From assembly GCA_039180285.1 (NCBI GenBank), contig JBCDDN010000001.1, positions 19,922 to 83,921 of the forward strand: a stretch of 64,000 bases of DNA, given 5' to 3'. The notes beneath the pieces are model-generated. The model was not told where the DNA came from, did not search any database, and saw only the letters and a list, made by a program, of their open reading frames with translations. Origin of the DNA: Pseudomonadota bacterium (lineage in GTDB: Bacteria > Pseudomonadota > Alphaproteobacteria > Sphingomonadales > Sphingomonadaceae). Both the position numbers and the translations under genes were made by a program. Shown here piece by piece: positions 1 through 64,000 of this stretch (positions are counted from its first letter, which is position 1; each line of letters opens with the position of its first letter).

Positions 1-1048
1 CGGCCACCGAGACGAGCGATCCCTCGCGAGTCAACGCGGCCGCGGTCTGTGCCAGCGCGACCGTAGCAGCGTCGAACGGCGACGTCTCGAACGCGCCCAG
101 CGGGCCGTTCCAAACCACCGTCCGACAGGTCTTAAGCACATCGGCGAGCGCCTCCGTCGCGGCTGGGCCGATATCGAGGATCATCTCGTCTGCGGCGACT
201 TCATGGACGTTGACCGTTCGCGTGGGCGAGTTGGTCGCGAATTCCTTCGCAACCACGACGTCATAGGGCAGATGCACAGTACAATCGGCGACGTCCGCCG
301 CTTCAAGAATCGCGATCGCCGTATCCGTGAGATCATGCTCGCACAGCGACTTGCCGACATCGACACCGCGCGCGGCAAGAAACGTGTTTGCCATCCCGCC
401 GCCGATGATCAGATGATCGACCTTCGAAACGAGATGTTCGAGCACAGCGAGCTTGGTCGAAACCTTTGCACCGCCGACCACGGCGGCCACCGGATGCTGC
501 GGCGCGCCGAGCGCCGACTCCAGCGCTTCGAGTTCGGCCTCCATCGCACGGCCGGCATAGGCCGGGAGATGATGCGTCAAACCCTCGGTCGACATGTGCG
601 CGCGGTGGGATACCGAAAAGGCGTCATTTACGTAGAAATCGCCGAACGACGCGATGGCTTTGGCCATTTGCGGATCGTTCTTCTCTTCGCCCGCAGCGAA
701 ACGCACATTCTCGATCACGACGATCGCGCCATCTAGCAGGTCGGCAATGGCATCACCCGACGGACGCTCCATAAAGGCGACATCCCGCCCGAGAACATCC
801 GCAAGCGCCGGTATCACCGGGCGCAGCGAGAATTCCGGCTTGTGCTCACCCTTCGGACGGCCGAAATGCGCAAGCAGAAGCACCTTGGCCCCGCCGTCCG
901 ACAGTTCGGTTATCGTCGGAACATGCGCCCGCAACCGAGTGTCGTCGGTCACGACGCCATCGGACATGGGAACGTTGAGATCGACGCGGACCAAAGCCGC
1001 TTGCCCGGCCACATCGCCGAGATCGTCGAGCGTCCGAAATGACGTCAT
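1..1048 (-). CDS. pgk: phosphoglycerate kinase (N-terminal ~349 codons; C-terminus lies left of the window)
   Basis: Own reverse-strand translation from ATG at 1048-1046: MTSFRTLDDLGDVAGQAALVRVDLNVPM...NDAFSVSHRAHMSTEG...AVVGGAKVSTKL, open to position 1. Absent from the ORF track because no stop lies in the window. Completes the tkt-gap-pgk order. Confidence 0.9.
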   Translation of the reverse strand, partial: MTSFRTLDDLGDVAGQAALVRVDLNVPMSDGVVTDDTRLRAHVPTITELSDGGAKVLLLAHFGRPKGEHKPEFSLRPVIPALADVLGRDVAFMERPSGDAIADLLDGAIVVIENVRFAAGEEKNDPQMAKAIASFGDFYVNDAFSVSHRAHMSTEGLTHHLPAYAGRAMEAELEALESALGAPQHPVAAVVGGAKVSTKLAVLEHLVSKVDHLIIGGGMANTFLAARGVDVGKSLCEHDLTDTAIAILEAADVADCTVHLPYDVVVAKEFATNSPTRTVNVHEVAADEMILDIGPAATEALADVLKTCRTVVWNGPLGAFETSPFDAATVALAQTAAALTREGSLVSVA

Positions 1049-1085
1049 GACGTCGGTCCCTTCTTTTGTGGCGGGATCTCGGGCC

Positions 1086-2093
1086 TTAGAGCAAACCCGC
1101 CATTACGCCGGCGGTATCGATCATGCGGTTGGAAAAACCCCATTCATTGTCGTACCAGCTGACGACGCGGGCAAGCTTGCCTTCGAGTACCGCCGTCTCA
1201 AGGCTGTCGATCGTCGAACTGGCCGGATAATGATTGAAATCCGACGACACGAGCGGCTGTTCGGTATAGTCGAGCACGCCGTTCATCGGTCCATCCGCCG
1301 CCGCTTTGAGTGCCGCGTTCAGCTCTTCGGCCGAGGTATCCCGGCCGGGTGTAAACACGAGATCGATGAGTGAAACATTGGGCGTCGGCACGCGCACCGA
1401 GCTACCGTCCAGCTTACCATTGAGTTCGGGCAGCACGAGGCCAACCGCCCGGGCAGCGCCGGTCGTCGTCGGAATCATGTTCTGCGCCCCGCCCCGCGCC
1501 CTGCGCATATCGGAATGCATCTGATCCAGCATGCGCTGATCATTGGTGTAGCTGTGGATCGTCGTCATGAAGCCGCGCTCGATACCGACGGTATCGTTGA
1601 GCACCTTTGCCACCGGAGCCAGGCAGTTGGTGGTACAGCTGGCGTTGGAGACGATCATGTCTTCGGCAGTCAAGCTGTCATGATTGACCCCGTAAACCAC
1701 CGTTTTGCTCACATTTTTCGCCGGTGCGGAAATCAATACGCGCTTGGCTCCGGCGCTCAAATGCGGCTCAGCGGCCTCGTGCGACTGAAAAAAGCCCGTA
1801 CATTCGAGAACGAGATCGACACCCATATCGCCGTGCGGCAGTTTGCCCGGCTCCCGCTCGGACGTGGCGACGAGCGTCTTGCCGTTGACGGTGATGCTGT
1901 CGTCACCGGCTGCGACCTCGCCCGAAAAGCGGCCATGTGTCGAGTCATATTGGAAGAGCAGCGCATTGGCTTTCGCATCGGCAAGATCGTTGATCGCAAC
2001 CAGTTCGAGATCGTGATCGTCGCGCTCCAGAATGGCGCGGGCAACCAGCCGCCCGATCCGTCCGAAACCATTAATCGCTACTTTGACAGCCAT
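1086..2093 (-). CDS. gap: glyceraldehyde-3-phosphate dehydrogenase
   Basis: 335-aa ORF. N-terminal NAD fold INGFGRIGR and active-site SNASCTTNCLAP. Confidence 0.95.
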   Translation of the reverse strand: MAVKVAINGFGRIGRLVARAILERDDHDLELVAINDLADAKANALLFQYDSTHGRFSGEVAAGDDSITVNGKTLVATSEREPGKLPHGDMGVDLVLECTGFFQSHEAAEPHLSAGAKRVLISAPAKNVSKTVVYGVNHDSLTAEDMIVSNASCTTNCLAPVAKVLNDTVGIERGFMTTIHSYTNDQRMLDQMHSDMRRARGGAQNMIPTTTGAARAVGLVLPELNGKLDGSSVRVPTPNVSLIDLVFTPGRDTSAEELNAALKAAADGPMNGVLDYTEQPLVSSDFNHYPASSTIDSLETAVLEGKLARVVSWYDNEWGFSNRMIDTAGVMAGLL

Positions 2094-2107
2094 GGAACGT
2101 GTCTCCC

Positions 2108-4081
2108 TTAACTTTTGAGTCCGGACAGGATCTGCGGTGTGATAGCCGCTTCCGTCAGTCCGAAATATTCAAACAACCTGTTCGCCGGTGCAGAGCCGCC
2201 GAAACGGTCGATGCCGAAATTCAGTCCATCGAGGCCGGTATAGCGTTCCCAGCCGAAAGTCGCCCCCGCTTCGATCGAAACGCGCAGCACATTTTCTTCG
2301 CTACCCAGAATATCGGCTTTGTAGGCTTCGTCCTGGGCGTCGAAAAGTTCCCAGCAGGGCATCGAAACGACATCCACGCCAATTCTTTTTGCTTCGAGCT
2401 TATCGGCGACCTCCGCGGCCAGGTGCACCTCGGATCCTGTGGCCAGCAAAATGACCTTCCGGTCATTCTCGGCCGCCCGCAGCCGATAAGCACCCTTCTC
2501 ACAGAGATTTTCGCTGACATCGGTGCGCATCGGCGGAAGGCCTTGGCGAGTTAACGCATGCAAAGACGGCCCGTCCTTGCGCTTCAGCGACAGAGCCCAG
2601 CATTCTGCCGTCTCGATCGCGTCGCACGGTCGGTAGACATGAAGATTGGGCATGGCCCGCAAACTGGCAAGATGCTCGATCGGCTGATGGGTCGGGCCAT
2701 CTTCGCCCAGCCCGATCGAATCATGCGTCATGACATAGATTGCCCGCACCTGCTGGAGCGCGGACAGCCGGATAGCAGGTCGGCAATAATCGGAAAAAAT
2801 GAGAAACGTGCCGCCATAGGGGATCACGCCGCCGTGAAGCGCCATGCCGTTCATCGCCGCCGCCATGCCGAATTCGCGGATGCCATAATAGATATAGCGG
2901 CCGCCATAACTGTCTTTGGTCAGTGGGTCGGTGGCCCCGGTCTTCGTATTGTTCGATCCGGTGAGGTCAGCGGAACCGCCGATCGTATCCGGCAAAGCCT
3001 TGTTTATCGCGGTCAGCGCCATCTCCGAAGCCTTGCGCGTCGCAACCTTGGGTGGCTCGGCGGCGAGCGATTCAAGATAGTCCTGCATCGCATTGCCATC
3101 CGGCAGGTTGCCGGCAATTCTACGCTCAAATTCTGCTTTATCTGAGTGACTTGAAAGGCGATCATTCCACTCGGCTTGAAGATCGATGGACCGGCTTCCG
3201 GCCTCCTGCCACGCCTCGCCGATCTCGGGAGGAATGAGAAACGGCGCCGCATCCCATCCCAGCTCCTTGCGCGCACCGGCAATCTCGTCTTCGCCAAGCG
3301 GCGCGCCATGTGTCGCGGCGGTTCCCTGCTTGCTCGGCGCGCCGTAACCGATCACCGTCTTGCAGGCGATCAGCGACGGCCGCGGATCGGCCAGCGCCTC
3401 TTCGATGGCGAACCGGATCGCGTCCGGATCATGGCCATTGCATTGCGTCACATGCCAGCCCGCGGCCTCGTAGCGCGCGGGAATATCCTCGCTCGACGAC
3501 AAATCCGTGCCGCCATCGATCGTAATGTCGTTATCGTCCCAGAACGTGATGAGCCGGCCGAGCCGCAAATGCCCTGCCAGGCCGATCGCCTCATGGTTGA
3601 TGCCTTCCATCAGGCAGCCATCACCAGCAATCACCCAGGTCCGGTGATCGACCAGATCGTCGCCGAAATGCGCATTCAAATGGCGCTCCGCGATCGCCAT
3701 GCCGACTGCCATAGCGAGTCCTTGCCCGAGCGGTCCGGTCGTGGCTTCGACGCCTGGCAGAAGGAAATTTTCCGGATGGCCCGCACAGGGGCTCCCCAGC
3801 TGGCGGAAGTGCTTGATTTCATCCATCGTAGGTCGTGCATATCCGGTGAGATGGAGCAGCGAATAGATGAGCATCGAGCCATGGCCAGCCGACAGAACGA
3901 ATCTATCTCTATCAAACCAATCAGGGTCTTGAGGATTATATTTAAGATATTTTGTGAACAGAACGGTCGCCACATCCGCCATGCCCATCGGCATTCCCGG
4001 GTGACCGGAATTGGCTTCCTGGACCGCATCCATCGACAGGGCGCGGATGGCATTGGCAAGTTGGATGTGGGTGACGGTCAT
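2108..4081 (-). CDS. tkt: transketolase
   Basis: 657-aa ORF. Has ALSMDAVQEANSGHPGMPMGMADVA and GDGCLMEGI thiamine-diphosphate motifs. Immediately upstream of gap. Confidence 0.95.
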   Translation of the reverse strand: MTVTHIQLANAIRALSMDAVQEANSGHPGMPMGMADVATVLFTKYLKYNPQDPDWFDRDRFVLSAGHGSMLIYSLLHLTGYARPTMDEIKHFRQLGSPCAGHPENFLLPGVEATTGPLGQGLAMAVGMAIAERHLNAHFGDDLVDHRTWVIAGDGCLMEGINHEAIGLAGHLRLGRLITFWDDNDITIDGGTDLSSSEDIPARYEAAGWHVTQCNGHDPDAIRFAIEEALADPRPSLIACKTVIGYGAPSKQGTAATHGAPLGEDEIAGARKELGWDAAPFLIPPEIGEAWQEAGSRSIDLQAEWNDRLSSHSDKAEFERRIAGNLPDGNAMQDYLESLAAEPPKVATRKASEMALTAINKALPDTIGGSADLTGSNNTKTGATDPLTKDSYGGRYIYYGIREFGMAAAMNGMALHGGVIPYGGTFLIFSDYCRPAIRLSALQQVRAIYVMTHDSIGLGEDGPTHQPIEHLASLRAMPNLHVYRPCDAIETAECWALSLKRKDGPSLHALTRQGLPPMRTDVSENLCEKGAYRLRAAENDRKVILLATGSEVHLAAEVADKLEAKRIGVDVVSMPCWELFDAQDEAYKADILGSEENVLRVSIEAGATFGWERYTGLDGLNFGIDRFGGSAPANRLFEYFGLTEAAITPQILSGLKS

Positions 4082-4238
4082 ACGGTTTCCCCTGTTCGGG
4101 CCATTCCGGCTCCTCGGTCGGCCGGGAGACGGCCCAGCGAGTCGTGAGCGCGCGCGACCACTTGGAATGTCGTGCGGTTATCGTCAACCATCGCGCCCAC
4201 AGACTTGCCGGGAACGGCTTTCCTGCTATGCACGGCGC

Positions 4239-4658
4239 ATGGACAATGATCGCCTCGCCCGCGCAATTGCTAGGATTGAGGAAGCGACCGCCCGGATCGG
4301 CGACGCAAGGCCTCAATCCGCCCCCGCCGTCGATCAGAGCACCGAAAATGCGCTCAAAGCCGAACTCGAATCGATAAAAGCCGCGCATAAGGTGACGCTT
4401 GAGGATCGCGACCGCACAATCGCCAAATTGCGTGCGGATTTCGCCGATATCGGTAAACTCAAGGACGAGGAGATTGAACGGTTGCGCGCCGATCTTGCCG
4501 CGCGCGATACAGCCGAGACGACGACCGAGAAAACGGTACCGGACGCCGCTTTCCAAGCGTTGCAGCACAAATATGACGGCCTGCGCGCCGTCGCCGAAAC
4601 CGCGCTCGCCGATCTCGACGGGCTGATCGCCAAGGCGGAGCGCGCGGAAAATGGCTGA
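4239..4658 (+). CDS. coiled-coil protein upstream of zapA (DUF4164 / ZauP-like)
   Basis: Track ORF 4011-4658 trimmed to ATG 4239 (MDNDRLARAIARIEEA...), because the 5' extension overlaps the tkt start region. Charged heptad-like sequence. Its stop overlaps the zapA start, as for the Caulobacter gene pair. Confidence 0.6.
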   Translation: MDNDRLARAIARIEEATARIGDARPQSAPAVDQSTENALKAELESIKAAHKVTLEDRDRTIAKLRADFADIGKLKDEEIERLRADLAARDTAETTTEKTVPDAAFQALQHKYDGLRAVAETALADLDGLIAKAERAENG

Positions 4659-4956
4659 AGTCACGCTGACCATCGCCGGACACAGCTATACTGTCGCCTG
4701 TCGCGACGGCGAAGAAGAACGGTTGAAAGCGCTCAGTCAAATGGTCGACGCGAAAACCGCCGATGCGCAGAAGGCGGTGGGCGGCAACCTTGGAGAAGCC
4801 CGGATATTGCTATTCGCGGCCTTGCTGCTTGCCGACGAAGTCGACGAGTTGCGCACCAGCGGCGTGCCTGACGGGGCGATCGAGGATCTTGAGAAGCTGG
4901 CCGACCGGCTTACCGTCATCGGCGACCGTCTTGCTTCAGACAGCCGGGCAACCTAG
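4651..4956 (+). CDS. zapA: cell division protein ZapA
   Basis: 101 aa, MAEVTLTIAGHSYTVACRDGEEERLKALSQMVD..., the typical ZapA N-terminal pattern. Sits in the conserved position before the 6S RNA / 5-FCL locus. Confidence 0.8.
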   Translation: MAEVTLTIAGHSYTVACRDGEEERLKALSQMVDAKTADAQKAVGGNLGEARILLFAALLLADEVDELRTSGVPDGAIEDLEKLADRLTVIGDRLASDSRAT

Positions 4957-4961
4957 ATCGG

Positions 4962-5120
4962 AGATGGCGGGCGCTGCCCGGTACGCGCCTTTGCGAATAT
5001 CCCTGAGGCGATACAACATCCAAGGGAGCTGTCCCTGTCCGGATTGCGGGATTTGAAATAGAGTCCGGGTCCGGTGCATATGGCGCCCACCTGACGTTAT
5101 TGGCGTCAGAGGATTTTCGG
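4962..5120 (+). ncRNA. ssrS: candidate 6S RNA (ends approximate)
   Basis: About 200 nt of non-coding sequence between zapA and the 5-formyl-THF cyclo-ligase gene, the conserved ssrS position. GGCGGGCGC (4966-4974) can pair with GCGCCCACC (5083-5091), and TGCCCGG (4975-4981) with CCGGTGCA (5071-5078), giving a long closing helix around internal hairpins. A CTGACG/CGTCAG hairpin plus a U-rich run lies at 5092-5118. Confidence 0.45.
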
Positions 5121-5162
5121 GTAAACGGCCATGGCGGCCCCGCCACCCGAGCAGGCGAAATC

Positions 5163-5732
5163 ATGACGAAAACCGAATTGCGATTATGCTTTAAGAAAGC
5201 ACGGCAAGATTTTGTTTTATCAAGTAATAATGAAAGTATTTGCTCGTGCAAGCAAACGCTGTCCGAGCATATCCTGAATGCCGATATCATAAACGGCACG
5301 ATCGGCGGTTATGCTGCCATGACGTCAGAATTAGATCCCTCGAAACTGATCGAAATATGCCGCGAAAGGGGTCATCGGATTGCCCTGCCTTATTTTGAGA
5401 ATAGAGACAGCGCCATGCGATATCGGCAATGGGACGACGCGTCTTTCGAACATGGCCCCTTCGGAATTCGTCAACCGACTACGAAATGCAAAACGATCGA
5501 GCCGGACACGCTGTTGATACCGCTCGTCGCAGTGGACTTGAAAGGCAACCGATTGGGTCAAGGCCAGGGGCATTATGACCGCATTCTCGCCAGATTTCGC
5601 GCAGAAAGGCCCATCACAGCCATTGGTGTCGCCTGGACCTGCCAGATCGCCGACCGGATTCCGGTCGACCCGTGGGACGAACCGCTCGATTACATTGCCA
5701 CTCCGGACCGAATCATTAAGGTGAAGTCATGA
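5163..5732 (+). CDS. 5-formyltetrahydrofolate cyclo-ligase
   Basis: Track ORF trimmed to ATG 5163 (MTKTELRLCFKKAR). C-terminal LIPLVAVDLKGNRLGQGQGHYDR motif typical of the family. Confidence 0.85.
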   Translation: MTKTELRLCFKKARQDFVLSSNNESICSCKQTLSEHILNADIINGTIGGYAAMTSELDPSKLIEICRERGHRIALPYFENRDSAMRYRQWDDASFEHGPFGIRQPTTKCKTIEPDTLLIPLVAVDLKGNRLGQGQGHYDRILARFRAERPITAIGVAWTCQIADRIPVDPWDEPLDYIATPDRIIKVKS

Positions 5733-5926
5733 AGCCAAGCTGGCGCAAACCCTTCGGAACATTCGTCATAATCGGAATTATCGTGATCTGGGCGATCATC
5801 GTGGCCAGCGCATCGGGGCCGATCGGTACGCTGCCGGCATTGATCCAAGCACCGATCTACCTAGCGGCCGGAATCGTCTGGATCCTGCCGCTCAAACCGC
5901 TTTTGATGTGGATGGAAACTGGAAAA

Positions 5927-5938
<12 letters not shown>
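5729..5938 (+). CDS. small two-TM membrane protein (DUF2842-like)
   Basis: 69 aa with two hydrophobic helices. ATGA overlap with the upstream stop. Its 3' end overlaps the tRNA-Asp 3' end by 12 nt. Confidence 0.55.
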
Positions 5939-6003
<65 letters not shown>

Positions 6004-6022
6004 ATAGGCGTTGAAGACGCGC

Positions 6023-6051
6023 GAGTTAGGGGAGCCGCTTAGCCCTGTCAA
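6023..6051 (-). promoter_or_regulatory. candidate sigma70-type promoter for tRNA-Asp
   Basis: On the minus strand: TTGACA (6051-6046), a 17-nt spacer, then TAACTC (6028-6023). This is about 20 nt upstream of the mature tRNA 5' end. Confidence 0.4.
6029..6043. repeat. 15-nt direct repeat GGGGAGCCGCTTAGC, copy 1
   Basis: Exact 15-mer also present at 14600-14614 (18 of 20 identical when extended leftward). Each copy lies just upstream of a minus-strand tRNA gene. Confidence 0.8.
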
Positions 6052-6287
6052 GCGAAGTTGCACGGCGCGGTACGCACCCCGCGCAGGCGCATCCAAATAT
6101 TTACGCTTTATTTACTATTGGCAAATGTTTTACCCTAATATCCGTGCGATCGACGCGAATATATCTCGCAAAACCCCATTTTCAGACGAACCTACCCAAA
6201 ATAGCCCCGGCTTTTTTACCGCTTATTAGAGTTAATTGCTCATGTAGGCCCCGTAAGTGATTTTTTCATCCGCGGGGGATGCCTTAA

Positions 6288-7286
6288 ATGTTGCCTATTC
6301 GGCACCGATACAGATCGCGCTTAGCGGGGCGTTTTTCGCTCTGCCTGGCCATGCTGTCGTCTGTTCTGATTGCACCGACCGCCCATGCTGCCGGTACGCT
6401 GGCCGGCACGCCGATCGAGAATACGGCAACGGCAACCTATGACGAGGGCGGCACGACGATCACGGTCGATTCCAATACGGTTTCGCTGATCGTCGACGAA
6501 ATTCTCGACATCGCCGTTTCGTCCGCCAATCCCGGTGACGTCACCGCAAGTCCTGATGAAGACGATGTCGTTCTGAGCTTCACGGTTACGAACGGTGGCA
6601 ATGGACCCGAGCCCGTGCTGCTGACGATCGATCCGAATATCGGCGGCGACGATTTCGACCCTGACACCGTGACTCTTTATATAGATACCGACGGCAACGG
6701 CAGTTACGATGCCGGAACCGACACGCTATATAGCGCCTCGACACCGCCGACCTTCGATCCCGACCAAACGATCACCGTTTTCGTTTTGGGCGATATGCCG
6801 ACCGCTGCGGATGGCGATCGCAGCGAAGTCGGACTCACCGGCACGGCAGCGACAGGAAGCGGGACACCGGGCACGGTTTTTGCCGGTCAAGGCGAGAGTG
6901 GCGGCAATGCCGTTGTCGGCGCAACCAGCGCAACGGCCAGCGATAGCGGTTTTTACGCGATCGTCGATGCCGATCTCGATCTCACCAAGACCGCGACGGT
7001 CGCCGATCCCTTCGGCGGGACGAGCCAGATCCCCGGTGCAACGATCACCTATCGGCTAACGGCCGAAGCTACCGGTTCGGGATCGCTCGACAACGTCGTC
7101 ATCTCGGACGCGATCCCCGCCGACACGACTTATGTCGACGACAGCATCACCCTGGATGGGACCGCGCTCACCGATAATTCCGATGCCGATGCTGGCGAAT
7201 TCGACGGCACGGGTATCTCCGTAGCGCTGGGTACGGTTACCGGTGGAGGCACTAATATCATTGAATTTCAAGTCGTTATCGACTGA
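6288..7286 (+). CDS. secreted two-domain DUF11 (TIGR01451 conserved-repeat) protein, putative fibre subunit
   Basis: 332 aa. Signal peptide ...LIAPTAHA|AG. C-terminal DUF11 module DLDLTKTATVADPFGGTSQIPGATITYRLTAEATGSGSLDNVVISDAIPADTTYV...IIEFQVVID-stop. Paralogous to 7840-8931. Confidence 0.8.
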   Translation: MLPIRHRYRSRLAGRFSLCLAMLSSVLIAPTAHAAGTLAGTPIENTATATYDEGGTTITVDSNTVSLIVDEILDIAVSSANPGDVTASPDEDDVVLSFTVTNGGNGPEPVLLTIDPNIGGDDFDPDTVTLYIDTDGNGSYDAGTDTLYSASTPPTFDPDQTITVFVLGDMPTAADGDRSEVGLTGTAATGSGTPGTVFAGQGESGGNAVVGATSATASDSGFYAIVDADLDLTKTATVADPFGGTSQIPGATITYRLTAEATGSGSLDNVVISDAIPADTTYVDDSITLDGTALTDNSDADAGEFDGTGISVALGTVTGGGTNIIEFQVVID

Positions 7287-7292
7287 CGGAGA

Positions 7293-7760
7293 ATGAGCAT
7301 GAAGTATCTTATCGCACTATTCGCGCTGATCGCGCCGACCAGCGCCGTGATGGCCAATCAGGTCGCGCTGGACAGCGAGGTTTTTGTGGAGCGCAGCGAA
7401 GAGCAGGCGGACGGCAGCGTCACGGTCACGCTCGACGAGCCCAACCGGGTCATTCCGGGCGATACACTGGTTTTCGTGCTCACCTACGAGAATACCGGCG
7501 CGGAACCGGCCGAAAATTTCGTCGTGACGAATCCGATGCCCGATGCAGTGGCCTTTGTCGAAGCGATCGACGGCGGTGCTGTCTATTCGGTGGATTACGG
7601 CACGACCTTCGGCTCGCTGGCCGATCTCAGAGTCTTTGGCGAAGGCGGCGTCCAGCGCGATGCTCAAGCTGTCGATGTCACACATATTCGCTGGACGCTG
7701 ACCGAGCCGATCCCGGTCGGCGCGACCGGACAACTCAGATTTCGCGGCGTCGTCAGATAG
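7293..7760 (+). CDS. small secreted single-domain DUF11-like protein
   Basis: 155 aa. Signal peptide ...PTSAVMA|NQ. One Ig-like module (VIPGDTLVFVLTYENTGAEPAENFVVTNPMPDAVAFV...GQLRFRGVVR-stop). Starts 6 nt after the previous stop and has a GGAGA Shine-Dalgarno sequence. Confidence 0.7.
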   Translation: MSMKYLIALFALIAPTSAVMANQVALDSEVFVERSEEQADGSVTVTLDEPNRVIPGDTLVFVLTYENTGAEPAENFVVTNPMPDAVAFVEAIDGGAVYSVDYGTTFGSLADLRVFGEGGVQRDAQAVDVTHIRWTLTEPIPVGATGQLRFRGVVR

Positions 7761-7839
7761 CCGCGAGTGAAACCGCCAACATGTGCCTGCGGACCGGGGG
7801 GTGAAAGGCACTGAAGACGACAGAATTAGGACTAGGACA

Positions 7840-8931
7840 ATGAAAAGCATGACGAAATATCTCGTCTCTGTCAGCGGTGTAACGCTTGCGGCCTTGGCTG
7901 CGAGCCCCAGCTTTGCGCAAAACACCGCCGCCGGATCGAGCATCACGAATACGGTCACAGTCGGTTATCAAGTCGGTGGTGTTGCTCAAAATGATATCAC
8001 TGCATCCGATACGCTGACGGTTGATCGTGCCGTCAATATAGTTGTCGCCGAACTCGGCAATGCGACCACATCGGTTTCACCTGGCGAGCAGGACGCCGTG
8101 ACGACTTTCGAAGTCACCAATGAAACAAACGATTTTATCGATATTTCTTTGGCGGTATCCCAGATCGTTGGAGGAACAGCTGCCCATGGCGGCACTGATA
8201 GCTTCAACGTAGCCAACGTTGAAATCTATGTCGATGACGGCAATGGCAGCTTTGATCCAGGCGATACGCCCGTCACATTCCTCGATGAGATGGGTAATGG
8301 CGAAACGCGGCGCGTTTTTGTCGTGGCGGACGTCCCGTTAGGCCTCGCGACCGGCGATGTTGCGGATGTCGAGCTGACCGGTACAGCCCGAGAGGGCAAT
8401 GGCGGCACAACAGGTGCGCTGGGCGGCGTGATCTCCGTAGCCAGCAGCAACACGGCCGGCGAAGATACCATTTTTGCCGACAGCGATGGCGTTTTCGACG
8501 GAATCGCATTCGACGACGATGATTACACAGTGCAGGCCGCAGCGCTCTCGGCGCTTAAGGGCAGTACCGTGCTTGCCGTCAACTATCCGATCACCGGAGC
8601 CACGGAATTCTACAACATTCCGGGTGCAACGGTCGAATATTGCATCGCCGTGAGCAACGCCGCGGGCGGTGCCGCCGCGACCAATGTCGCGATTTCGGAC
8701 ACGCTGCCGGCCAACACGACCTTCGTCGGTTCGTCGATCGTGATCGGCGGAACCGCGACGATCGACGATGGCGGCACGCCCGGCAATACCGCGGACGATA
8801 CGCTGACCAGCTGCGACAATAGCGGCGGTTCGGCCGGCGGCACGTTCGCGGCCGGCACGGTTTCGGCAACTATCGGCACGGTTGCGGCCGGCGCGACCGA
8901 GATCGTGACCTTCCGGGCAACGATCGACTAA
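7840..8931 (+). CDS. secreted two-domain DUF11 protein, paralogue of 6288-7286
   Basis: Track ORF trimmed to ATG 7840 (MKSMTKYLVSVSGVTLAALAASPSFA|QN). Same architecture as 6288-7286 and same ending (...TEIVTFRATID-stop). Confidence 0.8.
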   Translation: MKSMTKYLVSVSGVTLAALAASPSFAQNTAAGSSITNTVTVGYQVGGVAQNDITASDTLTVDRAVNIVVAELGNATTSVSPGEQDAVTTFEVTNETNDFIDISLAVSQIVGGTAAHGGTDSFNVANVEIYVDDGNGSFDPGDTPVTFLDEMGNGETRRVFVVADVPLGLATGDVADVELTGTAREGNGGTTGALGGVISVASSNTAGEDTIFADSDGVFDGIAFDDDDYTVQAAALSALKGSTVLAVNYPITGATEFYNIPGATVEYCIAVSNAAGGAAATNVAISDTLPANTTFVGSSIVIGGTATIDDGGTPGNTADDTLTSCDNSGGSAGGTFAAGTVSATIGTVAAGATEIVTFRATID

Positions 8932-8942
8932 GCGGATTGAGC

Positions 8943-11900
8943 ATGGCCGCCGGACGTTCGACCGGCGGCCCGCAGCTCAAAACCATGCTTCGCTCGCTCC
9001 TCTCGGTATGTGCAATGTTTTTTGCACTATTCGCTGCGCTATTGTCGCCGGTGAGTATGGCTGCGCACGCGCAGACGATATCGAACATCGCCTATGTTGA
9101 GTGGGACGCAGGCGGCGAGCGGCGGCGCGAGCCGTCCAACCAACTTGATATCGACGTCGAACTCGTCGCCGGGACACCCCCGGAAATTGGCCTGTTCCAA
9201 TTCAGTCCCGGTGATGGCGGCGGCGCGACCGATATCATGCTTGCGGACGCAGCGAGTTGTGTCGCTATTCCACCCCATACATCGCCCGCTCTCGGCGGCA
9301 CCTATGCCGGCGTTCCGATCCAACCGGCGTCCGTGACCGGCGCGTCGGCTGTCCGTCCCGGCGAACCGTTGATCTTCGTCGTCGAGCATGGGGCCTCGAA
9401 TGCCGATCAAACCGCAATCGAAACCTATGAAATCGTTATAGAAACAGCAGAAGGCGATCGGGAGCGCCTGATCCTGACAGAGACGGAAGCAGATAGCGGC
9501 GTCTTTGCCGGCTTCATATTCACGACCGCCGTACCGCCAACGCCCACGCCGGAAGATTGCGAACTATCGGTCGTGCCCGGTTCGGAACTCCGGATCGCGC
9601 CAACCGGTGAGAACGGCCTGCGGGAGTTTACCGAACTTGCGGTCGAAGTTCTCGAAAGCTTTGGCTCCACGGTATTCGACAGCGAAACCGGCGACCCTGT
9701 AAACGGTGCCCGCGTAACGCTCGTCGACGCCGAAAGCGGGCAGCCGGCGCAGGTTTTCGGAAATGACGGCGTTTCGACATTTCCGGCAACGGTCGTAACC
9801 GGCGAACGAACGACGGACAGCCGAGGCTTTGCCTATGTGCCGGGGCCGGGCGATTTCTTCTTTCCCGTCGTACCGCCGGGCCGATACCGGCTGATCATCG
9901 AGCCGCCCGAACCCTATACGGAGATATCGCAGGCAACGCCCCAGGAATTGGCGGCTTTTGTCGATTCTCGGGGTAACCCGTACGACATCGTGACCGGTTC
10001 CTATGGCGACGCCTTCACGCTGGGCGGGATTTCGCCGATCGAGATCGACATACCGCTCGACCAGCCATCCGCACCGTTGCTGATCGAGAAAGCGGCCTCG
10101 CGCCAGCTCGCCGTGCCGGGCGACCCAATCCTGTTCAGCATTCGCGTGAGCAGCTCAGATCCGAGCCGGCCGACCCGGCCGCTGGTGATCAGCGACGAGC
10201 TTCCCTCGCAACTGCGCCTTCGCCCGGATTCACTACGGCTGGATGGAGAGCGGATTGCCGACGGAGTAGATATCGCACCCGATGGACGTAGATTTACCGT
10301 TGAAATACCGCGACTTGCGTCCGGGGCATCGGGCGTGCTGACCTATGTCACGGAAGTGCTTCCCCAGGCCCGTGCGGGCGATGCGACCAACAGCGCCCAG
10401 GCCCGCGACGACCGGGGTCAGGTCAGCAATATCGCCGACGCCACCATACGGGTCACGCGGGAGACTCTGGCGAGCCGGATGACGATCATCGGACGGATTA
10501 CCGACGGCGGATGCGGTGTCGATCCCCGTACCGCGCGCGGTGTGCCGGGTGTCCGCGTAATGATGGAAGACGGCAGTTATTCGGTCACCGACGAAGACGG
10601 CCGCTATCATTTCGAAGCCGTGATGCCCGGTTTGCACGTTGTCCAGATGGACGAATCCTCCCTTCCGCTGGACCGTGCGGCGGTCGACTGCGCGCGCAAT
10701 ACGCGATCCGCCGGACGCGCTTTCTCGCGCTTCGTCGAAGGCCAGGGCGGCGGCCTCTACCGTGTCGATTTCCGCGTCCGAGCTGTCGAGCCGCGCGAGG
10801 CCCCGGCCAATTCCGTACCCGCCATTGAGCGCCCGGAGCCGGTATCCGACGCCGAGGCGGCAGGCGCCGACCGCGATTGGCTGATCGGACAGGAACCGGG
10901 CATCGACTGGATATTCCCGGCAACCGATTACAATCCGCGCACCCGCGTTATACGGGCCGCGATCAAGCACCTTCCCGGCCAGACCGTGCAGCTGTCGCTC
11001 AACGGCAGCCCGGTTGCACCGGTCGCCTTCGAAGGTGTGCGCACCAACCCGGCCAACACGGTTTCGGTCAGCCATTGGCGGGGCATCGGAATCGAACCCC
11101 GCGAAAACCGATTGGTCGCGGAGATCCTGGATGCCGATGGCGCGGTGGTGGAAACGCTCAGCCGTACCGTACATTTCGGCAACGCGCCGATCCGGGCGGA
11201 GCTGATCCCGGAACGCTCGCGCCTGATAGCCGACGGCGTCTCGCGTCCCCTGATCGCAGTGCGGCTTACCGATCGCGACGGACAGCCCGTGCATCATGGC
11301 CTGACCGGCGACTTTGCTGTCCCCTCGCCCTACTTCCCGGCAGTCGAGGCGGACGCGCAACAGGCGCGTCAACTGGCAGGCCTCGAGCGCGCAGCGCCGG
11401 TTTGGCGTGTCGAAGGCGATGAAGGCATCGCCTATATCGAACTCGAACCGACGACGGTCAGCGGCACATTGGCCGTCACCTTCCCGTTCCGCGACGGCGA
11501 GGTCGCGCGTGAGCAGAGCATCGAAACCTGGCTTGAGCCGGGTGATCGGCCCTGGACGATAGTCGGCTTTGCAGCCGGTACGGTCGGATTCAACCATCTC
11601 GACCGCAATCTCGAAGAGATCGGCGCCGATGAGGAGACCTGGTACACGGACGCCCGGGTCGCGCTCTATGCGCGCGGACGCGTCACCGGCCAATGGCTGA
11701 TGACGATGGCCTATGACAGCGATGCCGAGCGCGACGATACGCGCTTCCAGGGCGTTATCGATCCGAACCAATATTACACCATCTACGCCGACCGCTCGGA
11801 GCGCCGGTTCGACGCCGCCAGCGTCCGCCGCCTCTATCTGCGGCTCGAGCGCCCACAATTCTATGCGATGTTCGGTGACTATGAGACCAATTTCAACGAG

Positions 11901-14108
11901 ACCCAGCTCACGCGCTACAATCGGAGCTTCAACGGCGTGCGCGCCGAATTCCGCAACGAGCGCGTTTCGGCAACCGCTTTCGCCGCGGACACGCCTTATC
12001 GATTCCGTCGCGTCGAGATCCAGGGTAACGGCCTGACCGGCCCTTATGCGATCGGCAGCACACAGCTGCTGGCGAACAGCGAACGGATCACGATCGAGGT
12101 GCGGGATCGGCTGCGGTCGAATATCGTGCTGTCGAGCCAGCAGTTGGTCCGTCACATCGACTACGACATCGACTATTTCAACGGAACGCTCCGGTTCCGC
12201 GAACCGATCCTCAGCCGCGACTCCGCGCTCAACCCGCAATTCGTCGTCGTCGAATATGAGGTCGACGGTGTGGCCGCGCGCCGAATCAACGCTGGCGGTC
12301 GTTTCACCTGGACCACATCCGACCAGCGCCTGCGGATCGGCGTCACCGCCATTCGCGACGATGATAATGTCCGCGAGACCAATATGGGCGGAATAGACAT
12401 CCGGTGGCGGCCCAACGACACGACCGAAATCCGGGCCGAGTTCGCGGCCAGCGATACCGATCCGGGGGCGAGTGCCGCGCCGACCGAAGACAATCCGGGC
12501 ACGGCCACTGCCTGGCTGGTCGAGGCCGAGCATCACAGTTCGGATTTCGACATTCTCGCCTATGCCCGCGAACAGGATGCAGACTACGGCGTCGGTCAGC
12601 TGAGCGGCGCAGAAAGCGGCACGCGCAAGTTCGGTTTCGACGGCCGGGTACGGATCGACGAACGCCTTTCGCTCGCGGCGAGCGGCTGGCACGAGAATTT
12701 CCTGACCAGCGGTGCCCGGCGTATCGCCGGCCAGGCCATGCTCGAATATCGCGGCGATACGACAGACGGTCGGGTCGGCATCATCTACAGCAATGACGAG
12801 CTGAGCGACGGCACGACGCTCGAATCGACTCTGCTCCAACTGGGTGCGACGCAGCGGCTGTTCGGCAATCGCCTGACGCTCGATGCACAGACCGAGTTTG
12901 CGCTGGACGAAGCGGAAAGCGTCGACTTCCCGGCGCGCCATCAGTTCACGGCCCGCTTCGCGGCGACCGAGTGGATTACGCTGGTCGGCGGCTACGAAAT
13001 CGCCGAGGGCGACACGATCGATGCGCGCACGGCACGCGTCGGCTTCGATCTCCAGCCCTGGTCGGGTGCGCGCATATCGCTGGCCGGCAATCAGCAGGAC
13101 ATCGCCGAATATGGTCCGCGTACTTTTGCCGCCTATGGTTTCGCGCAGTCGGTAGTGATCGACGAAAACTGGTCGATCGATTTCTCGCTCGATGGCAATA
13201 AGACGCTGAACGGCGGCATCGATCCCGATACGGTGCTCAATCCGGCCCAACCCGTCGCCAGTGGCGGCTTTGTCGGCAACGGCACCAATCCGACGCTGAC
13301 CGAGGACTTCACGGCCGTGACCGCGGGCGCGACCTACCGCGGTGATCGCTGGAGCTGGGCGGGCCGCGCAGAATATCGCGATGGCGATCGCGAGAACCGC
13401 TATGGCCTGACCACGTCGCTGCTGCGCCAGATCGGCGAGGGCAGCGCGGTCGGCGGCGCCTTCTCCTGGCTGCGCGCCGAACAGGATGGCGGCGCGACGA
13501 GCGAGATCACCTCGCTCGAAATTTCGATCGCCCACCGTCCGATGGACAGCGATTGGTCGTTCCTCAACAAGCTCGAGCTGCGCAGCGACGAGATCACCAA
13601 TGCGGTGGCCGGCCAGCCTGGCCCGGTCGGCAGCGCCCCGCTGCTCGTTTCGGGCGACCAGCGCTCGCGCCGCATCGTCAACAGCTTCTCCCTCAACTAT
13701 TCGCCGACGAGCACCGGCCTCAGCATGTTCGGCGGCGAAGACTGGCTCGACCGCAGCGAATTCACCTTCTTCTGGGGCACGCGCTATGTTTCCGACCGGT
13801 TCGGGACGGCGGATGTCGAAGGCTGGAGCAACCTCTTCGGCGCCGATGCGCGTTTCGATCTGTCCGAAACCATCGATATCGGAGCATCGGCCAGCATCCG
13901 CGAAGGCAATGGCGGGCGCGCCTGGACCTGGTCCATAGGCCCGAATATCGGCATCAGCCCCATCGAAAACACTTGGATTTCAATCGGTTACAACATTGCC
14001 GGTTTCGAAGATCGCGACTTCGAAGCGGCCCGCTACACGCGCGACGGACCCTATGTCACCTTCCGCCTGCGCTTCGATCAACAGACCTTCCGGGACCTCG
14101 GTTTCTAG
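8943..14108 (+). CDS. giant secreted protein: N-terminal strand motif, carboxypeptidase-regulatory-like domains, DUF11 domain, and a large C-terminal outer-membrane beta-barrel
   Basis: 1723-aa track ORF (TTG 8937). ATG 8943 or ATG 8985 (MLRSLLSVCAMFFALFAALLSPVSMAAHA|QT) are the likelier starts. Complete DUF11 module at about nt 10077-10454. CarboxypepD_reg-like segments at about 9663-9911 and 10479-10652. The last ~700 aa show alternating-hydrophobic strands and end ...YVTFRLRFDQQTFRDLGF. Confidence 0.8.
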   Translation: MAAGRSTGGPQLKTMLRSLLSVCAMFFALFAALLSPVSMAAHAQTISNIAYVEWDAGGERRREPSNQLDIDVELVAGTPPEIGLFQFSPGDGGGATDIMLADAASCVAIPPHTSPALGGTYAGVPIQPASVTGASAVRPGEPLIFVVEHGASNADQTAIETYEIVIETAEGDRERLILTETEADSGVFAGFIFTTAVPPTPTPEDCELSVVPGSELRIAPTGENGLREFTELAVEVLESFGSTVFDSETGDPVNGARVTLVDAESGQPAQVFGNDGVSTFPATVVTGERTTDSRGFAYVPGPGDFFFPVVPPGRYRLIIEPPEPYTEISQATPQELAAFVDSRGNPYDIVTGSYGDAFTLGGISPIEIDIPLDQPSAPLLIEKAASRQLAVPGDPILFSIRVSSSDPSRPTRPLVISDELPSQLRLRPDSLRLDGERIADGVDIAPDGRRFTVEIPRLASGASGVLTYVTEVLPQARAGDATNSAQARDDRGQVSNIADATIRVTRETLASRMTIIGRITDGGCGVDPRTARGVPGVRVMMEDGSYSVTDEDGRYHFEAVMPGLHVVQMDESSLPLDRAAVDCARNTRSAGRAFSRFVEGQGGGLYRVDFRVRAVEPREAPANSVPAIERPEPVSDAEAAGADRDWLIGQEPGIDWIFPATDYNPRTRVIRAAIKHLPGQTVQLSLNGSPVAPVAFEGVRTNPANTVSVSHWRGIGIEPRENRLVAEILDADGAVVETLSRTVHFGNAPIRAELIPERSRLIADGVSRPLIAVRLTDRDGQPVHHGLTGDFAVPSPYFPAVEADAQQARQLAGLERAAPVWRVEGDEGIAYIELEPTTVSGTLAVTFPFRDGEVAREQSIETWLEPGDRPWTIVGFAAGTVGFNHLDRNLEEIGADEETWYTDARVALYARGRVTGQWLMTMAYDSDAERDDTRFQGVIDPNQYYTIYADRSERRFDAASVRRLYLRLERPQFYAMFGDYETNFNETQLTRYNRSFNGVRAEFRNERVSATAFAADTPYRFRRVEIQGNGLTGPYAIGSTQLLANSERITIEVRDRLRSNIVLSSQQLVRHIDYDIDYFNGTLRFREPILSRDSALNPQFVVVEYEVDGVAARRINAGGRFTWTTSDQRLRIGVTAIRDDDNVRETNMGGIDIRWRPNDTTEIRAEFAASDTDPGASAAPTEDNPGTATAWLVEAEHHSSDFDILAYAREQDADYGVGQLSGAESGTRKFGFDGRVRIDERLSLAASGWHENFLTSGARRIAGQAMLEYRGDTTDGRVGIIYSNDELSDGTTLESTLLQLGATQRLFGNRLTLDAQTEFALDEAESVDFPARHQFTARFAATEWITLVGGYEIAEGDTIDARTARVGFDLQPWSGARISLAGNQQDIAEYGPRTFAAYGFAQSVVIDENWSIDFSLDGNKTLNGGIDPDTVLNPAQPVASGGFVGNGTNPTLTEDFTAVTAGATYRGDRWSWAGRAEYRDGDRENRYGLTTSLLRQIGEGSAVGGAFSWLRAEQDGGATSEITSLEISIAHRPMDSDWSFLNKLELRSDEITNAVAGQPGPVGSAPLLVSGDQRSRRIVNSFSLNYSPTSTGLSMFGGEDWLDRSEFTFFWGTRYVSDRFGTADVEGWSNLFGADARFDLSETIDIGASASIREGNGGRAWTWSIGPNIGISPIENTWISIGYNIAGFEDRDFEAARYTRDGPYVTFRLRFDQQTFRDLGF

Positions 14109-14308
14109 AGGTCCGCGCAACCCGAAACCGCGCTAAGTTCCCAAACGGTTGACACTGGTTGACACGCTCCGGGGGTACGCCCCTGGACTTTCCCCTGTTG
14201 GGGATGGCACGCCTTTCGCGATTCACTTTTCTCCTTTCCATGACGGCAGCGTCAGTGCGGAGTCTATCATGCGCGCCCAGCTGTAGGACAGGAAAAGCGG
14301 GGCCAGTT

Positions 14309-14394
14309 TTTGTCAGACTCGACCTGACCAGCCGAGCGCCGCATCGGGATTTTGTTTGTCAGACCTTCAGCTTCGCCTCACGGCGCCGCATCGG
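14309..14394. repeat. imperfect tandem direct repeat, period ~46 nt
   Basis: TTTGTCAGAC at 14309 and 14355. GCGCCGCATCGG at 14336 and 14383. Two units with conserved ends and divergent centres. Confidence 0.7.
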
Positions 14395-14398
14395 CACG

Positions 14399-14453
14399 CT
14401 CCCCCTCCTGGCCTTCCACAAGTGTACCCTGATTGGGAGGCCGGGAGGGAGAG
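14399..14453. other. long imperfect hairpin (15-19 bp stem)
   Basis: CCCTCCTGGCCTTCC (14403-14417) pairs with GGGAGGCCGGGAGGG (14435-14449) using two G-U pairs. The stem can be extended by 4 bp with one mismatch. Confidence 0.7.
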
Positions 14454-14505
14454 TGGGCTTGTGCGGAGATTTCCCGTTTGGGAAATTCCGACGAACAAAA
14501 ACCGG

Positions 14506-14590
14506 TGGTACCTCTGGCCGGAGTCGAACCGGCACTCCCGAAGGAACTCGATTTTGAGTCGAGCGCGTCTACCAATTCCGCCACAGAGGC
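14506..14590 (-). tRNA. tRNA-Leu (CAA)
   Basis: The reverse complement reads GCCTCTGTGGCGGAATTGGTAGACGCGCTCGACTCAAAATCGAGTTCCTTCGGGAGTGCCGGTTCGACTCCGGCCAGAGGTACCA. It has a long variable arm, a CAA anticodon and an encoded CCA. Confidence 0.9.
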
Positions 14591-14599
14591 CCGTAGTAG

Positions 14600-14614
14600 G
14601 GGGAGCCGCTTAGC
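14600..14614. repeat. 15-nt direct repeat GGGGAGCCGCTTAGC, copy 2
   Basis: Identical to 6029-6043. Here it forms the left arm of the 14604-14641 hairpin. Confidence 0.8.
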
Positions 14615-14641
14615 GAAGCGCCGCGCGCTTCGCAAGCGGCT
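14604..14641 (-). terminator. strong GC hairpin 10 nt downstream of the DUF805 gene stop (no U-tract)
   Basis: AGCCGCTT-A-GCGAAGCGC, loop CGC, then GCGCTTCGC-AAGCGGCT: 17 bp with one bulge. On the minus strand it is followed by CCCCCTACTACGG rather than Us, so a terminator function is uncertain. Confidence 0.35.
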
Positions 14642-14650
14642 CTCCATCGC

Positions 14651-15061
14651 CTAGGCGAATGTATCGGCCGTTCCCCGGCCCTTCGGGTCTTCGCCGAAGC
14701 GGTTGGGCCCCGGCGTTCCATCCAGGCACATGAACACCAACACGATCAAACCGCCGACATAGGGAATAAGGCCGAGCAGGATGAACCAGCCGGATTTATC
14801 CTGATCGTGGAACCGCCGCACCTGCACCGCCAATGACGGGATAATCAGTGCAAGCCCGGCAATACTGATCAAGCCCAGGGTGAACATTCCTATGGGCGAG
14901 TCCGGCCCGCTGGTTCCCAACACCGTGTCGAATATGGCGCCAACGATACCCAGGCCGATGAACAGCAAGATGTAAAAAAGTACGAACATCCAATATTCGG
15001 TGCGTCGCGAACGGCCGGAAAAATCGGCATAGCGCCGCAACGGCATAAGCATATATTCCAT
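14651..15061 (-). CDS. DUF805 family inner-membrane protein
   Basis: Trimmed to ATG 15061 (MEYMLMPLRRYADFSGRSRRTEYWMF...), which follows GGGAGGAAAG. Has the RRFHD motif and is flanked by TM helices. Confidence 0.8.
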   Translation of the reverse strand: MEYMLMPLRRYADFSGRSRRTEYWMFVLFYILLFIGLGIVGAIFDTVLGTSGPDSPIGMFTLGLISIAGLALIIPSLAVQVRRFHDQDKSGWFILLGLIPYVGGLIVLVFMCLDGTPGPNRFGEDPKGRGTADTFA

Positions 15062-15154
15062 GAAGCTTTCCTCCCTCAAAGATCATGCGCCCCTCCCGGA
15101 CTGTCGCCGAGCGCGGGAGAGATCAACCAAAAAACAGAAACAAGCAAGGACGAT

Positions 15155-16663
15155 CTAACTACGCGGCGGCTGGCGGCGATAGCTGAGCGCCTCCGCGATA
15201 TGGACGCGGCCGACCGTCTCGGCGCCCGACAGGTCCGCGATCGTCCGAGCGACGCGCAACACCCGGGAGTATCCGCGCGCCGTAAGCCGCATCGCCTCGG
15301 CCGCCTGGGCGAGCAAATTTCGCCCGGCTTCGTCCGGCACGGCGACTGCATCGAGCAATTCGCCATCCGCCTCGCAATTGGTGCGCACCGCCTCGTTCGC
15401 ATAACGGGCGGTTTGGATATCGCGTGCCGCGGCAACCCGTTCGGCCACCTCGTCCGAGCCTTCGGCGGGCCGCGGAAGGGTGAGATCGGCGGCGGATACG
15501 GCTTGCACATCGACATGAAGATCGATCCGGTCGAGCAGCGGACCGGAAATCTTTGCCTGATAATCGGCCGCGCATTTGGGCGCACGCGAACAGGCCAGCG
15601 CCGCATCGCCGAGATGACCGCACCGGCACGGATTCATCGCGGCGATCAGCTGCACCCGCGCGGGGAAGCTGACATGTGCATTGGCGCGAGCAATCGAAAC
15701 AGTGCCGGTTTCGAGCGGCTGACGAAGAGAATCGAGCACCGGGCGCTGGAATTCGGGAAGCTCGTCCAGAAACAATACCCCCAGATGCGCGAGGCTCACT
15801 TCGCCCGGCCGGACCTTCAACCCACCGCCGACCAACGCCGCCATCGAAGCCGAATGATGGGGCGCGCGAAACGGCCGGTTGCGGGCCAATCTACCTTCTT
15901 CCAACGTGCCGGCAACGCTCGCCACCATCGATACTTCGAGCGCTTCCGGCGCCGTCAGGTCGGGCAAAATTCCCGGCAGGCAGGCCGCCATCAGCGATTT
16001 TCCGGATCCCGGCGGCCCCGACATCAGCAGGTTGTGTCCGCCCGCCGCCGCGATCTCGAGCGCGCGTTTTGCCGTCTCCTGCCCTTTGACCTGTTTGAGA
16101 TCGGGACCGGCGACCGGTTCCTCGACCTCCCCAGGGGTCGGCGCGGGGAGCTGGCTCGTGCCTTTGAAATGGTTGAGCAGGGAAAGGAGATCGGGTGCGC
16201 CGATCACTTCGACATCGCCGGCCCAGGCCGCTTCCGGACCTTGCGCCGCCGGACAGACCAGACCGAGATCGCGAGACGAGGCGTTGAGCGCGGCCAGCAG
16301 GACACCCGGCGAAGGCGCGACCCGGCCATCCAGCCCGAGTTCACCGACCACCACATAGCCCGCCAAAGTCTCGGCATCGATCACGCCCATCGCACCCAAC
16401 AGCCCGAGCGCGATCGGCAAGTCGTAATGCGAGCCTTCCTTGGGCAGGTCGGCGGGCGACAGATTGATCGTTATCCGCTTGGGCGGAAGCGCCAGGCCGA
16501 TCGCCGAAATCGCGGCGCGCACCCGTTCGCGGCTCTCGGCGACCGCCTTGTCCGGAAGCCCGACCAGATTGAAGGCGGGTACGCCGGGTGCGATCTGCAC
16601 CTGCGCTTCGACGGCACGCGCTTCGAGCCCCAGATACGCCGTCGTCGCGACATGAGCGACCAT
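15155..16663 (-). CDS. comM: YifB/ComM family Mg-chelatase-like AAA+ ATPase
   Basis: 502 aa. Lon-protease-like N-terminus, Walker A GPPGSGKS and an arginine-finger region. Confidence 0.9.
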   Translation of the reverse strand: MVAHVATTAYLGLEARAVEAQVQIAPGVPAFNLVGLPDKAVAESRERVRAAISAIGLALPPKRITINLSPADLPKEGSHYDLPIALGLLGAMGVIDAETLAGYVVVGELGLDGRVAPSPGVLLAALNASSRDLGLVCPAAQGPEAAWAGDVEVIGAPDLLSLLNHFKGTSQLPAPTPGEVEEPVAGPDLKQVKGQETAKRALEIAAAGGHNLLMSGPPGSGKSLMAACLPGILPDLTAPEALEVSMVASVAGTLEEGRLARNRPFRAPHHSASMAALVGGGLKVRPGEVSLAHLGVLFLDELPEFQRPVLDSLRQPLETGTVSIARANAHVSFPARVQLIAAMNPCRCGHLGDAALACSRAPKCAADYQAKISGPLLDRIDLHVDVQAVSAADLTLPRPAEGSDEVAERVAAARDIQTARYANEAVRTNCEADGELLDAVAVPDEAGRNLLAQAAEAMRLTARGYSRVLRVARTIADLSGAETVGRVHIAEALSYRRQPPRS

Positions 16664-16787
16664 CGCCGAACACCCCCATTTTCACTGTTTGTTCTCTTTC
16701 TTGCACGGCCCATCGCAAGAGTCGAGGGAACATACTGATTTTGTAATACATCTTGTCCAGAAGGATGGGCGTCGCCAGATTTGCAGA

Positions 16788-17093
16788 GTGAAAGTGCCGA
16801 AAATCGCCCATCAACCCAACAAGCGCGCCGGAATCCGTTTCGTTCTCACGGTGTTGGGCGGCCTGATGGTCGTCGCGGCGCCGATCGTCGGCCTGCTTCC
16901 GGGACCGGGCGGCATATTCTTTTTCGCGATCGGTTTTGCATTGATGCTGAAGAATTCGGCCATCGTCCGACGCTTCTATGCACGGCTGAAAGCAAAGCAC
17001 CCGCAAAAGGGCGAGTGGGTCGATTGGGCGATGCGCCGGAAAAGCGCGCTCAGGCGCATCCGTCGCAAGCGGGAAAGCCAAGCGGCTGATTGA
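16788..17093 (+). CDS. PGPGW-motif small membrane protein
   Basis: Contains VGLLPGPGGIFFFAIGFALMLKNS. The track start (16689) looks too long, and an in-frame GTG at 16788 or 16794 is the likely start. The start remains uncertain. Confidence 0.5.
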   Translation: MKVPKIAHQPNKRAGIRFVLTVLGGLMVVAAPIVGLLPGPGGIFFFAIGFALMLKNSAIVRRFYARLKAKHPQKGEWVDWAMRRKSALRRIRRKRESQAAD

Positions 17094-17133
17094 CTTCGGC
17101 CGGGGTTTCGACTAGCTAGCCCAGCATATTGGA

Positions 17134-17162
17134 GGCCGCCCGAAAGGCGCGGCCCTTTTTGT
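17134..17162 (+). terminator. rho-independent terminator candidate
   Basis: GGCCGCCCGAAAGGCGCGGCC hairpin followed by CTTTTTGTT. It lies between the PGPGW gene and rpmH. Confidence 0.5.
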
Positions 17163-17185
17163 TCCAGTTTTTGAGGAAATGAGCG

Positions 17186-17320
17186 ATGAAGCGCACCTTC
17201 CAGCCGAGCAATCTCGTGCGCAAAAGGCGGCATGGTTTTCGGGCCCGCAAGGCAACCGTCGGCGGCCGCAACGTGCTGCGCGCGCGCCGCGCCAAGGGCC
17301 GCAAGAAGCTGTCCGCCTAA
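17186..17320 (+). CDS. rpmH: 50S ribosomal protein L34
   Basis: Own translation: [44 protein letters not shown]-stop. Too short for the ORF track. GAGGAAATGAGCG precedes the ATG. Confidence 0.95.
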
Positions 17321-17324
17321 GGCG

Positions 17325-17666
17325 GTGTCTGCGCCCCGTGTGGCGACGCTAACGAAAAGACGCGATTTTCTCGCGGCCAATCGCGGCAAACGCGCGGCGA
17401 TGCCTGGCTTCGTGCTGCTCGTCCGAGACCGCAAGGATGGCGACGATACGATACGGCTCGGTATTACCGTCACCAAGAAGATCGGCGGCGCGGTCGTGCG
17501 CAATCGCATGAAGCGGCGATTTCGCGCGCTCGGCCGGGAGCTATTGCCAACGGACGGCATTCGCGGTGCGGATCACGTGCTGATCGGTCGCAAGGGCGGG
17601 ATAGAGGGCGATTTCGATACGCTTCGTGGCGAGTTCGTCAAAGCGCTCGACACTGTTCGCCCATGA
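17325..17666 (+). CDS. rnpA: ribonuclease P protein component
   Basis: Has the motif [21 protein letters not shown]. The track ORF start at 17232 overlaps rpmH. An in-frame GTG at 17325 (or 17340) just after the rpmH stop is the likely start. Confidence 0.85.
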
Positions 17667-17875
17667 TCTCCAAACTGCTCATCGGCCTTGCACGACTATG
17701 GCAGATCGGCCCGTCGGCGATCCTGCCGCCGACCTGCCGCTATCAGCCCTCATGTTCGGCCTATGCGATCACCGCTTGGACACGCTATGGAGCTTTCAAA
17801 GGCAGCTGGCTTGCGCTTCGGCGCATATTGCGCTGTCATCCCTGGGGTGGATCGGGTCACGATCCCGTCCCGTAA
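17663..17875 (+). CDS. yidD: membrane protein insertion efficiency factor YidD
   Basis: 70 aa with the [10 protein letters not shown] motif. ATGA overlap with rnpA. Confidence 0.9.
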
Positions 17876-17904
17876 CAAGAGACTGAATAGAATGGGGAAT
17901 TGCG

Positions 17905-19626
17905 GTGGATAGTTCGCGCAACATGATCCTTGCGATCGTGCTTTCGGCGATCGTGCTGATCGGCTGGAGCTTCCTGTCGGAGCAGATCGCGCCGACGGCG
18001 ACGGAGCCCTCGACCGAGTTCGTCGACGGCGAGCAAGTCGTGCTGCCCAATCCCCAAGCCGATCCGGCCGCCGACACGCCCGCCGCGTTGCGCGCGCTGG
18101 ACGATGTGCTCACCGAAACGCGTGGCGATCGCGTGGTCATTGAGACCCCCCGTCTCGAAGGCTCGGTCAATCTGCGTGGCGCCCGGATCGACGATCTGGT
18201 GCTGCTCGATTATCGCGAGACGATCGAAGCGGATTCTCCGCCGGTCCGGCTGTTGAGTCCGGAAGGCGTTGAGGCCGCCCAATATGCGCATTTCGGTTGG
18301 GCCAGCGAGGATATCGAAACGCCCGACGGCGATACGCTCTGGCAGGCCGACGGCGACACGCTCGCGCCCGGCAGCCCGGTTACCCTGCAATGGCGCAACG
18401 GCGGCGGGCAGCTATTCGAGATCATCCTCGAAGTCGACGAGAATTTCCTGTTCAGCGTCGATCAGCGCGTCTCCAATGTCGGTGAAAATACGGTCAGCGC
18501 GCGCAGCTATTCGCTGATTACCCGGACCGGCGAATCGCCTGATCCCGATACCTGGCTGATCCATACCGGCCCGGCCGGATTCTGGAACGACGATCTCAAC
18601 CATATCGATTTCGACGACGTCCGCGAGGCGGGCACGCAGGGCGAACGTTTCGGCCTGTCCAACGGATGGCTGGGCTTCAACGACAAATACTGGCTGACGG
18701 CGCTCGTTCCGAGCGGCAGCGACGCTGTCGACGCCGCTTTCGTACCGCTGACCGGCGATCGCTACCAAGCGGTCTTCACCCACGCGCCGGCCGTTATTCC
18801 GGCCGGCCGCGCCGTCACCACCAGCGCGAGCTTCTTCGCCGGCGCCAAGGAGACTTTGCTGCTCGAGCGCTATGAAGTGGATGAAGGCCTGAACCAGATC
18901 GATCTGTCGATCGACTGGGGCTGGTTCTACTGGTTCGAGCTGCCGATCTTCTATCTGCTCCACTGGCTGTTCATGACGGTCGGCAATTTCGGCGTCGCGA
19001 TCATCCTGATGACCTTCGTGGTGCGCGGGCTGATGTTTCCGATCGCGCAGAAGCAGTTTTCCTCGATGGCCGGCATGCGCGCAGTGCAACCGAAGATGAA
19101 GGAAATCCAAGAGCGCTACAAAGACGACAAGCCGAAGATGCAGCAGGAAGTACTCGCCCTGTATCAGCGCGAGAAAGTGAATCCGCTGGCCGGCTGTCTG
19201 CCGATCTTCCTGCAGATTCCGATCTTCTACGCGCTCTACAAGGTGCTGATGCTGTCGGTGGAAATGCGGCACGAGCCCTTCGCGCTGTGGCTGCAGGACC
19301 TGTCCGCGCCCGATCCGCTAACGCCGGTCAACCTGTTCGGGCTGCTCGCTTTCCAGCCGCCAAGCTGGCTCGCGATCGGCATCCTGCCGATCCTGCTCGG
19401 CGTGACGATGTATCTGCAGTTCAAGCTGAACCCGGCCCAGATGGACCCGACCCAGCAGAAGATCTTCGAGTTCATGCCCTGGATCTTCATGTTCATAATG
19501 GCGCCCTTCGCGGCCGGCCTGCAACTCTACTGGGTGACTTCCAACATCCTCACCATCGCCCAGCAGAAATGGCTCTACAGCCGCGACCCCCGCCTGAAAG
19601 AACAGGCGAAGATGGCCAAGGAGTGA
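17905..19626 (+). CDS. yidC: membrane protein insertase YidC
   Basis: 573 aa. N-terminal TM, a large periplasmic domain, and a conserved C-terminal 5-TM core (GCLPIFLQIPIFYALY). Confidence 0.95.
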   Translation: MDSSRNMILAIVLSAIVLIGWSFLSEQIAPTATEPSTEFVDGEQVVLPNPQADPAADTPAALRALDDVLTETRGDRVVIETPRLEGSVNLRGARIDDLVLLDYRETIEADSPPVRLLSPEGVEAAQYAHFGWASEDIETPDGDTLWQADGDTLAPGSPVTLQWRNGGGQLFEIILEVDENFLFSVDQRVSNVGENTVSARSYSLITRTGESPDPDTWLIHTGPAGFWNDDLNHIDFDDVREAGTQGERFGLSNGWLGFNDKYWLTALVPSGSDAVDAAFVPLTGDRYQAVFTHAPAVIPAGRAVTTSASFFAGAKETLLLERYEVDEGLNQIDLSIDWGWFYWFELPIFYLLHWLFMTVGNFGVAIILMTFVVRGLMFPIAQKQFSSMAGMRAVQPKMKEIQERYKDDKPKMQQEVLALYQREKVNPLAGCLPIFLQIPIFYALYKVLMLSVEMRHEPFALWLQDLSAPDPLTPVNLFGLLAFQPPSWLAIGILPILLGVTMYLQFKLNPAQMDPTQQKIFEFMPWIFMFIMAPFAAGLQLYWVTSNILTIAQQKWLYSRDPRLKEQAKMAKE

Positions 19627-19636
19627 AGGGCGGATA

Positions 19637-20272
19637 ATGACCGATCAGGCGGCGCTTGAAGAGATGGCCCGGAAGACATTTTCCGGGCCGGTCGACTTCC
19701 TGAAATCGGCGCCTAGCCTCGAATTCCTGCCGGACGCCGATATGCCCGAGATCGCCTTTGCCGGCCGGTCCAATGTCGGCAAGTCGACGCTGCTCAACGC
19801 ATTGACGAACCGCAAGGGCCTGGCGCGCGCGTCCAACACGCCCGGCCGGACGCAGGAACTCAATTTCTTCGAGGTCGGCGACCCGCCGCAATTCCGGCTG
19901 GTCGACATGCCCGGCTACGGTTTCGCGAAAGCGCCCCCGCAGGTCGCCAAACGCTGGCGCCACCTGATCAACGATTTTCTGCGTGGCCGCCCCACGCTCA
20001 AGCGCACATTGTTGCTGATCGACGCCCGGCGCGGGCTGAAGGATATCGATCGCGAACTGATGGCGATGCTCGACGAGGCGGCCGTGAGCTACCGGATCGT
20101 CCTGACCAAGTCCGACAAGCTGAAGGACCAGGTCCTTGCCGACACCGCAGCCAAGCTCGCCGAACAGGCCAAGGGCCATGCGGCCGCCCATCCCGACATT
20201 CTCACGACGTCCAGCGAAACCGGATTGGGTGTGGACGAATTGCGCAAAGCCGTTATCCAAGCCATCGGTTGA
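19637..20272 (+). CDS. engB: ribosome biogenesis GTP-binding protein YihA/EngB
   Basis: G1 GRSNVGKSTLLNAL, G3 DMPGYG and G4 TKSDK. Confidence 0.9.
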   Translation: MTDQAALEEMARKTFSGPVDFLKSAPSLEFLPDADMPEIAFAGRSNVGKSTLLNALTNRKGLARASNTPGRTQELNFFEVGDPPQFRLVDMPGYGFAKAPPQVAKRWRHLINDFLRGRPTLKRTLLLIDARRGLKDIDRELMAMLDEAAVSYRIVLTKSDKLKDQVLADTAAKLAEQAKGHAAAHPDILTTSSETGLGVDELRKAVIQAIG

Positions 20273-20288
20273 ATCGGAAAGGCGCGGC

Positions 20289-20951
20289 ATGAAACTGATC
20301 ATCGGCAACAAGGCCTATTCCTCCTGGTCGATGCGCGGTTGGCTCGCACTCAAGCAATCAGGCGTATCGTTCGAGGAAGTCACGGTACCGCTCTATAACG
20401 AGCAGTGGGAGCAGCGCCGCGAGGGCAATGAGTTTGCGGCATCGTCCGGCAAGGTGCCGGTGCTGTGGGACGGCGAGACCGTCGTCTGGGACAGTCTCGC
20501 AATCATCGACTGGCTTGCAGACAAGGTCGGCCGCGACCGTTTCTGGCCCAAGGACGAAGGCGCGCGGGGCATGGCGCGGTCCATGGCCGCCGAGATGCAT
20601 TCGAGCTTTCCCAATCTGCGCCGCGATCTGCCGATGAACGTCCGCAAGATATTCCCGCCCCGCCCCCTCAGCGGCGAGGTCGGCGCCGAGCTTGGCCGGA
20701 TCCTCGAAACCTGGGCCCAGGCCCGGGCGCGCTATGGCGGCGAAAATCCGTTTCTGTTCGGCGATTTCTGTGCCGCAGACATCATGTATGCGCCCGTCTG
20801 CACGCGGCTCGTCACCTATTCGGTCAAACTACCGCCCTTCGCCCAAGGCTATGTTCAGGCCGTGCTCGCACACAGCTGGGTCCGCGAATGGGTCGAGGCG
20901 GCGCAGGAGGAGCCCTGGACGATCGAGCGGTTCGAGGAAGCCGCCGAGTAG
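20289..20951 (+). CDS. glutathione S-transferase family protein
   Basis: Trimmed to ATG 20289 (MKLIIGNKAYSSWSMRGWLALK...). Thioredoxin-like N-domain followed by a helical C-domain. Confidence 0.8.
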   Translation: MKLIIGNKAYSSWSMRGWLALKQSGVSFEEVTVPLYNEQWEQRREGNEFAASSGKVPVLWDGETVVWDSLAIIDWLADKVGRDRFWPKDEGARGMARSMAAEMHSSFPNLRRDLPMNVRKIFPPRPLSGEVGAELGRILETWAQARARYGGENPFLFGDFCAADIMYAPVCTRLVTYSVKLPPFAQGYVQAVLAHSWVREWVEAAQEEPWTIERFEEAAE

Positions 20952-20963
20952 ACGAAGCCGCCG

Positions 20964-21419
20964 CTAACCCCAGTCGAAATCGCCGCCGTCCTTGCGCCGG
21001 AAACCGCGGCCATTTTCCAGATGCATGTCGATATCGGGATAATGGCAGTCGCTGGTCGCCGGCCGACCGACGGCGATATAGAAACAGCTTTCGTCGCTCT
21101 CGTTGATCAGCACATGGCCATTGCCGTCATTCTTCGGGAAAGCCGCACAGTCTCCGGGCCGCATCGGCATCCGTCCCGAATCGTCGACGAGCACCGCCTC
21201 GCCCGCCAGCATGACGACGAACTCGTCCTCATCCTCATGCCAGTGCCGCTGGGCCGACCATGCACCCGGCTTAAGCTCGACATGGCTGACCCCGAAATCG
21301 ACGAGCCCGCCGGCCGGCGCCAACCGCCGATACCATCGCTCGCGCACCTCGCCGGCATGGTCTGGCGGATAGCCGGTAGCATTGGTTTGCGGGATGGCGT
21401 CCAGATCGAGCTTGGGCAT
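20964..21419 (-). CDS. cupin domain protein
   Basis: 151 aa. RHWHEDEDEFVVMLAGE...H metal-binding cupin motifs. Confidence 0.8.
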   Translation of the reverse strand: MPKLDLDAIPQTNATGYPPDHAGEVRERWYRRLAPAGGLVDFGVSHVELKPGAWSAQRHWHEDEDEFVVMLAGEAVLVDDSGRMPMRPGDCAAFPKNDGNGHVLINESDESCFYIAVGRPATSDCHYPDIDMHLENGRGFRRKDGGDFDWG

Positions 21420-21468
21420 GATGGTCTCCTGCTAGGCAAGGCGGTGTCGCCCGGTTACACCCGCTCCC

Positions 21469-22599
21469 ATGAGTGATGCAATCGACCCGATAAAGCTGCT
21501 TGACGCGCTAATCGCCTGCCCGAGCGTGACGCCCGAAGAAGGCGGTGCGCAGGCGCTACTCGGCAAAACGCTCGAGGGGCTCGGCTTCGAGGTCGAGCAT
21601 ATGATCTCGGGCGAACCGCCGCATGGTCCGGTGCCCAACCTACTCGCGACGCGCGGATCGGGCGGGGCGCATTTCGCCTTTGCCGGGCATACCGACGTGG
21701 TGCCGCCGGGCAAAGGCTGGACCAGCGATCCCTTCACCGCCGAGATCAAGGGAGATCTCCTCTATGGGCGCGGCGCGGTCGACATGAAGGGTTCGATCGC
21801 GGCCTTCGTCGCGGCGGTCGCGCGGGTGGACGAACCGCCCGGCACGATCAGCTTCATCATCACCGGTGACGAAGAGGGCCCGGCCGTTCACGGTACACGC
21901 GCGTTGATGACGCGGATGGAGGAACGCGGTATCCGGCCCGATATGATCCTGGTCGGCGAACCGACGTCGCAGAACCGGCTTGGCGACACGATCAAGATCG
22001 GGCGGCGCGGCTCCGTCAATATGTGGATCGACATCGTCGGCAAGCAGGCGCATGTCGCATATCCGCATGAGGGCGACAATCCGATAACCCGGCTCTTCAG
22101 AGTGGGCACGCGGCTCCACGAACTCGATCTCGACGATGGCGATGAATGGTTCCAGCCGTCCAACCTCGAAGTCGTGACCGTCGATGTCGGCAATCCGGCT
22201 TCCAACGTCATTCCCGGCGAGGCGCATTTGAGGCTCAACGTCCGTTTCAACGTGCATCACACTGGCGAGGAGCTGGTCGAGAAAATCCGGCAGATCGTCG
22301 AGGAGGAAGCGCCGGGCGCGCGGTTCAAGGCCATGATATCAGGTGAAGCCTTTCTCACCGAACCGGGCCCGCTGTCCGATCTGGTCAGCGCGTCGATCCG
22401 GGACATGACCGGTCGAACGCCCGAACTATCGACCGGCGGAGGCACATCCGATGCGCGCTTCCTCCACGTCCTGTGCCCCATCGTCGAATTCGGCTTGCTC
22501 AACGCGACGATGCATAAGCTCGACGAAGCCGTCGCCATCTCCGACGTCCACAAGCTGACGGAGATTTACGAAGGCGTGCTCCGCCGAGCATTGGCGTAA
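21469..22599 (+). CDS. dapE: succinyl-diaminopimelate desuccinylase
   Basis: 376 aa. M20 peptidase motifs FAGHTDVVP and GDEEG. N-terminal LIACPSVTPEEGGA typical of DapE. Confidence 0.9.
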   Translation: MSDAIDPIKLLDALIACPSVTPEEGGAQALLGKTLEGLGFEVEHMISGEPPHGPVPNLLATRGSGGAHFAFAGHTDVVPPGKGWTSDPFTAEIKGDLLYGRGAVDMKGSIAAFVAAVARVDEPPGTISFIITGDEEGPAVHGTRALMTRMEERGIRPDMILVGEPTSQNRLGDTIKIGRRGSVNMWIDIVGKQAHVAYPHEGDNPITRLFRVGTRLHELDLDDGDEWFQPSNLEVVTVDVGNPASNVIPGEAHLRLNVRFNVHHTGEELVEKIRQIVEEEAPGARFKAMISGEAFLTEPGPLSDLVSASIRDMTGRTPELSTGGGTSDARFLHVLCPIVEFGLLNATMHKLDEAVAISDVHKLTEIYEGVLRRALA

Positions 22600-22610
22600 C
22601 GACACCCGCC

Positions 22611-23486
22611 GTGCGCATCGCCTATCTCGCCTGCCGCCTGACCTTACCCGGATCGCCGGAGCGCCGCACCGACGCGTTCGAACATGATCAGATGATCGAT
22701 TGCCTGGTCGCGGCATTTGCCGCACGGGGTTCGGCGATCGAGGCGATCGCTTGGGACGATGACGATGCGGACTGGAACCAGTTCGATGCGGTGCTGATCG
22801 GATCGACCTGGGACTATCAGGATAATCTCGCGGCCTTCCTCGCGCGGCTGAGCGAGATCGAGGCAAAATGCCCGCTGTTCAATTCGCGCGAGACGGTGGG
22901 CTGGAACAGCCGCAAGACCTATCTCAAAGACCTCGCGGCCAAGGGCGCGCCGACCGTGCCGACGCTCTGGCTGGACGAGCCCCATGATGCGGCGATCGCT
23001 TCGGCATTCGAAACGCTTAAGAGCGACGACCTCGTCCTCAAACGCCAGGTCGGGGCGAATGCCGAAGGCCAGGTCCGGCTGAAACGGAGCAACCCCCGCC
23101 CCGCCCTGTCCGACCCGATGATGGTCCAGCCTTTCCTTCCCGCCATCCAGAGCGAAGGCGAACTCAGTCTGGTCTTCATCGACGGCGCCTTTTCGCACGC
23201 GCTGATCAAAACCGCGGCCGGCGGCGATTACCGGATCCAATCTTCCTATGGCGGCACCGAGCGCCGTCACGAGCCCGACCCGGCCGATTTGGCCGCGGCG
23301 GCGCGGATCGTCGATTCGCTCGACGAAACGCCTCTCTACGCCCGCGTCGATCTCGTCCGGGGTGAGGACGGAAATGTACGGCTCATGGAGTTGGAGCTTA
23401 TCGAGCCGTTTCTCTATCCGCGGCAAAGCGACGGTCTCGGCGAGCGAATCTACGACGCGCTCGCCCGGCGTCTCAATACGATATAG
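22611..23486 (+). CDS. ATP-grasp fold protein (glutathione-synthetase/RimK-like)
   Basis: 291 aa with a GTG start. The central/C-terminal pattern LVLKRQVGANAEG...MVQPFLP...ARVDLV...MELELIEP fits an ATP-grasp fold. The specific function is unknown. Confidence 0.6.
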   Translation: MRIAYLACRLTLPGSPERRTDAFEHDQMIDCLVAAFAARGSAIEAIAWDDDDADWNQFDAVLIGSTWDYQDNLAAFLARLSEIEAKCPLFNSRETVGWNSRKTYLKDLAAKGAPTVPTLWLDEPHDAAIASAFETLKSDDLVLKRQVGANAEGQVRLKRSNPRPALSDPMMVQPFLPAIQSEGELSLVFIDGAFSHALIKTAAGGDYRIQSSYGGTERRHEPDPADLAAAARIVDSLDETPLYARVDLVRGEDGNVRLMELELIEPFLYPRQSDGLGERIYDALARRLNTI

Positions 23487-23980
23487 AGGGCGCCCCGGCC
23501 GCCATGCCGGGGATGGGCTCCGCGCACGGCCGCGATATGCGGGGCGTGGCGCGAGGCCGCTAGCCAGTCGCCGACGGCCGCGCGAATCTTGCCGCGCTTG
23601 ACCGGCCCTTCGCCCTTTGGCGCGTGGCCCGTGATCAGCAAAATGATGCGCGCGTGCGAGGCGACAGCCTGCTCCAGCCCGCGATCCAATCGGTCATAGG
23701 CCGAGTTCAGGCTGTGGCCGTGCAAGTCGATCGTTACCTCAGGTTCCACCTTGCCCCGTATCAGCTTCCGGTCCCAGCTCGCATCGAGCGTCTTGCCCGG
23801 GCCGGGCGCCGACCTGCGCTGCGGCAGCTTCGGGACGGCATATGCGGCGAGATCGGCGCTGTGTTGCGCCTTGGGTCGCGTCAACGCCGTTTGCCGGAGG
23901 CTGCGGTCCAGCGGCTCAACCGTCTCGATCACCGTGTTCCAGAGCGCCTGTTCGTCTGCGCTAAGCGTGCGCTTTGCCAT
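23450..23980 (-). CDS. Smr domain protein
   Basis: C-terminal IDLHGHSLNSAYDRL...ILLITGHA Smr signature. Its 3' end overlaps the convergent ATP-grasp gene by 37 nt. Confidence 0.8.
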   Translation of the reverse strand: MAKRTLSADEQALWNTVIETVEPLDRSLRQTALTRPKAQHSADLAAYAVPKLPQRRSAPGPGKTLDASWDRKLIRGKVEPEVTIDLHGHSLNSAYDRLDRGLEQAVASHARIILLITGHAPKGEGPVKRGKIRAAVGDWLAASRHAPHIAAVRGAHPRHGGRGALYIVLRRRASAS

Positions 23981-25144
23981 CTAGTCGGCGCGAAGGCGCG
24001 CAGCGGCGGCGCTCGGAATCAGGATATAGGCCTGGCCGCGGCTCGCCATGCCGCTGGCAATGGCATAGGCATCCTCGCCCGCGCCCCAGAAAGTGTCGAA
24101 GCGATTAGGCCCCCGGATCGCACTGCCTGTATCTTGCGCGATCCACAGCCCGTCGGCCACATCATGTTCGAGATCGAGAAAGACCGGAGCACCAAGCGGG
24201 ACGAAATCGGGGTCGGCGGCCACCGTACCACGCGGCGTCACCGGCCGTCCGAGCGAACCGAGCGGACCCGGCCCGTTGACCTCGGTGAAGAAGATGTAGC
24301 GGCGGTTTTCCTGCATGATCTCCCGACCGCGTTCGGGATTGTCGCGCAACCAAACCGCGATCCCCTCGGCCGTGGTCTGGCCGTCTTCAAGCAACCCCCG
24401 ATCGCGCATCAGGCGGCCGATGCTCGTATAGGGATAGCCGTTATTCCCGGCATAGCCGATCCGCATCGTATCGCCATCGGGCAGGCGCAATATGCCCGAA
24501 CCCTGAACCTGCAGGAAATAGAGATCGACGAGATCGCGCGCCCAGGCGATGGCGAGCCCCTGCCCGTCTAGGGCGCCATTCTCGATCGCGGCGCGCGTCA
24601 GCACGGGCGTATCCCCGCACTCATCCGTACAGGGTGGGGGCACGGCATCGGGCATGGCATAGACCGGCCAGCGATAACCGCGCCGCTGCCCCCGCGCGGC
24701 GGCGATCTCGGGCTCGTAATAGCCGGTGGCGAAGGCCCGGCCCGATCCCACTGCGACCGCGCGGAAATATTCGACGAAAAAACCTTCCGCATCGCCGCGC
24801 CATGAGGCCGCCGCCCGGCATGGCTCGATCCAGTCTTCGGCAGCCGTCAACCCGGAACGTTCGCCGTTATTGAGAATGGAGGGACAAGATATCCGAAAAG
24901 CTGCGAGCGCGCGCTCCGCCTGTCTGCGATCGATAGGAAGGGAGGCCACGCTGGGCCCCGACCGGACGCCTTGCCCAAGCGCGTTGGAGTCGACCGGCGC
25001 CGTCGGCGATGGATCGGCAACGGCGGGCGGAGCGAACGGCGGACTGGGTTGGGACGTCCTTTCGGGTGGCGAGGGGATGATGCCGGCACAAGCAGTCAAC
25101 GCGACGGTCAGCAGGAGCGCGCCAGCGCTCCGGAGCCTCGTCAC
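23981..25144 (-). CDS. mltA: murein transglycosylase A (lipoprotein)
   Basis: 387 aa with lipobox LTAC. MltA-specific and 3D-domain regions (GYYEP..., FFTE..., DTGSAIRGPNRFD). Confidence 0.85.
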   Translation of the reverse strand: MTRLRSAGALLLTVALTACAGIIPSPPERTSQPSPPFAPPAVADPSPTAPVDSNALGQGVRSGPSVASLPIDRRQAERALAAFRISCPSILNNGERSGLTAAEDWIEPCRAAASWRGDAEGFFVEYFRAVAVGSGRAFATGYYEPEIAAARGQRRGYRWPVYAMPDAVPPPCTDECGDTPVLTRAAIENGALDGQGLAIAWARDLVDLYFLQVQGSGILRLPDGDTMRIGYAGNNGYPYTSIGRLMRDRGLLEDGQTTAEGIAVWLRDNPERGREIMQENRRYIFFTEVNGPGPLGSLGRPVTPRGTVAADPDFVPLGAPVFLDLEHDVADGLWIAQDTGSAIRGPNRFDTFWGAGEDAYAIASGMASRGQAYILIPSAAAARLRAD

Positions 25145-25815
25145 GCGGCCTCGTCGGTTTCGACCAGCTTCCAGTTGGGATCGGCATCGCGCACATTGCG
25201 CGCGAAGGTCCAGATGTCATGCGTCTGCACGGCATCGGACAGCGAACCGGCGATGACGGTGCCATCCTTGTCGCGCGTCACGCCGGCAATATCGGCATCG
25301 AAGCGCAGAGTGATCCGCGCCGTGTTGGCGCCGTACTCGGCTTTTTCGATCTGGGTGCGCTCGATCATCACAAGCCGATTATCGAGTTCATGGCCGTCAG
25401 CCTCGCGCGCATCGATCGCGGCATTGAAAGATTCGAAAACTTCTTCGCTCACCAGATGGGAAAGATCGTCCCGATCGCCCTTCCAGAAGGCTTCGAGAAT
25501 CATGCGGTAAGCGGCCTGCGCACCGATCAGAAATTCGTTGATCTCGAACGACGAGTCGACGGAGGAAATCTTGCGGATGCCGGCAGAGGCGGCCGGCGCG
25601 ACGAGCCCGTCCGGCTCCTGCTCGGTCGCCGGGGCGATGTCGGGCACACTGTGCGGGACCGGCGCCATTTTCGGCGGCGCTTCGACAGGGCTCGGCATAC
25701 GCGGCTCCTGCTCGTGACCGGTACGTTGCCCGAGCACGCTGAACAGGCGCAAGCCCACGAAAACGGCAACCATCGCCAGGAGAATAATCTCGACCACAAG
25801 GCCTCCACTCAACAA
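25141..25815 (-). CDS. Tim44-like domain membrane protein
   Basis: N-terminal TM helix and a Pro-rich linker. The C-terminal Tim44-like domain includes FLIGAQAAYRMILEAFWKGD...WTFARN. ATGA-type overlap with mltA. Confidence 0.8.
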   Translation of the reverse strand: MLSGGLVVEIILLAMVAVFVGLRLFSVLGQRTGHEQEPRMPSPVEAPPKMAPVPHSVPDIAPATEQEPDGLVAPAASAGIRKISSVDSSFEINEFLIGAQAAYRMILEAFWKGDRDDLSHLVSEEVFESFNAAIDAREADGHELDNRLVMIERTQIEKAEYGANTARITLRFDADIAGVTRDKDGTVIAGSLSDAVQTHDIWTFARNVRDADPNWKLVETDEAA

Positions 25816-25889
25816 ATTCGGACCTTACATAGGCTTCTGAGAGGCACGTTTCAAATAGGGAATGGCCTCGTGGCCCGCTTTTCGACCGA

Positions 25890-27311
25890 TCAGTCCGCCA
25901 ATGCGGCCAGTATATCGCGGCTGAACCGGGCGATATCGAACCGCTCGCCATCGCCGACAGCATCGAATCCGCGCCGCACGATAACGATATCGCGCGCCGG
26001 CACGATCATCACATATTGGCCGCGATTCCCCATCGCCGCATAGGTTCCGGCGGGCAATCCCTGTTCCGGACCGAACAGCCAGAATTGCGCGCCATAGCCG
26101 ACCCCTCCCCTTCCGCTTGGCTGATCGGGCGCGGGGGTCGCGACATAATCGCTCCATCCCTCGGGCAAGATCCGTTCGCCCTGCCAGACGCCGTCGTTCA
26201 GATAGAGCAGGCCCAGTCGCGCGAGATCGCGCGCGGTCGTCCAGACCTGGCTCGAAAGAATGAAATTGCCCTGCCAGTCGGTTTCGGGCGTCGTCCGCGT
26301 CATGCCGATACGCCAGAGTAGATCGGTAAACGGAAAAGCGAGTGCGCGGTCGGCGTCACCCAATGTCGCGCGCAAGGCGCGCATGGCCAGCAACGTATCG
26401 TTATTGGCGTAACGCCAGCGCGTGCCCGGCACGGTTTCCAGCGGCAGGCCAGGAATCGAATCGGTGACAAGCTGTCCGCCGAAGTAAATGTCATCGGTTC
26501 GGTTGCCCGCGAAAGGGCTCCACAATCCGCTGCTCATATGGAGCAGATGATGCCAGTTGATCGACGCCCGCGGATCGCCGGGCGTTTGCCAGGCAGGCAC
26601 CGGCGCGGGTTGGTCGAGATCGACGATGTGCTGGTGAACGGCCGCGCCGATCACCGTCGCGGCGATGCTCTTGGCAACCGACCAGGTGCGCTGCGGACGG
26701 TGGAGATTGTATCCGCTTCGATAGCGTTCGCCCACGATATGACCGTCCTGTACGACGAGCACAGCCGTCGTTTCGGTGCCTGCCCTATAGGTCGTCCGGT
26801 CCAATGCCGATGCGAGCACCGTATCGAGACTGGCGTGGCTTTCCACCGGTAGCGCCCGCACCGCGTTCGTATCGCCCTGCGGCCATGCCAGCGCATCGAT
26901 TCCGGACAGGTCCCGCATCTGGATTTCGATCGCGAGCCCCGGGAGTTGCCAATCGCCGTCCGGATCGGCCCCGGTCGGGAGTTGCGCACAGCCGAGATGC
27001 GGCCGCCATTGGGCGACACGCGGCGGCATATCGTCCGCGAAGCGGACCAGAACGCGGCGGCGTTCGCGATCGATTTCCACCGGCAGATCGCCGATGAGCG
27101 GGCGATAGGCGGGATAAATCCGGGTCAGGTCGTCGGCCGCGACCTCCGCCTCGCTTTGCCCCGCGTTAAACATTCCACTGCACAGAAAGGCGGCTTTGTA
27201 CCCGGCGGCGATCGCCAGATCGTGCGACGACGTCGCCGCGTTCTGGGCCCGTGCCGTGGTACTGGCCGCGATCAAGGCGAACAATCCAATAGCGAGTATG
27301 CGATATGTCAT
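25890..27311 (-). CDS. secreted serine hydrolase, beta-lactamase/transpeptidase fold
   Basis: Signal peptide MTYRILAIGLFALIAASTTARA|Q. S-x-x-K motif SVAKS. Confidence 0.75.
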   Translation of the reverse strand: MTYRILAIGLFALIAASTTARAQNAATSSHDLAIAAGYKAAFLCSGMFNAGQSEAEVAADDLTRIYPAYRPLIGDLPVEIDRERRRVLVRFADDMPPRVAQWRPHLGCAQLPTGADPDGDWQLPGLAIEIQMRDLSGIDALAWPQGDTNAVRALPVESHASLDTVLASALDRTTYRAGTETTAVLVVQDGHIVGERYRSGYNLHRPQRTWSVAKSIAATVIGAAVHQHIVDLDQPAPVPAWQTPGDPRASINWHHLLHMSSGLWSPFAGNRTDDIYFGGQLVTDSIPGLPLETVPGTRWRYANNDTLLAMRALRATLGDADRALAFPFTDLLWRIGMTRTTPETDWQGNFILSSQVWTTARDLARLGLLYLNDGVWQGERILPEGWSDYVATPAPDQPSGRGGVGYGAQFWLFGPEQGLPAGTYAAMGNRGQYVMIVPARDIVIVRRGFDAVGDGERFDIARFSRDILAALAD

Positions 27312-27451
27312 GGCGGCACAGTGCCGCCTCTCCTGTCCCCTGACAAGCCGGAGCCAGCCATTGCCCTGTTCGCGCCCTGCTGCTAGCGGGCATCGCGAAA
27401 CCGCGCTCTTATGCGCTTTTTTTTCCAGTCCAATATTTGAGGTTTACGACT

Positions 27452-27964
27452 ATGGCCGACGAACAGGGTGCCGCTCCCGATCAAGCAGCGGGCGGAGAAC
27501 CGCCCCGCGCGAATATCCTCGCACAATATGTGAAGGACCTTTCCTTCGAAAATCCGAACGCGCCGGGCGTATATCAGTCAAACGAGACGCCGAAGATCGA
27601 CGTGCAGTTCAACATCGGTAGCGACACCGCGGGCGAAGGCGTCTGGGAAGTTATGCTGAAGATGGACGTCAGCGCCCAGCTCGAACAGGGAGCGGCCTTC
27701 CAGGTCGAACTCGTCTATGCCGGGCTCTTCGCACTATCCAACGTGCCCGACGAACAGCGCGAACCCTTCCTGCTCGTCGAAGCGCCGCGCGTGCTGTTTC
27801 CCTTCGCGCGCCGTATCCTGGCCGACACGGTCCGCGACGGCAATTTCCCGCCGCTGATGCTCGAGCCGATCGATTTCGCCGCGCTGTACATGCAGCAGAA
27901 GGCGCAGCTCGCGCAGGGCGGACCGGACAATGTCGATATCGATTCGCAGATTGGCCAGGCGTGA
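27452..27964 (+). CDS. secB: protein-export chaperone SecB
   Basis: Trimmed to ATG 27452 (MADEQG...). ILAQYVKDLSFENPNAP and LLVEAPRVLFPFARRI are classical SecB segments. Confidence 0.9.
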   Translation: MADEQGAAPDQAAGGEPPRANILAQYVKDLSFENPNAPGVYQSNETPKIDVQFNIGSDTAGEGVWEVMLKMDVSAQLEQGAAFQVELVYAGLFALSNVPDEQREPFLLVEAPRVLFPFARRILADTVRDGNFPPLMLEPIDFAALYMQQKAQLAQGGPDNVDIDSQIGQA

Positions 27965-28006
27965 CGCCGGAATGACCGGGCCTGAGGCAGGAGCCGGCCG
28001 GACGCC

Positions 28007-29575
28007 ATGAACCTGATCCGGGCAACCGGAACGATCGGCGGCCTGACCATGGTCAGTCGCATCGCCGGGTTCGTGCGGGACATGCTGCTGGCGCGAATCC
28101 TCGGCCCCGGAACGGCGGCGGACAGTTTCTTCGTCGCTTTTCAGCTACCCAACATATTTCGGCGGCTGTTCGCCGAGGGCGCGTTCGCCGCGGCCTTCGT
28201 TCCGCTGTTCAGCCGCAAGCTCGGCAAGGATGGCGAACTCGACGACGCCGAACGGTTTTCGAGCGAAGTCGTATCGGTCTTCGTGCCAATCCTGATTCTT
28301 TTCGTCGCCCTGTTCGAGATCGCGATGCCGGCGATCATCTGGCTGATGGCCAGCGGCTTTCAGGACGTGCCGGGCAAGTTCGAGTTGACCGTCGCGCTGG
28401 CCCGGATCACCTTCCCCTATCTCTTCCTGATCAGCCTGGTCGCGCTGCTCGCCGCGATCCTGAATTCCATGTCGCGCTTCGCGGCCGGCGCCAGCTTTCC
28501 GATCCTGCTTAACCTCGTGCTGATCGCTGCGCTGCTGATCGGCAGCCAGATCGCGGACGGCGATACGGTCCTGATCGCCTATCTTTTGGCCGGCGGTGTC
28601 GCGCTTGGCGGTGTAGTGCAGCTAGCTTGGCTCTGGTTCTGGATGAAACGCAGCGGATTCAGGCTGCGCTTCCAGCGCCCGCGCCTCACCAAAGACGTCA
28701 AGGAACTCGGAATCATCATCCTGCCCGCGGCTTTCGGCGCCGGCGTCTATCAGATCAGCCAGCTCGTTCAGCTCTTCTTCGCGACCCAATTGCCGAGCGG
28801 CTCGGTCAGCCATCTCAATTTTGCCGATCGGCTGAACCAGCTGCCTCTGGGGGTGATCGGTATTGCACTGGGCACGGCGATCCTCCCTGCCCTCTCTCGC
28901 CATATCGGGGCGGACGACAAGGCGCAGGCGGACCGGGTCCAGTCCAACGCGATCGAGTTGGCGATGCTGCTGACTTTCCCGGCCACCGCCGCGTTGATGA
29001 TCTGCGCACCGGCCTTCGTGAACGCCTTCTTTCTGGGCGGGCAATTCGATGCGGACGATGCGCGCATCACGAGCAACGTGCTGACCGCGCTCGTTGCGGG
29101 GCTTCCCGCCTATGTGCTGATCAAGGTGCTGACACCGGCTTTCTTCTCGCGCAAGGATACGCGGACGCCGGTGTATGCGGCGGCGATCGTGCTCGCTTTT
29201 TTTATCACCTTCAACGCGGTGATGATCGACCGGCTCGGTATCGTCGGCATCGCATCGGCCACGGCCGTCGGCGCATGGCTGAACGTCGTCATGCTCTACA
29301 CGATCCTGCAAATGCGGGGCCATTATCGGCTGAACGCGCGACTTGTTCGGCGTTTGATCAGCCAGTTGCTCGCCACCGGCGCAATGGCGGTCCTGCTCTA
29401 TTATCTGCTGCCGCCGCTCAGCGCCTGGTTCGGCGGCAGCGTCATGGAGCGTATAGTATCGATCGCGATACTGGTCAGCGCCGGAATGCTCGTCTATTTC
29501 AGCGCGGCGGCGCTGACCGGCGCCATCGATCGATCCAAGATCGCGCTCCTTCTCAAGCGAAAGGCCCCCAATTGA
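28007..29575 (+). CDS. murJ: lipid II flippase MurJ
   Basis: 522 aa, polytopic. N-terminal [17 protein letters not shown] signature. Confidence 0.9.
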
Positions 29576-29586
29576 TACGCCCAACC

Positions 29587-30585
29587 ATGCGAGTAGTTTC
29601 CGGAATCCAGCCTACCGGCAATCTTCATCTCGGCAATTATCTCGGTGCGATCGTCAACTGGGTGAAGATGCAGGAAGACGGCGAGTGCCTGTTCTTCCTG
29701 GCCGACCTTCATGCGATTTCCCTGCCGATCGACGCGGCCGAGCTCAGCGCCAGCACGCGCGAAATGGCGGCGGCATTGATCGCATCGGGCATCGATCCGG
29801 AGCGCGCGATCCTGTTCAACCAGGCGCGCGTCCCGGCCCATGCCGAGCTGCAATGGCTGCTGTCGGGCACCGCGCGCATGGGCTGGCTCAATCGTATGAC
29901 GCAGTTCAAGGAAAAGTCCGGCAAGAACAAGGAAGGATCCAGCATCGCGCTGTTCGCCTATCCCGTCCTGCAGGCCGCTGACGTCCTCCTCTACCGTGCG
30001 ACCCATGTTCCGGTCGGAGAAGATCAGAAACAGCATCTCGAACTGGCTCGCGATATTGCCGAAAAGTTCAACACGGATACCGGTACCGAAACCTTCGTGC
30101 CGCCCGAACCCTATATCGGGACGACGGCCGCGCGGATCATGTCGCTGCGCGACGGCTCGGCAAAAATGTCCAAATCCGATCCGTCGGACATGAGTCGGAT
30201 CAACCTGGCCGACGATGTCGATACGATCGCCAAGAAGATACGCAAGGCCAGGACCGATCCCGAGCCCCTACCGGAAACGACGGATGGACTGGCCGAGCGC
30301 CCCGAGGCGCGCAACCTGGTCACCATCTACGCCGCGCTGGCCGAGATCGCGCCGGACGCCGTGCTCGCCGATTTCGCCGGCAAGGGCTTCGGCGATTTCA
30401 AACCGGCCCTGGCGGATCTCACGGTATCGGTGCTCGAGCCCATATCCCGCCGGTTCAATAGGCTGAAAGACGATATCGGCGCACTGGATGCCGTTCTCGA
30501 AGCCGGAGCCGAGAAGGCGGCCGTTATGGGGCGCCCGGTATTGGCCGATGCCTATCGTGCGCTCGGCCTGCTAAGCGGCCGCTAG
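29587..30585 (+). CDS. trpS: tryptophan--tRNA ligase
   Basis: Track ORF 28627-30585 trimmed to ATG 29587 ([22 protein letters not shown]). KMSKS present. Confidence 0.95.
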
Positions 30586-30682
30586 TTTTTTCGTTCACCA
30601 AACGTTCAATTTCGGTTCAGGCGGCTTGGTATAGCGTCCCAAGACCTTATATATGTTGCGTAACAGGTTTCGGAGACCCGCC

Positions 30683-31339
30683 ATGTCACGAAAAATTCTC
30701 GCTTTGGCCGCACCGTTGGCGCTGCTTGCGGTCGCCGCCTGTACGACACCGTTCCGGGCCGATGTCGCGCGTTTCCAGCAAATGCCGGCGCCGCAAGGCC
30801 AGAGCTTCTATATTCAGCCTTCCGACGAGGGCAAGGCCAATGGTCTCGAATTCTCGACCTACGCCAATCTGGTCGCGGCCGAGCTCAGCCAATATGGCTA
30901 TACACCGGCGAGTGCCGCACAAGATGCTACTTTGGTCGTGACCATGGACTATGCCGTCGATGACGGGCGCGAGCGGATCGTGACGACGCCGGGATTCCGG
31001 CGCGGCTATTGGGGTTATCGCGGCTTCTTCCATGGCCCCTATTTCAGCCGGCTGAGATGGCGCTCGCCCTATTATTACGGCTGGTACGATCCGTTTTTCG
31101 ACAGCGGCTTCGGTTATCCCGAGGTTCGCAGCTATACGCTCTATACGAGCGAGCTCGATCTCCGGATCGAGCGGACGGCGGACGGCGAACCGGTGTTCGA
31201 AGGCCGGGCCCGCGCGCGCTCGCGCAGCGATGCATTGACCGAGTTGGTACCCAATCTCGTCGAAGCGATGTTCACCAACTTCCCGGGCAATTCCGGCGAA
31301 GAAGTGCGCATCACCGTAATGCCGAACGAGGACGGCTGA
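30683..31339 (+). CDS. lipoprotein of unknown function (DUF4136-like)
   Basis: Trimmed to ATG 30683. MSRKILALAAPLALLAVAAC carries the lipobox. Tyr/Gly/Arg-rich middle region. Confidence 0.6.
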   Translation: MSRKILALAAPLALLAVAACTTPFRADVARFQQMPAPQGQSFYIQPSDEGKANGLEFSTYANLVAAELSQYGYTPASAAQDATLVVTMDYAVDDGRERIVTTPGFRRGYWGYRGFFHGPYFSRLRWRSPYYYGWYDPFFDSGFGYPEVRSYTLYTSELDLRIERTADGEPVFEGRARARSRSDALTELVPNLVEAMFTNFPGNSGEEVRITVMPNEDG

Positions 31340-31522
31340 ATACTCGGAATCGATCCACATCGCAGTCTAATCTTCGCCGGACGATTTCTAGACTCCGAAA
31401 TGGCGGCAAATCAGTCTTTTGCAACCATATCCCCGTGTCTAGAATGGTATGTGGCTCCGGGCGACCGATGATGGATGGGATGCCCTGAAGAGCGTGTGTG
31501 AAGCGCAAGATGGGGGGCGACG

Positions 31523-32224
31523 ATGGAAAAGGAATTTCGGGACAAGGTAACCTTCGTCCTGACGAGCTTCACCGCTTTGGTGGCGCTCGCTGGCACGATC
31601 TGGTTTGGCACGGCGGCTATCGATAAGGAAAGCGCCGAACTTTCGCTGCAGAATCAATATCTCAGTCCGCAATCCACACCCACACCTGACACCGATATTG
31701 TGTGCTTGGTCGAGGCACTAACAGCTTCAGAAGAGACGAACATCGCACAAGCTGCCGAGTACCAAGGCACCTACATGTATCGGGGCCAGTATCGTATTTC
31801 GAACAGCGGTACGATTCCATTCCGAATTTCGCATGTAGATTTCCATATTTATGCGATACCGGAAGACAATATTCGACCGGAAAGCTTTTCGGACGTGCGC
31901 TGGTTTTCGCTGGATCACAGGATCCAGAATGGCGATTTTTTGATCGAAGACGAGCCACATCGCATTTCGGTCGACGAAGTATTTTACAAAGACAATCGCA
32001 TGGATGTCAGCTTTGGTTTTCAGATCGCGCGCCGGATCGGTTACGCTTACTACATTGAGGCCATCGGCCAAGGGGGACTACCCGACTTCAGGCTGGAAGA
32101 CGGTCGTCGCATGATCTTTCTGGATGATGAAATGCTCCGCGAATTCGGTGCTCGAGACCTTCGCGTTATCGCTCCATTGAGCAACCAAGGCGCATGCCCG
32201 GCACCCCAAACGGCACCGGAATAG
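31523..32224 (+). CDS. hypothetical membrane-anchored protein (orphan, atypical composition)
   Basis: 233-aa ORF with one N-terminal TM helix (VTFVLTSFTALVALAGTIWFG). Codon usage and base composition are visibly more AT-rich than the neighbours. I recognise no family. Confidence 0.5.
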   Translation: MEKEFRDKVTFVLTSFTALVALAGTIWFGTAAIDKESAELSLQNQYLSPQSTPTPDTDIVCLVEALTASEETNIAQAAEYQGTYMYRGQYRISNSGTIPFRISHVDFHIYAIPEDNIRPESFSDVRWFSLDHRIQNGDFLIEDEPHRISVDEVFYKDNRMDVSFGFQIARRIGYAYYIEAIGQGGLPDFRLEDGRRMIFLDDEMLREFGARDLRVIAPLSNQGACPAPQTAPE

Positions 32225-32248
32225 AAGGTGGAACTCCCAGGCCAGCGT

Positions 32249-33664
32249 CTAGTTTTCGAGTTTCCGCAACAACGAACGGACGTCCGAATCGAGTTCGCTA
32301 TCGGCCGCCCGCAATTCCTTGATCCGCTTGATCGCGTGAATCACCGTCGTGTGATCCCGGCCCCCGAAGCGCCGACCGATTTCGGGTAGCGAACGTGGCG
32401 TCAGGCGTTTCGCCAGATACATGGCGACCTGACGCGGCCGCGCAACTTCGCGCGCGCGGCGAGCCGATGTCATTTCGGCATGCCGAATCCCATAATGCTC
32501 GCAGACGCTGCGCTGGATCTCGTCGATCGTGATCCGGCGCTGCGAATGGCGCAGCAGATCGGCGAGCGTTTCCTGAGCGAAAGCGAGATCGATGGGTCGT
32601 TTGGACAGCAGGGAATAGGCGACCACGCGGGTGAGCGCGCCTTCGAGCTCGCGGATGCTGGCCGAAAAACGCTGCGCAAGAAAATCGGCAACGTCCCGCG
32701 GCATATCGGCCTGCGGCATCTGCACCAGTTTATGCGAGACGATACGGCGGCGATGATCGAGATCGGGTTGGCGGAGATCGGTGACGAGGCCGCCGGCCAA
32801 ACGGGATGCGATCCGCTTGTCTACCGCGCCGAGCTCGTGCGGCGGGCGATCCGCGCTGATTACGAGGCGATGGCCGGTGGCAATTATCTCGTTGATCGTA
32901 TGGAAAAATTCTTCCTGCGTCGCTTCCTTGCCGGCAATGAACTGCACATCGTCGACGAGCAGCAGATCGGCCGAGCGCAACTTCTGCTTGAACCCGATCG
33001 TATCCTTCTCGCGCATCGCCGAGACAAACTCGTACATGAATTTTTCGGCCGACATGTAGAGGACGTTCGAGCGCGGCTTCTGGCGCAAAAATTCATGTCC
33101 GATGGCATGAAGCAGGTGCGTCTTGCCCAGCCCCGTTCCCGCATGGATGTAGAGCGAACTGAACATCGGCACGCCGGCATCGGCCATCATGCGCGCCGCG
33201 TTGAATGCGACTTCGTTCGCGGTGCCGGTTACAAAATTCGAAAACACATAACGGTTTTCAAGTGGTGTCCCGATGCTGTCGCCGCTCGTGCCCGAGAGCT
33301 GTTCGGTCGGCGGCAGCACATCTTCCTCGCCGACGATGAAAAGCGCCGGGCGGGATGCGCCTTCGGCAGCGGCGATGTCGATCTCACGGACGCTCGGTAC
33401 CGTCGCGCGCCACGCATAGCGAAGCCGGTCGGAATAATGTTCGCGAACCCAATCCGCCATGAAGTGCGAGGGAAGCTCGAGCCGAACCTGGCCGGCCTCC
33501 TCCTCGAAGCCGATCAGCTTCATCGGTTTCAGCCAATGATCGAAAGTACGCGCGCCGAGATCGCGGCGCAGTCCGTTTCGGATCGCTTCCCAGGCTGCTT
33601 CGAAAGGCTGATGCGCATTCACGGTTTCGGTGCCACCTTCATCGAGACCATTATCATGCCGCAC
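32249..33664 (-). CDS. dnaA: chromosomal replication initiator protein DnaA
   Basis: 471 aa. Walker A GTGLGKTHLLHA. C-terminal DNA-binding signature GGRDHTTVIHAIKRI. Confidence 0.95.
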   Translation of the reverse strand: MRHDNGLDEGGTETVNAHQPFEAAWEAIRNGLRRDLGARTFDHWLKPMKLIGFEEEAGQVRLELPSHFMADWVREHYSDRLRYAWRATVPSVREIDIAAAEGASRPALFIVGEEDVLPPTEQLSGTSGDSIGTPLENRYVFSNFVTGTANEVAFNAARMMADAGVPMFSSLYIHAGTGLGKTHLLHAIGHEFLRQKPRSNVLYMSAEKFMYEFVSAMREKDTIGFKQKLRSADLLLVDDVQFIAGKEATQEEFFHTINEIIATGHRLVISADRPPHELGAVDKRIASRLAGGLVTDLRQPDLDHRRRIVSHKLVQMPQADMPRDVADFLAQRFSASIRELEGALTRVVAYSLLSKRPIDLAFAQETLADLLRHSQRRITIDEIQRSVCEHYGIRHAEMTSARRAREVARPRQVAMYLAKRLTPRSLPEIGRRFGGRDHTTVIHAIKRIKELRAADSELDSDVRSLLRKLEN

Positions 33665-34045
33665 TCAACAACCCTCCCCTTACACCTGCTCAACCCCACT
33701 CGATACGGCCCGACGCTTTGCCATCGTCTGAACCGCCCCGCCTCGCCGGACACAGAAAAGGTTCTGCGAAAACCGATATTTTCGCATTGCACTCTTTACT
33801 GGCGACTGTACCGGCCGGGAAGAATCGCTACCGACCGAGAGACTGTTTGATGAATTGTTAACGCGCTCAACGCAAGGGGGGCGGACGTCAAAAAATTGAA
33901 ATAATTGGGGTTGACACGGAGAGCCGCCAATCTTGCCCGAACACCAACTAAAACATTGATAAATATGAATTTTTATCGATTTGTTTCGTGTAGCAAACGA
34001 TTCGAGAATCGCGCGACTCGTTGAGATTCCAAGTGTAACTATTCT

Positions 34046-34072
34046 GAAAAAAATTTCCGCGTCCCGCGGCGG
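34046..34072 (-). terminator. rho-independent terminator candidate downstream of rpsT
   Basis: The minus strand reads CCGCGGGACGCGG followed by AAATTTTTTT. Confidence 0.55.
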
Positions 34073-34106
34073 TGGCGAGAGCGAGTATTACAGTTGTAAG
34101 ACGCAA

Positions 34107-34370
34107 TTATTTCAGCGCGGCAACCCGCTTGGACAGACGCGAAAGTTTCCGCGAGGCCGTGTTCTTATGGAAGATTCCTTTCGAAACGCCACGCGCCAAT
34201 TCCGGCTGCATCGCCTGCAACGCTTCGGTCGCTTCTTTCTTGTCGCCAGCTTCGACGGCCGCCTCGACCTTCTTGATGAAGCTGCGAATCCGGCTAACCC
34301 GGTTGGTGTTCACAACTGCACGCCGATCGTTACGGCGAATGCGTTTCTTGGCCTGGGGCGTGTTGGCCAT
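34107..34370 (-). CDS. rpsT: 30S ribosomal protein S20
   Basis: 87 aa, [29 protein letters not shown]... Confidence 0.95.
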
Positions 34371-34390
34371 AATAAACCTCGATCATGTCA

Positions 34391-34429
34391 AAATAAAAAG
34401 GCGCAGCCTTCGCCGCACCGCAAGCGCCT
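34391..34429 (-). terminator. hairpin plus U-run between mutM and rpsT
   Basis: The minus strand reads AGGCGC...GCGCCT followed by TTTTTATTTT. It lies about 60 nt after the mutM stop and about 20 nt before the rpsT ATG, so it could instead belong to the rpsT leader. Confidence 0.4.
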
Positions 34430-34489
34430 GGCACCTAGCTATGACGGCCGCGAAGGTCAAGTAGCAAGGCGAGGTCCGGCGGCGAGATT

Positions 34490-35308
34490 TCAGCGCTGGC
34501 ATCGGGGGCAATAGAAGGTCGATCGACCGCTATCGACTCGCCGGCGGATACGCCCGCCACAACCGCACGCCTCCCCTTCCCGGCCATAGGCGCGCCAGCT
34601 TTTGAAAAAGTAACCAAGCTGGCCATCGGGTTGCGCATAGTCGCGCAGGCTCGAACCACCGGCTTCGATCGCTGCGGCGATGATCTCACGAATGGCCGAC
34701 ACCAGCCGCTCGAGCCGTGCGGCCCGAATACGCCGCCCTGAGGTACCCGGCGCAATTCGGGCCTGATGTAGCGCCTCGCAGACATAAATATTGCCAAGCC
34801 CGGCAACCACGCGCTGATCGAGCAGCAGAGATTTGACCGGTCCCGTGCGATCCGCAAAGGCTCGGGCCAGATAGTCCGCTGTAAAGTCCGGGCCCAGCGG
34901 CTCGGGGCCGAGCGCCGCGAAGGGCGCGAACCCGGCGAGTGCCTCCGTCCGCACCAGATCGAGCGAGCCGAAACGGCGCGGGTCGTTGAGCGCCAGCCTT
35001 CGTCCGATACCCGTCTCGATCACGAGATGATCATGGATGCCGATCTCTTCGGGGTCCAGCCGCCACCGACCGGACATTCCGAGATGGAAGATCAACGTGT
35101 CTCGACGATCGGTATCGATCAGCCCATATTTGGCGCGGCGCCCCAGACCTGTAACCATCGCACCCGTCATCCGTTGACGCAAATCGGGCGGAATCGGGCG
35201 CCGGAGATCCGGCCGTCGCGGCTCCGCCAGAGCGATCCGCTGGCCCAGCAACACGGGCTCAAGACCGCGTATGGTTGTTTCGACTTCAGGAAGTTCCGGC
35301 ATCGTCAT
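34490..35308 (-). CDS. mutM: formamidopyrimidine-DNA glycosylase
   Basis: N-terminal MPELPEVET and C-terminal zinc finger CGCGG...YCPRCQ. Confidence 0.95.
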   Translation of the reverse strand: MTMPELPEVETTIRGLEPVLLGQRIALAEPRRPDLRRPIPPDLRQRMTGAMVTGLGRRAKYGLIDTDRRDTLIFHLGMSGRWRLDPEEIGIHDHLVIETGIGRRLALNDPRRFGSLDLVRTEALAGFAPFAALGPEPLGPDFTADYLARAFADRTGPVKSLLLDQRVVAGLGNIYVCEALHQARIAPGTSGRRIRAARLERLVSAIREIIAAAIEAGGSSLRDYAQPDGQLGYFFKSWRAYGREGEACGCGGRIRRRVDSGRSTFYCPRCQR

Positions 35309-35379
35309 CAGCTAAGATGCGTTTGCGGGCACGGCAAGGCTTGGCTAGAGGAGCAAGCCTTCCCATCTGGCAGGCAGTC

Positions 35380-36114
35380 ATGAACGAAGAAAATGTCTAT
35401 TTTGGCTATGAAGACATAGCGCCCGAAGAAAAGACCGCGCGCGTCGGCGGCGTGTTTTCAAATGTGGCATCGAGCTACGACCTGATGAACGATGCGATGT
35501 CGGGCGGGATGCACCGGCTGTGGAAGGACCGTTTCGTTCGCCGGGTCAAGCCGCGCGCCGGCGAAGCGATTCTCGATATGGCCGGTGGCACCGGTGATAT
35601 CGCCTTTCGCCTGGCCCGTTCCGGTGCCGCGATAACCGTGGCCGATATCAATGCGGAGATGCTCCAGGTCGGAATGGACCGGGCGGCAAAGCGCGATGTC
35701 GAGGGGCTGATCTGGGCGCAGGAAAACGCCGAAGCGTTGAGTTTCGCGGATAAGAGCTTCGATGTCTATACGATCGCCTTCGGCATTCGAAACGTGACCC
35801 ATATCGGGCAAGCTCTGGAGGAGGCGCATCGCGTTCTCAAACGCGGCGGGCGATTTTTCTGCCTCGAATTCTCGACCACGCTCTGGCCGGGATTCGCCGA
35901 AGTCTATGACCTATATTCGCACAAGATTGTGCCAAAGATCGGCCAGGCGCTGGCCAAGGATGAAGACAGTTATCGCTATCTCATCGAATCGATTCGCCGC
36001 TTTCCCGATATGGCCGCCTTCAAAACCATGATCGAGGAGGCCGGTTTCGTTCAATGCGCCGTCGAGCCGATGCTGGGCGGGCTTGTGGCCATCCATAGCG
36101 GCTATCGGATTTGA
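35380..36114 (+). CDS. ubiE: ubiquinone/menaquinone biosynthesis C-methyltransferase UbiE
   Basis: Trimmed to ATG 35380 (MNEENVYFGYEDI...). VFSNVASSYDLMND and ILDMAGGTGDIAF motifs. Confidence 0.9.
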   Translation: MNEENVYFGYEDIAPEEKTARVGGVFSNVASSYDLMNDAMSGGMHRLWKDRFVRRVKPRAGEAILDMAGGTGDIAFRLARSGAAITVADINAEMLQVGMDRAAKRDVEGLIWAQENAEALSFADKSFDVYTIAFGIRNVTHIGQALEEAHRVLKRGGRFFCLEFSTTLWPGFAEVYDLYSHKIVPKIGQALAKDEDSYRYLIESIRRFPDMAAFKTMIEEAGFVQCAVEPMLGGLVAIHSGYRI

Positions 36115-37643
36115 CCCGGCCCAGAACGCATATATGGCGGCTGTTGAAATGGGGCCGGACGCTGGCGCGGCACGGTGCGTTGAGCGGGATCGAGCGCGAT
36201 CCCTTGACGCCGTCGCCGATCAAGCGGATGATTCGCATCGCCCGTTTCGGCGCCCGCGTGCCGAAACAGCCGGCCTATGCCGACGCATTGGAGGCGATCG
36301 GCCCCGCCGCGATCAAACTCGGTCAGACGCTGGCGACCCGGCCGGACTTGGTGGGCGAAGAGGCCACGCACGATCTGTTGCGGCTGCAGGACCGACTTCC
36401 TCCAATTCCGTTCGCACGCATCGAAGAAGCGATCGCGCGCTCCTTCGACAAATCGATCGATGCGCTCTTCTCGAGCATCGAACCGGATCCGGTCGGAGCG
36501 GCGTCGATCGCGCAGGTTCACAAGGCCGTAACCACCGACGGCCGAACGGTCGCCGTGAAAGTGTTGCGGCCCGGCATCGAAAAAGTCTTCGCGCGCGACA
36601 TCGAAACCTATGAATGGGCCGCCACTCAGGTCGAGGCAATGGGCGGCGAGCTCGCCCGGCTTCGTCCACGCTTGACGATCGAGACGTTCAAGCGCTGGAC
36701 GGCGCGCGAACTTGACCTCAGGCGTGAGGCCGCATCGGCGTCGGAACTGGCCGGCGGTATGCAGGCGGAACCCGATTTCGTCGTCCCGGCGATCGACTGG
36801 CAGCGGACCGGCGGACGCGTAATGACGCTCGAATGGTTCGACGGGATCAAGATTTCAGATCGCGACGCGCTCGACGCGGCCGGTCATGATCGCAAGGCGC
36901 TGGCCGGAACCCTTGTCCGCGCTTTTTTGCGCCAAGCCATCTCCGAAGGCTTTTTCCATGCCGATATGCATCAGGGCAATCTGTTCGTGCTGCCGGACGG
37001 CAAGATCGGCGCGATCGATTTCGGGATCATGGGCCGTATCGACCGGCGTGCGCGATTGTGGCTGGCCGAGATTCTCTATGGCCTGATCACCGGCAACTAT
37101 CGCCGCGTCGCCGAAATCCATTTCGAAGCAGGCTATGTTCCCGCCTATCATAACGTCGCCGAATTCGCGACGGCTTTGCGGGCAGTCGGCGAACCGATCC
37201 GCGGCTTGCCGGTCAAGGAAATTTCGATCGGCCAGATGCTCGACGGCCTGTTCGCGATCACGCGCGATTTCGACATGCAGACACAACCGCATCTGCTGCT
37301 GCTGCAGAAGACGATGGTGATGGTGGAGGGCGTGGCCACGAGCCTCGATCCGGACGTCAACATGTGGGAGACCGCCAAGCCCTTCGTCGGTGAATGGTTG
37401 CGGAGCGAATTGGGGCCGGAAGCGGCAATCGCGGACAGGTTGCGCGAGGATATCGGAACGCTGGCGCGCCTACCCGAACTCGTGCGGCGGCTGGAAGCTG
37501 AGATCCCGAACCGCGGCGCCGCGCCGCCGTCACCGCCGCTGCAAGACGTGGAACCTGTAGCGATCGGCACAGGTTGGAAATACTGGCTGGTTGCGGCGCT
37601 CGGCGCCGGGGCCGGCATAGCAGGAAGTTGGTTTTGGTTATGA
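36111..37643 (+). CDS. ubiB: ubiquinone biosynthesis ABC1-family kinase-like protein UbiB
   Basis: 510 aa. Has AASIAQVHKA, VAVKVLRPGI and FHADMHQGN motifs and a C-terminal TM segment. Its start overlaps the ubiE stop. Confidence 0.9.
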   Translation: MTRPRTHIWRLLKWGRTLARHGALSGIERDPLTPSPIKRMIRIARFGARVPKQPAYADALEAIGPAAIKLGQTLATRPDLVGEEATHDLLRLQDRLPPIPFARIEEAIARSFDKSIDALFSSIEPDPVGAASIAQVHKAVTTDGRTVAVKVLRPGIEKVFARDIETYEWAATQVEAMGGELARLRPRLTIETFKRWTARELDLRREAASASELAGGMQAEPDFVVPAIDWQRTGGRVMTLEWFDGIKISDRDALDAAGHDRKALAGTLVRAFLRQAISEGFFHADMHQGNLFVLPDGKIGAIDFGIMGRIDRRARLWLAEILYGLITGNYRRVAEIHFEAGYVPAYHNVAEFATALRAVGEPIRGLPVKEISIGQMLDGLFAITRDFDMQTQPHLLLLQKTMVMVEGVATSLDPDVNMWETAKPFVGEWLRSELGPEAAIADRLREDIGTLARLPELVRRLEAEIPNRGAAPPSPPLQDVEPVAIGTGWKYWLVAALGAGAGIAGSWFWL

Positions 37644-38482
37644 TTGCGAAGTTCCGGAAACATCTGCGGAAAAAGGACAAACGCCCGCCGCGCCCCGATG
37701 CAGACGGCGTGACCTATCGTCCACTCCGCCCGCTGATGGAGCGGATCGACGGGTGGCGTACGGTCATCGACGACGATCGGCAAAGGGCCATGTATGATCG
37801 TGTGACAGCATCCGTCGACCGCGACGCATATGCAGCGCTGCAGGAGCAGTATCGCGCCGAGATCGAAAGCAGCGACGAACTGGCTGTGACCAAATATGTC
37901 GACCTGGCGCCGTGGTTCATGATTCATTCGCGGATCGCCCGACTGCTGGATATAGACATTCGGCCCCGATGTTCGATCCTCGATATCGGAGCGGGCGGCG
38001 GGCAGTTTCTCGCGATCGCCAAGGCCTATGGCCATGACGTGCTCGCCTTCGACCAACCCAAGCCGACGGTTTATGGTGATCTGCTGAAACTCTACGGAAT
38101 TTCGAGGATCGAAGGCAGTGTAAAACTCGGCAAACCGCTGCCCGACCATATCGATCGTTTCGATCTCATCATGATCAACGGCCAGGTTTTTGACGTTTTT
38201 CCGCAAGACCGCAGCACGCGCTGGAACGTGCCGGAATGGGCGTCGCTTCTCGAATATCTGTGCAACACGCATCTCAACTATCCCGGCACCCTTTTCATCG
38301 GACTCAACAAATCGGCGGGACCGACGGGGACCGAAGACTTTCTCTGGCCCCTTATCGATCTTGCGGAAAGCCATGATGCGACCGTCGAACGTAAGCGCGC
38401 TACGATGCATTTCGAACTTGAAGAGCCGATTCGGTTTGACGAGGTTCCACATCTACCGTGGCTGGAGCTCGACGCTCAATGA
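37640..38482 (+). CDS. class I SAM-dependent methyltransferase-like protein, function unknown
   Basis: Trimmed to ATG 37640 (ATGA overlap with the ubiB stop). Motif I ILDIGAGGGQFLAIAKAYGHDVLAFD. Basic N-terminus. Confidence 0.6.
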   Translation: MIAKFRKHLRKKDKRPPRPDADGVTYRPLRPLMERIDGWRTVIDDDRQRAMYDRVTASVDRDAYAALQEQYRAEIESSDELAVTKYVDLAPWFMIHSRIARLLDIDIRPRCSILDIGAGGGQFLAIAKAYGHDVLAFDQPKPTVYGDLLKLYGISRIEGSVKLGKPLPDHIDRFDLIMINGQVFDVFPQDRSTRWNVPEWASLLEYLCNTHLNYPGTLFIGLNKSAGPTGTEDFLWPLIDLAESHDATVERKRATMHFELEEPIRFDEVPHLPWLELDAQ

Positions 38483-38519
38483 CTCGACAAAAACGCTCTG
38501 GATGCGCACATGCTGTCTT

Positions 38520-39719
38520 ATGAATGGCAAACGCATCCTGCTGGTGATCGGCGGCGGTATCGCGGCCTATAAATCCTGCGAACTGATCCGGCTGGTCCGC
38601 AAGGCGGGCGGAGATGTCACCTGCGTATTGACCGATGGCGGGGCACAGTTCGTAACGCCGATGACGCTCGCCGCGCTATCGGAAGAACAGGTCCATACCA
38701 ATCTCTGGGATCTTAAGAACGAGACCGAGATGGGCCATATCCAGCTTTCGCGCGAGGCCGATTTGATCGTCGTCTGTCCGGCGACGGCCGATCTGATGGC
38801 GAAGATGGCAGCGGGCATCGCCGATGACCTGGCGACAACGCTCCTTCTCGCGACCGATACTCAGGTGATGGCCGTACCCGCGATGAACGTGCGCATGTGG
38901 GATCATCCGGCAACGCAGCGCAATGTCGACCGGCTGCGTGAAGACGGCCTGATCGTACTCCATCCGGACGAGGGCCCGATGGCGTGTGGAGAATATGGCG
39001 AAGGCCGCCTGCCCGAACCCGAGGCCGTGTTCGCGGAAATCGAACAGGTTCTGGACGGCCGGACCGATGGGAATGCACACCCCCTGTCCGACAGGCATAT
39101 CGTCATCACGGCCGGGCCGACCCGGGAACCGATCGATCCGGTGCGCTACATCGCCAATCGATCGTCGGGCCGGCAAGGCTATGCGATCGCCGAAGCGCTG
39201 GCACGGCTGGGCGCCGAGGTGTCGCTGATTTCCGGGCCCGTTGCGCTGGACAAACCGCGCGGCGTCAGACGCATCAATGTGGAAACGGCGCTCGAAATGG
39301 AAGCTGCGGTCGATGCGGCGCTACCCGCCGATGTCGCGATCCTGGTTGCCGCAGTGGCCGACTGGCGCGCCGAAGCCTCTCTGCGCAAGATCAAGAAAGG
39401 CGAAACCGGCGGGCCGCCCGATCTGAACCTGATCGAGAATCCGGACATATTGGCCGGGCTCAGCACCCATGATCGACGCCCGGGCCTGCTGATCGGCTTC
39501 GCGGCGGAAACCGATAAGGTCGTAGGCCATGCCAAGGCGAAGCTCGACCGCAAGGGTTGCGACTGGATCATCGCCAACGATGTCTCCGGCGATGTTATGG
39601 GCGGCTCCGAGAATAGCGTCCATGTCATTACAGCCGAAGGCGTCGAAAGCTGGGATCAGATGTCCAAACATGACGTCGCCCGAAAACTTGCCGAAAGAAT
39701 CGCCGATGCGCTTGCCTGA
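38520..39719 (+). CDS. coaBC: bifunctional phosphopantothenoylcysteine decarboxylase / synthetase
   Basis: Trimmed to ATG 38520 ([19 protein letters not shown]). Flavoprotein N-domain plus a CoaB C-domain ([22 protein letters not shown]). Confidence 0.9.
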
Positions 39720-40155
39720 GATCACGATTCGCCTGCAGCGGCTTCCTCACGGCGAAGGCCTTCCGATGCCGGCCTATGCAAGCGCCGGAGCTGCGGGAAT
39801 GGACGTCGTGACAGCGGAGGACTTTACCCTGGAACCTGGCCAGCGAATGGCGGTTCCCAGCGGCTTCGCGATCGCGATTCCGGACGGATATGAAGTGCAG
39901 GTCCGCCCACGCTCCGGCCTCGCCTTCAAACATGGCGTCACCTGCCTCAACACGCCGGGCACGATCGACAGCGATTATCGCGGCGAGGTGAAGATCATTC
40001 TCGCCAATCTCGGTACCCAGCCCTTCTCCGCCTTGCGCGGCGAACGGATCGCCCAATTGGTGCCTGCGCCCGTCCAGCGCGCCGTGCTGACCGAGGTCAA
40101 CGCACTCGACGACACGGAACGCGGCTCAGGCGGGTTCGGCTCGACCGGACGCTGA
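39706..40155 (+). CDS. dut: dUTP diphosphatase
   Basis: Trimmed to ATG 39706, overlapping the coaBC end. [14 protein letters not shown] and [11 protein letters not shown] motifs. Confidence 0.9.
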
Positions 40156-40164
40156 GCCGGGGAC

Positions 40165-40917
40165 ATGACCCTCACCGACGCACAGCTGGAGCGCTATGCC
40201 CGCCATATCGTGCTCAAGGAAATCGGTGGAGACGGCCAGAAAAAGCTACTCCATGCGACCGTCGCGATCGTCGGCGCAGGCGGGATCGGCTCGCCTCTGA
40301 TCCAGTATCTTGCGGCCGCCGGTATCGGCCGATTGCGGATCGTCGACGACGATACCGTCACGCTTTCCAACTTGCAGCGGCAGACGCTTTACGGCACGCG
40401 CGATATCGGCCAACCGAAAGTCGATTGCGCCGCAGACGCCGTCGACCGGCTCAATCCCGATACCGTCGTCGAGGCTATGAATGAGCGGCTCGGAGCGGAA
40501 AATATCGGAGGTTTTCTGGACGGCGCCGACATCGTGGTCGACGGCTCGGACAATTTCGAAACACGGTTGCGGGTGGCGGATGATTCGTATCGCAGGAGAA
40601 TACCCCTTGTCTCCGCCGCCATCGGCCAGTTCGACGGGCAACTGAGCGTCTTCCGCGGTTGGGAAGCCGACAAGCCCTGCTATCGCTGCTTCGTGGGCAC
40701 CGAGCCCGACCGTCCCGATGCCAGCTGCGCGGACCAGGGCGTGCTCGGGGCGCTGGCCGGCGTCATGGGCAGCATGGCGGCGATGGAAACGATTCGGCAG
40801 ATCGCGGGCTTCGGCGAGGACATGGCCGGCAAGCTGCTGTTGTTCGATGCGCTGAGCGCACGCGCGCGAACGCTCACTCTTCCGAAGGACCCGGGATGCC
40901 CGATATGCGCGGTCTGA
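40165..40917 (+). CDS. HesA/MoeB/ThiF family adenylyltransferase (no rhodanese domain)
   Basis: Has LERYARHIVLKEIGGDGQKKL, the nucleotide loop GAGGIGSP, and two CxxC pairs (CYRC, CPIC). Confidence 0.85.
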   Translation: MTLTDAQLERYARHIVLKEIGGDGQKKLLHATVAIVGAGGIGSPLIQYLAAAGIGRLRIVDDDTVTLSNLQRQTLYGTRDIGQPKVDCAADAVDRLNPDTVVEAMNERLGAENIGGFLDGADIVVDGSDNFETRLRVADDSYRRRIPLVSAAIGQFDGQLSVFRGWEADKPCYRCFVGTEPDRPDASCADQGVLGALAGVMGSMAAMETIRQIAGFGEDMAGKLLLFDALSARARTLTLPKDPGCPICAV

Positions 40918-41267
40918 CGATCATCCTGGCAAGCGTCGACCCCGAACGCTTTTATTCGGCCCTTTCGATTGCAGCGGCGCATGCCGCCACCGGTGTGGCT
41001 GTGCGGCTCTTCCTCGAGGGGCGAGCCGTCACTCTGCTCGCCGAACGCTCACCCGTCCCCAACGATGCCGATCGCAACGCCAGCGGCCTGCCGACACTGG
41101 CTGAAATGCGCGAAGAATCTACCCACCTCGGCGTTCGGCTGATCGCTTGTCAGGGTGGTATGGCGCTGGCAGGGTTGGAGATCGGCCAGCTCGGCCCGGA
41201 TGTAGACGCCGGCGGGCTGGTAGGGCTGATGACGAGCCTGCGGGATGATCGGCTCGTCACGCTTTAG
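40896..41267 (+). CDS. DsrE/DsrF-like small protein
   Basis: Trimmed to ATG 40896 (or 40905), overlapping the end of the MoeB-like gene. Small alpha/beta-type sequence with a single conserved-looking Cys in LIACQGG. The assignment is tentative. Confidence 0.5.
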   Translation: MPDMRGLTIILASVDPERFYSALSIAAAHAATGVAVRLFLEGRAVTLLAERSPVPNDADRNASGLPTLAEMREESTHLGVRLIACQGGMALAGLEIGQLGPDVDAGGLVGLMTSLRDDRLVTL

Positions 41268-41282
41268 TAGGGGAGGACAATC

Positions 41283-41687
41283 ATGACGCTACCCGTCACC
41301 GCCGCATTGGCCGTCGCCATGGCCACGCTCTTGCTGTTGCTTGCGATCGATACGGTCAGACAGAGATTCCGGACAACCACGGCGCACGGACTTGGCGACG
41401 ATCAACGGCTCACCAGCGCCAGCCGCTCGCACGGCAATCTCGCCGAACATGCGCCGATGGTCATCATCCTGGTCGCGTTGCTCGAATTGGCGCGCGCCGA
41501 CCATATGGGTCTCATGATCGTTTCGGGAGTCTTTATCGTGGCGCGCGTGCTCCACATTCACGGCCTTTACAATCCCAAGGAAGGCGGGCCGCCGCTCTCG
41601 CGGGCCATCGGCGTAATCCTGACCTGGATCGTCCTTGCGGTCTTGATCGGATGGACGCTCTGGCTGTTATCGACCCATCTCGGCTGA
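41283..41687 (+). CDS. MAPEG family membrane protein
   Basis: 134 aa with four hydrophobic helices. RAHGNxxE-like segment SRSHGNLAEH. Confidence 0.65.
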   Translation: MTLPVTAALAVAMATLLLLLAIDTVRQRFRTTTAHGLGDDQRLTSASRSHGNLAEHAPMVIILVALLELARADHMGLMIVSGVFIVARVLHIHGLYNPKEGGPPLSRAIGVILTWIVLAVLIGWTLWLLSTHLG

Positions 41688-41703
41688 CGGCTTGGCGGGC
41701 GGC

Positions 41704-44250
41704 TCAGGACTCCGCCTTTTTCTTCGCAGCAGGCTTCTTCTTTGCCGCCGTTTTCTTCTTTTTGGCGGGCGCCTTGCGCTTCTTCTTCGCTGGGCCTTTC
41801 GCAGCCCGCTCGTCGATCAGCTGCGCCGCTTCCTCGAGCGTCAGTTCGTCCTTGTCGACAGTTTTTGGGATCGTCGCATTGGTCGTACCGTCGGTCACAT
41901 AAGGACCGTAGCGCCCGTCCATCAGCTTGATCTCTTCCTCTGTGCGCGGATGCTTGCCGAGGACCTTGAGCGGCTCGCGCTGGCCCCGCCCTCTCCCGCC
42001 CTTGGTCTTCGCCTCGGCGATCTTCACGACCGCGGCGTTCATGCCGATCTCGAAAACCTCCGTGGTGGTTTCGAGTTTCGCATATTTGCCGTCATGCCGC
42101 AGATAGGGGCCATAGCGTCCGATCGCCGCCTCGATTTCTTTGCCCGTCTCCGGATGTTCGCCGACGATGCGGGGCAGAGATAGAAGCCTGAGCGCCATTT
42201 CCAGATCGACATCGGCGCGGGCGACATCCTTGGGGATGGACGCACGCTTGGGCTTTTCGCCTTCGCCCTGACCCATTTCCACATATGGGCCGAACCGACC
42301 CGTCTTGAACTCGATATCCTCGCCGCTTTCGGGATCCTGGCCGAGTATTTCGTCCTCGCCATGATCCTGCTGATCGCCGCCGCGCTGGCCGAACTGCCGC
42401 GTATACTTGCACTCAGGATAATTGGAGCATGAAATAAAGGCGCCATAGCGGCCGCCGCGCAATGCCAACTTGCCCTCTTTGCAACGCGGGCAGAGGCGCG
42501 GGTCGGAACCGTCTTCGGTCTCCGGGAAGAGCAAAGGCTCGAGAAACTTGTCGAGTTCGGCGGTGATGTCGGACGGCTTCTGCTCCATCACCTCATCGGT
42601 CTTGGGTTTGAAATCGTTCCAGAAGGCCGCGAGAATTTCCTGCCATTGCGCGCGTCCGCCCGAGATATCGTCGAGCTCCTCTTCGAGACCGGCGGTAAAA
42701 TCGTAACTTACATAGCGCTCGAAGAAACGTTCAAGAAACGATGTGACGAGCCGACCGCTTTCCTCCGGAAAGAAACGATTCTTGTCGACGCGCACATATT
42801 CGCGCGTCTTGAGCGTCTGAAGGATGGACGCATAGGTGGACGGACGCCCGATGCCGAGCTCTTCCATCTTCTTGACAAGACTGGCTTCCGAATAGCGAGG
42901 CGGCGGCTGGGTGAAATGCTGTTCGGCATCGACGCTCTTTTTCGCCGGCGCATCGCCCTCGCTCATCACCGGGAGCAGCTTCGAATCCTCATCGCCGTCA
43001 TCGTCGCGGCCTTCGGTGTAGAGCGCCATGAACCCTGGAAACTTAACGACCTGGCCGGTGGCGCGCAGCGCCGTCTGCCCCGTCCCTTCTTCCATCTCCA
43101 CCGTGGTGCGTTCGAGCCGCGCCGAGGCCATCTGGCTGGCCAGCGCGCGTTTGTAGATGAGTTCATACAGGCGCGCATGATCGGCGCTCCCGACCTTGTC
43201 GCGCGAAAACTCGGTTGGGCGGATCGCCTCGTGCGCTTCCTGCGCATTTTTAGCCTTGGACTTATACTGACGCGGCTTGTCCGGAACATAACTCGCATCA
43301 TAGCGGTTCGCGATCGCGCCGCGCGCGGCCGAGATCGCCGACCCATCCATCTGCACGCCGTCGGTCCGCATATAGGTGATCGCGCCATCCTCGTAGAGCT
43401 GCTGCGCGATCCGCATCGTATGGCTCGCGGCAAAACCGAGCTTGCGCGCGGCTTCCTGCTGCATCGTCGAGGTCGTGAAGGGCGGGGGCGGATTGCGGGT
43501 GAGTGGCTTGGTTTCCACCGAAACGATCTTGAACAGCCCCGCTTCGACATCGGCCTTGGCGGCCATCGCATCGCCTTCGCTGCCGATCGTCAGCCGCTCG
43601 ATCTTGTCGCCTTTCCAGCGGACGAGCCTGGCGGTGAACGTTGTGCCGTCCTGTTCCATCTGAGCGGCGATCGACCAATATTCCTGCGGCTTGAAAGCCT
43701 CGATCTCGCGTTCGCGTTCAACGACGAGCTTCAAAGCGACCGACTGGACGCGGCCCGCTGATTTCGCACCGGGTAGCTTGCGCCACAGCACCGGCGATAG
43801 CGTAAAACCGACCAGATAATCGAGCGCCCGCCGCGCCCGATAGGCATCGACTAGATCGTCGTCGAGACCTCTTGGATGGGCGATCGCGTCCAAGACGGCC
43901 GCCTTGGTGATCGCGTTGAATGCCACCCGCTCGACCTTGGCGGGAAGCGCCTTGCGCTTCTGAAGCACTTCTTGAACGTGCCAGCTGATCGCCTCGCCTT
44001 CGCGGTCCGGGTCGGTGGCGAGGATCAGTTCTTCGGCGTCCTTCGCCGCATCGGTGATCGCCTTTAGCTGCTTGGTCTTGTCGCCATAGGCTTGCCACTT
44101 CATCGCGAAGCCGTCTTCCGGGTCGACCGAACCATCCTTGGGCGGCAGATCGCGGACATGGCCATAGGATGCAAGCACGCGGTAATCGCCGCCAAGATAT
44201 TTTTCGATTGTCTTGGCCTTGGCCGGCGACTCAACAACTACAAGTTTCAT
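41704..44250 (-). CDS. topA: DNA topoisomerase I
   Basis: 848 aa. Toprim N-terminus MKLVVVESPAKAKTIEKYLG and active-site region GAITYMRTDG. Also has C-terminal Cys4 ribbons and a Lys-rich tail. Confidence 0.95.
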   Translation of the reverse strand: MKLVVVESPAKAKTIEKYLGGDYRVLASYGHVRDLPPKDGSVDPEDGFAMKWQAYGDKTKQLKAITDAAKDAEELILATDPDREGEAISWHVQEVLQKRKALPAKVERVAFNAITKAAVLDAIAHPRGLDDDLVDAYRARRALDYLVGFTLSPVLWRKLPGAKSAGRVQSVALKLVVEREREIEAFKPQEYWSIAAQMEQDGTTFTARLVRWKGDKIERLTIGSEGDAMAAKADVEAGLFKIVSVETKPLTRNPPPPFTTSTMQQEAARKLGFAASHTMRIAQQLYEDGAITYMRTDGVQMDGSAISAARGAIANRYDASYVPDKPRQYKSKAKNAQEAHEAIRPTEFSRDKVGSADHARLYELIYKRALASQMASARLERTTVEMEEGTGQTALRATGQVVKFPGFMALYTEGRDDDGDEDSKLLPVMSEGDAPAKKSVDAEQHFTQPPPRYSEASLVKKMEELGIGRPSTYASILQTLKTREYVRVDKNRFFPEESGRLVTSFLERFFERYVSYDFTAGLEEELDDISGGRAQWQEILAAFWNDFKPKTDEVMEQKPSDITAELDKFLEPLLFPETEDGSDPRLCPRCKEGKLALRGGRYGAFISCSNYPECKYTRQFGQRGGDQQDHGEDEILGQDPESGEDIEFKTGRFGPYVEMGQGEGEKPKRASIPKDVARADVDLEMALRLLSLPRIVGEHPETGKEIEAAIGRYGPYLRHDGKYAKLETTTEVFEIGMNAAVVKIAEAKTKGGRGRGQREPLKVLGKHPRTEEEIKLMDGRYGPYVTDGTTNATIPKTVDKDELTLEEAAQLIDERAAKGPAKKKRKAPAKKKKTAAKKKPAAKKKAES

Positions 44251-44321
44251 AAGACGAACGTTTCTCTCAGGTCAGGCGGGGTTCTCATACGCGTACGAGG
44301 ATGGGATGCAAATCGCGTTCG

Positions 44322-45020
44322 TCAAGCGAAGACGTCCTCAAGATCTTCCCGGCCCGTCAAATTTGCCAGCTGAATGTATGTCGCGAGACCCAATACCCAT
44401 CCGCCCGTCTGAACCGCCTGCAAGAGAAGATTGAGCGGCAGGTTAGTCCAAATACTGTAATCTTCCGGATAGGGTACGAAGAGGAAAAGCGCGACCGCGG
44501 CCGCGACATAAACCAAAGCCAGGATGAGGACGAGCAGCAGGATTTTCCAGAAATGCGGCGTAACGAGAGCTTTGCTCCGGCCGAAACTATCCATGACATT
44601 TTCGTTTTCAACGAGCAGCACGGGCAACACGACGAACCAGATCGTCATCAACCAGATACCCGGTATGACGAGTAAAACCAGGCCGAAAATCACACCGAGC
44701 GTCCATAGTATCGACTGCCCAAACGCCCTGAAATATCCGCCGAGCGTCGGGCTGCCGTCTTCATGATCGCGGCCGTCCAGAAGGCCTTTTTCGCGCGCCA
44801 ATCGAACGATCACGAGGATTTGCAGATAGAGGACCACGAAAGAGAACAGATTCTGCAGCGAGAAAGCGGTGCTGTCGTCCACGGACAGCTCGATGACGGT
44901 ATACCCCGCCGCCGCCGCCACCGTTACAACGAGCAGCATGAGCCAGTTGGATTCGGCGAGATTGAGCACCTCGGTCAGCACGCTCGAAATTTCGAAAGAC
45001 CGGTCTTCCGGATTATCCAA
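44322..45020 (-). CDS. polytopic membrane protein of unknown function
   Basis: 232 aa with 5-6 hydrophobic segments. It overlaps the dprA stop by 8 nt and sits between dprA and topA. Composition is somewhat more AT-rich than the flanks. Confidence 0.55.
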   Translation of the reverse strand: MDNPEDRSFEISSVLTEVLNLAESNWLMLLVVTVAAAAGYTVIELSVDDSTAFSLQNLFSFVVLYLQILVIVRLAREKGLLDGRDHEDGSPTLGGYFRAFGQSILWTLGVIFGLVLLVIPGIWLMTIWFVVLPVLLVENENVMDSFGRSKALVTPHFWKILLLVLILALVYVAAAVALFLFVPYPEDYSIWTNLPLNLLLQAVQTGGWVLGLATYIQLANLTGREDLEDVFA

Positions 45021-46131
45021 AGCTCACCCTTCCCCCGGCATGGCGCTCAAGCCTTCCGGCCAGTTCCAGCTCGAGCAGGATCGTCTGGACGACCGCCGGA
45101 GCGATTCCGGATTGCCGAATCAGCTCATCGACGGCAACGGGGACGAGACCCAGCAACTCGGTCACCGTTTCGCGCTGCTTCGCGTCAACGTCGGACGAAA
45201 TCGATTCCGGCTCATATCTCTCTCCCGACTCCTCGATACCCGGCACGTCAAAGGGCTGGAGCGTGCCAAGTACATCGTCGATATTCTGGATCAACGTCGC
45301 TCCGTCGCGGATCAGCTGGTTGCAGCCTTGCGCGCGCGGATCGAGCGGCGAGCCGGGCACCGCCATCACCTCGCGGCCGAATTCGTTGGCCTGTCTTGCG
45401 GTGATTAAAGAGCCCGATTTCGGGGCCGCTTCGACAACGATCGTTCCCATACCCAGTCCGGCGATGATCCGATTGCGATACGGAAAGTGGCGGGCCTTGG
45501 GTTCGCTGCCGGGCGGCTGTTCGGCCAAGAGTACACCACGTTCGGCAATATCGAGCTGCAACGCCTCGTTCTCCGGCGGATAGAAGATATCGATCCCGCC
45601 GGCAATCACCGCGATGGTACCGCTATCGAGTGCGCCCGTATGCGCCGCCGTATCGATCCCGCGCGCCAGCCCAGACACGACGACATAGCCTTCTCCGCCA
45701 AGCTTATAGGCCAGATCGCGCGCGAAGCGCCGGGCGGCTGCCGATGCATTCCGCGCGCCGACCATCGCAATGAGCGGCTTGGCGAGCAGGCTCAGATCGC
45801 CCCGGACGATCAAGGCCGGCGGGGCCGTTGGAATTTGCGCGAGCGCCGGCGGATAGGGCGACTCATGGAGAAAGACGTATCCCGCACCCAGCCGATCGAC
45901 CGCCGCCATCTCCGCCTCGATAGCACCAGGGTCGGCAAGTGTCGGCGCCCGTCCTCCGCCGCGCCGGGCAAGATCGGGAATCGCGTCGAGCGCTGCTTCC
46001 GCGGTTCCGAACCGCGCGAGCAACTGACGATAAGTGACCGGACCGATATTGCGGGATCGGGCCAGCCGCAGTTTCGCCGCGTGACGGGGGTCAACCATTG
46101 GCGGACGCGCCGACCTTGGGTTCCTCCCCAC
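45013..46131 (-). CDS. dprA: DNA-processing protein DprA
   Basis: 372 aa. Rossmann-like core with VVSGLARGIDTAAH and AVPGSPLDPRAQGCNQLIRDGA. Confidence 0.9.
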   Translation of the reverse strand: MGRNPRSARPPMVDPRHAAKLRLARSRNIGPVTYRQLLARFGTAEAALDAIPDLARRGGGRAPTLADPGAIEAEMAAVDRLGAGYVFLHESPYPPALAQIPTAPPALIVRGDLSLLAKPLIAMVGARNASAAARRFARDLAYKLGGEGYVVVSGLARGIDTAAHTGALDSGTIAVIAGGIDIFYPPENEALQLDIAERGVLLAEQPPGSEPKARHFPYRNRIIAGLGMGTIVVEAAPKSGSLITARQANEFGREVMAVPGSPLDPRAQGCNQLIRDGATLIQNIDDVLGTLQPFDVPGIEESGERYEPESISSDVDAKQRETVTELLGLVPVAVDELIRQSGIAPAVVQTILLELELAGRLERHAGGRVSFG

Positions 46132-46669
46132 GGAACAGTCGGCCGATATTGCTCCGATGCTTCCAGATCACGAGCAGGGCCAGCCCGGCAAACAGAAACA
46201 TCAGCGTCACATTGCCTTGCCAAAGCGCCGCGACCGGCAAAGCGATCGCCGCGCTGAGCCCGCCCAGCGAGGAAAAGCGGAACAGCGCCACCATCGCCAG
46301 CCAGATGAGAGCGAATATCAGCAGATAGATCCAGCCAAAGGCGAGCGCGATGCCGAGCAAAGTCGCCACGCCCTTTCCCCCCCGAAATTTGAGCCAGACC
46401 GGGTAGCAATGGCCGACAAAAGCCCCGAGCGCGGCAAGGCGCATCATCGATTCAGGATCGCCTCCAAGATAGGGCGCCAGCGTTACCGCCAGAAACCCCT
46501 TGGCGACGTCCAGCAACAAGGTCACGGCCGCCAGACCTTTCCGCCCGGTGCGCAGAACATTGGTTGCGCCGATATTTCCCGAACCGATCGCCCGCAGGTC
46601 TCCCGCCCCCATTGCCCGGGTCAGCAGCAAACCGAACGGCACCGAGCCGAACAGATAACCGACCAACAA
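46091..46669 (-). CDS. plsY: glycerol-3-phosphate acyltransferase PlsY
   Basis: GSGNIGATNVLR motif. The track start is TTG 46669. The frame stays open to 46711 without any ATG/GTG/TTG, so the true start is uncertain. Confidence 0.85.
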   Translation of the reverse strand: MLVGYLFGSVPFGLLLTRAMGAGDLRAIGSGNIGATNVLRTGRKGLAAVTLLLDVAKGFLAVTLAPYLGGDPESMMRLAALGAFVGHCYPVWLKFRGGKGVATLLGIALAFGWIYLLIFALIWLAMVALFRFSSLGGLSAAIALPVAALWQGNVTLMFLFAGLALLVIWKHRSNIGRLFRGEEPKVGASANG

Positions 46670-46824
46670 AGCCGATGCCGGCGCCAGCCAAAGGGGGGTA
46701 TCGAAAATGGCTTAGTCTCCTCTCGCGATCCGCCACGGTCTTGGCGACGCCGCTTCATGCGACAATGGATACCAAGATGTCCATCCGTTGCGGCCGGGCG
46801 CGCTTGGCCATATGGCAATCCGCC

Positions 46825-47622
46825 ATGCACGCCGATCAACCTCTTTTACTGCTGGATACGGGCGTCGGCGGACTATCCGTCCTTGGTCCGATCACGGCTC
46901 TGCTTCCCAATGCGCCGATCGTCTACGCGCTCGATCAAGCCGGCTTTCCCTATGGTCAGAGGCCGGAAGCGGAACTGGCCGCCCGGGTGCCAGCATTGCT
47001 GGGGCGGCTTGCCGAGCATGTCGATGCGCGGCTTGCCGTGATCGCGTGCAACACAGCATCGGTGATCGCGCTGGAACCCGTGCGCGCGGCACTGGCGATT
47101 CCGATCGTCGGAACGGTGCCCGCGATCAAGCCGGCCGCAGCGATCTCCCAATCGCGGGTGATCGGCGTACTCGGCACCGCGTCGACGGTCCGCCAGCCCT
47201 ATGTCGACAATCTGTCGCGCGAATTTGCAAGCGATTGCACCGTGCTGCGCCACGGCACCCACGATCTCGTCGCGCTGGCCGAATGCAAGATGCGCGGCGA
47301 GGAAACCGCGCCCGGGAGTTACGCGACCATACTCGACGGTCTGTTCAGCCAGCCCGGCGGCGACAGGATTGACACCATCGTCCTCGCCTGCACCCATTTT
47401 CCGCTCGTCGAGGAGGAGTTGCTGGCGGCAGCGCCGCAACCCGTTACTTTTGTTCATGGAGGGGACGGCATCGCCCGGCGCGTTGCCCATTTGACCGAAG
47501 AGCAACCCTGGCCCGACGCGCCCTTGCCGGGCCGCGCGATCTTCATCTCCGACGGCAGCGATCCCGCTCCGCTCTATCCGTGCCTTCGCAGGTATGGAAT
47601 CGACATTTTCGAACAGCTTTAG
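46825..47622 (+). CDS. murI: glutamate racemase
   Basis: Trimmed to ATG 46825 (MHADQPLLLLDTGVGGLSV). Catalytic Cys motifs IACNTAS and LACTHFP. Confidence 0.85.
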   Translation: MHADQPLLLLDTGVGGLSVLGPITALLPNAPIVYALDQAGFPYGQRPEAELAARVPALLGRLAEHVDARLAVIACNTASVIALEPVRAALAIPIVGTVPAIKPAAAISQSRVIGVLGTASTVRQPYVDNLSREFASDCTVLRHGTHDLVALAECKMRGEETAPGSYATILDGLFSQPGGDRIDTIVLACTHFPLVEEELLAAAPQPVTFVHGGDGIARRVAHLTEEQPWPDAPLPGRAIFISDGSDPAPLYPCLRRYGIDIFEQL

Positions 47623-47889
47623 GCCCGATCGCGCGCAAAAAACTGTCAATCAGCCGATTACTGAAAACGAAACTTCCAATCGGTCGCAAAGCGGCATCCA
47701 TGCCGCGTGTCCGACGTTCAAGAAAACTTGGGAAACTGCGGTTTTTCCGTTTTTTTGGCGCACCGCCATCGACTTTCTTGATTACTATGAGCCAGAAATC
47801 CGGTTTCACCGGTCGGCGGCCCATCCATAGCCTTCTCCCATCGGGCGCACCTCCCCTTCCCAGGCGCTACGAAAGAACAGGAGAAGATT

Positions 47890-49410
47890 ATGAAATACCT
47901 TGTCGCAGGCACCTTGCTCGCCGCGAGTTCGACCGCCGCGCTAGCGCAGGATACGCAATTCACCCGCGACAATGGCGCGCCGATTGCCGACAATCGGGAC
48001 AGCCGCACTGCCGGCGAATTCGGCGGCGTGTTGCTCGAAGACACCCATCTGATCGAGAAGCTCGCAGCGTTCGGGCGCGAACGCATTCCCGAGCGCGTCG
48101 TGCATGCCCGCGGCACCGGTGCCCAGGGCGTTTTCGTCGCCGAGCGCGATCTTTCAGAATTCACGACGGCCTCGCTATTTCAGCCCGGCTTGGAAACGCC
48201 GGTATTCGTCCGCTTCTCGACCGTGATCCACCCGAGCGGGTCGCCGGAAGCTCTGCGCGACCCCCGCGGCTTTGCGACCAAATTCTACACGCAGGAGGGC
48301 AATTGGGATCTGGTCGGCAACAATCTGCCCGTCTTCTTCATCCGCGATGCCATGCAGTTTCCGGACATGGTTCACAGCCTAAAGCCCTCGCCGATCACCA
48401 ACCGCCAGGAGCCGGAACGCTTTTTCGACTTTTTCAGCCACACGCCGGAATCCGTCCATATGCTGACACAGGTCTATAGCGATCTCGGTACGCCGGCGAG
48501 CTATCGGCAAATGGCCGGGCACGGGGTGCACGCTTTCCGGCTCGTCAATGCCGGGGGCGAGATCGTTTTCGCGAAGTTCGAATGGCGGCCCCATGAAGGC
48601 GTCGAGACGCTGACCGCCGAAGAGGCGAGCCGCGCCAATTTCAACTATGCGACCGACGATCTCTATTCGAACATCGCAGCCGGGAATTATCCGCGTTGGG
48701 ACATGTATGTGCAGATATTGCGGCCTGAGGAAATCGCGGCGCTGGATTACAATCCGTTCGATGCCACCAAGGACTGGTACGACATTCCGTCCATCCGCGT
48801 CGGCACGATGACGTTGAACGAGGTTCCGCCGGATTTCTTCGCCTTTACCGAGATGGCCGGCTTCCAGCCGTCCAACCTCGTCCCGGGTATAGAGGCATCG
48901 CCCGATCGACTGTTGCAGGGCCGGCTCTTTTCCTATGCCGACACGCAACGCTACCGGCTGGGCGTCAACGGTTCGCAGCTGGAGGTCAATGCGCCACGCA
49001 TCCGCGTGACGAACAACAACCAGAACGGCGCGATGACGCATGAGGTACGCGACAGCGACGTGAACTATTTCCCGGCGCGGAATCGGCCATTGGCGACCGA
49101 CCGGTCGTTCGCGGCTTCATCCTATACACTGGAAGGTATCGCCGAAGCCCGGCCGATTTCGGAGACCAACAACTTCGCGCAGGCCGGCATCTTCTACCGC
49201 CGGCTCGACGCCGGGCAGCAGGCGAATCTGATCAGCAATCTGGCCGGCGATCTGAACCAGGTCGAGGATCGCATCGTGAAGACCCGCATGGTGAGCTTCT
49301 TTTACCAGGCGGACGCCGATTATGGCCGCCGACTGGCCGAGGCGGCGAACGTGCCGATGGCCGAAGTCGAACGCGCAGTCGCCGAATATCAGGCGACGTC
49401 GGCGGACTGA
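47890..49410 (+). CDS. monofunctional haem catalase with an N-terminal signal peptide
   Basis: MKYLVAGTLLAASSTAALA|QD. Distal His in RVVHARGTGA and proximal Tyr in RLFSYADTQRYR. AGGAGAAG Shine-Dalgarno sequence. Confidence 0.95.
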   Translation: MKYLVAGTLLAASSTAALAQDTQFTRDNGAPIADNRDSRTAGEFGGVLLEDTHLIEKLAAFGRERIPERVVHARGTGAQGVFVAERDLSEFTTASLFQPGLETPVFVRFSTVIHPSGSPEALRDPRGFATKFYTQEGNWDLVGNNLPVFFIRDAMQFPDMVHSLKPSPITNRQEPERFFDFFSHTPESVHMLTQVYSDLGTPASYRQMAGHGVHAFRLVNAGGEIVFAKFEWRPHEGVETLTAEEASRANFNYATDDLYSNIAAGNYPRWDMYVQILRPEEIAALDYNPFDATKDWYDIPSIRVGTMTLNEVPPDFFAFTEMAGFQPSNLVPGIEASPDRLLQGRLFSYADTQRYRLGVNGSQLEVNAPRIRVTNNNQNGAMTHEVRDSDVNYFPARNRPLATDRSFAASSYTLEGIAEARPISETNNFAQAGIFYRRLDAGQQANLISNLAGDLNQVEDRIVKTRMVSFFYQADADYGRRLAEAANVPMAEVERAVAEYQATSAD

Positions 49411-49475
49411 CCGGTTGGCGGAGGGAGGCATGGCTTCCCTCCGCGCGCTTCCTTCCACATGTACGGGAATTGATT

Positions 49476-50036
49476 ATGATACGCATCGCCGCGCTGGCCC
49501 TTGGCCTGTCCCTCTGCTCCGTTCCGGCATCAGCCCAGGAGCTTCCCCCGATCGAAGAGCGGCAGGCATTGCTGTTCGACGCCGCCCGCGAAGGGCGAAC
49601 CGATATCGTCGAGATATTGGCGATGACCGGCGTCGACCTGAATGCCTATGACGCCCGCGGTTTCACACCTGTGATCCTCGCCGCCTATGCCGGGCATGCC
49701 CAAACCGTCTCCGCGCTGGTCGCGGCCGGCGCAGACCCGTGCCTGGCTGATCGCGCACAAGGCAATACGGCGCAGATGGGCGTCGCGTTTCGCGGCTATG
49801 ACGATCTCGCCGCCCAGCTGCTTGACACCGAATGCGACGTGGACGCCCGGAACGGGGCCGGCCAGACCGCGCTGATGATGGCTGCACTTTTCGGGCGCTA
49901 CCGGCAAGTCGAGATGCTGATCACCGCCGGTGCCGATGTGGGAATAGCCGATGCAGAGGGCCGAACGGCGGCTTCCGTCGCGGCAGTTCAGGGCAACTCC
50001 GAACTGGCGCAACGGCTTACCCGCCAACCGGACTAG
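49476..50036 (+). CDS. secreted ankyrin-repeat protein (AnkB-like)
   Basis: [20 protein letters not shown]|QE, followed by about four ankyrin repeats ([54 protein letters not shown]). Confidence 0.85.
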
Positions 50037-50139
50037 CAACGTGCCAGCCCCAAAACCCGCTTATTGCGAGTCGTTCGCGCTGGAAATGGCCGATTCCAGC
50101 CATTACATGACCTGCAATCCTAACGCCGGGGAACGAATC

Positions 50140-51354
50140 TTGGACTATCAGCGCGTATTTTCGAAGGCCATCGAGCGGCTCCACGAAGAGGGCCGCTATC
50201 GGGTTTTCATCGATATCCTGCGCAACAAGGGCGCCTTCCCCAACGCCCGTTGTTTTGCCGGGCATAACGGGCCCAAACCGATCACCGTATGGTGCTCGAA
50301 CGATTATCTTTCGATGGGCCAGCACCCGAAAGTGATCGCGGCGATGGAAGAGGCGCTGCACGACGTGGGTGCCGGTTCGGGCGGCACGCGCAATATCGGC
50401 GGTAACACGCATTACCATATCGATCTGGAAAACGAACTGGCTGACCTGCACGGCAAGGAAGGCGCGCTGCTCTTCACATCAGGCTATATCTCCAATGAAG
50501 CGACGCTGACGACGCTGGGCAAATTGCTGCCCGGCTGCGTCGTTTTTTCGGACGAGCTCAACCACGCCTCGATGATTGCCGGGATCCGCAATGCGGGCTG
50601 CGAAAAGCATATCTGGCGGCACAACGATCTCGACCATCTCGAAGAATTGCTGGCGGCCGAGAACCCGGAAACACCCAAGCTGATCGCTTTCGAAAGCGTT
50701 TATTCGATGGACGGCGATGTCGCGCCGATCGCCGAGATTTGCGATCTGGCCGACAAATATAACGCCCTCACCTATTGCGACGAAGTCCATGCCGTCGGCA
50801 TGTACGGGCCGCGCGGCGGCGGCATCACGGATCGCGATGAAGTCGCCGACCGGGTGACGATTATCGAGGGCACGCTCGCGAAGGCGATCGGCGTGATGGG
50901 CGGCTATATCGCGGCCGACAAGATGATCGTCGATGTCATCCGCAGCTATGCGCCGGGCTTCATCTTCACGACCAGCCTCTCGCCCGTGCTCGTCGCGGGC
51001 GCGCTCGCCAGCGTGAAGCATCTCAAGGCGTCGAGCGACGAACGCGAAGCGCAGCAGGCCTCCGCCACGAAGCTCAAAACGATGTTCGCGGACGCCGGTC
51101 TGCCAGTCATGGACTCCACGACCCATATCGTTCCGCTGATGGTCGGCGATCCGGTCAAGGCCAAGCGGATCAGCGATATCCTGCTCGCCGAATATGGCGT
51201 CTACGTACAGCCCATCAATTATCCCACCGTCCCGCGCGGCACCGAACGCCTGCGCTTCACCCCCGGACCGACGCATGATGAGGAAATGATGCGCGAATTG
51301 ACCGGCGCGCTGGTCGAGATCTGGGATCGAATGGAATTGCGGCTCGCGGCCTGA
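50140..51354 (+). CDS. hemA: 5-aminolevulinate synthase
   Basis: PLP-Lys region [13 protein letters not shown]. The in-frame TTG at 50140 gives [26 protein letters not shown], which matches the usual ALAS N-terminus. Alternative ATG starts lie at 50086 and 50107. Confidence 0.9.
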
Positions 51355-51361
51355 CGAAAAA

Positions 51362-52054
51362 TTGGACGAGCAAGCATCTACCTACGACGAAGTCGTCCGC
51401 GGACGCCGCTCCATCCGCGGCTATCTCGACAAGCCGGTCCCGCGCGCACTGATCGAGGAGATACTCGGCCTCGCGATGCGTTCGCCGACGTCCATGAACA
51501 CCCAGCCATGGTATTTTCACGTCATCACCGGCGAACCGCTAGATCGGATCCGCAAGGGCAATACCGATAACATCCTTGCCGGTGTCCCCGACAGCCGCGA
51601 GTTCCGACGCGGCGAGCCCTTTGGGGGCGTCCACCGGGAGCGACAGATCGAGGTGGCCAAGCAATTGTTCGGTGCGATGGGGATTGCGCGCGACGACAAG
51701 GAAGGCCGGCAGGACTGGGTGCTGCGCGGTTTCCGCCAGTTCGACGCACCGGTCTGCGTAATCGTAACCTATGACCGCGAGCTATCCAGTAGCGACGACA
51801 CCGCCTTCGATTGCGGCGCGGTGACGACGGCGCTGGTCAACGCCGCCTGGTCGCGGGGTCTGGGCTGCGTCATCAATTCACAGGGCATTATGCAATCGCC
51901 GGTCGTGCGCGAACATGCGAACATCCCAGACGATCAGGTCATCATGAAGGCCGTAGCGATGGGCTGGCCCGACCCGGACTTTCCCGCAAACGCCGTCTAT
52001 TCGAACCGCAAGCCGCTCGACGAAACGGTGCGCTTCGTCGGCTTCGCGGACTGA
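51362..52054 (+). CDS. nitroreductase family protein
   Basis: 230 aa. RRSIRGY and SPTSMNTQPW motifs. Confidence 0.8.
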   Translation: MDEQASTYDEVVRGRRSIRGYLDKPVPRALIEEILGLAMRSPTSMNTQPWYFHVITGEPLDRIRKGNTDNILAGVPDSREFRRGEPFGGVHRERQIEVAKQLFGAMGIARDDKEGRQDWVLRGFRQFDAPVCVIVTYDRELSSSDDTAFDCGAVTTALVNAAWSRGLGCVINSQGIMQSPVVREHANIPDDQVIMKAVAMGWPDPDFPANAVYSNRKPLDETVRFVGFAD

Positions 52055-52070
52055 GTTTCGGCTTTAGCAC

Positions 52071-52922
52071 CTATTCATCCTCTTCATCGACGGCCGCCTC
52101 GAGATAGGGCATCGCCTCCACCAGTTCGAAACCGTCCGTCTCTTCGACGAAATGGCGCAGCCAATAGGCATGGCCGCTGCCGACCAGCACGAATATGCGT
52201 TCGCCCGGGTCGGCGATCATCTGCAACTTCGCGAACATCTTGGCGTTGCGCATGTACCAATAGGCGTTGAGTTCGGCGCCCGGCTGATCATCTCCATCAC
52301 CGAATTGTAGAAGGCCATAATAGAGCGAACGGTGCATCGGGAGAATTTGCTCCGGGTCGTTATGGGTCATCAGCAGCTGGGCCAATGTTTGCGTCGCCTG
52401 TGCGGCCTGTTGCCGGTCATTCTCCGCCCGAACGATGGCGAACAGCCGTTGCAGGTCTTCCTGCATGCTGTTCGCCTCGGCAAAGGCGTTGACCCGGCCC
52501 ATCGGAAAATAATCGGGCTCGCCTTCGCCCGGCCGCTCGTCGAAACCGAAAACCCTGTCATGTCCCATCCGAGATGCCAGTCGATAGCCGATCTGGATCG
52601 ACTCGTTGCGCTCGGTCGCCAGCATGGCGGCATCGAATTGCGAATAATCGGAATCGATAAAGTCCGGTGCGTTGGCTTGGCTTTCCAGAAGGACACGATC
52701 CGGGGCCCAATCCGCCAACGATTCCACGAGAACGGCGAGTTCCGCCTGGCGATGCGGCACAAGCACGTCGTCGGCCTCCATATTCACCACATCGAGACCC
52801 GGATTGGCGAAATGATAGGTTCCGAAGATCATCACCTGGATGGGTTCTGCCTCCCCCTGAGCCTGGGCAACCGATGCCGGCACGGCGAACGCGAAAAGCA
52901 GAAAAAGCTGAAGCAAGCGCAT
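52071..52922 (-). CDS. secreted protein, TraB/GumN-like (DUF5694-type)
   Basis: Signal peptide MRLLQLFLLFAFAVPASVAQA|QG. FGTYHFANPGLD motif. Confidence 0.5.
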   Translation of the reverse strand: MRLLQLFLLFAFAVPASVAQAQGEAEPIQVMIFGTYHFANPGLDVVNMEADDVLVPHRQAELAVLVESLADWAPDRVLLESQANAPDFIDSDYSQFDAAMLATERNESIQIGYRLASRMGHDRVFGFDERPGEGEPDYFPMGRVNAFAEANSMQEDLQRLFAIVRAENDRQQAAQATQTLAQLLMTHNDPEQILPMHRSLYYGLLQFGDGDDQPGAELNAYWYMRNAKMFAKLQMIADPGERIFVLVGSGHAYWLRHFVEETDGFELVEAMPYLEAAVDEEDE

Positions 52923-53079
52923 GGAAGTCTCCCCAGTCTTAGTGTATTATTACTATGATACACACAGTATGCTATGGTGCAAGGCCGGGCCAGGATCATG
53001 TGGAAAAAACCACCATAGGTGGTGGCGGAAAGTTGTCATCGCGACTAAATGGGCATTCGCACCGCCCATGGAGGCCCGC

Positions 53080-53538
53080 ATGCCGCACAGCATCGTCATC
53101 GCATCGGATCACGCCGCTATCGAGTTGAAGGCCGAATTGGTCGCCTGGCTCGAAGAACAAGGTCACGACGTAACCGATCTCGGCCCGCACAGCGGCCAGT
53201 CCGTCGATTATCCCGATTACGGCTATGCGCTGGCCGAAGCGATAGCGGCGGGCGACGAAGAATTCGGCGTCGCGCTATGCGGCTCGGGCATCGGCATTTC
53301 GATTGCCGTAAACCGCAATCCTGCCTGCCGCTGCGCGCTGGTGTCCGACAATCTCGCGGCCCGCCTGTCCCGCGAGCATAATGACGCGAATGTCATTGCG
53401 ATGGGCGCGCGCCTAATCGGCGTCGAAACCGCCAAGGACTGCCTGGCGGCTTTCCTCTCCACCGCATTCGGTGGCGATCGTCATCAGCGCCGCGTCGACA
53501 AACTCTCCAACCCGGCCCCCACCCGGGAACCCGCCTAA
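53080..53538 (+). CDS. rpiB: ribose-5-phosphate isomerase B
   Basis: Trimmed to ATG 53080 ([17 protein letters not shown]). [13 protein letters not shown] motif. Confidence 0.9.
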
Positions 53539-53548
53539 AGGAATTTCA

Positions 53549-54862
53549 ATGAGCACCAATCCCGCCAATCTCAACGATGTCCAGCCGGACGGTTTTTTTT
53601 CCGACCGGGTCGGTGCGACCGATCCCGATGTTGCTGATGCGCTGAACGCCGAACTGACGCGCCAGCAAAAACAGATCGAGCTGATCGCGTCGGAAAACAT
53701 CGTCTCCAAGGCGGTGCTCGAGGCGCAAGGATCGGTGCTCACCAACAAATATGCAGAGGGCTATCCGGGTCGACGCTACTATCAAGGCTGCGCGCCGTCC
53801 GATTCCGTCGAGACGTTGGCGATAGACCGCGCGAAGGAACTGTTCGGATGCGGCTTCGCCAACGTCCAGCCGCATTCGGGCGCCCAGGCCAATGGCGCCG
53901 TGATGCTCGCGCTAACCATCCCGGGCGATACGATCCTCGGCATGTCGCTCGATGCCGGAGGCCATCTCACCCATGGCGCGAAACCGGCCCAGTCGGGCAA
54001 ATGGTTCAACGCGATCCAGTATGGCGTGCGCGAGGACGATCATCTGATCGATTATGACCAGGTCGAAGCGCTCGCCAAAGAACATCAACCCAAACTGATC
54101 ATCGCCGGCGGCTCTGCCTATCCGCGGATCATCGACTTCGCCCGGTTCCGCGAAATCGCGGATATGGTCGGCGCCTATCTGATGGTCGACATGGCGCATT
54201 TCGCCGGCCTTGTTGCCGCGGGTGTGCACCCGACCCCCTTCGGTCATGCACATGTCGTTACGACGACCACCCACAAAACGCTGCGCGGCCCGCGCGGCGG
54301 TATGGTGCTGACCGATGACGAGGCGATTGCGAAGAAGATCAATTCGGCGGTCTTCCCCGGGCTTCAGGGCGGCCCGCTCATGCATGTGATCGCGGCCAAG
54401 GCCGTTGCGTTTGGCGAAGCGCTGCGTCCCGAATTCAAGAGCTACGCGGCCGCCGTCGTCGAAAATGCGAAAGTGCTGGCGAGCCGCCTCAAGGAGCGCG
54501 GCGCCGATCTGGTGGCCGGCGGCACCGATACGCATGTCGCGCTGATCGATCTCCGCCCGCTCGGCGTGACCGGACGCGATGCGGACGAGGCGCTCGAACG
54601 TGCAGGCATCACCTGCAACAAGAACGGGATCCCGTTCGATCCCCTGCCTCCGGCCAAGACGAGCGGTATACGCGTCGGATCACCGGCCGGCACAACGCGG
54701 GGCTTCGGGCCCGCCGAATTCCGCGAAATCGGCGATATGGTCGCCGATGTGCTCGAAGGATTGCGGGAAAAAGGCGAGGATGGCGATCCCGCGGTGGAAG
54801 CTGAAGTGAGGCAGCGCGTAGAAGCGCTGTGCGATCGTTTCCCGATTTACCCAGAGCTGTAG
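53549..54862 (+). CDS. glyA: serine hydroxymethyltransferase
   Basis: Trimmed to ATG 53549. LIASEN motif and PLP-Lys motif [14 protein letters not shown]. Confidence 0.95.
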
Positions 54863-54871
54863 CGTCAGCCC

Positions 54872-55330
54872 ATGCGCTGCCCGTTCTGCGCCCATGACAG
54901 CAGCCAGGTTAAGGACAGCCGGCCCACCGAAGATGGCACGACGATCCGAAGGCGGCGACAATGCGAGGGTTGCGGCGCACGTTTTACGACGTTCGAACGG
55001 ATCCAGCTGCGCGAGCTGACCGTGATCAAGAGCAAGGATCGCCGCGAGCCGTTCGATCGCGACAAGATCCATCTTTCCGTTTCGCTGGCCTGCCGTAAAC
55101 GCGGCGTCGGGCCCGAGCAGATCGATCAACTCGTCTCGGGAATCCAGCGCCAGCTCGAGACCAGCGGCGAGACGGAGATCAAATCGAAACGGATCGGCGA
55201 AATGGTGATGGAGGGGCTGCAGCAGCTCGACAGCGTCGCCTATATCCGGTTCGCCAGCGTCTATAAGGATTTCCGCGAAGCCAAGGATTTCGAGGAGTTT
55301 GCGGGCACGGTAAAGGATCTGTTCGAATAG
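54872..55330 (+). CDS. nrdR: transcriptional repressor NrdR
   Basis: [18 protein letters not shown] zinc ribbon plus an ATP-cone. Confidence 0.95.
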
Positions 55331-56052
55331 TGAGCGAGGCCCCCGCCCCTCCACCGAAGATCGTCCTCGTCCGCCCGCAGCTTGGCGAGAATATCGGCAA
55401 GGCGGCGCGGGCGATGCTCAATTTCGGGCTGACCGAGATGCGGATCGTCGCGCCGCGCGACGGCTGGCCCAATCCCGACGCCTTCCCGGCGGCCTCGGGC
55501 GCCGACAGCGTGCTCGACGATGCGGAAGTTTGCGAAAGTGTCGCGCAGGCGGTGGCGGACTGTTCGCATGTGTACGCAACCACGGTCAGGAAGCGGGGTT
55601 TGGACAAGCCGGTGCTGACTCCGGCCCAGACCGCCGCCACCATCCGCCAACTTCCGGCACCATCGGCCATCCTTTTCGGCCCCGAACGCTCCGGTCTCGA
55701 TGCGGACGATGTCGCGCTCGCGAACACGATCGTCACCGTACCGATCAATCCCGAATTCGGTTCGCTGAACCTCGCCCAGGCGGTCATCCTGCTCGCCTAT
55801 GAATGGTCGAAGGGCGCCGGGCTCTCCATCCCGACCGAGAAGGAGATGCTGCCGCCCGCCCCGCATACCGAACTCGAAGCGCTGATCGCGCATCTCGAAA
55901 CCGCGCTGGAACCGACCGGCTATTTCTTCCCGCCCGACCGAACGCCGACGACCAAGCGCAACCTCAGAACCATATTGACCCGGCCGCAATGGAGCTCGCC
56001 CGACGTCCAGGCGCTGCGCGGCGTTATCTCCGCGCTCGAAAAAAAGCGCTAA
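55330..56052 (+). CDS. SpoU/TrmH-class RNA 2'-O-methyltransferase (TrmJ-like)
   Basis: GTG start overlapping the nrdR stop. IVLVRPQLGENIGKAARAMLNFGL and LFGPERSGL...SLNLAQAV motifs. Confidence 0.8.
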   Translation: MSEAPAPPPKIVLVRPQLGENIGKAARAMLNFGLTEMRIVAPRDGWPNPDAFPAASGADSVLDDAEVCESVAQAVADCSHVYATTVRKRGLDKPVLTPAQTAATIRQLPAPSAILFGPERSGLDADDVALANTIVTVPINPEFGSLNLAQAVILLAYEWSKGAGLSIPTEKEMLPPAPHTELEALIAHLETALEPTGYFFPPDRTPTTKRNLRTILTRPQWSSPDVQALRGVISALEKKR

Positions 56053-56657
56053 GCGGCGTCTTTCCGGTTCCGGTCGCCCGCGATATCGATCGCCGCCCGA
56101 TAGGCCGCGAGGCGCACCTCTTCGGCCAGCTCGGAATCCGGCAAGGTCCGCGCCAACACCATGCCGCCCACGCACAGCGCCGCCAGGGACAGCGCCGCAT
56201 CGCGCCCCTTGTCCGGCGTCGCGGCGAGGCCGTTCTCGAACAGCCCCACCATCGCCGTGAGCAACAGCTGATAGGCCTCGCGAACCTGCGGATTGGCCCG
56301 CGCGATATCGGACGGCAGCGCGATCATCGGGCACTGCCCGTCGCGATCGCCCAGATGCTCGGCGGAGAGATAGCCTTCGATCATTTGCCGCGCCATATCG
56401 GGCCCCGGCCGCGACGGATCGACCCCGGCATCCGCGCGCCACTCGGCCCCGCGGCCCATCAGGAAACTCGAGACGGCGGCCGCGTACAGCGCCTCCTTGC
56501 TCTCGAAATGATTGTAGAAGCCGCCGCGCGTCAGCCCGGCATCGCGCATGACCATATCGATCGTCACATCCTCGAAGCCGTGCCGATTGAACAGGATCCG
56601 CGCCGTTTCGACGATCTTCGCGCGTGTCTTGCGCTTATGCTCGGGACTGTACGGCAT
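56049..56657 (-). CDS. TetR family transcriptional regulator
   Basis: Trimmed to ATG 56657, preceded by GGAGGAGAAGC. HTH region FNRHGFEDVTIDMVMRDAGLTRGGFYNHF. Confidence 0.85.
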   Translation of the reverse strand: MPYSPEHKRKTRAKIVETARILFNRHGFEDVTIDMVMRDAGLTRGGFYNHFESKEALYAAAVSSFLMGRGAEWRADAGVDPSRPGPDMARQMIEGYLSAEHLGDRDGQCPMIALPSDIARANPQVREAYQLLLTAMVGLFENGLAATPDKGRDAALSLAALCVGGMVLARTLPDSELAEEVRLAAYRAAIDIAGDRNRKDAA

Positions 56658-56776
56658 GATGCTTCTCCTCCGGACACTGCGATAGCATCGACTCAGAATA
56701 TGTTCTTTAACATATTTAGATGCCCGCCATACCGTCCATCGACACCGATTCACCCGTCAGCAAAGGAGACATCATC

Positions 56777-57094
56777 ATGCCGAAATTCGTATTCGCCTAT
56801 CATACGGGCCCGGACTTCAACCCGCCTGCGGACGGCCCCAAACATATGGAGGACTGGAAGGCCTGGATGGCGGGCCTGGGCGACAAGGCCGTCGATCCGG
56901 GCCTCGCCGTCGGCCCCTCGAAAACGGTCGGCCCGGACGGCGTCGTCGACGGCGGCGGCGCGAGCCCGCTCGCCGGATACACGGTCGTCCAGGCGGACGA
57001 TATCGACGCCGCGGTCGAAATGGCCCGCACCTGTCCGCATATCGCATTGGGCGGCACCATCGAAGTCGCACCCGACATGGAATTGCCGATGTAG
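56777..57094 (+). CDS. YCII-related (DGPF-type) small protein
   Basis: Trimmed to ATG 56777, preceded by AAAGGAGAC. The pattern MPKFVFAYH...GYTVVQADDIDAAVEMARTCPHIALGGTIEVAP fits the YCII family. Confidence 0.6.
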   Translation: MPKFVFAYHTGPDFNPPADGPKHMEDWKAWMAGLGDKAVDPGLAVGPSKTVGPDGVVDGGGASPLAGYTVVQADDIDAAVEMARTCPHIALGGTIEVAPDMELPM

Positions 57095-57124
57095 GGCCCT
57101 CCGGGGCGGTTGAGGAGAGCGAAG

Positions 57125-57706
57125 ATGCGCGAACTGGCAATCCTGACTTTCCTGACTCTGGACGGCGTGATGCAGGCGCCGTCCAGCCCGGACGAAGACC
57201 GCTCGGGCGGGTTCGCCCATGGCGGCTGGGCCCAGGATCATTGGGACGCGGTCATGGCGCAGGTCGCCGAAGAAGCGATGAACGCGCCCTACGACCTCCT
57301 GCTGGGCGGGAAGACCTATGATCTTTTCGCACCGCACTGGTCGGCCGCACCGGCCGATAGCGAGCACGCCGCGATCCTGAACGGCGCGACCAAATATGTC
57401 ATCACGTCCCGGACCGATCCGCTCGAATGGACCAATTCTCAGACGGTGACCGGAGACGTTCCCGCCGCGATCGCGCAGCTGAAGACCGAAGACGGCCCGC
57501 TGCTGCAGGTGCATGGCAGCTGGCAACTGATCCAGACGCTGCTCGCACACGATCTTGTCGACGAGTTCAGGCTATGGACTTTCCCGGTGATGGTGGGCGC
57601 GGGCAAAAAACTGTTCGCAGGTGGGGTGCCGCACCGAAAGCTGGCGCTCATAAAAACACGATCAACGCCGGGCGGCGCGGTCATGCAAATCTATCGCCGA
57701 GGATGA
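57125..57706 (+). CDS. dihydrofolate-reductase-like protein (RibD C-terminal domain family)
   Basis: Trimmed to ATG 57125. LTLDGVMQAP...LLLGGKTYDLF...HGSWQLIQTLL pattern. Confidence 0.8.
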   Translation: MRELAILTFLTLDGVMQAPSSPDEDRSGGFAHGGWAQDHWDAVMAQVAEEAMNAPYDLLLGGKTYDLFAPHWSAAPADSEHAAILNGATKYVITSRTDPLEWTNSQTVTGDVPAAIAQLKTEDGPLLQVHGSWQLIQTLLAHDLVDEFRLWTFPVMVGAGKKLFAGGVPHRKLALIKTRSTPGGAVMQIYRRG

Positions 57707-57738
57707 ATGGATTTTCCCCAGATATCCTTTAAGCAGCA

Positions 57739-57830
57739 TCGTCACCCTGAACTTGTTTCAGGGTCCACCTCTCCCTCGGCAGCGTCTTCGCAGAAGGAAA
57801 AGTGGATGCTGAAACTGGTTCAGCATGACG
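57739..57830. repeat. nested-palindrome intergenic repeat element (two inverted 29-nt hairpin units)
   Basis: Unit 1, CGTCACCCTGAACTTGTTTCAGGGTCCAC (57739-57767), has an 8-bp stem at 57744-57751/57757-57764. Unit 2 (57802-57830), reverse-complemented, reads CGTCATGCTGAACCAGTTTCAGCATCCAC, which is 23 of 29 identical. Its 8-bp stem is at 57806-57813/57819-57826. Confidence 0.7.
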
Positions 57831-57878
57831 GTGTGTGCATATCGAACCCTATCGATTCTGTTCGTACAAGAAATACTA

Positions 57879-58205
57879 CTATCCGCGCATCTCGTCATAG
57901 CGGATAAACTCATAGGCGATCGAGTTTTCCACCAGCATTTCCCAGAGTGCGGCGGCGAGCGGTACGGGTACGCCGAGCTCCGCCGCATGGGCCTTCACAT
58001 TGGCGATCACATCGGCCTTGCGCTCTTCGTCGCGTACGGTTTCGCGGCCCGGTTTGATCCGCGCCGCGGCGTCCATATAGCCGAACCGGCGCGCGATCAG
58101 CGCGACGAGCGCGCGATCGATGGCATCGACGCCGTCGCGCACCTCTGCCATAGTGTGTGTGTCGTTTGGGTCGACGGTTTCTTCGACGGTTTTGATCTCG
58201 GTCAT
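57879..58205 (-). CDS. chorismate mutase (AroQ-type) family protein
   Basis: Trimmed to ATG 58205 (MTEIKTVEE...). VRDGVDAIDRALVALIARR...VRDEERKADV pattern of the all-helical chorismate mutase / isochorismate-pyruvate lyase family. Confidence 0.7.
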   Translation of the reverse strand: MTEIKTVEETVDPNDTHTMAEVRDGVDAIDRALVALIARRFGYMDAAARIKPGRETVRDEERKADVIANVKAHAAELGVPVPLAAALWEMLVENSIAYEFIRYDEMRG

Positions 58206-58271
58206 GTCGAGCGTCTCTAAACGGCTTACCTTGAAAGTCGAGAGCGATGGCAGCGATATAAGGACCCGATA

Positions 58272-59996
58272 GTGCATCCCGAAATCCCGTATCTCCGGGA
58301 GATCATTATCTTCCTGGTCGCGGCCGGACTGGTCGTTCCGCTCGTGCGTCGCGCCGGCGTCAGCCCGGTGCTCGGCTTCCTGTTCGTCGGTCTCGTCATC
58401 GGGCCCTATGGCGCCGGACAGCTGGCCGGCGATACGCCGATCCTCGAATATATGGTCATCGCGGATATCGAGGGCGTGAGCCGGGTCGCCGAGCTCGGCG
58501 TCATATTCCTGCTGTTCACGATCGGGCTCGAGCTTTCGGTCGCGCAGCTATGGGGCATGCGGCGGCTCGTCTTCGGGCTCGGCGCGGCGCAGGTCACGGT
58601 CAGCGCGATCGCGATCGGCGTTATCGCCTATCTGTTCGGCAATTCCCTGGTCGCCGCCACGATCTTCGGCCTGTGCCTCGCCTTGTCCTCGACCGCGCTC
58701 GTCATGCAATTGCTGACCGAGACGCGGCGGCTCAGCGCGCCGGCCGGGCGATCGAGCTTCGGGATATTGCTGTTGCAGGACCTGGCCGTGGTGCCGATCC
58801 TGTTTTTCGTCGGCGTCGCGGGCGCATCGGTCGAAGGATCGCTGGCGCTCGCGGCCGTCTGGGCGATCGGCGAGGCCCTTGTCGTGATCGCCGCGATTTT
58901 CCTGATCGGCCGGCTGATCGTGCGGCCATTTTTGCAGTTCGTCGGCGGCACCGGCAGCCGCGAGGTGTTCATGGCGGCGGTGGTGTTGCTCGTGCTGGCG
59001 ACGGCGGCGCTCACCGCCGAGGCCGGGCTCTCCATGGCGCTCGGCGCCTTCCTCGCCGGACTGCTGTTCGCGGGCACCGAATATCGCCACCAGATCGCCA
59101 GCGATATCGAGCCGTTCAAAGGGCTGCTGCTCGGCCTGTTCTTCATCTCGGTCGGCATGAGCCTCGATGTTCTCGCGGTCTGGGACAATATCGGCTGGGT
59201 GCTCCTGTCGGTCGTCGGGCTGCTGGTTCTGAAGGGCGCGATCATCTACACGCTCGCGCGAATCTGGCGGCTGCCGCGCGACGTCGCCGCGGAGACGGCC
59301 GTGCTGATGAGCCAGGGCGGCGAGTTCGCGTTCGTCGTGATCGCCGCGGCGATGTCCTACGCGCTGCTCGATCCGGAAATCGCGCAGTTCATGCTGATGG
59401 TCGTTATCGTGACCATGTTCCTCACGCCCCTGCTCGCCATCGCGGCGCGCCGCCTCGGCCGCACGCTGCGCGAACGCGATGCCAGCCTGGCGAAGGACGA
59501 CGGACCGATGGAAGACGGGCACCCCGTGATCATCGGCGGTTTCGGCCGGGTCGGAAAGATGCTGGCCCAGCTGCTCGACGAACAGCGCATCGCCTATGTC
59601 GCGATCGACAATGATCCGGAACTGGTCGCCCAGGAGAGGGCGGCGGGCGCGAGCGTTTTCTTCGGAGATGCGAGCCAGCCGGACCTTCTCGAACATCTGG
59701 GTATCGAGCGCGCCTCGGCCTTCGCGACGACCATGGACCAGCCCGGCTCGGCCGAACATGTCATCAAGGCGGTGCATGAAGCATGGCCGCATGTGCCGAT
59801 CATGGCGCGAGCCCGGGATGCAGCGCACGCCCATCATCTGCAGACCCATGGCGCGCAGAGCGCGGTGCCGGAAACCGTCGAGGCCAGTCTCGAACTGTGC
59901 GAACAGGTGCTAACGGGCATCGGTTTTCCCGACGATGCCGCGCGCACCATCGTCGACGAGCGGCGCGGCCTGCTGATCATCGGAAAGAGCATATGA
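58272..59996 (+). CDS. CPA2 monovalent cation:proton antiporter with a C-terminal TrkA-N domain (KefB/KefC-like)
   Basis: 574 aa with a GTG start and about 12 TM helices. The soluble domain carries the Rossmann loop IIGGFGRVGKMLA. Confidence 0.9.
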   Translation: MHPEIPYLREIIIFLVAAGLVVPLVRRAGVSPVLGFLFVGLVIGPYGAGQLAGDTPILEYMVIADIEGVSRVAELGVIFLLFTIGLELSVAQLWGMRRLVFGLGAAQVTVSAIAIGVIAYLFGNSLVAATIFGLCLALSSTALVMQLLTETRRLSAPAGRSSFGILLLQDLAVVPILFFVGVAGASVEGSLALAAVWAIGEALVVIAAIFLIGRLIVRPFLQFVGGTGSREVFMAAVVLLVLATAALTAEAGLSMALGAFLAGLLFAGTEYRHQIASDIEPFKGLLLGLFFISVGMSLDVLAVWDNIGWVLLSVVGLLVLKGAIIYTLARIWRLPRDVAAETAVLMSQGGEFAFVVIAAAMSYALLDPEIAQFMLMVVIVTMFLTPLLAIAARRLGRTLRERDASLAKDDGPMEDGHPVIIGGFGRVGKMLAQLLDEQRIAYVAIDNDPELVAQERAAGASVFFGDASQPDLLEHLGIERASAFATTMDQPGSAEHVIKAVHEAWPHVPIMARARDAAHAHHLQTHGAQSAVPETVEASLELCEQVLTGIGFPDDAARTIVDERRGLLIIGKSI

Positions 59997-60817
59997 AGGA
60001 GAGAAGCGTGACGGGACCCAAGCGGATTCTATTGCCCGTTCAGACCGATGATGGCCTGGAATCGCGACTGAATGTCGCCATCGCATTGGCGGGGCGGTTC
60101 GGCGGATCGGTGCAATGCCTGCATGCGCGAACGCCGCCGGGCGCCGGGCGGGCGATCAGCGCGAGCGGCATGGCGCGGCTCGACGCGGAGGAGGAGCGCG
60201 CGGGCCAGCGCCTGCGCCATCAGGTCGGATCCCGGCTGACCGACGCCGAAATCGAATGGACCTGGCATGACCGCCCCGGCAATGTGGTGGCCGCGCTGAT
60301 CGACGAAGCGCCGCTCGCCGACCTGATAGTCGTCAGCCCGATGACGGAGCATGGCGGCCCCGCCTCGGCCGAGCCGATTGCCGAACCGCTGCTCTTGCGC
60401 AGCCCCACGCCGTTGCTGATCGTGCCGACGGACATCGGGACCTTCGATGCCGCCGGGACGGCGATGGTCGCGTGGAACGGAAGCGCGCATGCGGCTCTCG
60501 CCATGCGGCAGGCATTGCCGCTGCTGCGGGCGGCCGCGGCCGTCCATATCGTCACGGCGGCGAACGACATCCGGCACTTTCCGCCCGATCAGGCGGCCGA
60601 CTATCTGAAGGATCACGGCATCGAAAGCGACGTGCTTATCACCGGCGACAGCGGCGCGGATGCAGCCGATGCCTTGGGCCGGGAAGCGGAACGCCGGAGC
60701 GCCGACTATATCGTCATGGGCGGCTATAGCCGATCGCGCCTGAACGAGCTGATATTCGGCGGTGTGACGCGTCACATGCTGCGCCATCCGCCCGTGCCGA
60801 TCTTCATCCGTCATTGA
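59993..60817 (+). CDS. tandem universal stress protein (UspA family)
   Basis: ATG 59993 overlaps the kefB-like stop (ATGA). Two Usp-like halves, the second ending YIVMGGYSRSRLNELIFGGVTRHML. Confidence 0.8.
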   Translation: MKERSVTGPKRILLPVQTDDGLESRLNVAIALAGRFGGSVQCLHARTPPGAGRAISASGMARLDAEEERAGQRLRHQVGSRLTDAEIEWTWHDRPGNVVAALIDEAPLADLIVVSPMTEHGGPASAEPIAEPLLLRSPTPLLIVPTDIGTFDAAGTAMVAWNGSAHAALAMRQALPLLRAAAAVHIVTAANDIRHFPPDQAADYLKDHGIESDVLITGDSGADAADALGREAERRSADYIVMGGYSRSRLNELIFGGVTRHMLRHPPVPIFIRH

Positions 60818-60898
60818 GGCGATCCGCGCGGCCGGCCCCCGATAAGCGGCCGTGAGTCCCCCACTCGACTCCCGCCGCCGGGCGGCCGACAAGAGCCC

Positions 60899-62050
60899 AT
60901 GCATTTTTCCGATTTCGATACCGGCGCGTTTCTTCGCGACCATTGGCAGAAGGAGCCGCTGCTGATCCGCAGCCCGTGGGACACATGGGCTAACCCGCTG
61001 GATCCCGACGAGCTTGCGGGTCTGGCCTGCGAGGCGGAGGTGGAATCGCGGCTCGTCACGCAGCGAAAGGGCGAATGGATCGCCGAACACGGCCCGTTCC
61101 CGGAAACGCGCCTGCGCGAACTCGGCGCCGAACCCTGGACATTGCTCGTCCAGGCCGTGGATCATTACGATCCCGCGGTCGCGGCGTTGATCGAGCCGTT
61201 CCGCTTCATTCCCAACTGGCGCATCGACGATGTGATGGTGAGCTGCGCGGCGGACGGCGGCGGCGTGGGTCCGCATTTCGATCAATATGACGTGTTCCTG
61301 ATCCAGGGTCGCGGCAAACGGCGCTGGCAAACCGGTGCGCGGTGCGATGCGGCCAGCCCGCTCATGCCGCATGACGAGTTGCGTTTGCTCGCCGAGTTCG
61401 AAGCGGTCGAGGATTGGGTGCTGGAGCCCGGCGATATCCTCTACATCCCGCCCGGCGTCGCGCATAATGGCGTGGCCGTCGGCGATAACTGCATGACCTA
61501 TTCGATCGGCTTCCGGGCGCCGTCCCGCGCCGAACTGATCGCGCATTGGGCCGACCATCTGCTCGAAACGCTGCCGGACGAGGATCGCTACGAGGACCCG
61601 GATCTGCGCGCGCAGGACAATCCCGGCGCGATTTCCGACGCTGCGATCGGCCGGCTGCATATGATAGTCGCCGAAACGCTGAACGATCGCGATGGCTTCG
61701 CCCGCTGGTTCGGCGAATATTGCAGCACACCCAAATATCCGGAGATCGACTGGCGGCCCGAGCGCGCGATAACGGTCGCGACGCTGCGAGAATGGGTTGC
61801 CGCGAACACATTGCTGCGCCGCAACCCGGCCAGCCGCTTCTCCTATATCCGGCAGGGCGCGGATTCGGTGACACTCTTCGCCGATGGCCGGTCCTTCGCA
61901 TGCACCGACGGGACGGTCGCATTCGTCGAAACGCTCTGCGCGCAAACCCGCATCGTGCTCGAAGCGGATCTCGTGAATTCGGACGATGTTCTGGCGCTGA
62001 CGGCAGAGCTTTTCAATCAGGGCAGCCTGGTCCGCGAGCCGGAAGACTGA
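60899..62050 (+). CDS. JmjC/cupin ribosomal-protein hydroxylase-like protein (RoxA/YcfD family)
   Basis: 383 aa. GPHFDQYDVFLIQGRGKRRW (HxD) and the later PPGVAHNGV His complete the 2-His-1-carboxylate site. Confidence 0.75.
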   Translation: MHFSDFDTGAFLRDHWQKEPLLIRSPWDTWANPLDPDELAGLACEAEVESRLVTQRKGEWIAEHGPFPETRLRELGAEPWTLLVQAVDHYDPAVAALIEPFRFIPNWRIDDVMVSCAADGGGVGPHFDQYDVFLIQGRGKRRWQTGARCDAASPLMPHDELRLLAEFEAVEDWVLEPGDILYIPPGVAHNGVAVGDNCMTYSIGFRAPSRAELIAHWADHLLETLPDEDRYEDPDLRAQDNPGAISDAAIGRLHMIVAETLNDRDGFARWFGEYCSTPKYPEIDWRPERAITVATLREWVAANTLLRRNPASRFSYIRQGADSVTLFADGRSFACTDGTVAFVETLCAQTRIVLEADLVNSDDVLALTAELFNQGSLVREPED

Positions 62051-62070
62051 ACGCGCAAGGCCGGGGAGAC

Positions 62071-63249
62071 TTACAGCGCCTGCGCCGCCGCCCAGGCGCT
62101 GGCCCAGGCCCATTGGAAATTATAGCCGCCGAGCCAGCCCGTCACGTCGACGGCTTCGCCGATCGCGTAGAGACCGGGCACCGGCTTCGCCTCCATGGTT
62201 TTCGACGACAGCCCGGCGGTGTCGATCCCGCCGATCGTGACCTCGGCCTTGGCGAAACCCTCCGTGCCGTTGGGCCGGAAACGCCAATCGGACAGTTGCG
62301 CCTCGGCATCCTGCAGAACCCGGTCGGGGAGATTGCCGAGATCGCCGTCCAACGCCAGCCGATCGGACAGTGCCGCGGCGAGCCGGTCGGGCAGCGCTTC
62401 CCGCAGCAGGGCCCGCATCGTGGCGCGGGGATTGGCGCGCTTGGCAACGGACAGCCAGCCACCGTCCCGTTCGGGAAGAAAATCGATCCCGACCTCTTCG
62501 CCATGCCGCCAATAGGAGGATATCTGCAGGATCGCCGGACCGGACAGGCCGCGATGGGTGAACAACGCCGCCTCGCGAAACGCCGTCTTGCCGCACCGGG
62601 CGACGACATTCGCGGCGACGCCGGAAAGCTCACGGAACAATATGTCCGTCCCGCCCAGCCTCAGCGGCACCAGCGCCGGCCGCGGCTCGACCACTTTCAG
62701 GCCGAATTGACGCGCTAGATCATAGGCGAAACCGGTGGCGCCCATCTTGGGAATGGACGGCCCGCCGGTCGCGATCACCAGCGCCGGAGCTTCGAAGGCA
62801 GCGCCGTTGCTCGTCACGCGAAACCGGCCGTCGGCATGGTCGACCGCCGTAACATCCTGCCCGCACGGCATGTCGACGCCGCCCCGTGCCCCTTCGTCGA
62901 GCAGCATGTCCACGATCTGCCGCGCCGATCCGTCGCAGAACAGCTGGCCGAGGGTCTTTTCATGCCAGGCGATGCCGTGCGCTTCGACCAGAGCGATGAA
63001 ATCCTGCGCGCCATAGCGGCTGAGCGCGGACTTGGCGAAATGCGGATTGGCCGACAGATAATTGTCGGGCGCGGCGTGAATATTGGTGAAATTGCACCGG
63101 CCGCCGCCCGAAATCAGGATCTTCTTGCCCGGCGCTTTCGCGCGCTCGATCAGCAATACCCGCCGCCCGCGCTGGCCGGCGAGCGCCGCGCAGAAGAGCC
63201 CCGCCGCCCCGGCGCCGAGAATGATCGCGTCGTAGCTCGTACCGGTCAT
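62071..63249 (-). CDS. HI0933/YhiN-family NAD(P)/FAD-dependent flavoprotein
   Basis: Trimmed to ATG 63249 ([21 protein letters not shown]). [11 protein letters not shown] signature. Confidence 0.85.
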
Positions 63250-63809
63250 CGGCCGGCCGCCGGGATCACAACGTCCCGCCATTCTCCGGGCGCGATGTCT
63301 CCGACCGTCCATTCGCCGATACTCCATCGGACCAAGCGCAAGGTCGGATACCCCACCGCGGCGGTCATCCGCCGAACCTGGCGGTTCCGTCCTTCGCGGA
63401 TCGTAAGCCTGAGCCAACTGTCGGGCACGGATTTGCGAACCCGGATGGGCGGGTCGCGCGACCAGAGATCGGGCGCCGCGATACGTTCGATCTCCGCCGG
63501 ACGGGTCACACCGTCTTTCAGCTCTACGCCGTTCCTCAGCCGTTCGAGAGTGGCTTCGTCCGGCTCGCCTTCGACCTGGGCCAGATAGGATTTCGGGAGT
63601 TTGAACTTCGGATCGGCGATACGCGCCTGCAGCCTGCCGTCATCGGTCAACAGCAGTAACCCCTCGCTGTCGCGATCCAGCCGCCCGGCCGGATAGACGC
63701 CCGGCACGGCGATAAAATCGGATAATGTCTGGCGTTTCGTCGGCGAACCGCGATCGGTGAATTGCGACAGCACGCCATGGGGCTTGTTGAAGAGGATCGA
63801 TCGGGCCAT
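63246..63809 (-). CDS. rluE: RsuA/RluE-type pseudouridine synthase
   Basis: Trimmed to ATG 63809 ([17 protein letters not shown]). Catalytic motif [14 protein letters not shown]. No S4 domain, which fits RluE. Its stop overlaps the downstream start (ATGA). Confidence 0.8.
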
Positions 63810-64000
63810 GCGCGTTCCATCGGGTATTTCGACCGCCGCGGCAATCGCCCCAAAATCCCTTGACATCCGCCCCCTCACCCGCCACATGCGCGCCTCACGA
63901 AGGGCTCCCGCCGAAATGCCATTTCGGTGGGATGGTCCAATTGGCCCCGCACCCCGGTGAAGTGGTGGCCGCGTCGTACAAAACGGTATGGCGGTGCGTT

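Follow-up and report, generated by a model that had tools for sequence, protein, structure and literature searches.

The window, a stretch of 64,000 nucleotides, contains four co-oriented genes, here g1 to g4, in whose products the CLIPPER (DUF11) fold is, as judged by sequence comparison, split between the two ends of a protein or between separate proteins; this is a new observation. The last two strands of the fold, with the asparagine of the isopeptide bond, form the N-terminal start of g1, g3 and g4. A C-terminal domain that lacks these two strands is found in g1, g2, g3 and an optional fifth, adhesin-like protein; the lysine and aspartate of this acceptor are kept in g1, g3 and the fifth protein and lost in g2. 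By this partition g4 is a donor with no recognisable acceptor, while g2 and the fifth protein are acceptors with no donor, and such unpaired donors and acceptors imply complementation of strands in trans. There is about an even chance that the proteins form a surface fibre joined by donor strands, possibly locked covalently, and exported and anchored by g4. Formation of such a fibre at the surface is suggested by the logic of the sequences; the AlphaFold2 model of one subunit, g3, is ambiguous on this point.

The locus and its conservation

The four genes are as follows.

6288..7286, plus strand: g1, secreted two-domain subunit, 332 aa (open reading frame, DUF11 and TIGR01451 matches)
7293..7760, plus strand: g2, secreted single-domain protein, 155 aa (open reading frame, DUF11 match)
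7840..8931, plus strand: g3, paralogue of g1, 363 aa (open reading frame with ribosome-binding site, AlphaFold2 model)
8943..14108, plus strand: g4, giant barrel protein, 1721 aa, or 1707 aa if the start is at 8985

The translations agree with these coordinates, which are those of the original prediction. Genes g1 and g2 are separated by 6 nt and g2 and g3 by 79 nt, while g3 ends 11 nt before the ATG at 8943 and 53 nt before the one at 8985, consistent with the 6, 79 and about 5-50 nt given earlier. All four products have predicted Sec-type signal peptides, as had been proposed: a positive n-region, a hydrophobic core and an AxA-type site were recognised by eye in each, and these features are kept in 69-79 homologues per protein.

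No genes for a chaperone, usher, sortase, secretin or type I secretion system were found among the open reading frames scanned about 5 kb upstream and 2.5 kb downstream, so that the earlier claim of no known assembly machinery nearby holds for these classes on both sides. The flanking genes encode GAPDH, transketolase, 5-FTHF cyclo-ligase, tRNA-Asp, tRNA-Leu, a DUF805 protein and a ChlI-like ATPase. The syntenic locus of Parasphingopyxis marina likewise lacks genes of the five classes.

The order g1-g2-g3-g4 is kept in 64 of the 67 loci with enough upstream DNA, in unrelated genomic contexts; co-occurrence of the four genes had been named as a check of the prediction. The cassette was found in Sphingomonadales and in metagenome-assembled genomes named Moraxellaceae, Steroidobacteraceae and Nitrospirae, and on the evidence of these homologues it is conserved in several bacterial phyla. 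Full-length homologues of g4 (1500-2800 aa) form 3111 clusters at 50% identity, and the barrel family has at least 597 confirmed loci in species genomes. No paper on the four-gene operon was found in the literature. The view that the system had no prior description also stood: the set fits neither a pilus, S-layer or adhesin family already characterised nor any model of Pfam or NCBIfam, any PDB sequence or any paper.

Donor hairpins and truncated acceptor domains

The canonical CLIPPER domain consists of nine strands. Its isopeptide bond links a lysine of strand 1 to an asparagine near the C-terminal end, with an aspartate as the catalyst. The fold of DUF11 is no longer unknown: the domain was renamed CLIPPER in 2025 and its isopeptide-bonded, CnaA-like fold, in which strand 9 is the last strand, has been solved as PDB 9IFR (PMC12617251). 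DUF11 had been assigned to all four proteins, and g1, g2 and g4 indeed pass the Pfam cut-off of 24.6 bits at full length (24.7, 29.1 and 25.0 bits, respectively); g3 scores 23.3 bits at full length and passes as an isolated domain (33.1 bits). The parallel assignment of TIGR01451 (cut-off 24) stands for g1, g2 and g3 and fails for g4 (18.8).

The candidate donor hairpins and acceptor domains are listed below.

6402..6500, plus strand: g1 donor hairpin, aa 39-71, TPIENTATATY...SNTVSLIVDE, hairpin HMM 50.8 bits
6966..7283, plus strand: g1 acceptor domain, aa 227-332, at the end of the protein, acceptor HMM 121.9 bits
7927..8028, plus strand: g3 donor hairpin, aa 30-63, SSITNTVTVGY...SDTLTVDR, hairpin HMM 37.7 bits
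8539..8928, plus strand: g3 acceptor domain, aa 234-363, Lys and Asp present, Cys pair conserved, acceptor HMM 103.4 bits
9072..9161, plus strand: g4 donor hairpin, QTISNIAYVEW...SNQLDIDVE, hairpin HMM 34.0 bits

In the g1 protein the signal peptide (aa 1-34) is followed by the two-strand hairpin at the N-terminus, an Ig-like domain in the middle and a truncated CLIPPER domain at the C-terminus, and g3 has the same order of hairpin, middle domain and truncated CLIPPER. The g1 hairpin is the counterpart of canonical strands 8-9 and bears Asn45, conserved in 67 of the 69 g1 sequences assessed; the acceptor corresponds to approximately the first seven strands and retains Lys234 and Asp274, present in all 69. 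In g3, which is duplicated in some relatives (L037, L052, L084), all 57 sequences have N11, K214 and D261 (numbered on the mature protein). All three residues occur together in 141 of 143 g1 and g3 proteins. The Pfam DUF11 match is limited to profile positions 1-66/68 of 114 in g1, 3-71 in g2 and 15-84 in g3, and each protein stops there.

The g2 protein is a truncated CLIPPER domain with neither hairpin nor catalytic Lys/Asp (motif TNP.P): the lysine is missing and the aspartate position is occupied by asparagine in 68 of 70 sequences. Its length is 152-165 aa across phyla, with a single outlier of 189 aa (L086). Proteins of the fifth gene, found in at least 20 loci, are long, variable and adhesin-like, with Calx-beta, SpaA_4, P_proprotein and tandem CLIPPER domains. 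Their C-terminal domain is an acceptor that retains Lys and Asp; an N-terminal hairpin and C-terminal strands 8-9 are both absent.

The hairpin Asn of g4 is kept in 77 of 79 sequences, and distant g4 proteins score 13-26 bits with the hairpin HMM. The g1 HMM aligns with g4 N-termini in the signal-plus-hairpin part only, and no truncated acceptor matching the hairpin is recognisable within g4. The only recognisable CLIPPER domain of g4 is internal and complete, with its own Lys, Asp and Asn, each in 77 of 79 sequences; that the hairpin Asn is nevertheless conserved argues for the proposed fibre.

In longer relatives with contiguous CLIPPER domains, the hairpin HMM match directly follows the acceptor HMM match. 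In a permutation test, hairpins were appended to acceptor domains and Pfam DUF11 was rescored, reversed and shuffled hairpins serving as controls. Real hairpins added 4-5 bits on g3 and g2 and extended the match to profile positions 100-110. The g3 acceptor rose from 33.1 to 37.5-38.5 bits, with the match reaching 107-110, compared with 33.5-35.2 bits for the controls (a gain of about 2 bits or less); on g2 the controls gave no extension. However, the gain on g1 was only 0.6-1.5 bits, which counts against the split-fold model.

A different reading, possible at rather long odds, is that g1 and g3 are self-contained, each hairpin docking in cis with an intramolecular isopeptide bond, and that the product is a single adhesin on an outer-membrane protein, with no polymer; the sole complementation in trans would then be capture of g2 or, where present, the fifth-gene adhesin by the g4 hairpin. 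The AlphaFold2 monomer of g3 (pLDDT 91.3, pTM 0.78) favours this. Its C-terminal domain has seven main strands plus two from the hairpin, whose strands are residues 8-15 and 27-34 of the mature protein (pLDDT 81-95). Docking in cis on its own C-terminal domain is presumably the simplest reading of the model, so that polymerisation of g1 and g3 is unproven; since the hairpin is placed with high confidence, it is sterically possible that each protein contains a complete CLIPPER domain, circularly permuted and interrupted by the middle domain. An intramolecular Lys-Asn bond would prevent polymerisation. Domain insertions are known in isopeptide domains of Gram-positive pilins, and the NCBIfam profile search gave a weak match to the RrgB D2 isopeptide model TIGR04226. 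Moreover, g1 and g3 hairpins of the same genome are no more similar than the remainder of the two proteins (34% and 31% identity, respectively), and thus cross-compatibility is not evident from conservation.

On the other hand, docking in cis leaves the universally conserved g1 and g3 with no role and the work to an accessory fifth gene. It also leaves the Asn of g4 (77/79) in four-gene Sphingomonadales loci with no Lys/Asp partner, because g2 has neither, and two g1 proteins retain Lys and Asp although their own hairpin Asn is gone. AlphaFold is prone to model homopolymer contacts within a single chain, and TafA subunits give closed monomer models, yet assembly by donor-strand exchange has been proposed for them (PMC11821415).

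The giant barrel protein

The g4 protein consists of a signal peptide, the donor hairpin, about six Ig-like domains and a very large C-terminal beta-barrel. Its further features are the following.

10077..10445, plus strand: internal complete CLIPPER domain, aa 379-501, Pfam DUF11 profile 2-113 of 114
10521..10646, plus strand: CarboxypepD_reg-like Ig domain, aa 527-568 (best-scoring stretch), Pfam PF13620, 38.7 bits
11559..12023, plus strand: first barrel-region strands, aa 873-1027, low confidence (AlphaFold2 pLDDT below 65)
12081..12269, plus strand: small beta-sandwich between barrel strands, aa 1047-1109, residues 228-287 of the modelled fragment, pLDDT about 56-67
12279..14075, plus strand: confident part of the barrel, aa 1113-1711, about 31-33 antiparallel strands, pLDDT 70-90

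The g4 family profile matches PDB 9IFR at the internal CLIPPER domain. The PF13620 search reported two stretches; by eye, the sequence suggests a second CarboxypepD_reg-like domain near aa 245-375.

The barrel was modelled from aa 820-1721 with moderate quality (mean pLDDT 66.6, pTM 0.52), the first 290 residues of the fragment being poorly predicted. The final strand (VTFRLRF) has phenylalanine as its last residue. The inserted beta-sandwich is a candidate plug domain, by analogy with ushers. Foldseek against PDB retrieved almost only outer-membrane barrels (SlpA, MtrB, BtuB, LptD, SprA, FimD), with E-values of 1e-8 to 1e-5 but query-normalised TM-scores of only 0.13-0.26. The C-terminal region thus models as a large barrel of outer-membrane type and not as the non-membrane domain that would have spoken against the original prediction. 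The modelled barrel has at least 31 strands, and its extent is nearer 600-850 aa than the about 700 aa given originally. No Pfam or NCBIfam model covers it.

Outside the sphingomonads, g4 of most relatives carries an OmpA-like domain after the Ig region and ahead of the barrel, and at least part of the pre-barrel region is therefore periplasmic. The entire N-terminal half could be periplasmic, which counts against a surface fibre. Together with the SlpA barrel among the best Foldseek matches, this peptidoglycan-binding domain directly ahead of the barrel favours an envelope-structural complex, with g4 tethered to peptidoglycan like Deinococcus SlpA and OmpA-type tethers, and the Ig half and g1-g3 as a periplasmic scaffold. 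Such a complex is unlikely, as g4 of Sphingomonadales, this one included, has no OmpA domain, the domain content of the fifth-gene partners is typical of surface adhesins, and CLIPPER domains have been surveyed as stalks of fibrillar adhesins (PMC12617251). Further, six or seven Ig domains plus subunits are probably wider than the periplasm (a rough estimate), and for anchoring alone a barrel with over 30 strands would be too large.

On Rhizobiales plasmids (S. meliloti T073, Nitratireductor OM-1, Phyllobacterium T1293), a stand-alone gene for a 1260-aa barrel overlaps the gene of a giant DUF11 protein by 4 nt. These barrels are homologous to g4 at aa ~870-1195, including the first barrel-region strands (tblastn over query positions 49-377), and at the C-terminal end, where the motif GYN..GF.D...F is shared; the stand-alone barrels end in KF. 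Thus in both systems a barrel goes with a CLIPPER-repeat protein, in Rhizobiales as a separate, translationally coupled protein. No subunits of the g1/g2/g3 type and no hairpin/acceptor split were detected in these modules, which are also uncharacterised; database names such as 'TonB-dependent receptor' have no HMM support.

This coupling resembles two-partner secretion and, with the N-terminal Ig passenger and C-terminal barrel of g4 and the constant position of the hairpin at the mature N-terminus, would fit an adhesin that exports itself, in the manner of autotransporters or two-partner systems, with no strand-complemented assembly, g1-g3 being perhaps exported as soluble proteins and the N-terminal motif marking proteins for export or recognition by the barrel; this is very improbable, as g4 matches none of the models for autotransporters, TpsB/POTRA, intimin and ushers, the motif aligns with the final CLIPPER strands including the isopeptide Asn, and a targeting signal alone explains neither the acceptor-only/donor-only partition nor Lys/Asp kept where the Asn strand is absent.

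Proposed assembly and comparison with known systems

Assembly of the donor-strand fibre could proceed as follows. Firstly, after Sec export an acceptor-only protein would start the fibre: the fifth-gene adhesin if present, otherwise g2. Secondly, g1 and g3 would join head-to-tail, the N-terminal hairpin of each entering the open C-terminal domain of the preceding subunit, which would restore a beads-on-a-string CLIPPER stalk, locked by an intermolecular Lys-Asn isopeptide bond. Finally, the g4 hairpin would terminate the chain and link it to the outer membrane, the giant barrel with its possible plug acting as export pore and anchor; in most non-sphingomonad relatives the OmpA-like domain would tether g4 to peptidoglycan. 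The candidate roles of g2 are a non-covalent cap or a decoy-acceptor chaperone, which in the periplasm would hold hairpins non-covalently before assembly.

The original comparison with chaperone-usher pili (Fim, Pap) is strengthened by the donor/acceptor partition. In both, Ig-like subunits are exported by Sec with an unfinished fold, to which the next subunit adds its N-terminal extension, and one operon encodes a tip adhesin with an acceptor only, a terminator that bears a donor, and a large outer-membrane barrel that may have a plug. However, there is no PapD-like chaperone or PF00577 usher here, the subunits lack two strands (a hairpin) of a CnaA-like fold and not a single G strand, the barrel, with more than 30 strands against 24, is fused to the terminator/anchor, and the lock is predicted to be a covalent Lys-Asn bond.

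In C. perfringens BsaA (PMC11580942) and Sulfolobus threads (PMC9715654), exchange of donor strands is known to be followed by an isopeptide bond between subunits. As proposed here, in fibres of the BsaA/TasA family and in these threads an N-terminal strand inserts into the next subunit and an Asn-Lys bond forms spontaneously with an acidic catalyst and no sortase. However, the fold families are unrelated, and the hosts are monoderm or archaeal, with no outer membrane and hence no barrel component; Pfam/NCBIfam profile searches of the four proteins gave no link to TasA. Haloarchaeal tafi share the logic only: a tip, adapter, major subunit and membrane-anchored terminator are modelled as joined by donor strands, but the tip TafC is modelled to give the first donor strand, so that the polarity is different, and tafi have Tat-dependent export, a cytoplasmic-membrane anchor, a DUF1102-like fold and no proposed isopeptide bond (PMC11821415).

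Gram-positive SpaA and RrgB pilins and the CLIPPER fibrillar adhesins (PDB 9IFR, PMC12617251) belong to the same CnaA-like superfamily with a Lys-Asp/Glu-Asn triad. Their domains are contiguous and their isopeptide bonds intramolecular, whereas here the domain is split, and the sortase and LPXTG motif of the pilins are absent. The odds are roughly equal for and against the locus representing an undescribed cell-envelope fibre or adhesin system built on this split CLIPPER domain.

Gene cassette and its surroundings

Four co-oriented genes with short spacers, each encoding a protein with a Sec-type signal peptide, had been predicted here. The open reading frames are indeed found in this arrangement, between two tRNA genes:

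5927-6003, minus strand: tRNA-Asp gene, the upstream bracket of the cassette
6288-7286, plus strand: g1, 332 aa
7293-7760, plus strand: g2, 155 aa
7840-8931, plus strand: g3, 363 aa, with AGGA preceding the ATG
8943-14108, plus strand: g4, the giant barrel protein, 1721 aa (1707 aa from the alternative ATG at 8985)
14506-14590, minus strand: tRNA-Leu gene, the downstream bracket of the cassette

The spacers are 6 nt (g1/g2), 79 nt (g2/g3), and 11 or 53 nt (g3/g4, for ATG 8943 or ATG 8985). All four products have Sec-type signal peptides, with putative cleavage after AHA (g1), VMA (g2), SFA (g3) and AHA (g4) and before A, N, Q and Q, respectively; the signal peptides are kept in 69-79 homologues of each protein. 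The NCBI gene call AAGE05_00180 (P0001, the deposited protein identical to g4) has 1683 aa and begins with MAAHAQT, past the signal peptide, so the deposited protein is devoid of an export signal. The longer g4 start is supported by homologues of 1695-1712 aa.

The neighbours of the cassette in the window are housekeeping genes. As the original prediction had it, known types of pilus and secretion machinery are absent among the scanned neighbours, both in the window and in the syntenic locus of Parasphingopyxis marina (L001), where tRNA-Asp and tRNA-Leu are placed in the same way. Promoter and terminator consensus searches and an Rfam scan of positions 5700-14700 yielded only the two tRNAs and no riboswitch.

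The region immediately 3' of g4 (14109-14505) is a 400-nt non-coding stretch. Near 14148-14166 a ggttgacac motif is repeated in tandem, and at approximately 14385-14467 there is a strong stem-loop, possibly a terminator or repeat element; Rfam matches of this stem-loop to microRNA precursors are at chance level only. An open frame of 1100 aa antisense to g4 (10233-13535, minus strand) is most likely a high-GC artefact and not a gene, the GC content of the g4 coding region being 0.64-0.655. The GC content of g1-g2, 0.57-0.59, is slightly below that of the flanks.

CLIPPER domains and the split fold

DUF11, renamed CLIPPER in 2025, is a nine-strand CnaA-like domain (structure PDB 9IFR) with an intramolecular Lys-Asn isopeptide bond and an Asp as catalyst (PMC12617251). 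The DUF11/TIGR01451 module expected in all four proteins is recognized in each of them by Pfam DUF11, TIGR01451 or both. Pfam DUF11 (PF01345, cut-off 24.6 bits) matches g1, g2 and g4 with 24.7, 29.1 and 25.0 bits; g3 scores 23.3 bits at full length, below the cut-off, and 33.1 bits as an isolated domain. TIGR01451 (cut-off 24) matches g1, g2 and g3 with 39.0, 30.7 and 41.1 bits, and g4 with 18.8, below the cut-off. By these profiles, g1-g4 are assigned to the CLIPPER family at the domain level. g4 additionally contains CarboxypepD_reg-type Ig domains (Pfam), and its internal CLIPPER domain (aa 379-501) is contiguous, with Lys, Asp and Asn all present. Searches of PDB sequences with g1, g3 and g4 singly produced chance-level matches only, and matches of the family profile to PDB are limited to the CLIPPER, OmpA and Ig parts.

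The main new observation is that the CLIPPER fold of this system is split, judging by sequence. Firstly, the Pfam DUF11 matches in g1, g2 and g3 end at profile positions 66-84 of 114, where the proteins themselves end; the internal domain of g4 spans positions 2-113. Secondly, g1, g3 and g4 have in common, at the N-terminus of the mature protein, the motif I-x-N-x-A ... S-N-x-V-x-x-x-V, retained in distant phyla; this is how the final two CLIPPER strands read, isopeptide Asn included. In g1 and g3 the strand with this Asn is thus located at one end of the protein and the rest of the domain at the other. Two HMMs were built, "hairpin" (the donor strands with the Asn, 36 positions) and "acceptor" (the remaining strands with Lys and Asp, 114 positions). 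Where longer relatives have a contiguous CLIPPER domain, its acceptor match is directly followed by the hairpin match (for example, acceptor at 354-448 and hairpin at 453-465 of a 913-aa protein); compared with the canonical order, g1 and g3 are therefore permuted. Neither module was found in the other ORFs of the 64-kb window.

In a permutation test, hairpins were joined onto the truncated domains and the products were rescored by Pfam DUF11. The g3 domain alone scores 33.1 bits, aligned to profile position 84; real hairpins raise this to 37.5-38.5 bits and positions 107-110, and reversed or shuffled hairpins to 33.5-35.2 bits and positions 95-98. For g2 the domain alone has 29.5 bits to position 71, real hairpins give 33.7-34.8 bits to positions 100-105, and reversed or shuffled ones give 28.1-31.8 bits and do not extend the match. 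The g1 domain changes from 27.5 bits (to position 68) to 28.1-29.0 bits (to 97-110) with real hairpins. For g3 and g2 the gain is modest but consistent; for g1 it is weak.

Donor and acceptor parts in the proteins of the system
g1, g3: donor present; acceptor present; N, K and D together in 141 of 143 proteins
g4: donor present (Asn in 77 of 79); no unpaired acceptor, the sole recognizable CLIPPER domain being complete, with internal K, D and N in 77 of 79 each
g2: no donor; acceptor truncated, without Lys, and with Asp replaced by Asn in 68 of 70
Product of the optional fifth gene downstream of g4: no donor; acceptor is the top-scoring domain (36-55 bits), Lys and Asp kept, no Asn strand after it

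The N, K and D residues are invariant in 57 g3 homologues, and in two g1 proteins the hairpin Asn is replaced by Ser, with Lys and Asp retained. From the unpaired donors and acceptors, kept across phyla, we infer complementation between different proteins. Acceptors that have no Asn of their own retain Lys and Asp, which suggests that the Asn is supplied by another protein; the resulting link would be an intermolecular isopeptide bond. Conservation of the hairpin between paralogues, considered as a sign of promiscuous pairing in trans, gave no signal and was dropped: within a genome, hairpin identity between g1 and g3 is 34%, compared with 31% for their other domains.

The AlphaFold2 model of the mature g3 monomer (57 sequences, pLDDT 91.3, pTM 0.78) has seven main strands in the C-terminal domain and two in the hairpin, which fits a 7+2 split of the nine-strand fold. 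The model places the protein's own hairpin with pLDDT 81-95, presumably docked in cis, and so g3 could be complete by itself, as a permuted domain into which the middle domain is inserted. This leaves room for an alternative in which g1 and g3 are cis-locked monomers and only g4 captures a partner in trans; we consider it unlikely. Where geometry permits, AlphaFold is expected to form the contacts of a homopolymer within one chain, in cis. Closed monomer models have been reported for the subunits of haloarchaeal tafi (PMC11821415). The g3 model is ambiguous rather than contrary to assembly in trans. Foldseek matches of this model are generic tandem-Ig structures only (integrin legs, MSCRAMM N2N3, CupB6, PrgB; TM 0.2-0.3) and do not separate cis from trans.

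The giant barrel

A large C-terminal beta-barrel had been suggested for g4. The region aa 820-1721 was modelled by AlphaFold2 using an alignment of 25 sequences, giving a model of moderate quality (mean pLDDT 66.6, pTM 0.52). It contains approximately 31-33 consecutive antiparallel strands at aa 1113-1711 (pLDDT 70-90), upstream of which about seven strands are poorly predicted and a small beta-sandwich occupies aa 1047-1109. Foldseek matches in PDB are almost exclusively outer-membrane barrels (SlpA, MtrB, BtuB, LptD, SprA, FimD) with E from 1e-8 to 1e-5; however, the TM-scores normalized to the g4 query are only 0.13-0.26. Thus the model points clearly to the fold class and matches no specific family. 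No Pfam, NCBIfam or PDB sequence model covers the barrel region. The last strand ends with VTFRLRF, aligned to the C-terminal ...GKF of stand-alone homologues. Odd/even hydrophobicity was rejected as a barrel test, being non-discriminating (mean 1.99 in barrel strands vs 2.06 in Ig-domain strands).

A two-gene module with a homologous barrel was found on Rhizobiales plasmids: S. meliloti T073 plasmid accessoryA (L090), Nitratireductor pOM-1 (L092) and Phyllobacterium pT1293b (L093). The first gene encodes a giant DUF11 protein (1859 to more than 3300 aa) with near-identical 118-aa repeats. The second gene overlaps it by 4 nt and encodes a stand-alone barrel of 1261-1275 aa, homologous to part of g4. 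This overlap independently supports the link between the barrel family and CLIPPER proteins. As annotations these barrels carry "TonB-dependent receptor", "outer membrane protein transport protein" or just "hypothetical", and none of these names is backed by a Pfam or NCBIfam HMM.

Distribution and conservation

Full-length homologues of g4, all named "hypothetical" or "DUF11 domain-containing", occur throughout Sphingomonadales. The C-terminal 902 aa of g4 match 3111 clusters at 50% identity with E <1e-3, and 1187 clusters with E <1e-30. The barrel homologues are 1500-2800 aa long, with variable N-terminal halves. Their sources include Alphaproteobacteria, Moraxellaceae, Gammaproteobacteria, Steroidobacteraceae and Nitrospirae by name, and many of the source taxa are marine, soil or wastewater bacteria. 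Scanning one genome per species for the pattern gave at least 597 confirmed loci.

The four-gene arrangement was expected to co-occur in relatives, and it does: the order g1-g2-g3(-g3)-g4 is observed in 64 of 67 loci with sufficient upstream DNA, the three exceptions being ORF-calling problems or divergence. The product sizes are nearly constant between distant lineages.

Sizes of g1/g2/g3/g4 products in metagenome-assembled genomes
Moraxellaceae: 329/162/363/2189 aa
Nitrospirae: 353/165/400/1821 aa
Steroidobacteraceae: 327/163/358/1788 aa

The genomic surroundings of the cassette are unrelated in Erythrobacter, Qipengyuania and Alterisphingorhabdus, so that it behaves as a moved unit. In most non-sphingomonad g4 proteins an OmpA-like peptidoglycan-binding domain is situated between the Ig region and the barrel; this domain (OmpA_C-like, PF00691) is absent from g4 of the window. 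In at least 20 loci the fifth gene lies directly 3' of g4, often with a 4-nt overlap. Its products of 500-1400 aa are adhesin-like, with Calx-beta, SpaA_4, P_proprotein or tandem CLIPPER domains. There is no fifth gene in the window.

Several loci deviate from the basic layout. In three Sphingomonadales loci (L037, L052, L084) g3 is duplicated in tandem, giving g1-g2-g3-g3-g4, which suggests a diversifying structural subunit. Two complete copies of the system are found in tandem in one genome (GCA_030145205.1, L085; 2599-18319 and 18952-28319); in both, the place of g1 is occupied by a long CLIPPER protein that ends in an acceptor (1248 or 913 aa). A plasmid-borne variant in Acinetobacter haemolyticus w12 (plasmid p4, L091; 3276-15641) encodes a 2008-aa giant protein with an N-terminal hairpin, OmpA as a separate downstream gene and, after it, a 978-aa acceptor-ending protein. 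The upstream small subunit genes of this variant look fragmented (97, 145, 187 and 272 aa), and a transposase adjoins the cluster. In Alterisphingorhabdus coralli (L003; 21503-25106, minus strand) a YadA-type trimeric autotransporter adhesin of more than 4800 aa is encoded approximately 6 kb from the cassette. Cultured carriers include Parasphingopyxis marina, Erythrobacter sanguineus, Qipengyuania aurantiaca, Novosphingobium sp. THN1 and Acinetobacter haemolyticus w12.

Comparison with known systems

The system does not belong to chaperone-usher pili, sortase pili, type V pili, type V secretion systems, TonB-dependent receptors or TasA/BsaA fibres. PapD-like chaperones (PF00345/PF02753) are absent from g1-g4, from the scanned neighbours and from the Pfam annotation of nine related loci. 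The Usher profile (PF00577) does not match g4, and FimD is a generic barrel match only (E of about 1e-5, TM 0.19). The usher of chaperone-usher systems is a 24-strand barrel with a plug and N- and C-terminal domains, whereas the modelled g4 barrel has approximately 31-33 strands. At the sequence level the subunits have a truncated fold and a matching N-terminal hairpin; complementation in trans would follow from the unpaired donors and acceptors, and in the g3 monomer model the protein's own hairpin is docked, presumably in cis. The likeness to chaperone-usher pili and to the modelled haloarchaeal tafi (PMC11821415) is in operon logic.

Sortase-assembled pili of Gram-positive bacteria require a pilin-specific sortase and a C-terminal LPXTG, both absent at the cassette: g1, g2 and g3 have neither LPXTG nor a membrane anchor (C-termini ...FQVVID, ...FRGVVR and ...FRATID), and no sortase domain was found in the scanned neighbours. 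Precursors of type V pili (Bacteroidota Fim/Mfa) are lipoproteins processed by an Arg-specific protease before strand exchange; in contrast, the signal peptides of g1-g4 contain no lipobox Cys, and there are no FimA/Mfa matches in Pfam. TonB-dependent receptors have a plug and a 22-strand barrel, but the respective profiles (PF07715, PF00593) match neither g4 nor three so-named or related homologues. Type V secretion barrels (PF03797, PF11924, ShlB/POTRA) yield no profile match either, and have 12 or 16 strands as opposed to about 31 or more in the modelled g4 barrel.

Donor-strand exchange with an intermolecular isopeptide lock is described for BsaA of C. perfringens (PMC11580942) and for Sulfolobus threads (PMC9715654). 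However, BsaA/TasA fibres have the TasA fold, the N-E-K triad, cross-linked oligomers and a SipW-type signal peptidase in the operon, and the cluster contains no TasA-family or signal-peptidase matches; the likeness is limited to the proposed mechanism. In agreement with the original prediction, searches of the open-access literature uncovered no account of the operon and no pathway by which DUF11/CLIPPER proteins of Proteobacteria are assembled. "DUF11" in the tafi paper is DUF1102, and in a Brucella review DUF1134, both being prefix artefacts; F-ENA anchors were rejected as a lead, as they merely contain DUF11 spacers.

Possible mechanism and significance

The observed parts, their conservation, the domain split and the fold class of the barrel may be combined into the following mechanism. 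A fibre would start from an acceptor-only protein, the fifth-gene adhesin if present, and otherwise g2. Subunits g1 and g3 would be added by insertion of their hairpins into the open domain of the preceding subunit, rebuilding a beads-on-a-string CLIPPER stalk with Lys-Asn bonds as a lock. The g4 hairpin would terminate and anchor the fibre, its barrel could be the export conduit with the insert at aa 1047-1109 as a possible plug, and the OmpA domain of relatives would tie the base to peptidoglycan. Alternatively, g2 may act as a catalytically dead decoy, keeping hold of hairpins in the periplasm like a chaperone in the reverse sense.

In general form, as a split-CLIPPER donor-strand fibre, possibly covalently locked, exported and anchored by the giant barrel, we give this model about an even chance. 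A more specific version is tentative, and we lean against it: a new class of pili in two-membrane bacteria whose subunits are natural Tag/Catcher pairs (a two-strand Asn tag and a seven-strand Lys/Asp catcher), assembled head-to-tail and self-cross-linking without sortase, ATP or a classical chaperone, with g2 as a dead catcher parking the tags and g4 as usher, terminator and covalent anchor in one. A periplasmic scaffold or tether is improbable, and autotransporter-like export without assembly is very improbable. The idea of an uncharacterised surface-fibre system, with which the analysis started, is supported as an interpretation: the locus is conserved, widespread and unannotated, and the fibre itself is what we infer.

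Even if g1 and g3 are monomers, a barrel family dedicated to CLIPPER proteins remains undescribed, as do the unpaired donor of g4 and the unpaired acceptor on its adhesin-like partner. CLIPPER pairs that are split in nature and ligate by themselves would also supply new orthogonal Tag/Catcher reagents. The CLIPPER survey quotes an earlier open question, whether isopeptide-bonded pilins exist in Gram-negative bacteria (PMC12617251). If the split-CLIPPER fibre is real, the answer extends to intermolecular bonds. To our knowledge, only intramolecular isopeptide bonds have been shown in Gram-negative bacteria since that question was posed. The fibre would then add a further pathway to the short list of surface-fibre routes in outer-membrane bacteria, and would be the first such route there with covalently joined subunits.

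Follow-up and report, generated by a model that had tools for sequence, protein, structure and literature searches.

A conserved four-gene cluster of Sphingomonadales with split CLIPPER (DUF11) domains as a candidate system for covalent tag/catcher assembly

Isopeptide-forming domains and strand-inserted fibres

The DUF11 domain has been described as the "CLIPPER" domain (PDB 9IFR), which crosslinks itself via an isopeptide bond between a lysine and an asparagine, with an aspartate as catalyst (PMC12617251). Within this triad the Lys is located on strand 1 and the Asn on strand 8, and no arrangements other than intramolecular bonds and tandem stalk repeats are described in the survey of the domain (PMC12617251). 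A division of the reactive residues between two molecules is known from SpyTag/SpyCatcher-type splits, in which a short strand peptide carries one reactive residue and its partner the other one together with the catalytic acid, the reaction being spontaneous (PMC6539128, PMC5333627). In the Sulfolobus thread (PMC9715654) and in BsaA/TasA of Clostridium perfringens (PMC11580942) an N-terminal segment inserts into the beta-sheet of the next subunit and is fixed by an isopeptide bond; in the Sulfolobus threads the bond connects Asn57 with the N-terminal amine of subunit n+2 (PMC9715654). A published description of a fibre cluster based on split CLIPPER domains was not found.

The window analysed here, a stretch of 64,000 nucleotides from a sphingomonad, contains four co-oriented genes on the plus strand that are flanked by housekeeping genes. 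The open reading frame g1 (6288-7286) and its paralogue g3 (7840-8931) encode secreted subunits of 332 and 363 aa, respectively, while g2 (7293-7760) encodes a secreted protein of 155 aa consisting of a single truncated DUF11-like domain. The fourth gene, g4 (open reading frame at 8937-14108, with the ATG at 8985 as its likely true start), is predicted to encode a giant outer-membrane protein of about 1700 aa. About 78 of 80 Sphingomonadales loci, as well as Qipengyuania, share the gene order g1-g2-g3-g4, although the genomic neighbourhoods differ. The protein lengths are about 330-340 aa in all 1557 homologues of g1, about 153 aa in the homologues of g2, all of which stand alone, and about 1700 aa in the 427 homologues of g4.

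Truncated C-terminal domains and N-terminal hairpins

In g1, g2 and g3 alike the C-terminal DUF11 domain breaks off at the same position of the fold, after strand 7 of 9. Based on the curated cut-off of PF01345 (24.6 bits) the DUF11 domain was recognised in g1 (24.7 bits), g2 (29.1 bits) and g4 (25.0 bits), whereas g3 scored just below it at full length (23.3 bits) and reached 33.4 bits as an isolated C-terminal domain; TIGR01451 was matched as well. The matches of g1 (aa 229-301, profile 1-66 of 114), g2 (aa 42-110, profile 3-71) and g3 (aa 261-362, profile 15-84) end at profile position 66-84, whereas the internal domain of g4 extends from 2 to 113 of 114. In profile-profile alignments against this complete g4 domain g1, g2 and g3 all end at column 97-98 of 128, and AlphaFold2 (AF2) predicted seven strands for the C-terminal domain of g1 and nine for the g4 domain. 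Profile coverage, alignment end and strand count thus agree with the preliminary description of the locus, which had regarded the three domains as incomplete. The three C-terminal peptides it quoted are all real, but they occur in the order g1, g3, g2 and not g1, g2, g3.

In g1 the truncated domain (aa 226-332, 6963..7283), in the following referred to as catcher, comprises the CLIPPER strands 1-7 and ends with ..IIEFQVVID, and is preceded by a middle beta-sandwich domain (aa 71-225) that showed only a weak match to AbpX (E 0.02). The catcher of g3 (aa 236-363) ends with ..IVTFRATID. Among the domains of the cluster a contiguous nine-strand beta-sandwich is found only in g4 (aa 381-503, 10077..10445), where Lys385, Asp420 and Asn485 are present in cis. 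This domain aligns to PDB 9IFR (E 1.9e-5) with Lys, Asp and Asn in register, and Asn485 lies on the eighth of its nine predicted strands.

At the opposite end of the proteins, g1, g3 and g4 carry a hairpin, hereafter called tag. In g1 it follows the signal peptide (aa 1-34) at aa 35-70 (6390..6497, AGTLAGTPIENTATATYDEGGTTITVDSNTVSLIVD), corresponds to CLIPPER strands 8-9 and is modelled by AF2 as two long strands with a pLDDT of about 96. The hairpin of g3 is located at aa 27-62 (nt 7918-8025) and that of g4 at aa 46-75 (9072..9161, QTISNIAYVEWDAGGERRREPSNQLDIDVE). The N-terminal peptides from which an alignable motif had been proposed were recovered in g1 (aa 40-70), g3 (aa 32-62 of the 363-aa form) and g4 (aa 46-75), their nucleotide ranges being approximately right and one to two codons off. 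The motif proved to be homologous at the family level according to hhalign (g1 vs g3 E 1.8e-11, g1 vs g4 E 3.6e-14, g3 vs g4 E 4.7e-6), whereas the similarity between single sequences of the window is weak, the HMM of the g1 hairpin scoring g3 and g4 at E 0.4-7. In the orthologues of g1 (n=80), g3 (n=79) and g4 (n=115) the tag begins right behind the signal-peptide cleavage site.

Appending the hairpin to the C-terminal domain extended the coverage of the Pfam DUF11 profile to position 107-110 of 114, with a gain of 1.3-5 bits over shuffled-hairpin controls, which is a weak effect. The hhalign score of g1 was 62.0 with the hairpin compared to 54.3 without it and 53.9 with a reversed hairpin, and in the joined alignment Lys, Asp and Asn were in register, while the permuted alignment of g3 moved from template column 97 to 113. 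The in-register alignment crosses the artificial junction between tag and catcher in both g1 and g3 and, as a weak signal, the natural junction in P0271. The score gains from adding the hairpin were modest overall, which is a point against the assembly proposed below. The earlier suggestion that what is missing from the C-terminal fold is found at the N-terminus is well supported, since the hairpin completes the DUF11 match in register with strands 8-9. The missing part is, however, not a single closing strand as initially assumed but two strands forming a hairpin (7 + 2 vs 9).

It could be argued that no complementation takes place at all, the hairpin belonging to the adjacent domain as its two initial strands, the C-terminal domains being stable seven-stranded DUF11 variants and the similarity of the motif resulting from common ancestry of beta-rich surface proteins. 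DUF11 domains have indeed been reported with 7-9 strands, some of them without isopeptide bonds (PMC12617251), the similarity of the single-sequence motif is not significant on its own, and neither is the alignment of the tags alone to strands 8-9 of g4 (E 0.01-0.5). Furthermore, the tag region of g4 is ordered with moderate confidence in the model of g4 alone (pLDDT 78-84), and this tag may pack on the next g4 domain, a point that also speaks against its insertion into another subunit. We nevertheless consider this explanation very improbable, taking into account that the invariant Lys and Asp of the catchers would have no Asn partner in their own domain, that the truncation point is identical in all three proteins, that the in-register alignment crosses the junctions described above, and that in three different protein families the mature chain starts precisely with the motif.

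The predicted isopeptide triad and the partners of the hairpins

The predicted triad of g1 is formed by Asn45 (nt 6420-6422) on the tag and by Lys234 (nt 6987-6989) and Asp274 (nt 7107-7109) on the catcher, and that of g3 by Asn37 (nt 7948-7950), Lys240 (nt 8557-8559) and Asp287 (nt 8698-8700), respectively. The predicted triad is split in both proteins, its Lys and Asp being contributed by the C-terminal part and its Asn solely by the N-terminal hairpin. The tag Asn aligns to Asn806 of 9IFR by way of the g4 domain. Among 322 homologues of g1, Lys234 is conserved in 321, Asp274 in 320, Asn45 in 304 and Asn63 in 298 sequences, and Lys234 is the only lysine of the mature protein; the three residues of g3 are conserved in 100% of 79 orthologues. 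The distribution is that of a tag and a catcher, the Asn residing on the hairpin and Lys and Asp on the truncated domain, all of them nearly invariant. With the isopeptide Asn of the CLIPPER triad located on the hairpin, the link would be expected to be covalent and closer to SpyTag/SpyCatcher than to the donor strand of chaperone-usher pili, to which the cluster had originally been likened.

A non-covalent donor-strand exchange as in chaperone-usher pili, with g2 as the chaperone, g4 as the usher and no isopeptide bond, would draw on the same evidence for a split fold, as the cluster does show an incomplete fold and a matching N-terminal segment. The succession of a subunit, a small protein, another subunit and a large outer-membrane protein is also reminiscent of fimbrial operons. 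However, the near-invariance of exactly those Lys, Asp and Asn residues that form the bond in 9IFR would be hard to explain, neither a PapD-like fold signature in g2 nor an usher signature in g4 was detectable, and g2, itself being truncated, could donate nothing to a catcher. A mechanism of this kind therefore seems improbable to us.

The g2 protein has no hairpin, and the copy in the window also lacks the strand-1 Lys. In place of the catalytic Asp it has an invariant Asn (VVTNP, Asn80 at nt 7530-7532; family consensus built from 77 sequences). It is predicted to be a non-reactive catcher that acts as a cap or a chaperone.

In the g4 protein the signal peptide and the tag at the N-terminus are followed by several pilin-like Ig domains in a row and by a C-terminal part of about 850 aa ending with ..FRDLGF, which probably forms an outer-membrane beta-barrel. 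In the AF2 model of aa 46-900 (pLDDT 88) the best Foldseek matches of the soluble part were the Gram-positive pilins BcpA, EbpB, EbpC and SpaD. No Pfam family was matched by the last 863 aa. That the predicted barrel matches no known family and that an export route across the outer membrane is presumed counts against a reading of the cluster as a fibre system. In the tag the Asn (Asn50, nt 9084-9086), Ala, Trp and the SN pair are invariant among 109 aligned homologues. The sole invariant Lys in the N-terminal 855 aa of these homologues is Lys385, and the g4 copy in the window contains no Lys between aa 46 and aa 384. Since Lys385 is already part of the triad of the complete domain, the g4 tag has no partner in cis.

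The question whether the tags of g1 and g3 are inserted into the catcher of the same or of another molecule is not settled by the structural model of g1. The AF2 monomer is highly confident throughout (pLDDT 94.2, pTM 0.77), and its hairpin fits a closure in cis equally well. However, AlphaFold is known to self-complement genuine donor-strand subunits (PMC9715654) and therefore a confident monomer model cannot decide between cis and trans. The coupling analysis had no power for contacts between domains.

In case of a closure in cis, corresponding to a circular permutation, the hairpin would complete the C-terminal CLIPPER domain of its own chain with the middle domain lying alongside, and an intramolecular Lys-Asn bond would staple the N-terminus, resulting in compact, protease-resistant monomeric surface proteins and no polymer. 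Besides the confident model of g1, this would be in line with known discontinuous isopeptide domains harbouring a nested insert, such as the GBS104-like Ig domain (PDB 3TXA, residues 137-211 and 587-717; PMC12617251). The co-divergence of the g1 tag with its own catcher (r 0.25) points in the same direction, although values of this size also occur among other g1 windows, while it is absent between the g3 tag and its own catcher (r 0.05). The model of g1 furthermore contains a break of two residues between the hairpin and the middle domain and a similar one between the middle domain and the catcher; these breaks resemble ordinary tandem junctions, and closure would require U-turns at both of them. 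Moreover, the invariant Asn of the g4 tag would be left without a Lys partner and g2 would remain a permanently incomplete domain. A closure in cis appears rather unlikely to us for these reasons, but it is the main rival of an insertion in trans.

The insertion in trans is favoured by the logic of the whole system as deduced from the gene products: the g4 hairpin has no Lys of its own, g2 is truncated without a hairpin, and the divergence of the g4 tag correlates with that of the g1 catcher (partial Mantel r 0.31) more strongly than in all 50 control windows (maximum 0.29). This last correlation is marginal, and Mantel-type tests easily pick up phylogenetic artefacts.

Proposed assembly and comparison with known systems

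We infer a head-to-tail polymerisation of tags and catchers in which intermolecular isopeptide bonds lock the subunits together and the outer-membrane protein g4 serves as the anchor, an explanation to which we assign a roughly even chance of being correct. Cleavage by the signal peptidase would expose the two-strand tag (strands 8-9) with the isopeptide Asn at the N-terminus of g1, g3 and g4, while the C-termini of g1 and g3 would serve as catchers providing strands 1-7 together with the Lys of the bond and its Asp catalyst. Each tag would enter the catcher of a different molecule and rebuild the nine-stranded CLIPPER domain, whereupon the Lys-Asn bond would form autocatalytically. Subunits joined in this way would constitute a covalently linked chain in which middle and CLIPPER domains alternate. 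As a tag without a free catcher, g4 would tie one chain end covalently to its pilin-like stalk and outer-membrane barrel, giving the fibre a presumed polarity. The g2 protein, being a catcher without Lys, Asp and tag, would bind a tag non-covalently and either cap the other chain end or hold the tags in the periplasm prior to export. It speaks against this reading that a fibre otherwise held together covalently would have an oddly weak point in such a non-covalent cap. The combination of donor-strand insertion and isopeptide lock is plausible in view of the precedents in archaeal threads (PMC9715654) and BsaA (PMC11580942).

More tentatively, and with a chance somewhat below even, the cluster may represent an unrecognised class of Gram-negative pili conserved throughout the Sphingomonadales, in which half-domains of self-crosslinking adhesins are ligated head to tail with no need for a sortase, a chaperone or an usher, and in which the g4 barrel protein with its pilin-like stalk is the covalent anchor. 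If the insertion in trans holds true, it would be a natural tag/catcher polymerisation in diderm bacteria yielding a covalent fibre without an assembly enzyme, and would add a pilus type to the chaperone-usher, type IV, type V, curli and sortase pili. The principle of inserting a strand and then locking it would be extended from archaeal threads and clostridial BsaA to a new fold and envelope, protein engineers would gain an orthogonal pair of a two-strand tag and a catcher, and a function could be assigned to a four-gene cluster whose annotation in hundreds of sphingomonad genomes currently reads hypothetical or DUF11. Even if the closure occurs in cis, a circularly permuted isopeptide domain stapling both ends of a protein together would still be unusual.

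With the chaperone-usher pili (Fim, Pap, Saf) the cluster shares the combination of an acceptor-only protein, proteins with donor and acceptor, and a donor-only terminator as well as a large outer-membrane protein. It differs in that two strands are missing, a covalent lock is predicted and g4 has a pilin-like stalk. Membership in this group was rejected since g2 and g4 matched neither a PapD-like chaperone nor an usher (PF00577) family in Pfam or NCBIfam, even at E-values up to 0.1-1, and the likeness drawn in the preliminary description could not be upheld in this respect.

In fold, the soluble part of g4 comes closest to the sortase-assembled Gram-positive pili (BcpA, EbpB/EbpC, SpaD), which share with the cluster isopeptide-stabilised Ig-like modules and a covalent linkage between subunits, the latter being proposed here. 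However, the LPXTG motif is absent from all of g1-g4, no sortase gene adjoins the cluster, the flanking genes checked being housekeeping genes, the host is diderm, and the bond between subunits would be made by the domain itself. Type V pili (FimA/Mfa1), which arise from lipoprotein precursors with a lipobox Cys through an Arg/Lys protease and use C-terminal donor strands, were likewise dismissed, as no lipobox was found in the cluster proteins, which have type I signal peptides with an AxA motif and an N-terminal donor segment.

The Sulfolobus threads and BsaA are similar in being sortase-free and encoded in small operons with accessory and cap-like subunits. They differ in their fold, which is TasA-like or a thread fold without Pfam domain, in their single donor strand, in their bond chemistry and in their monoderm or archaeal hosts without an outer membrane, whereas the present cluster combines a diderm host, the CLIPPER fold and a predicted outer-membrane barrel anchor. 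It was not assigned to this group since no Pfam match to a TasA-like (peptidase M73) fold was obtained for its proteins, the weak AbpX match of the g1 middle domain being the sole hint, and since no peptidase gene that could stand for a dedicated SipW-type signal peptidase lies in the cluster.

The CLIPPER/DUF11 domain of 9IFR belongs to the same fold family, with the Lys/Asp/Asn triad in register, and the internal domain of g4 is a regular member. In g1 and g3, by contrast, a break in the loop ahead of strand 8 divides the domain into two parts that are placed at opposite ends of the protein, and the part bearing the Asn also stands alone on g4. Like SpyTag/SpyCatcher, the cluster divides the reactive residues between a short strand-forming segment and a domain bearing the catalytic acid. 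SpyTag/SpyCatcher is man-made, derived from CnaB2 or RrgA domains and uses a tag of one strand (PMC6539128, PMC5333627), whereas the split described here would be a natural one, if real, in a CnaA-like CLIPPER fold with a two-strand hairpin as tag, and places tag and catcher on the same subunit so that chains become possible.

The divided DUF11/CLIPPER fold and its isopeptide triad

The C-terminal DUF11 domains encoded by g1, g2 and g3, three of four secreted-protein genes (g1 to g4), are truncated, as had been proposed in the preliminary description. This was evident from the Pfam coverage, the end of the profile alignments and the strand count in AlphaFold2 models. Of the 114 positions of the Pfam DUF11 profile the domains cover 1-66 (g1), 3-71 (g2) and 15-84 (g3), compared to 2-113 in the internal domain of g4 (aa 381-503). 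The family profiles of the three C-terminal domains each stop at column 97-98 of 128 when aligned with this complete g4 domain, and the AlphaFold2 secondary structure comprises seven strands in the g1 C-terminal domain and nine in the g4 domain. The three C-terminal endings quoted previously are all real, although their order is g1, g3, g2; the three quoted N-terminal peptides were likewise all found in the sequence, with coordinates one or two codons out.

The N-terminal motifs of g1, g3 and g4, which had been described as alignable, are homologous at the family level according to hhalign (g1 versus g3, E 1.8e-11; g1 versus g4, 3.6e-14; g3 versus g4, 4.7e-6); among the window copies alone the similarity is not significant (E 0.4-7). 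In every orthologue examined the motif begins just past the AxA cleavage site, in agreement with its assignment to the mature N-terminus. The idea that this two-strand hairpin (the tag) supplies the part missing from the C-terminal domain (the catcher) is well supported for both g1 and g3, the joined sequences giving full-length matches with Pfam and with hhalign. With the hairpin appended the Pfam match reaches position 107-110 of 114, a weak gain of 1.3-5 bits over shuffled controls, while the hhalign score of g1 is 62.0 compared to 54.3 without the hairpin and 53.9 for the reversed-hairpin control; g3 showed the same behaviour. The tags alone did not match strands 8-9 of the g4 domain significantly, the best short match being the last strand. 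Taken together, the combination of an N-terminal motif and a truncated C-terminal domain is confirmed.

DUF11 has been renamed CLIPPER, and the crystal structure PDB 9IFR is a CnaA-like sandwich of nine strands, in which Lys715 of the first strand is linked to Asn806 by an intramolecular isopeptide bond that forms autocatalytically, Asp748 being the catalytic residue (PMC12617251). This structure was reached by the g4 family profile only (E 1.9e-5), K385, D420 and N485 of g4 falling on the triad; searches of the PDB sequences with the permuted g1 domain and the g4 CLIPPER domain as single sequences gave nothing useful. Carried over to g1 by hhalign, the Lys corresponds to K234 (..DLTKTA..) and the Asp to D274 (..ISDAIP..), and the predicted isopeptide Asn is N45 within the N-terminal hairpin (..IENTATA..). 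Thus, the triad of g1 is divided, with the Asn in the N-terminal part of the protein and Lys and Asp in the C-terminal part. Among the 322 g1 homologues K234 is kept in 321, D274 in 320 and N45 in 304, and N37, K240 and D287 are each 100% conserved in the g3 orthologues (n=79).

Lysine is extremely depleted in these proteins, the predicted isopeptide Lys (g1 K234, g3 K240) being the sole lysine of the mature protein in the window copies, and mature g2 in the window contains no lysine at all. The g1 catcher furthermore carries the invariant residues D296 and D301 in an acidic DxDAG loop (window 7173-7190 region, aa 296-301, ..SDADAGEF..), which lies outside the isopeptide triad and might bind a metal.

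Gene cluster and relatives

The four genes form one cluster in one orientation on the forward strand: g1 (nt 6288-7286, 332 aa), g2 (nt 7293-7760, 155 aa), g3 (nt 7840-8931, 363 aa) and g4 (nt 8937-14108, about 1700 aa), the translation of the last probably starting at the ATG at 8985. Each product has a type I signal peptide, and neither an LPXTG motif nor a lipobox was detected in g1 to g4. In the public annotation of the metagenome-assembled genome (MAG) g1 (311 aa) and g4 (1683 aa) both begin 3' of the signal peptide, so that the deposited proteins look non-secreted; the longer forms (window 6288; 8937-8985) are favoured by the orthologue alignments. The flanking genes are housekeeping genes, namely transketolase, 6S RNA followed by a 5-formyltetrahydrofolate cyclo-ligase-like ORF, tRNA-Asp, tRNA-Leu, comM and yidC. 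The 6S/SsrS RNA (window 4968-5144, forward strand; Rfam RF00013, 47.2 bits versus a cut-off of 46.4) overlaps the listed start of the cyclo-ligase-like ORF (5100-5732), as is usual for the ssrS-ygfA pair. The tRNA-Asp(GTC) (window 5927-6003) and the tRNA-Leu(CAA) (window 14506-14590), both on the reverse strand, lie on either side of the cluster.

The nearest relatives were found in Parasphingopyxis and other Sphingomonadales, their annotation there being either hypothetical or "DUF11 domain-containing" protein. Of the 80 loci taken from different species of Sphingomonadales, about 78 have the order g1-g2-g3-g4 with constant protein sizes. In Qipengyuania citrea the same four genes are located in another neighbourhood, between yajC-secDF and other genes, the cluster thus moving as a unit. 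An extra gene for a protein of 675-705 aa with P_proprotein and CLIPPER domains follows there immediately 3' of the g4 homologue (12181-14208 of that locus); it is not present in the window. One Sphingomonadales MAG has two tandem g3 paralogues between g2 and g4 (locus L026, 11411-13686), and in another locus (L043) g2 was not detected. Searching 1.8 billion cluster representatives yielded 322 clusters at E < 1e-30, and in more distant metagenomic relatives a g2-like gene again adjoins the g1-like gene.

One metagenomic relative of 1335 aa (P0271) begins with an N-terminal tag and a middle domain, to which three Flg_new_2 repeats and a chitobiase C-terminal-like domain are joined; further on come a degenerate hairpin in the interior, another middle domain and a catcher that contains Lys and Asp. 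This protein could be a fused subunit or one resembling a tip adhesin; the contig of 4 kb is too short for gene context. As a catcher-then-tag fusion it was set aside, the region before the internal hairpin lacking significant catcher similarity and the junction alone aligning weakly (E 0.003-0.1), and as a natural catcher-tag junction its sequence is suggestive only.

Closure of the fold between or within chains

After export and removal of the signal peptide, the hairpin of one molecule would enter the seven-stranded C-terminal domain of another, completing the CLIPPER fold and bringing its Asn beside Lys and Asp, whereupon the isopeptide bond would form. Since g1 and g3 possess both tag and catcher they would extend the chain, g4 with its tag only would form the chain end at the cell, and g2 with a non-reactive catcher would either cap the free tag at the far end or hold tags in the periplasm. 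Such a chain, which we consider the most likely mechanism, is the simplest account in which each part has a role, its chances of being correct being about even.

Alternatively, the hairpin might close the C-terminal domain of its own chain, which we regard as less likely but still a serious rival. The very confident monomer model of g1, with a hairpin pLDDT of about 96 (AlphaFold2), is what a protein closed in this way would give, and isopeptide domains assembled from discontinuous segments are known (PMC12617251). However, AlphaFold gives the same confidence for true donor-strand subunits and tends to self-complement them (PMC9715654). Closure within the chain furthermore fits less well with the two-residue, tandem-like junctions that flank the g1 middle domain on both sides in the model, and it would leave the Asn of g4 an orphan and g2 incomplete. 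Foldseek returned generic tandem Ig-like matches for the g1 model with an RMSD > 10 Å, from which the placement of the hairpin is not readable. The middle domain itself (window 6498-6962, aa 75-129) matched AbpX of archaeal bundling pili weakly (E 0.02; PDB 9sj2, 9rhp) when the whole-protein g1 profile was searched against the PDB.

The g4 protein begins with the same hairpin, with Asn, Ala, Trp and Ser-Asn invariant among 109 aligned homologues. K385, the one lysine that is invariant within the first 855 residues of g4, already has its partner N485 within its own domain, and in the window copy lysine is absent between residues 46 and 384; the reactive-looking Asn of the g4 tag is therefore left without a partner. 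The tag region has a pLDDT of 78-84 (AlphaFold2, aa 46-900), below the rest of g4 yet not disordered, an intermediate result as to whether the tag is unsatisfied. The g2 protein is a single truncated domain that stops at the same position of the fold and has no hairpin; the strand-1 Lys is absent in the window copy and the position of the catalytic Asp is taken by an invariant Asn. Its N-terminal extension was considered as a half-tag and dropped, as it bears no similarity to the hairpin.

A weak, independent hint of the chain between molecules comes from the divergence of the sequences in 56 genomes, the g4 tag tracking the g1 catcher with a partial Mantel r of 0.31 (three other regions controlled; maximum of 50 control windows 0.29). 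For the g3 tag and its own catcher no such relation was seen (r 0.05). Mean-field coupling analysis of the 322 g1 homologues (Neff 213) picked up contacts inside domains but had no power between them, the conservation of the hairpin being too high.

The soluble part of g4 was modelled with a pLDDT of 88 (AlphaFold2), its closest folds being the Gram-positive pilins BcpA, EbpB, EbpC and SpaD. Four invariant cysteines in this part (window 9072-11636, aa 46-900; C63, C163, C481 and C540 in mature numbering) suggest disulfides in the stalk; disulfides are common in isopeptide domains of Pseudomonadota (PMC12617251). The last roughly 860 residues matched no Pfam family. They are beta-rich and end with an aromatic residue as in outer-membrane barrels, and this region may thus form such a barrel.

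Comparison with known systems

Searches of the literature brought up neither a split CLIPPER domain nor the g1 to g4 cluster. The domains belong to CLIPPER/DUF11, while the copies in g1, g2 and g3 are not complete contiguous domains. By their defining tests the cluster falls outside the chaperone-usher pili, the sortase-dependent pili, the Type V pili and the TasA-type fibres. The proposed chain nevertheless resembles chaperone-usher pili in its acceptor-only tip, bifunctional rod subunits and donor-only terminator, SpyTag/SpyCatcher in its chemistry, and the archaeal threads (PMC9715654) and BsaA (PMC11580942) in the principle of "insert then lock". If the fibre and its anchoring in the outer membrane were confirmed, the system could represent a new pilus class. 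We assign it to the donor-strand fibres with a covalent lock, a known general kind of which the version with a split CLIPPER domain is new.

Follow-up and report, generated by a model that had tools for sequence, protein, structure and literature searches.

The window, a 64,000-nucleotide stretch of DNA, comes from a marine Parasphingopyxis and carries a four-gene operon, A-B-C-D, flanked by two tRNA genes; its last gene, D, is the subject of this analysis. The operon is marked by CLIPPER (DUF11) domains, whose nine-strand fold and Lys-Asp-Asn triad, with Lys on strand 1, a catalytic Asp and Asn on strand 8, have been established by crystal structure (PMC12617251). The four genes are arranged as follows:

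6288-7286, + strand: gene A, 332 aa; signal peptide, donor hairpin (Asn45), complete DUF11-like domain and truncated C-terminal CLIPPER domain
7293-7760, + strand: gene B, 155 aa; signal peptide followed by one truncated CLIPPER-like domain
7840-8931, + strand: gene C, 363 aa from ATG 7840 (ORF from 7783); signal peptide, hairpin, middle domain and truncated CLIPPER domain
8985-14108, + strand: gene D, from the orthologue-supported ATG (the mechanical ORF opens at TTG 8937)

A, B and C matched only DUF11-type families in Pfam and NCBIfam, with whole-protein DUF11 scores of 24.7, 29.1 and 23.1 bits, respectively; the isolated domain of C reached 33.1 bits (cut-off 24.6). The C-terminal CLIPPER domain of A stops after strand 7, holds Lys234 and Asp274 and ends in ...FQVVID-stop, while C has Asn56 in its hairpin (ORF numbering), Lys259 and Asp306, and ends in ...FRATID-stop. 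Gene B lacks the donor hairpin, the Lys and the catalytic Asp (VTNPMP), and ends in ...GVVR-stop; its sequence makes it a candidate distal cap or, alternatively, a candidate strand-capping chaperone. The hairpin of A and C leads straight into the first strand of the middle domain, with no linker, as at a tandem-repeat junction. Pfam and NCBIfam scans identified no PapD-like chaperone encoded in the operon, no sortase gene lies between the flanking tRNA genes, and the C-termini of A, B and C carry neither an LPXTG signal nor a hydrophobic tail. An ORF located 3′ of gene D (14159-14557) was discarded as a fifth gene, since it has no family match and overlaps tRNA-Leu.

The ORF of gene D spans positions 8937-14108 of the + strand (1723 codons) and opens with TTG. 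The first-pass annotation had placed the start of the gene at 8943; the orthologues point instead to the ATG at 8985 (codon 17), whose Met is matched by their N-termini (MLRSLLSVCAMFFALFAALLSPVSMAAHA followed by QTISN). The precursor obtained from this ATG is 1707 aa long and begins with the expected signal peptide, which is of the typical Sec type. Full-length homologues with 45-91% identity were found in at least 576 species genomes of Sphingomonadales, indicating that gene D is no chance ORF. The operon as a whole is conserved across at least 576 genomes of this order, the loci including those of the cultivable Parasphingopyxis lamellibrachiae and Parasphingorhabdus marina, and it also occurs in Gammaproteobacteria. 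A search for expression evidence found this sequence in DNA metagenome runs only.

The N-terminal arm and the linker of D comprise the following features:

8985-9071, + strand: Sec signal peptide, aa 17-45, ending in ...SMAAHA before Q; from sequence and orthologue N-termini
9072-9164, + strand: donor hairpin at the mature N-terminus, aa 46-76, QTISNIAYVEWDAGG...SNQLDIDVEL; by homology to CLIPPER strands 8-9
9174-9656, + strand: first Ig-like domain, aa ~80-240; from AF2 strands
9669-9908, + strand: CarboxypepD_reg-like sandwich 1, aa 245-324; E 1.7e-5
10077-10445, + strand: complete CLIPPER/DUF11 domain, aa 381-503; Pfam profile positions 2-113 of 114
10479-10772, + strand: CarboxypepD_reg / SdrD_B-like sandwich 2; best stretch aa 529-570 (nt 10521-10646)
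10782-10892, + strand: Pro/Ala-rich linker, aa 616-652; site of OmpA-like inserts in relatives
10899-11546, + strand: two barrel-proximal Ig-like domains, aa ~655-870, from AF2; putatively periplasmic

The only Pfam families found on the whole protein were CarboxypepD_reg (38.7 bits, cut-off 32.3), DUF11 (25.0 bits, which reaches the gathering score of 24.6) and SdrD_B. The first CarboxypepD_reg copy, scanned alone, scored 25.5 bits. These matches bear out the first beta-sandwich, the complete DUF11 repeat and the second beta-sandwich that the first-pass annotation had recognized, the last as a further CarboxypepD_reg copy. The internal CLIPPER domain of D holds Lys385, Asp420 and Asn485 with spacings that resemble those of PDB 9IFR; based on sequence, it is the only domain of the operon with a full Lys-Asp-Asn triad of its own. 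Two Cys pairs are invariant, Cys108/Cys208 in the first Ig-like domain and Cys526/Cys585 in sandwich 2, and the second barrel-proximal Ig-like domain shows a weak Big_1/Invasin_D3 signature. The best structural matches of the arm are Gram-positive shaft and basal pilins, e.g., BcpA and EbpB.

Downstream of these domains, the C-terminal part of D includes:

11556-14078, + strand: predicted beta-barrel region, aa 874-1714; from the AF2 model, strand list, Foldseek and family search
11724-11933, + strand: conserved segment that AF2 fails to place, aa 930-999, YYTIYADRSERR...LYLRLERPQFYA; pLDDT 23-37
12024-12221, + strand: small beta-sandwich insert, aa 1030-1095, EIQGNGLTGPY...HIDYDIDYFNGTLRF; from AF2 and conservation

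The AF2 model places about 36-38 long amphipathic strands across aa 874-1714, with pLDDT values mostly of 75-90, and the C-terminal ~850 aa of D thus appear to form a large predicted outer-membrane barrel of that many strands. The predicted order is six strands, an insert and then 32 more strands, the last of which is GPYVTFRLRF. The insert, i.e., the sandwich that comes after the sixth predicted strand, may be a plug or gate. Residues 945-1004, which take in the last two thirds of the segment that AF2 fails to place, are among the most conserved of the barrel region (2.9-3.3 bits per column). The passenger-then-barrel order that had been read from the sequence agrees with the domain scan and the AF2 model; the size had been underestimated, both in length (~700 aa) and in the comparison with ushers and TonB receptors, which are barrels of 24 and 22 strands, respectively.

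No known family accounted for this barrel. Residues 822-1723 matched no Pfam family even at E≤10, the barrel family had no NCBIfam match, and neither the whole protein nor a nine-sequence barrel profile found a relative among PDB sequences. Foldseek showed a generic giant-barrel resemblance to SlpA (the best match), SprA and MtrB, and also to LptD, BtuB, FhuA and OprC, with TM-scores of only 0.1-0.3; the values were 0.11-0.30, at 7-10% identity, for SlpA, SprA and MtrB, and 0.12-0.27 for BtuB and FhuA. Ushers, with which the first-pass annotation had suggested comparing the barrel, were absent from the top 50 Foldseek matches. A test of barrel closure by mean-field direct-coupling analysis of 342 D-family sequences (Neff about 212) failed its positive control: the top couplings were mostly gap or alignment artefacts and did not recover adjacent strands.

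Four known classes were considered for D and rejected. It is not an outer-membrane usher, given that no Usher or PapC_N/C family was matched and that the operon encodes no PapD-like chaperone. Classical autotransporters have a C-terminal 12-strand barrel and an alpha-helical linker through the pore; in D, the Autotransporter family was unmatched, the predicted strands number ~38, and the AF2 model has no helix before the first barrel strand, which excludes type Va. A TonB-dependent receptor was discarded on the unmatched Plug and TonB_dep_Rec families and the low TM-scores to BtuB and FhuA. Finally, SprA/SlpA-type barrels are the top Foldseek matches, yet the TM-scores of 0.11-0.25, the 7-10% identity and the empty PDB profile search argue against membership.

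The D barrel family is spread over Alpha- and Gammaproteobacteria and numbers 3,968 clusters at 50% identity. OmpA-like domains, one to three in each protein, are present in 79 of ~156 more distant representatives, and in 76 of these 79 carriers they are inserted exactly at the position of the D linker. In the full-length exceptions, P0246 and P0276, the OmpA-like domain follows the barrel; the third, P0274, is a fragment that contains no barrel. The D protein of the window has no OmpA-like domain of its own; nevertheless, the location of these domains just upstream of the barrel in its relatives constrains its topology.

The relation of D to its neighbours became apparent at the ends of the proteins. 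A, B and C each close with a CLIPPER domain that stops after strand 7 and lacks its last two strands: the C-terminal DUF11 matches reach only profile positions 68, 71 and 84 of 114, respectively, and a stop codon directly past strand 7 is also found in the orthologues of the three genes (30 shown per protein). A, C and D, in turn, each open right past the signal-peptide cleavage site with a two-strand hairpin equivalent to the missing strands. A shared N-terminal motif and a donor-like strand in D had been noted previously; the motif is real and conserved in the orthologues of its three carriers, A, C and D, and the strand of D is homologous to the last two CLIPPER strands that the neighbours lack. 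The donor hairpins align with strands 8-9 of the complete CLIPPER domain of D, with an invariant Asn; in D, this residue is Asn50 (nt 9084-9086), which aligns with the CLIPPER isopeptide Asn and is invariant across 60 homologues, and the hairpin Asn is likewise conserved in the orthologues of A and C.

When the mature N-terminus of A, C or D was added to the truncated domains, the DUF11 match was extended to profile positions 97-110 of 114, and the score increased in all seven donor-acceptor fusion combinations, with modest gains. Reversed or shuffled donors scored 2.7-5.6 bits below the real ones, and T/V-rich decoys at times also lengthened the match. DUF11 segments, whether alone or fused, did not retrieve 9IFR when PDB sequences were searched with them. 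A Rosetta-stone search among 276 D-like proteins turned up no natural fusion joining D to A, B or C; the sole match lay between the N-termini of two of these proteins and the part of A that comprises its signal peptide and hairpin. In A and C, Lys and Asp lie in the acceptor domain and the isopeptide Asn is found in the N-terminal hairpins only. Lys and Asp are at least 90% conserved in 65 orthologues of A and are kept in all correctly extracted orthologues of C. In A of the Pseudomonadales example, Met replaces Lys, so a covalent lock would not be universal. That the hairpin enters a neighbour in trans rather than its own protein in cis is suggested by a topological argument, namely that the termini of the sandwich lie at opposite ends.

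The model that best fits these data, in line with the earlier proposal that D anchors a fibre close to the cell and possibly serves as its pore, makes D the basal subunit and anchor of a sortase- and usher-independent surface fibre made of A, B, C and D, as well as its portal in the outer membrane; we consider the evidence for it evenly poised. In such a fibre, the subunits would join head to tail, the N-terminal hairpin of each completing the C-terminal domain of the next more distal subunit and rebuilding the geometry of a tandem CLIPPER stalk. B only accepts, which would make it the distal cap; A and C donate and accept, as expected of shaft or adaptor subunits; and D, whose own CLIPPER domain is complete, only donates and would end the chain. 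The Asn of the hairpins, together with the Lys and catalytic Asp of the A and C acceptors, suggests that each junction is probably locked by a spontaneous intermolecular isopeptide bond.

At the cell surface, the C-terminal 850 aa of D would form a single outer-membrane barrel of about 36-38 strands, the linker and the two Ig-like domains that precede it would remain periplasmic, and the N-terminal arm (~570 aa) would make a U-turn and pass up through the lumen of its own barrel. The barrel would thereby serve both as a conduit and as a sheath, with one polypeptide tying the fibre to the envelope. Candidates for a gate or an assembly site are the highly conserved first six strands, the unplaced segment (aa 930-999) and the inserted sandwich (aa 1030-1095). 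A broader proposition is that the operon encodes a previously unrecognised class of diderm pilus, in which a CLIPPER-repeat stalk, cut inside a domain, complemented by hairpins and locked by isopeptide bonds without sortase, usher or chaperone, would be extruded through a single ~38-strand barrel protein, which would also end the chain and hold it covalently. We put this forward tentatively, with more doubt than conviction. Such a pilus could be likened to a natural SpyTag/SpyCatcher chain, and its D subunit would also bind peptidoglycan in many lineages.

D could instead be a self-contained outer-membrane protein with no fibre, either an autotransporter-like fibrillar adhesin or a SlpA/OmpM-like tether between outer membrane and peptidoglycan, as the top Foldseek match of its barrel, SlpA, an outer membrane-cell wall tether, and the peptidoglycan-binding OmpA-like domains of many relatives would suggest. 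A and C would then be two-domain monomers, each using its hairpin in cis to complete its own C-terminal domain, much as Gram-positive pilins do in their discontinuous CnaA-type domains, and B would bind the N-terminus of D or fold alone. Discontinuous isopeptide domains that combine an N-terminal with a C-terminal segment have precedents, e.g., GBS104-like_Ig (table in PMC12617251), and the AF2 monomer model of D folds the hairpin at pLDDT ~80, by which it may pack in cis on the first domain of D. Nevertheless, D has a hairpin with no truncated domain to receive it and B shows the reverse; moreover, the linker-free hairpin of A and C would, in the nine-strand fold, sit at the end opposite the acceptor domain. 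The conservation of gene order is also hard to reconcile with independent monomers: of 80 Sphingomonadales loci fetched, at least 60 have the four genes together as A-B-C-D, and so do a MAG from Pseudomonadales and a contig from Tara Oceans. We therefore regard a fibre-free D as unlikely.

A role as an usher-like platform seems to us decidedly improbable. There, the N-terminal 830 aa of D would all be periplasmic, the hairpin would work like a chaperone that transiently caps or primes subunits as they arrive, and the fibre would be extruded via the barrel and either released or held non-covalently. In the absence of a PapD-like chaperone, another protein must shield the open grooves, the conserved disulfide pairs of D suit periplasmic folding, and the OmpA-like domains of the relatives place at least part of the N-terminal region in the periplasm. 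In the PapC and FimD structures, the usher plug sits between strands 6 and 7, and the sandwich after the sixth predicted strand of D would occupy the corresponding position. Against this, D resembles no usher by sequence or among the top-ranked structures, and its arm is like stalk and pilin modules and unlike the usher N-terminal domain. The isopeptide Asn of its hairpin, if reactive, would also make capping irreversible, which fits a terminal role rather than a catalytic one. Lastly, a large channel for solutes or proteins, with no relation to the DUF11 neighbours and with the Ig-like domains as a periplasmic or surface binding module, finds an echo in the Foldseek matches to the transport barrels BtuB, FhuA, OprC and LptD and is nonetheless highly improbable, given TM-scores of only 0.1-0.3, unmatched TonB-receptor Plug and barrel families, the strict operon linkage and the hairpin motif common to D, A and C.

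If the fibre model is true, Gram-negative bacteria would reach covalent surface fibres without sortase or chaperone-usher machinery, and the D barrel family, ~4,000 clusters (50% identity) without a Pfam or NCBIfam model, would represent a new outer-membrane machine, one whose ~38-strand barrel would rank among the largest single-chain barrels. The literature searched contained no description of this operon or its barrel. As natural and orthogonal pairs for peptide-protein ligation, the split CLIPPER junctions would also interest biotechnologists, and the operon would be a direct test system for how a folded, cross-linked polymer crosses the outer membrane and is coupled to the cell wall. Even without a fibre, our analysis offers a first functional hypothesis for a conserved core envelope operon of Sphingomonadales.

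Among known systems, chaperone-usher pili (PapC/FimD) share with the predicted operon products an Ig-like fold that stays incomplete until the next subunit supplies its N-terminal extension, a distal member that brings no donor strand, a proximal member unable to accept one, and a large outer-membrane barrel with a sandwich inserted past about six strands. They differ in that the operon shows no Usher, PapC_N/C or PapD homology and has no chaperone gene, and their barrel has 24 strands versus the 36-38 or so predicted for D. Additionally, D unites terminating subunit and barrel in a single polypeptide, the donor is a two-strand hairpin with an isopeptide Asn, and the subunits have a CnaA/CLIPPER fold. 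Sortase pili of the BcpA, EbpB/EbpC and SpaA type also have CnaA/CnaB-type isopeptide domains, provide the best structural matches of the D arm and, as in the proposed model, have covalently joined tip, shaft and basal subunits. In contrast, the operon has no sortase, LPXTG signal or pilin motif, its host is diderm, and it includes an outer-membrane barrel; sortase pili are joined by transpeptidation, whereas the bond proposed here would arise by autocatalysis inside a split domain.

In the archaeal threads of Sulfolobus (PMC9715654) and in BsaA of Clostridium perfringens, a member of the TasA family (10.1101/2024.11.04.621531), donor-strand complementation is followed by an intermolecular isopeptide bond (‘exchange and lock’). 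The proposed model has the same logic, which the sequences of the operon would fit; the subunit folds and families are unrelated. The hosts of those fibres are archaeal or monoderm, and hence they have no outer-membrane component and no fusion of a basal subunit to a barrel. SprA (the T9SS translocon), SlpA (Deinococcus) and MtrB, the top Foldseek matches, have a predicted strand number comparable to that of D, with no sequence relationship and with other partners and operons; the D barrel may sheath a membrane-spanning protein as MtrB does around MtrA. Type Va autotransporters likewise combine an N-terminal passenger and a C-terminal barrel in one Sec-exported polypeptide, unlike D in lacking the presumably periplasmic domains between arm and barrel. 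The CLIPPER/DUF11 fibrillar adhesins, represented by Acinetobacter silvestris B9T28_05395 (PDB 9IFR), have the same domain family, the Lys-Asp-Asn triad and a tandem Ig-like stalk. These adhesins are single polypeptides with intramolecular bonds, whereas the stalk of the operon appears to be split into genes inside a domain and to be anchored by a giant barrel. An OmpA-like anchoring domain is present in the A. silvestris adhesin, as it is in many relatives of D.

D is the final gene of the co-directional set A-B-C-D, and the four-gene operon is bracketed exactly by two tRNA genes:

5927-6003, minus strand, tRNA-Asp, left bracket
6288-7286, same strand as B, C and D, gene A
7293-7760, same strand as A, C and D, gene B
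7783-8931, same strand as A, B and D, gene C
8937-14108, plus strand, gene D, the single long ORF there in the window
14506-14590, minus strand, tRNA-Leu, right bracket

Translation of the D ORF bore out the earlier description of a mosaic protein of about 1.7 kaa. Orthologues begin at a Met matching codon 17 (ATG 8985), from which the N-terminus reads as a signal peptide, MLRSLLSVCAMFFALFAALLSPVSMAAHA, and continues with QTISNIAYVEWD. In the public annotation, the exact D protein (P0001, 1683 aa; window 8937-9059) starts at the Met of ...SMAAHA, which removes the signal peptide; the annotated start thus appears wrong, and ATG 8985 is the start backed by orthologues.

Based on Pfam searches, the CarboxypepD_reg-like and DUF11 domains named in the first-pass annotation were confirmed. 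CarboxypepD_reg scored 38.7 bits over the whole protein, with its best stretch at aa 529-570, and a second copy at aa 245-324 reached 25.5 bits when scored alone. The one DUF11 domain (aa 381-503) is complete, covering profile positions 2-113 of 114. These domains belong to an N-terminal arm (aa 46-615) that shows likeness to Gram-positive shaft and basal pilins and carries two invariant Cys pairs. A weak Big_1/Invasin_D3 signature lies immediately ahead of the barrel.

For the C-terminal 900 aa, no match was obtained in Pfam, where the limit was relaxed to E<=10, in NCBIfam or among PDB sequences. We modelled aa 524-1723 with AlphaFold2 from a 60-sequence alignment (mean pLDDT 74.9, pTM 0.64). 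In this model, aa 874-1714 form a beta-meander with hardly a break, with strands of 10-20 residues, alternating hydrophobic and polar residues and mostly short loops, arranged as follows:

aa 874-927, three strands
aa 930-999 (window 11724-11933), unplaced segment, pLDDT 23-37
aa 1000-1029, three more strands
about aa 1030-1095, small sandwich
after the small sandwich, 32 further strands

The barrel had been described as usher- or TonB-receptor-sized; ushers have 24 strands and TonB receptors 22, whereas about 36-38 wall strands are predicted here. Foldseek against the PDB, the comparison with ushers proposed at first pass, returned only giant or large barrels (SlpA, SprA, MtrB, BtuB, LptD) at TM-scores of 0.1-0.3 and 7-10% identity, with no usher among the top 50 matches. 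These matches support the fold class of the modelled region and assign it to no family. That the strands close into a single barrel is what we infer from the model; a covariation test run on this point did not pass its control. Conservation peaks at aa 865-1104, where most 20-residue windows hold 2.5-3.3 bits per column, against 1.0-2.8 (mostly 1.6-2.4) in the remainder of the barrel. This peak takes in most of the unplaced segment, YYTIYADRSERR...LYLRLERPQFYA, which from aa 945 reaches 2.9-3.3 bits per column and is among the best-conserved parts of the barrel region. The segment might require a partner in order to fold, and could serve, for instance, as a docking site for a subunit, a latch or a plug.

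Among roughly 156 more distant representatives of the family (P0121-P0276), 79 carry one to three OmpA-like domains. These domains lie N-terminal to the barrel in 76 of the 79, including P0144, where Pfam confirmed the assignment, and P0172; they lie C-terminal to it in P0246 and P0276, and P0274, at 529 aa, is a fragment that lacks the barrel. In pairwise alignments, the N-terminal inserts map exactly to the Pro/Ala-rich linker of D (aa 616-652, window 10782-10892). Since OmpA-family domains bind peptidoglycan, the linker should lie in the periplasm, as should the two Ig-like domains after it. The simplest topology fitting all the data would seat the barrel in the outer membrane, with the proximal domains, and in relatives a wall anchor, beneath it, and the arm doubling back upward through the lumen to reach the fibre.

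DUF11 (PF01345) has been renamed CLIPPER, and its crystal structure shows nine strands in a CnaA-like fold, in which an isopeptide bond joins a Lys of strand 1 to an Asn near the C-terminus under catalysis by an Asp (PMC12617251). The internal CLIPPER domain of D has the full triad (Lys385, Asp420, Asn485). For the C-terminal domains of A, B and C, the profile match stops at positions 68, 71 and 84 of 114, respectively; the proteins end in ...TFQVxID*, ...FRGxV[KR]* and ...FRVT[IV][DN]*, with the stop codon right after that strand in the 30 orthologues inspected for each protein. Directly after the signal peptide, A, C and D have a conserved hairpin, which B lacks. Orthologue N-termini gave these motifs:

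A, AAGTxAGTxIxNxAxAxY...SN.V
C, ...ITNxVTVxYxVGGV...
D, AQTISNxAxxxWDxGG...SNRVD

In alignments, the hairpins correspond to the final two strands of the complete CLIPPER domain of D. When a real hairpin was appended to a truncated domain, the Pfam match extended to positions 97-110 and the score rose in all seven combinations; reversed or shuffled hairpins scored 2.7-5.6 bits below the real ones. These tests support a split domain, although they are not decisive. Each hairpin could instead fold back onto the C-terminal domain of its own chain, which we consider less likely: in A and C the hairpin is joined straight to the first strand of the middle domain, like a tandem-repeat junction; the two termini of a nine-strand sandwich lie at opposite ends, placing hairpin and acceptor at opposite poles; and D would have no acceptor for its hairpin, while B would have no hairpin for its acceptor.

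Lys and Asp are present in the truncated domain of A in at least 90% of 65 orthologues and in that of C in all correctly extracted orthologues, and the invariant Asn of the hairpins aligns with Asn485 of D. Judged from these alignments, the isopeptide triad is shared out between neighbouring polypeptides. Not every junction need be covalent, since the A homologue of a Pseudomonadales locus (L081 6372-7505) has Met in place of the isopeptide Lys of Sphingomonadales A, while the C homologue at that locus retains both Lys and Asp; locking by covalent bonds may differ from junction to junction. B has neither Lys nor Asp (VTNPMP), and its motifs ...VTNP.P... and ...DVTH[IV][RK]W... are kept in all orthologues. 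Going by its sequence (window 7293-7760), B may be either a distal cap or a reversible strand-capping chaperone.

The system shares its strand-complementation logic with chaperone-usher pili but lacks the Usher and PapD families, which rules out membership. Covalent CnaA-type subunits would be a likeness to sortase pili, which are ruled out by the absence of LPXTG and sortase. Autotransporter and TonB-receptor identities for D were rejected on membership tests. The divided triad of A, C and D has the same arrangement as engineered split-isopeptide tags, and a functional match in the archaeal threads and BsaA (PMC9715654). Our literature search found no description of the A-B-C-D system, which we rate as new as a system; every mechanistic step beyond its sequence features is one that we infer.

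The window belongs to a Parasphingopyxis (MAG match, 91% identity). The A-B-C-D order is conserved in at least 60 of the 80 Sphingomonadales loci fetched, and a Pseudomonadales MAG and a Tara Oceans contig share this four-gene layout. D relatives are encoded in at least 576 species genomes, and a barrel-only profile recovered 3,968 clusters at 50% identity from 1.84 billion proteins. In these proteins the barrel is present at full length. It is C-terminal in all but two of the members scanned (P0175 and P0246), and the regions preceding it range from about 100 to 2,200 aa. In P0175, a TPR and a small OMP barrel follow the main barrel, and the protein may be a gene fusion. On one metagenome contig (L083 183-3894), the N-terminal regions of A, C and D are broken over several short ORFs, probably through frameshifts or assembly errors, and downstream of D lies a gene for a further CLIPPER-rich protein, of 1318 aa.

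In the window, a mechanical ORF at 14159-14557 is probably not a gene, as it overlaps tRNA-Leu and has no family match. A 6S (SsrS) RNA at 4968-5144 (plus strand) barely exceeds the gathering score (47.2 against 46.4 bits). It is flanked by zapA (4651-4956) and a 5-formyltetrahydrofolate cyclo-ligase gene (5100-5732) in the classical zapA-ssrS-ygfA arrangement, a block found 5′ of the A-B-C-D operon in many Sphingomonadales loci.
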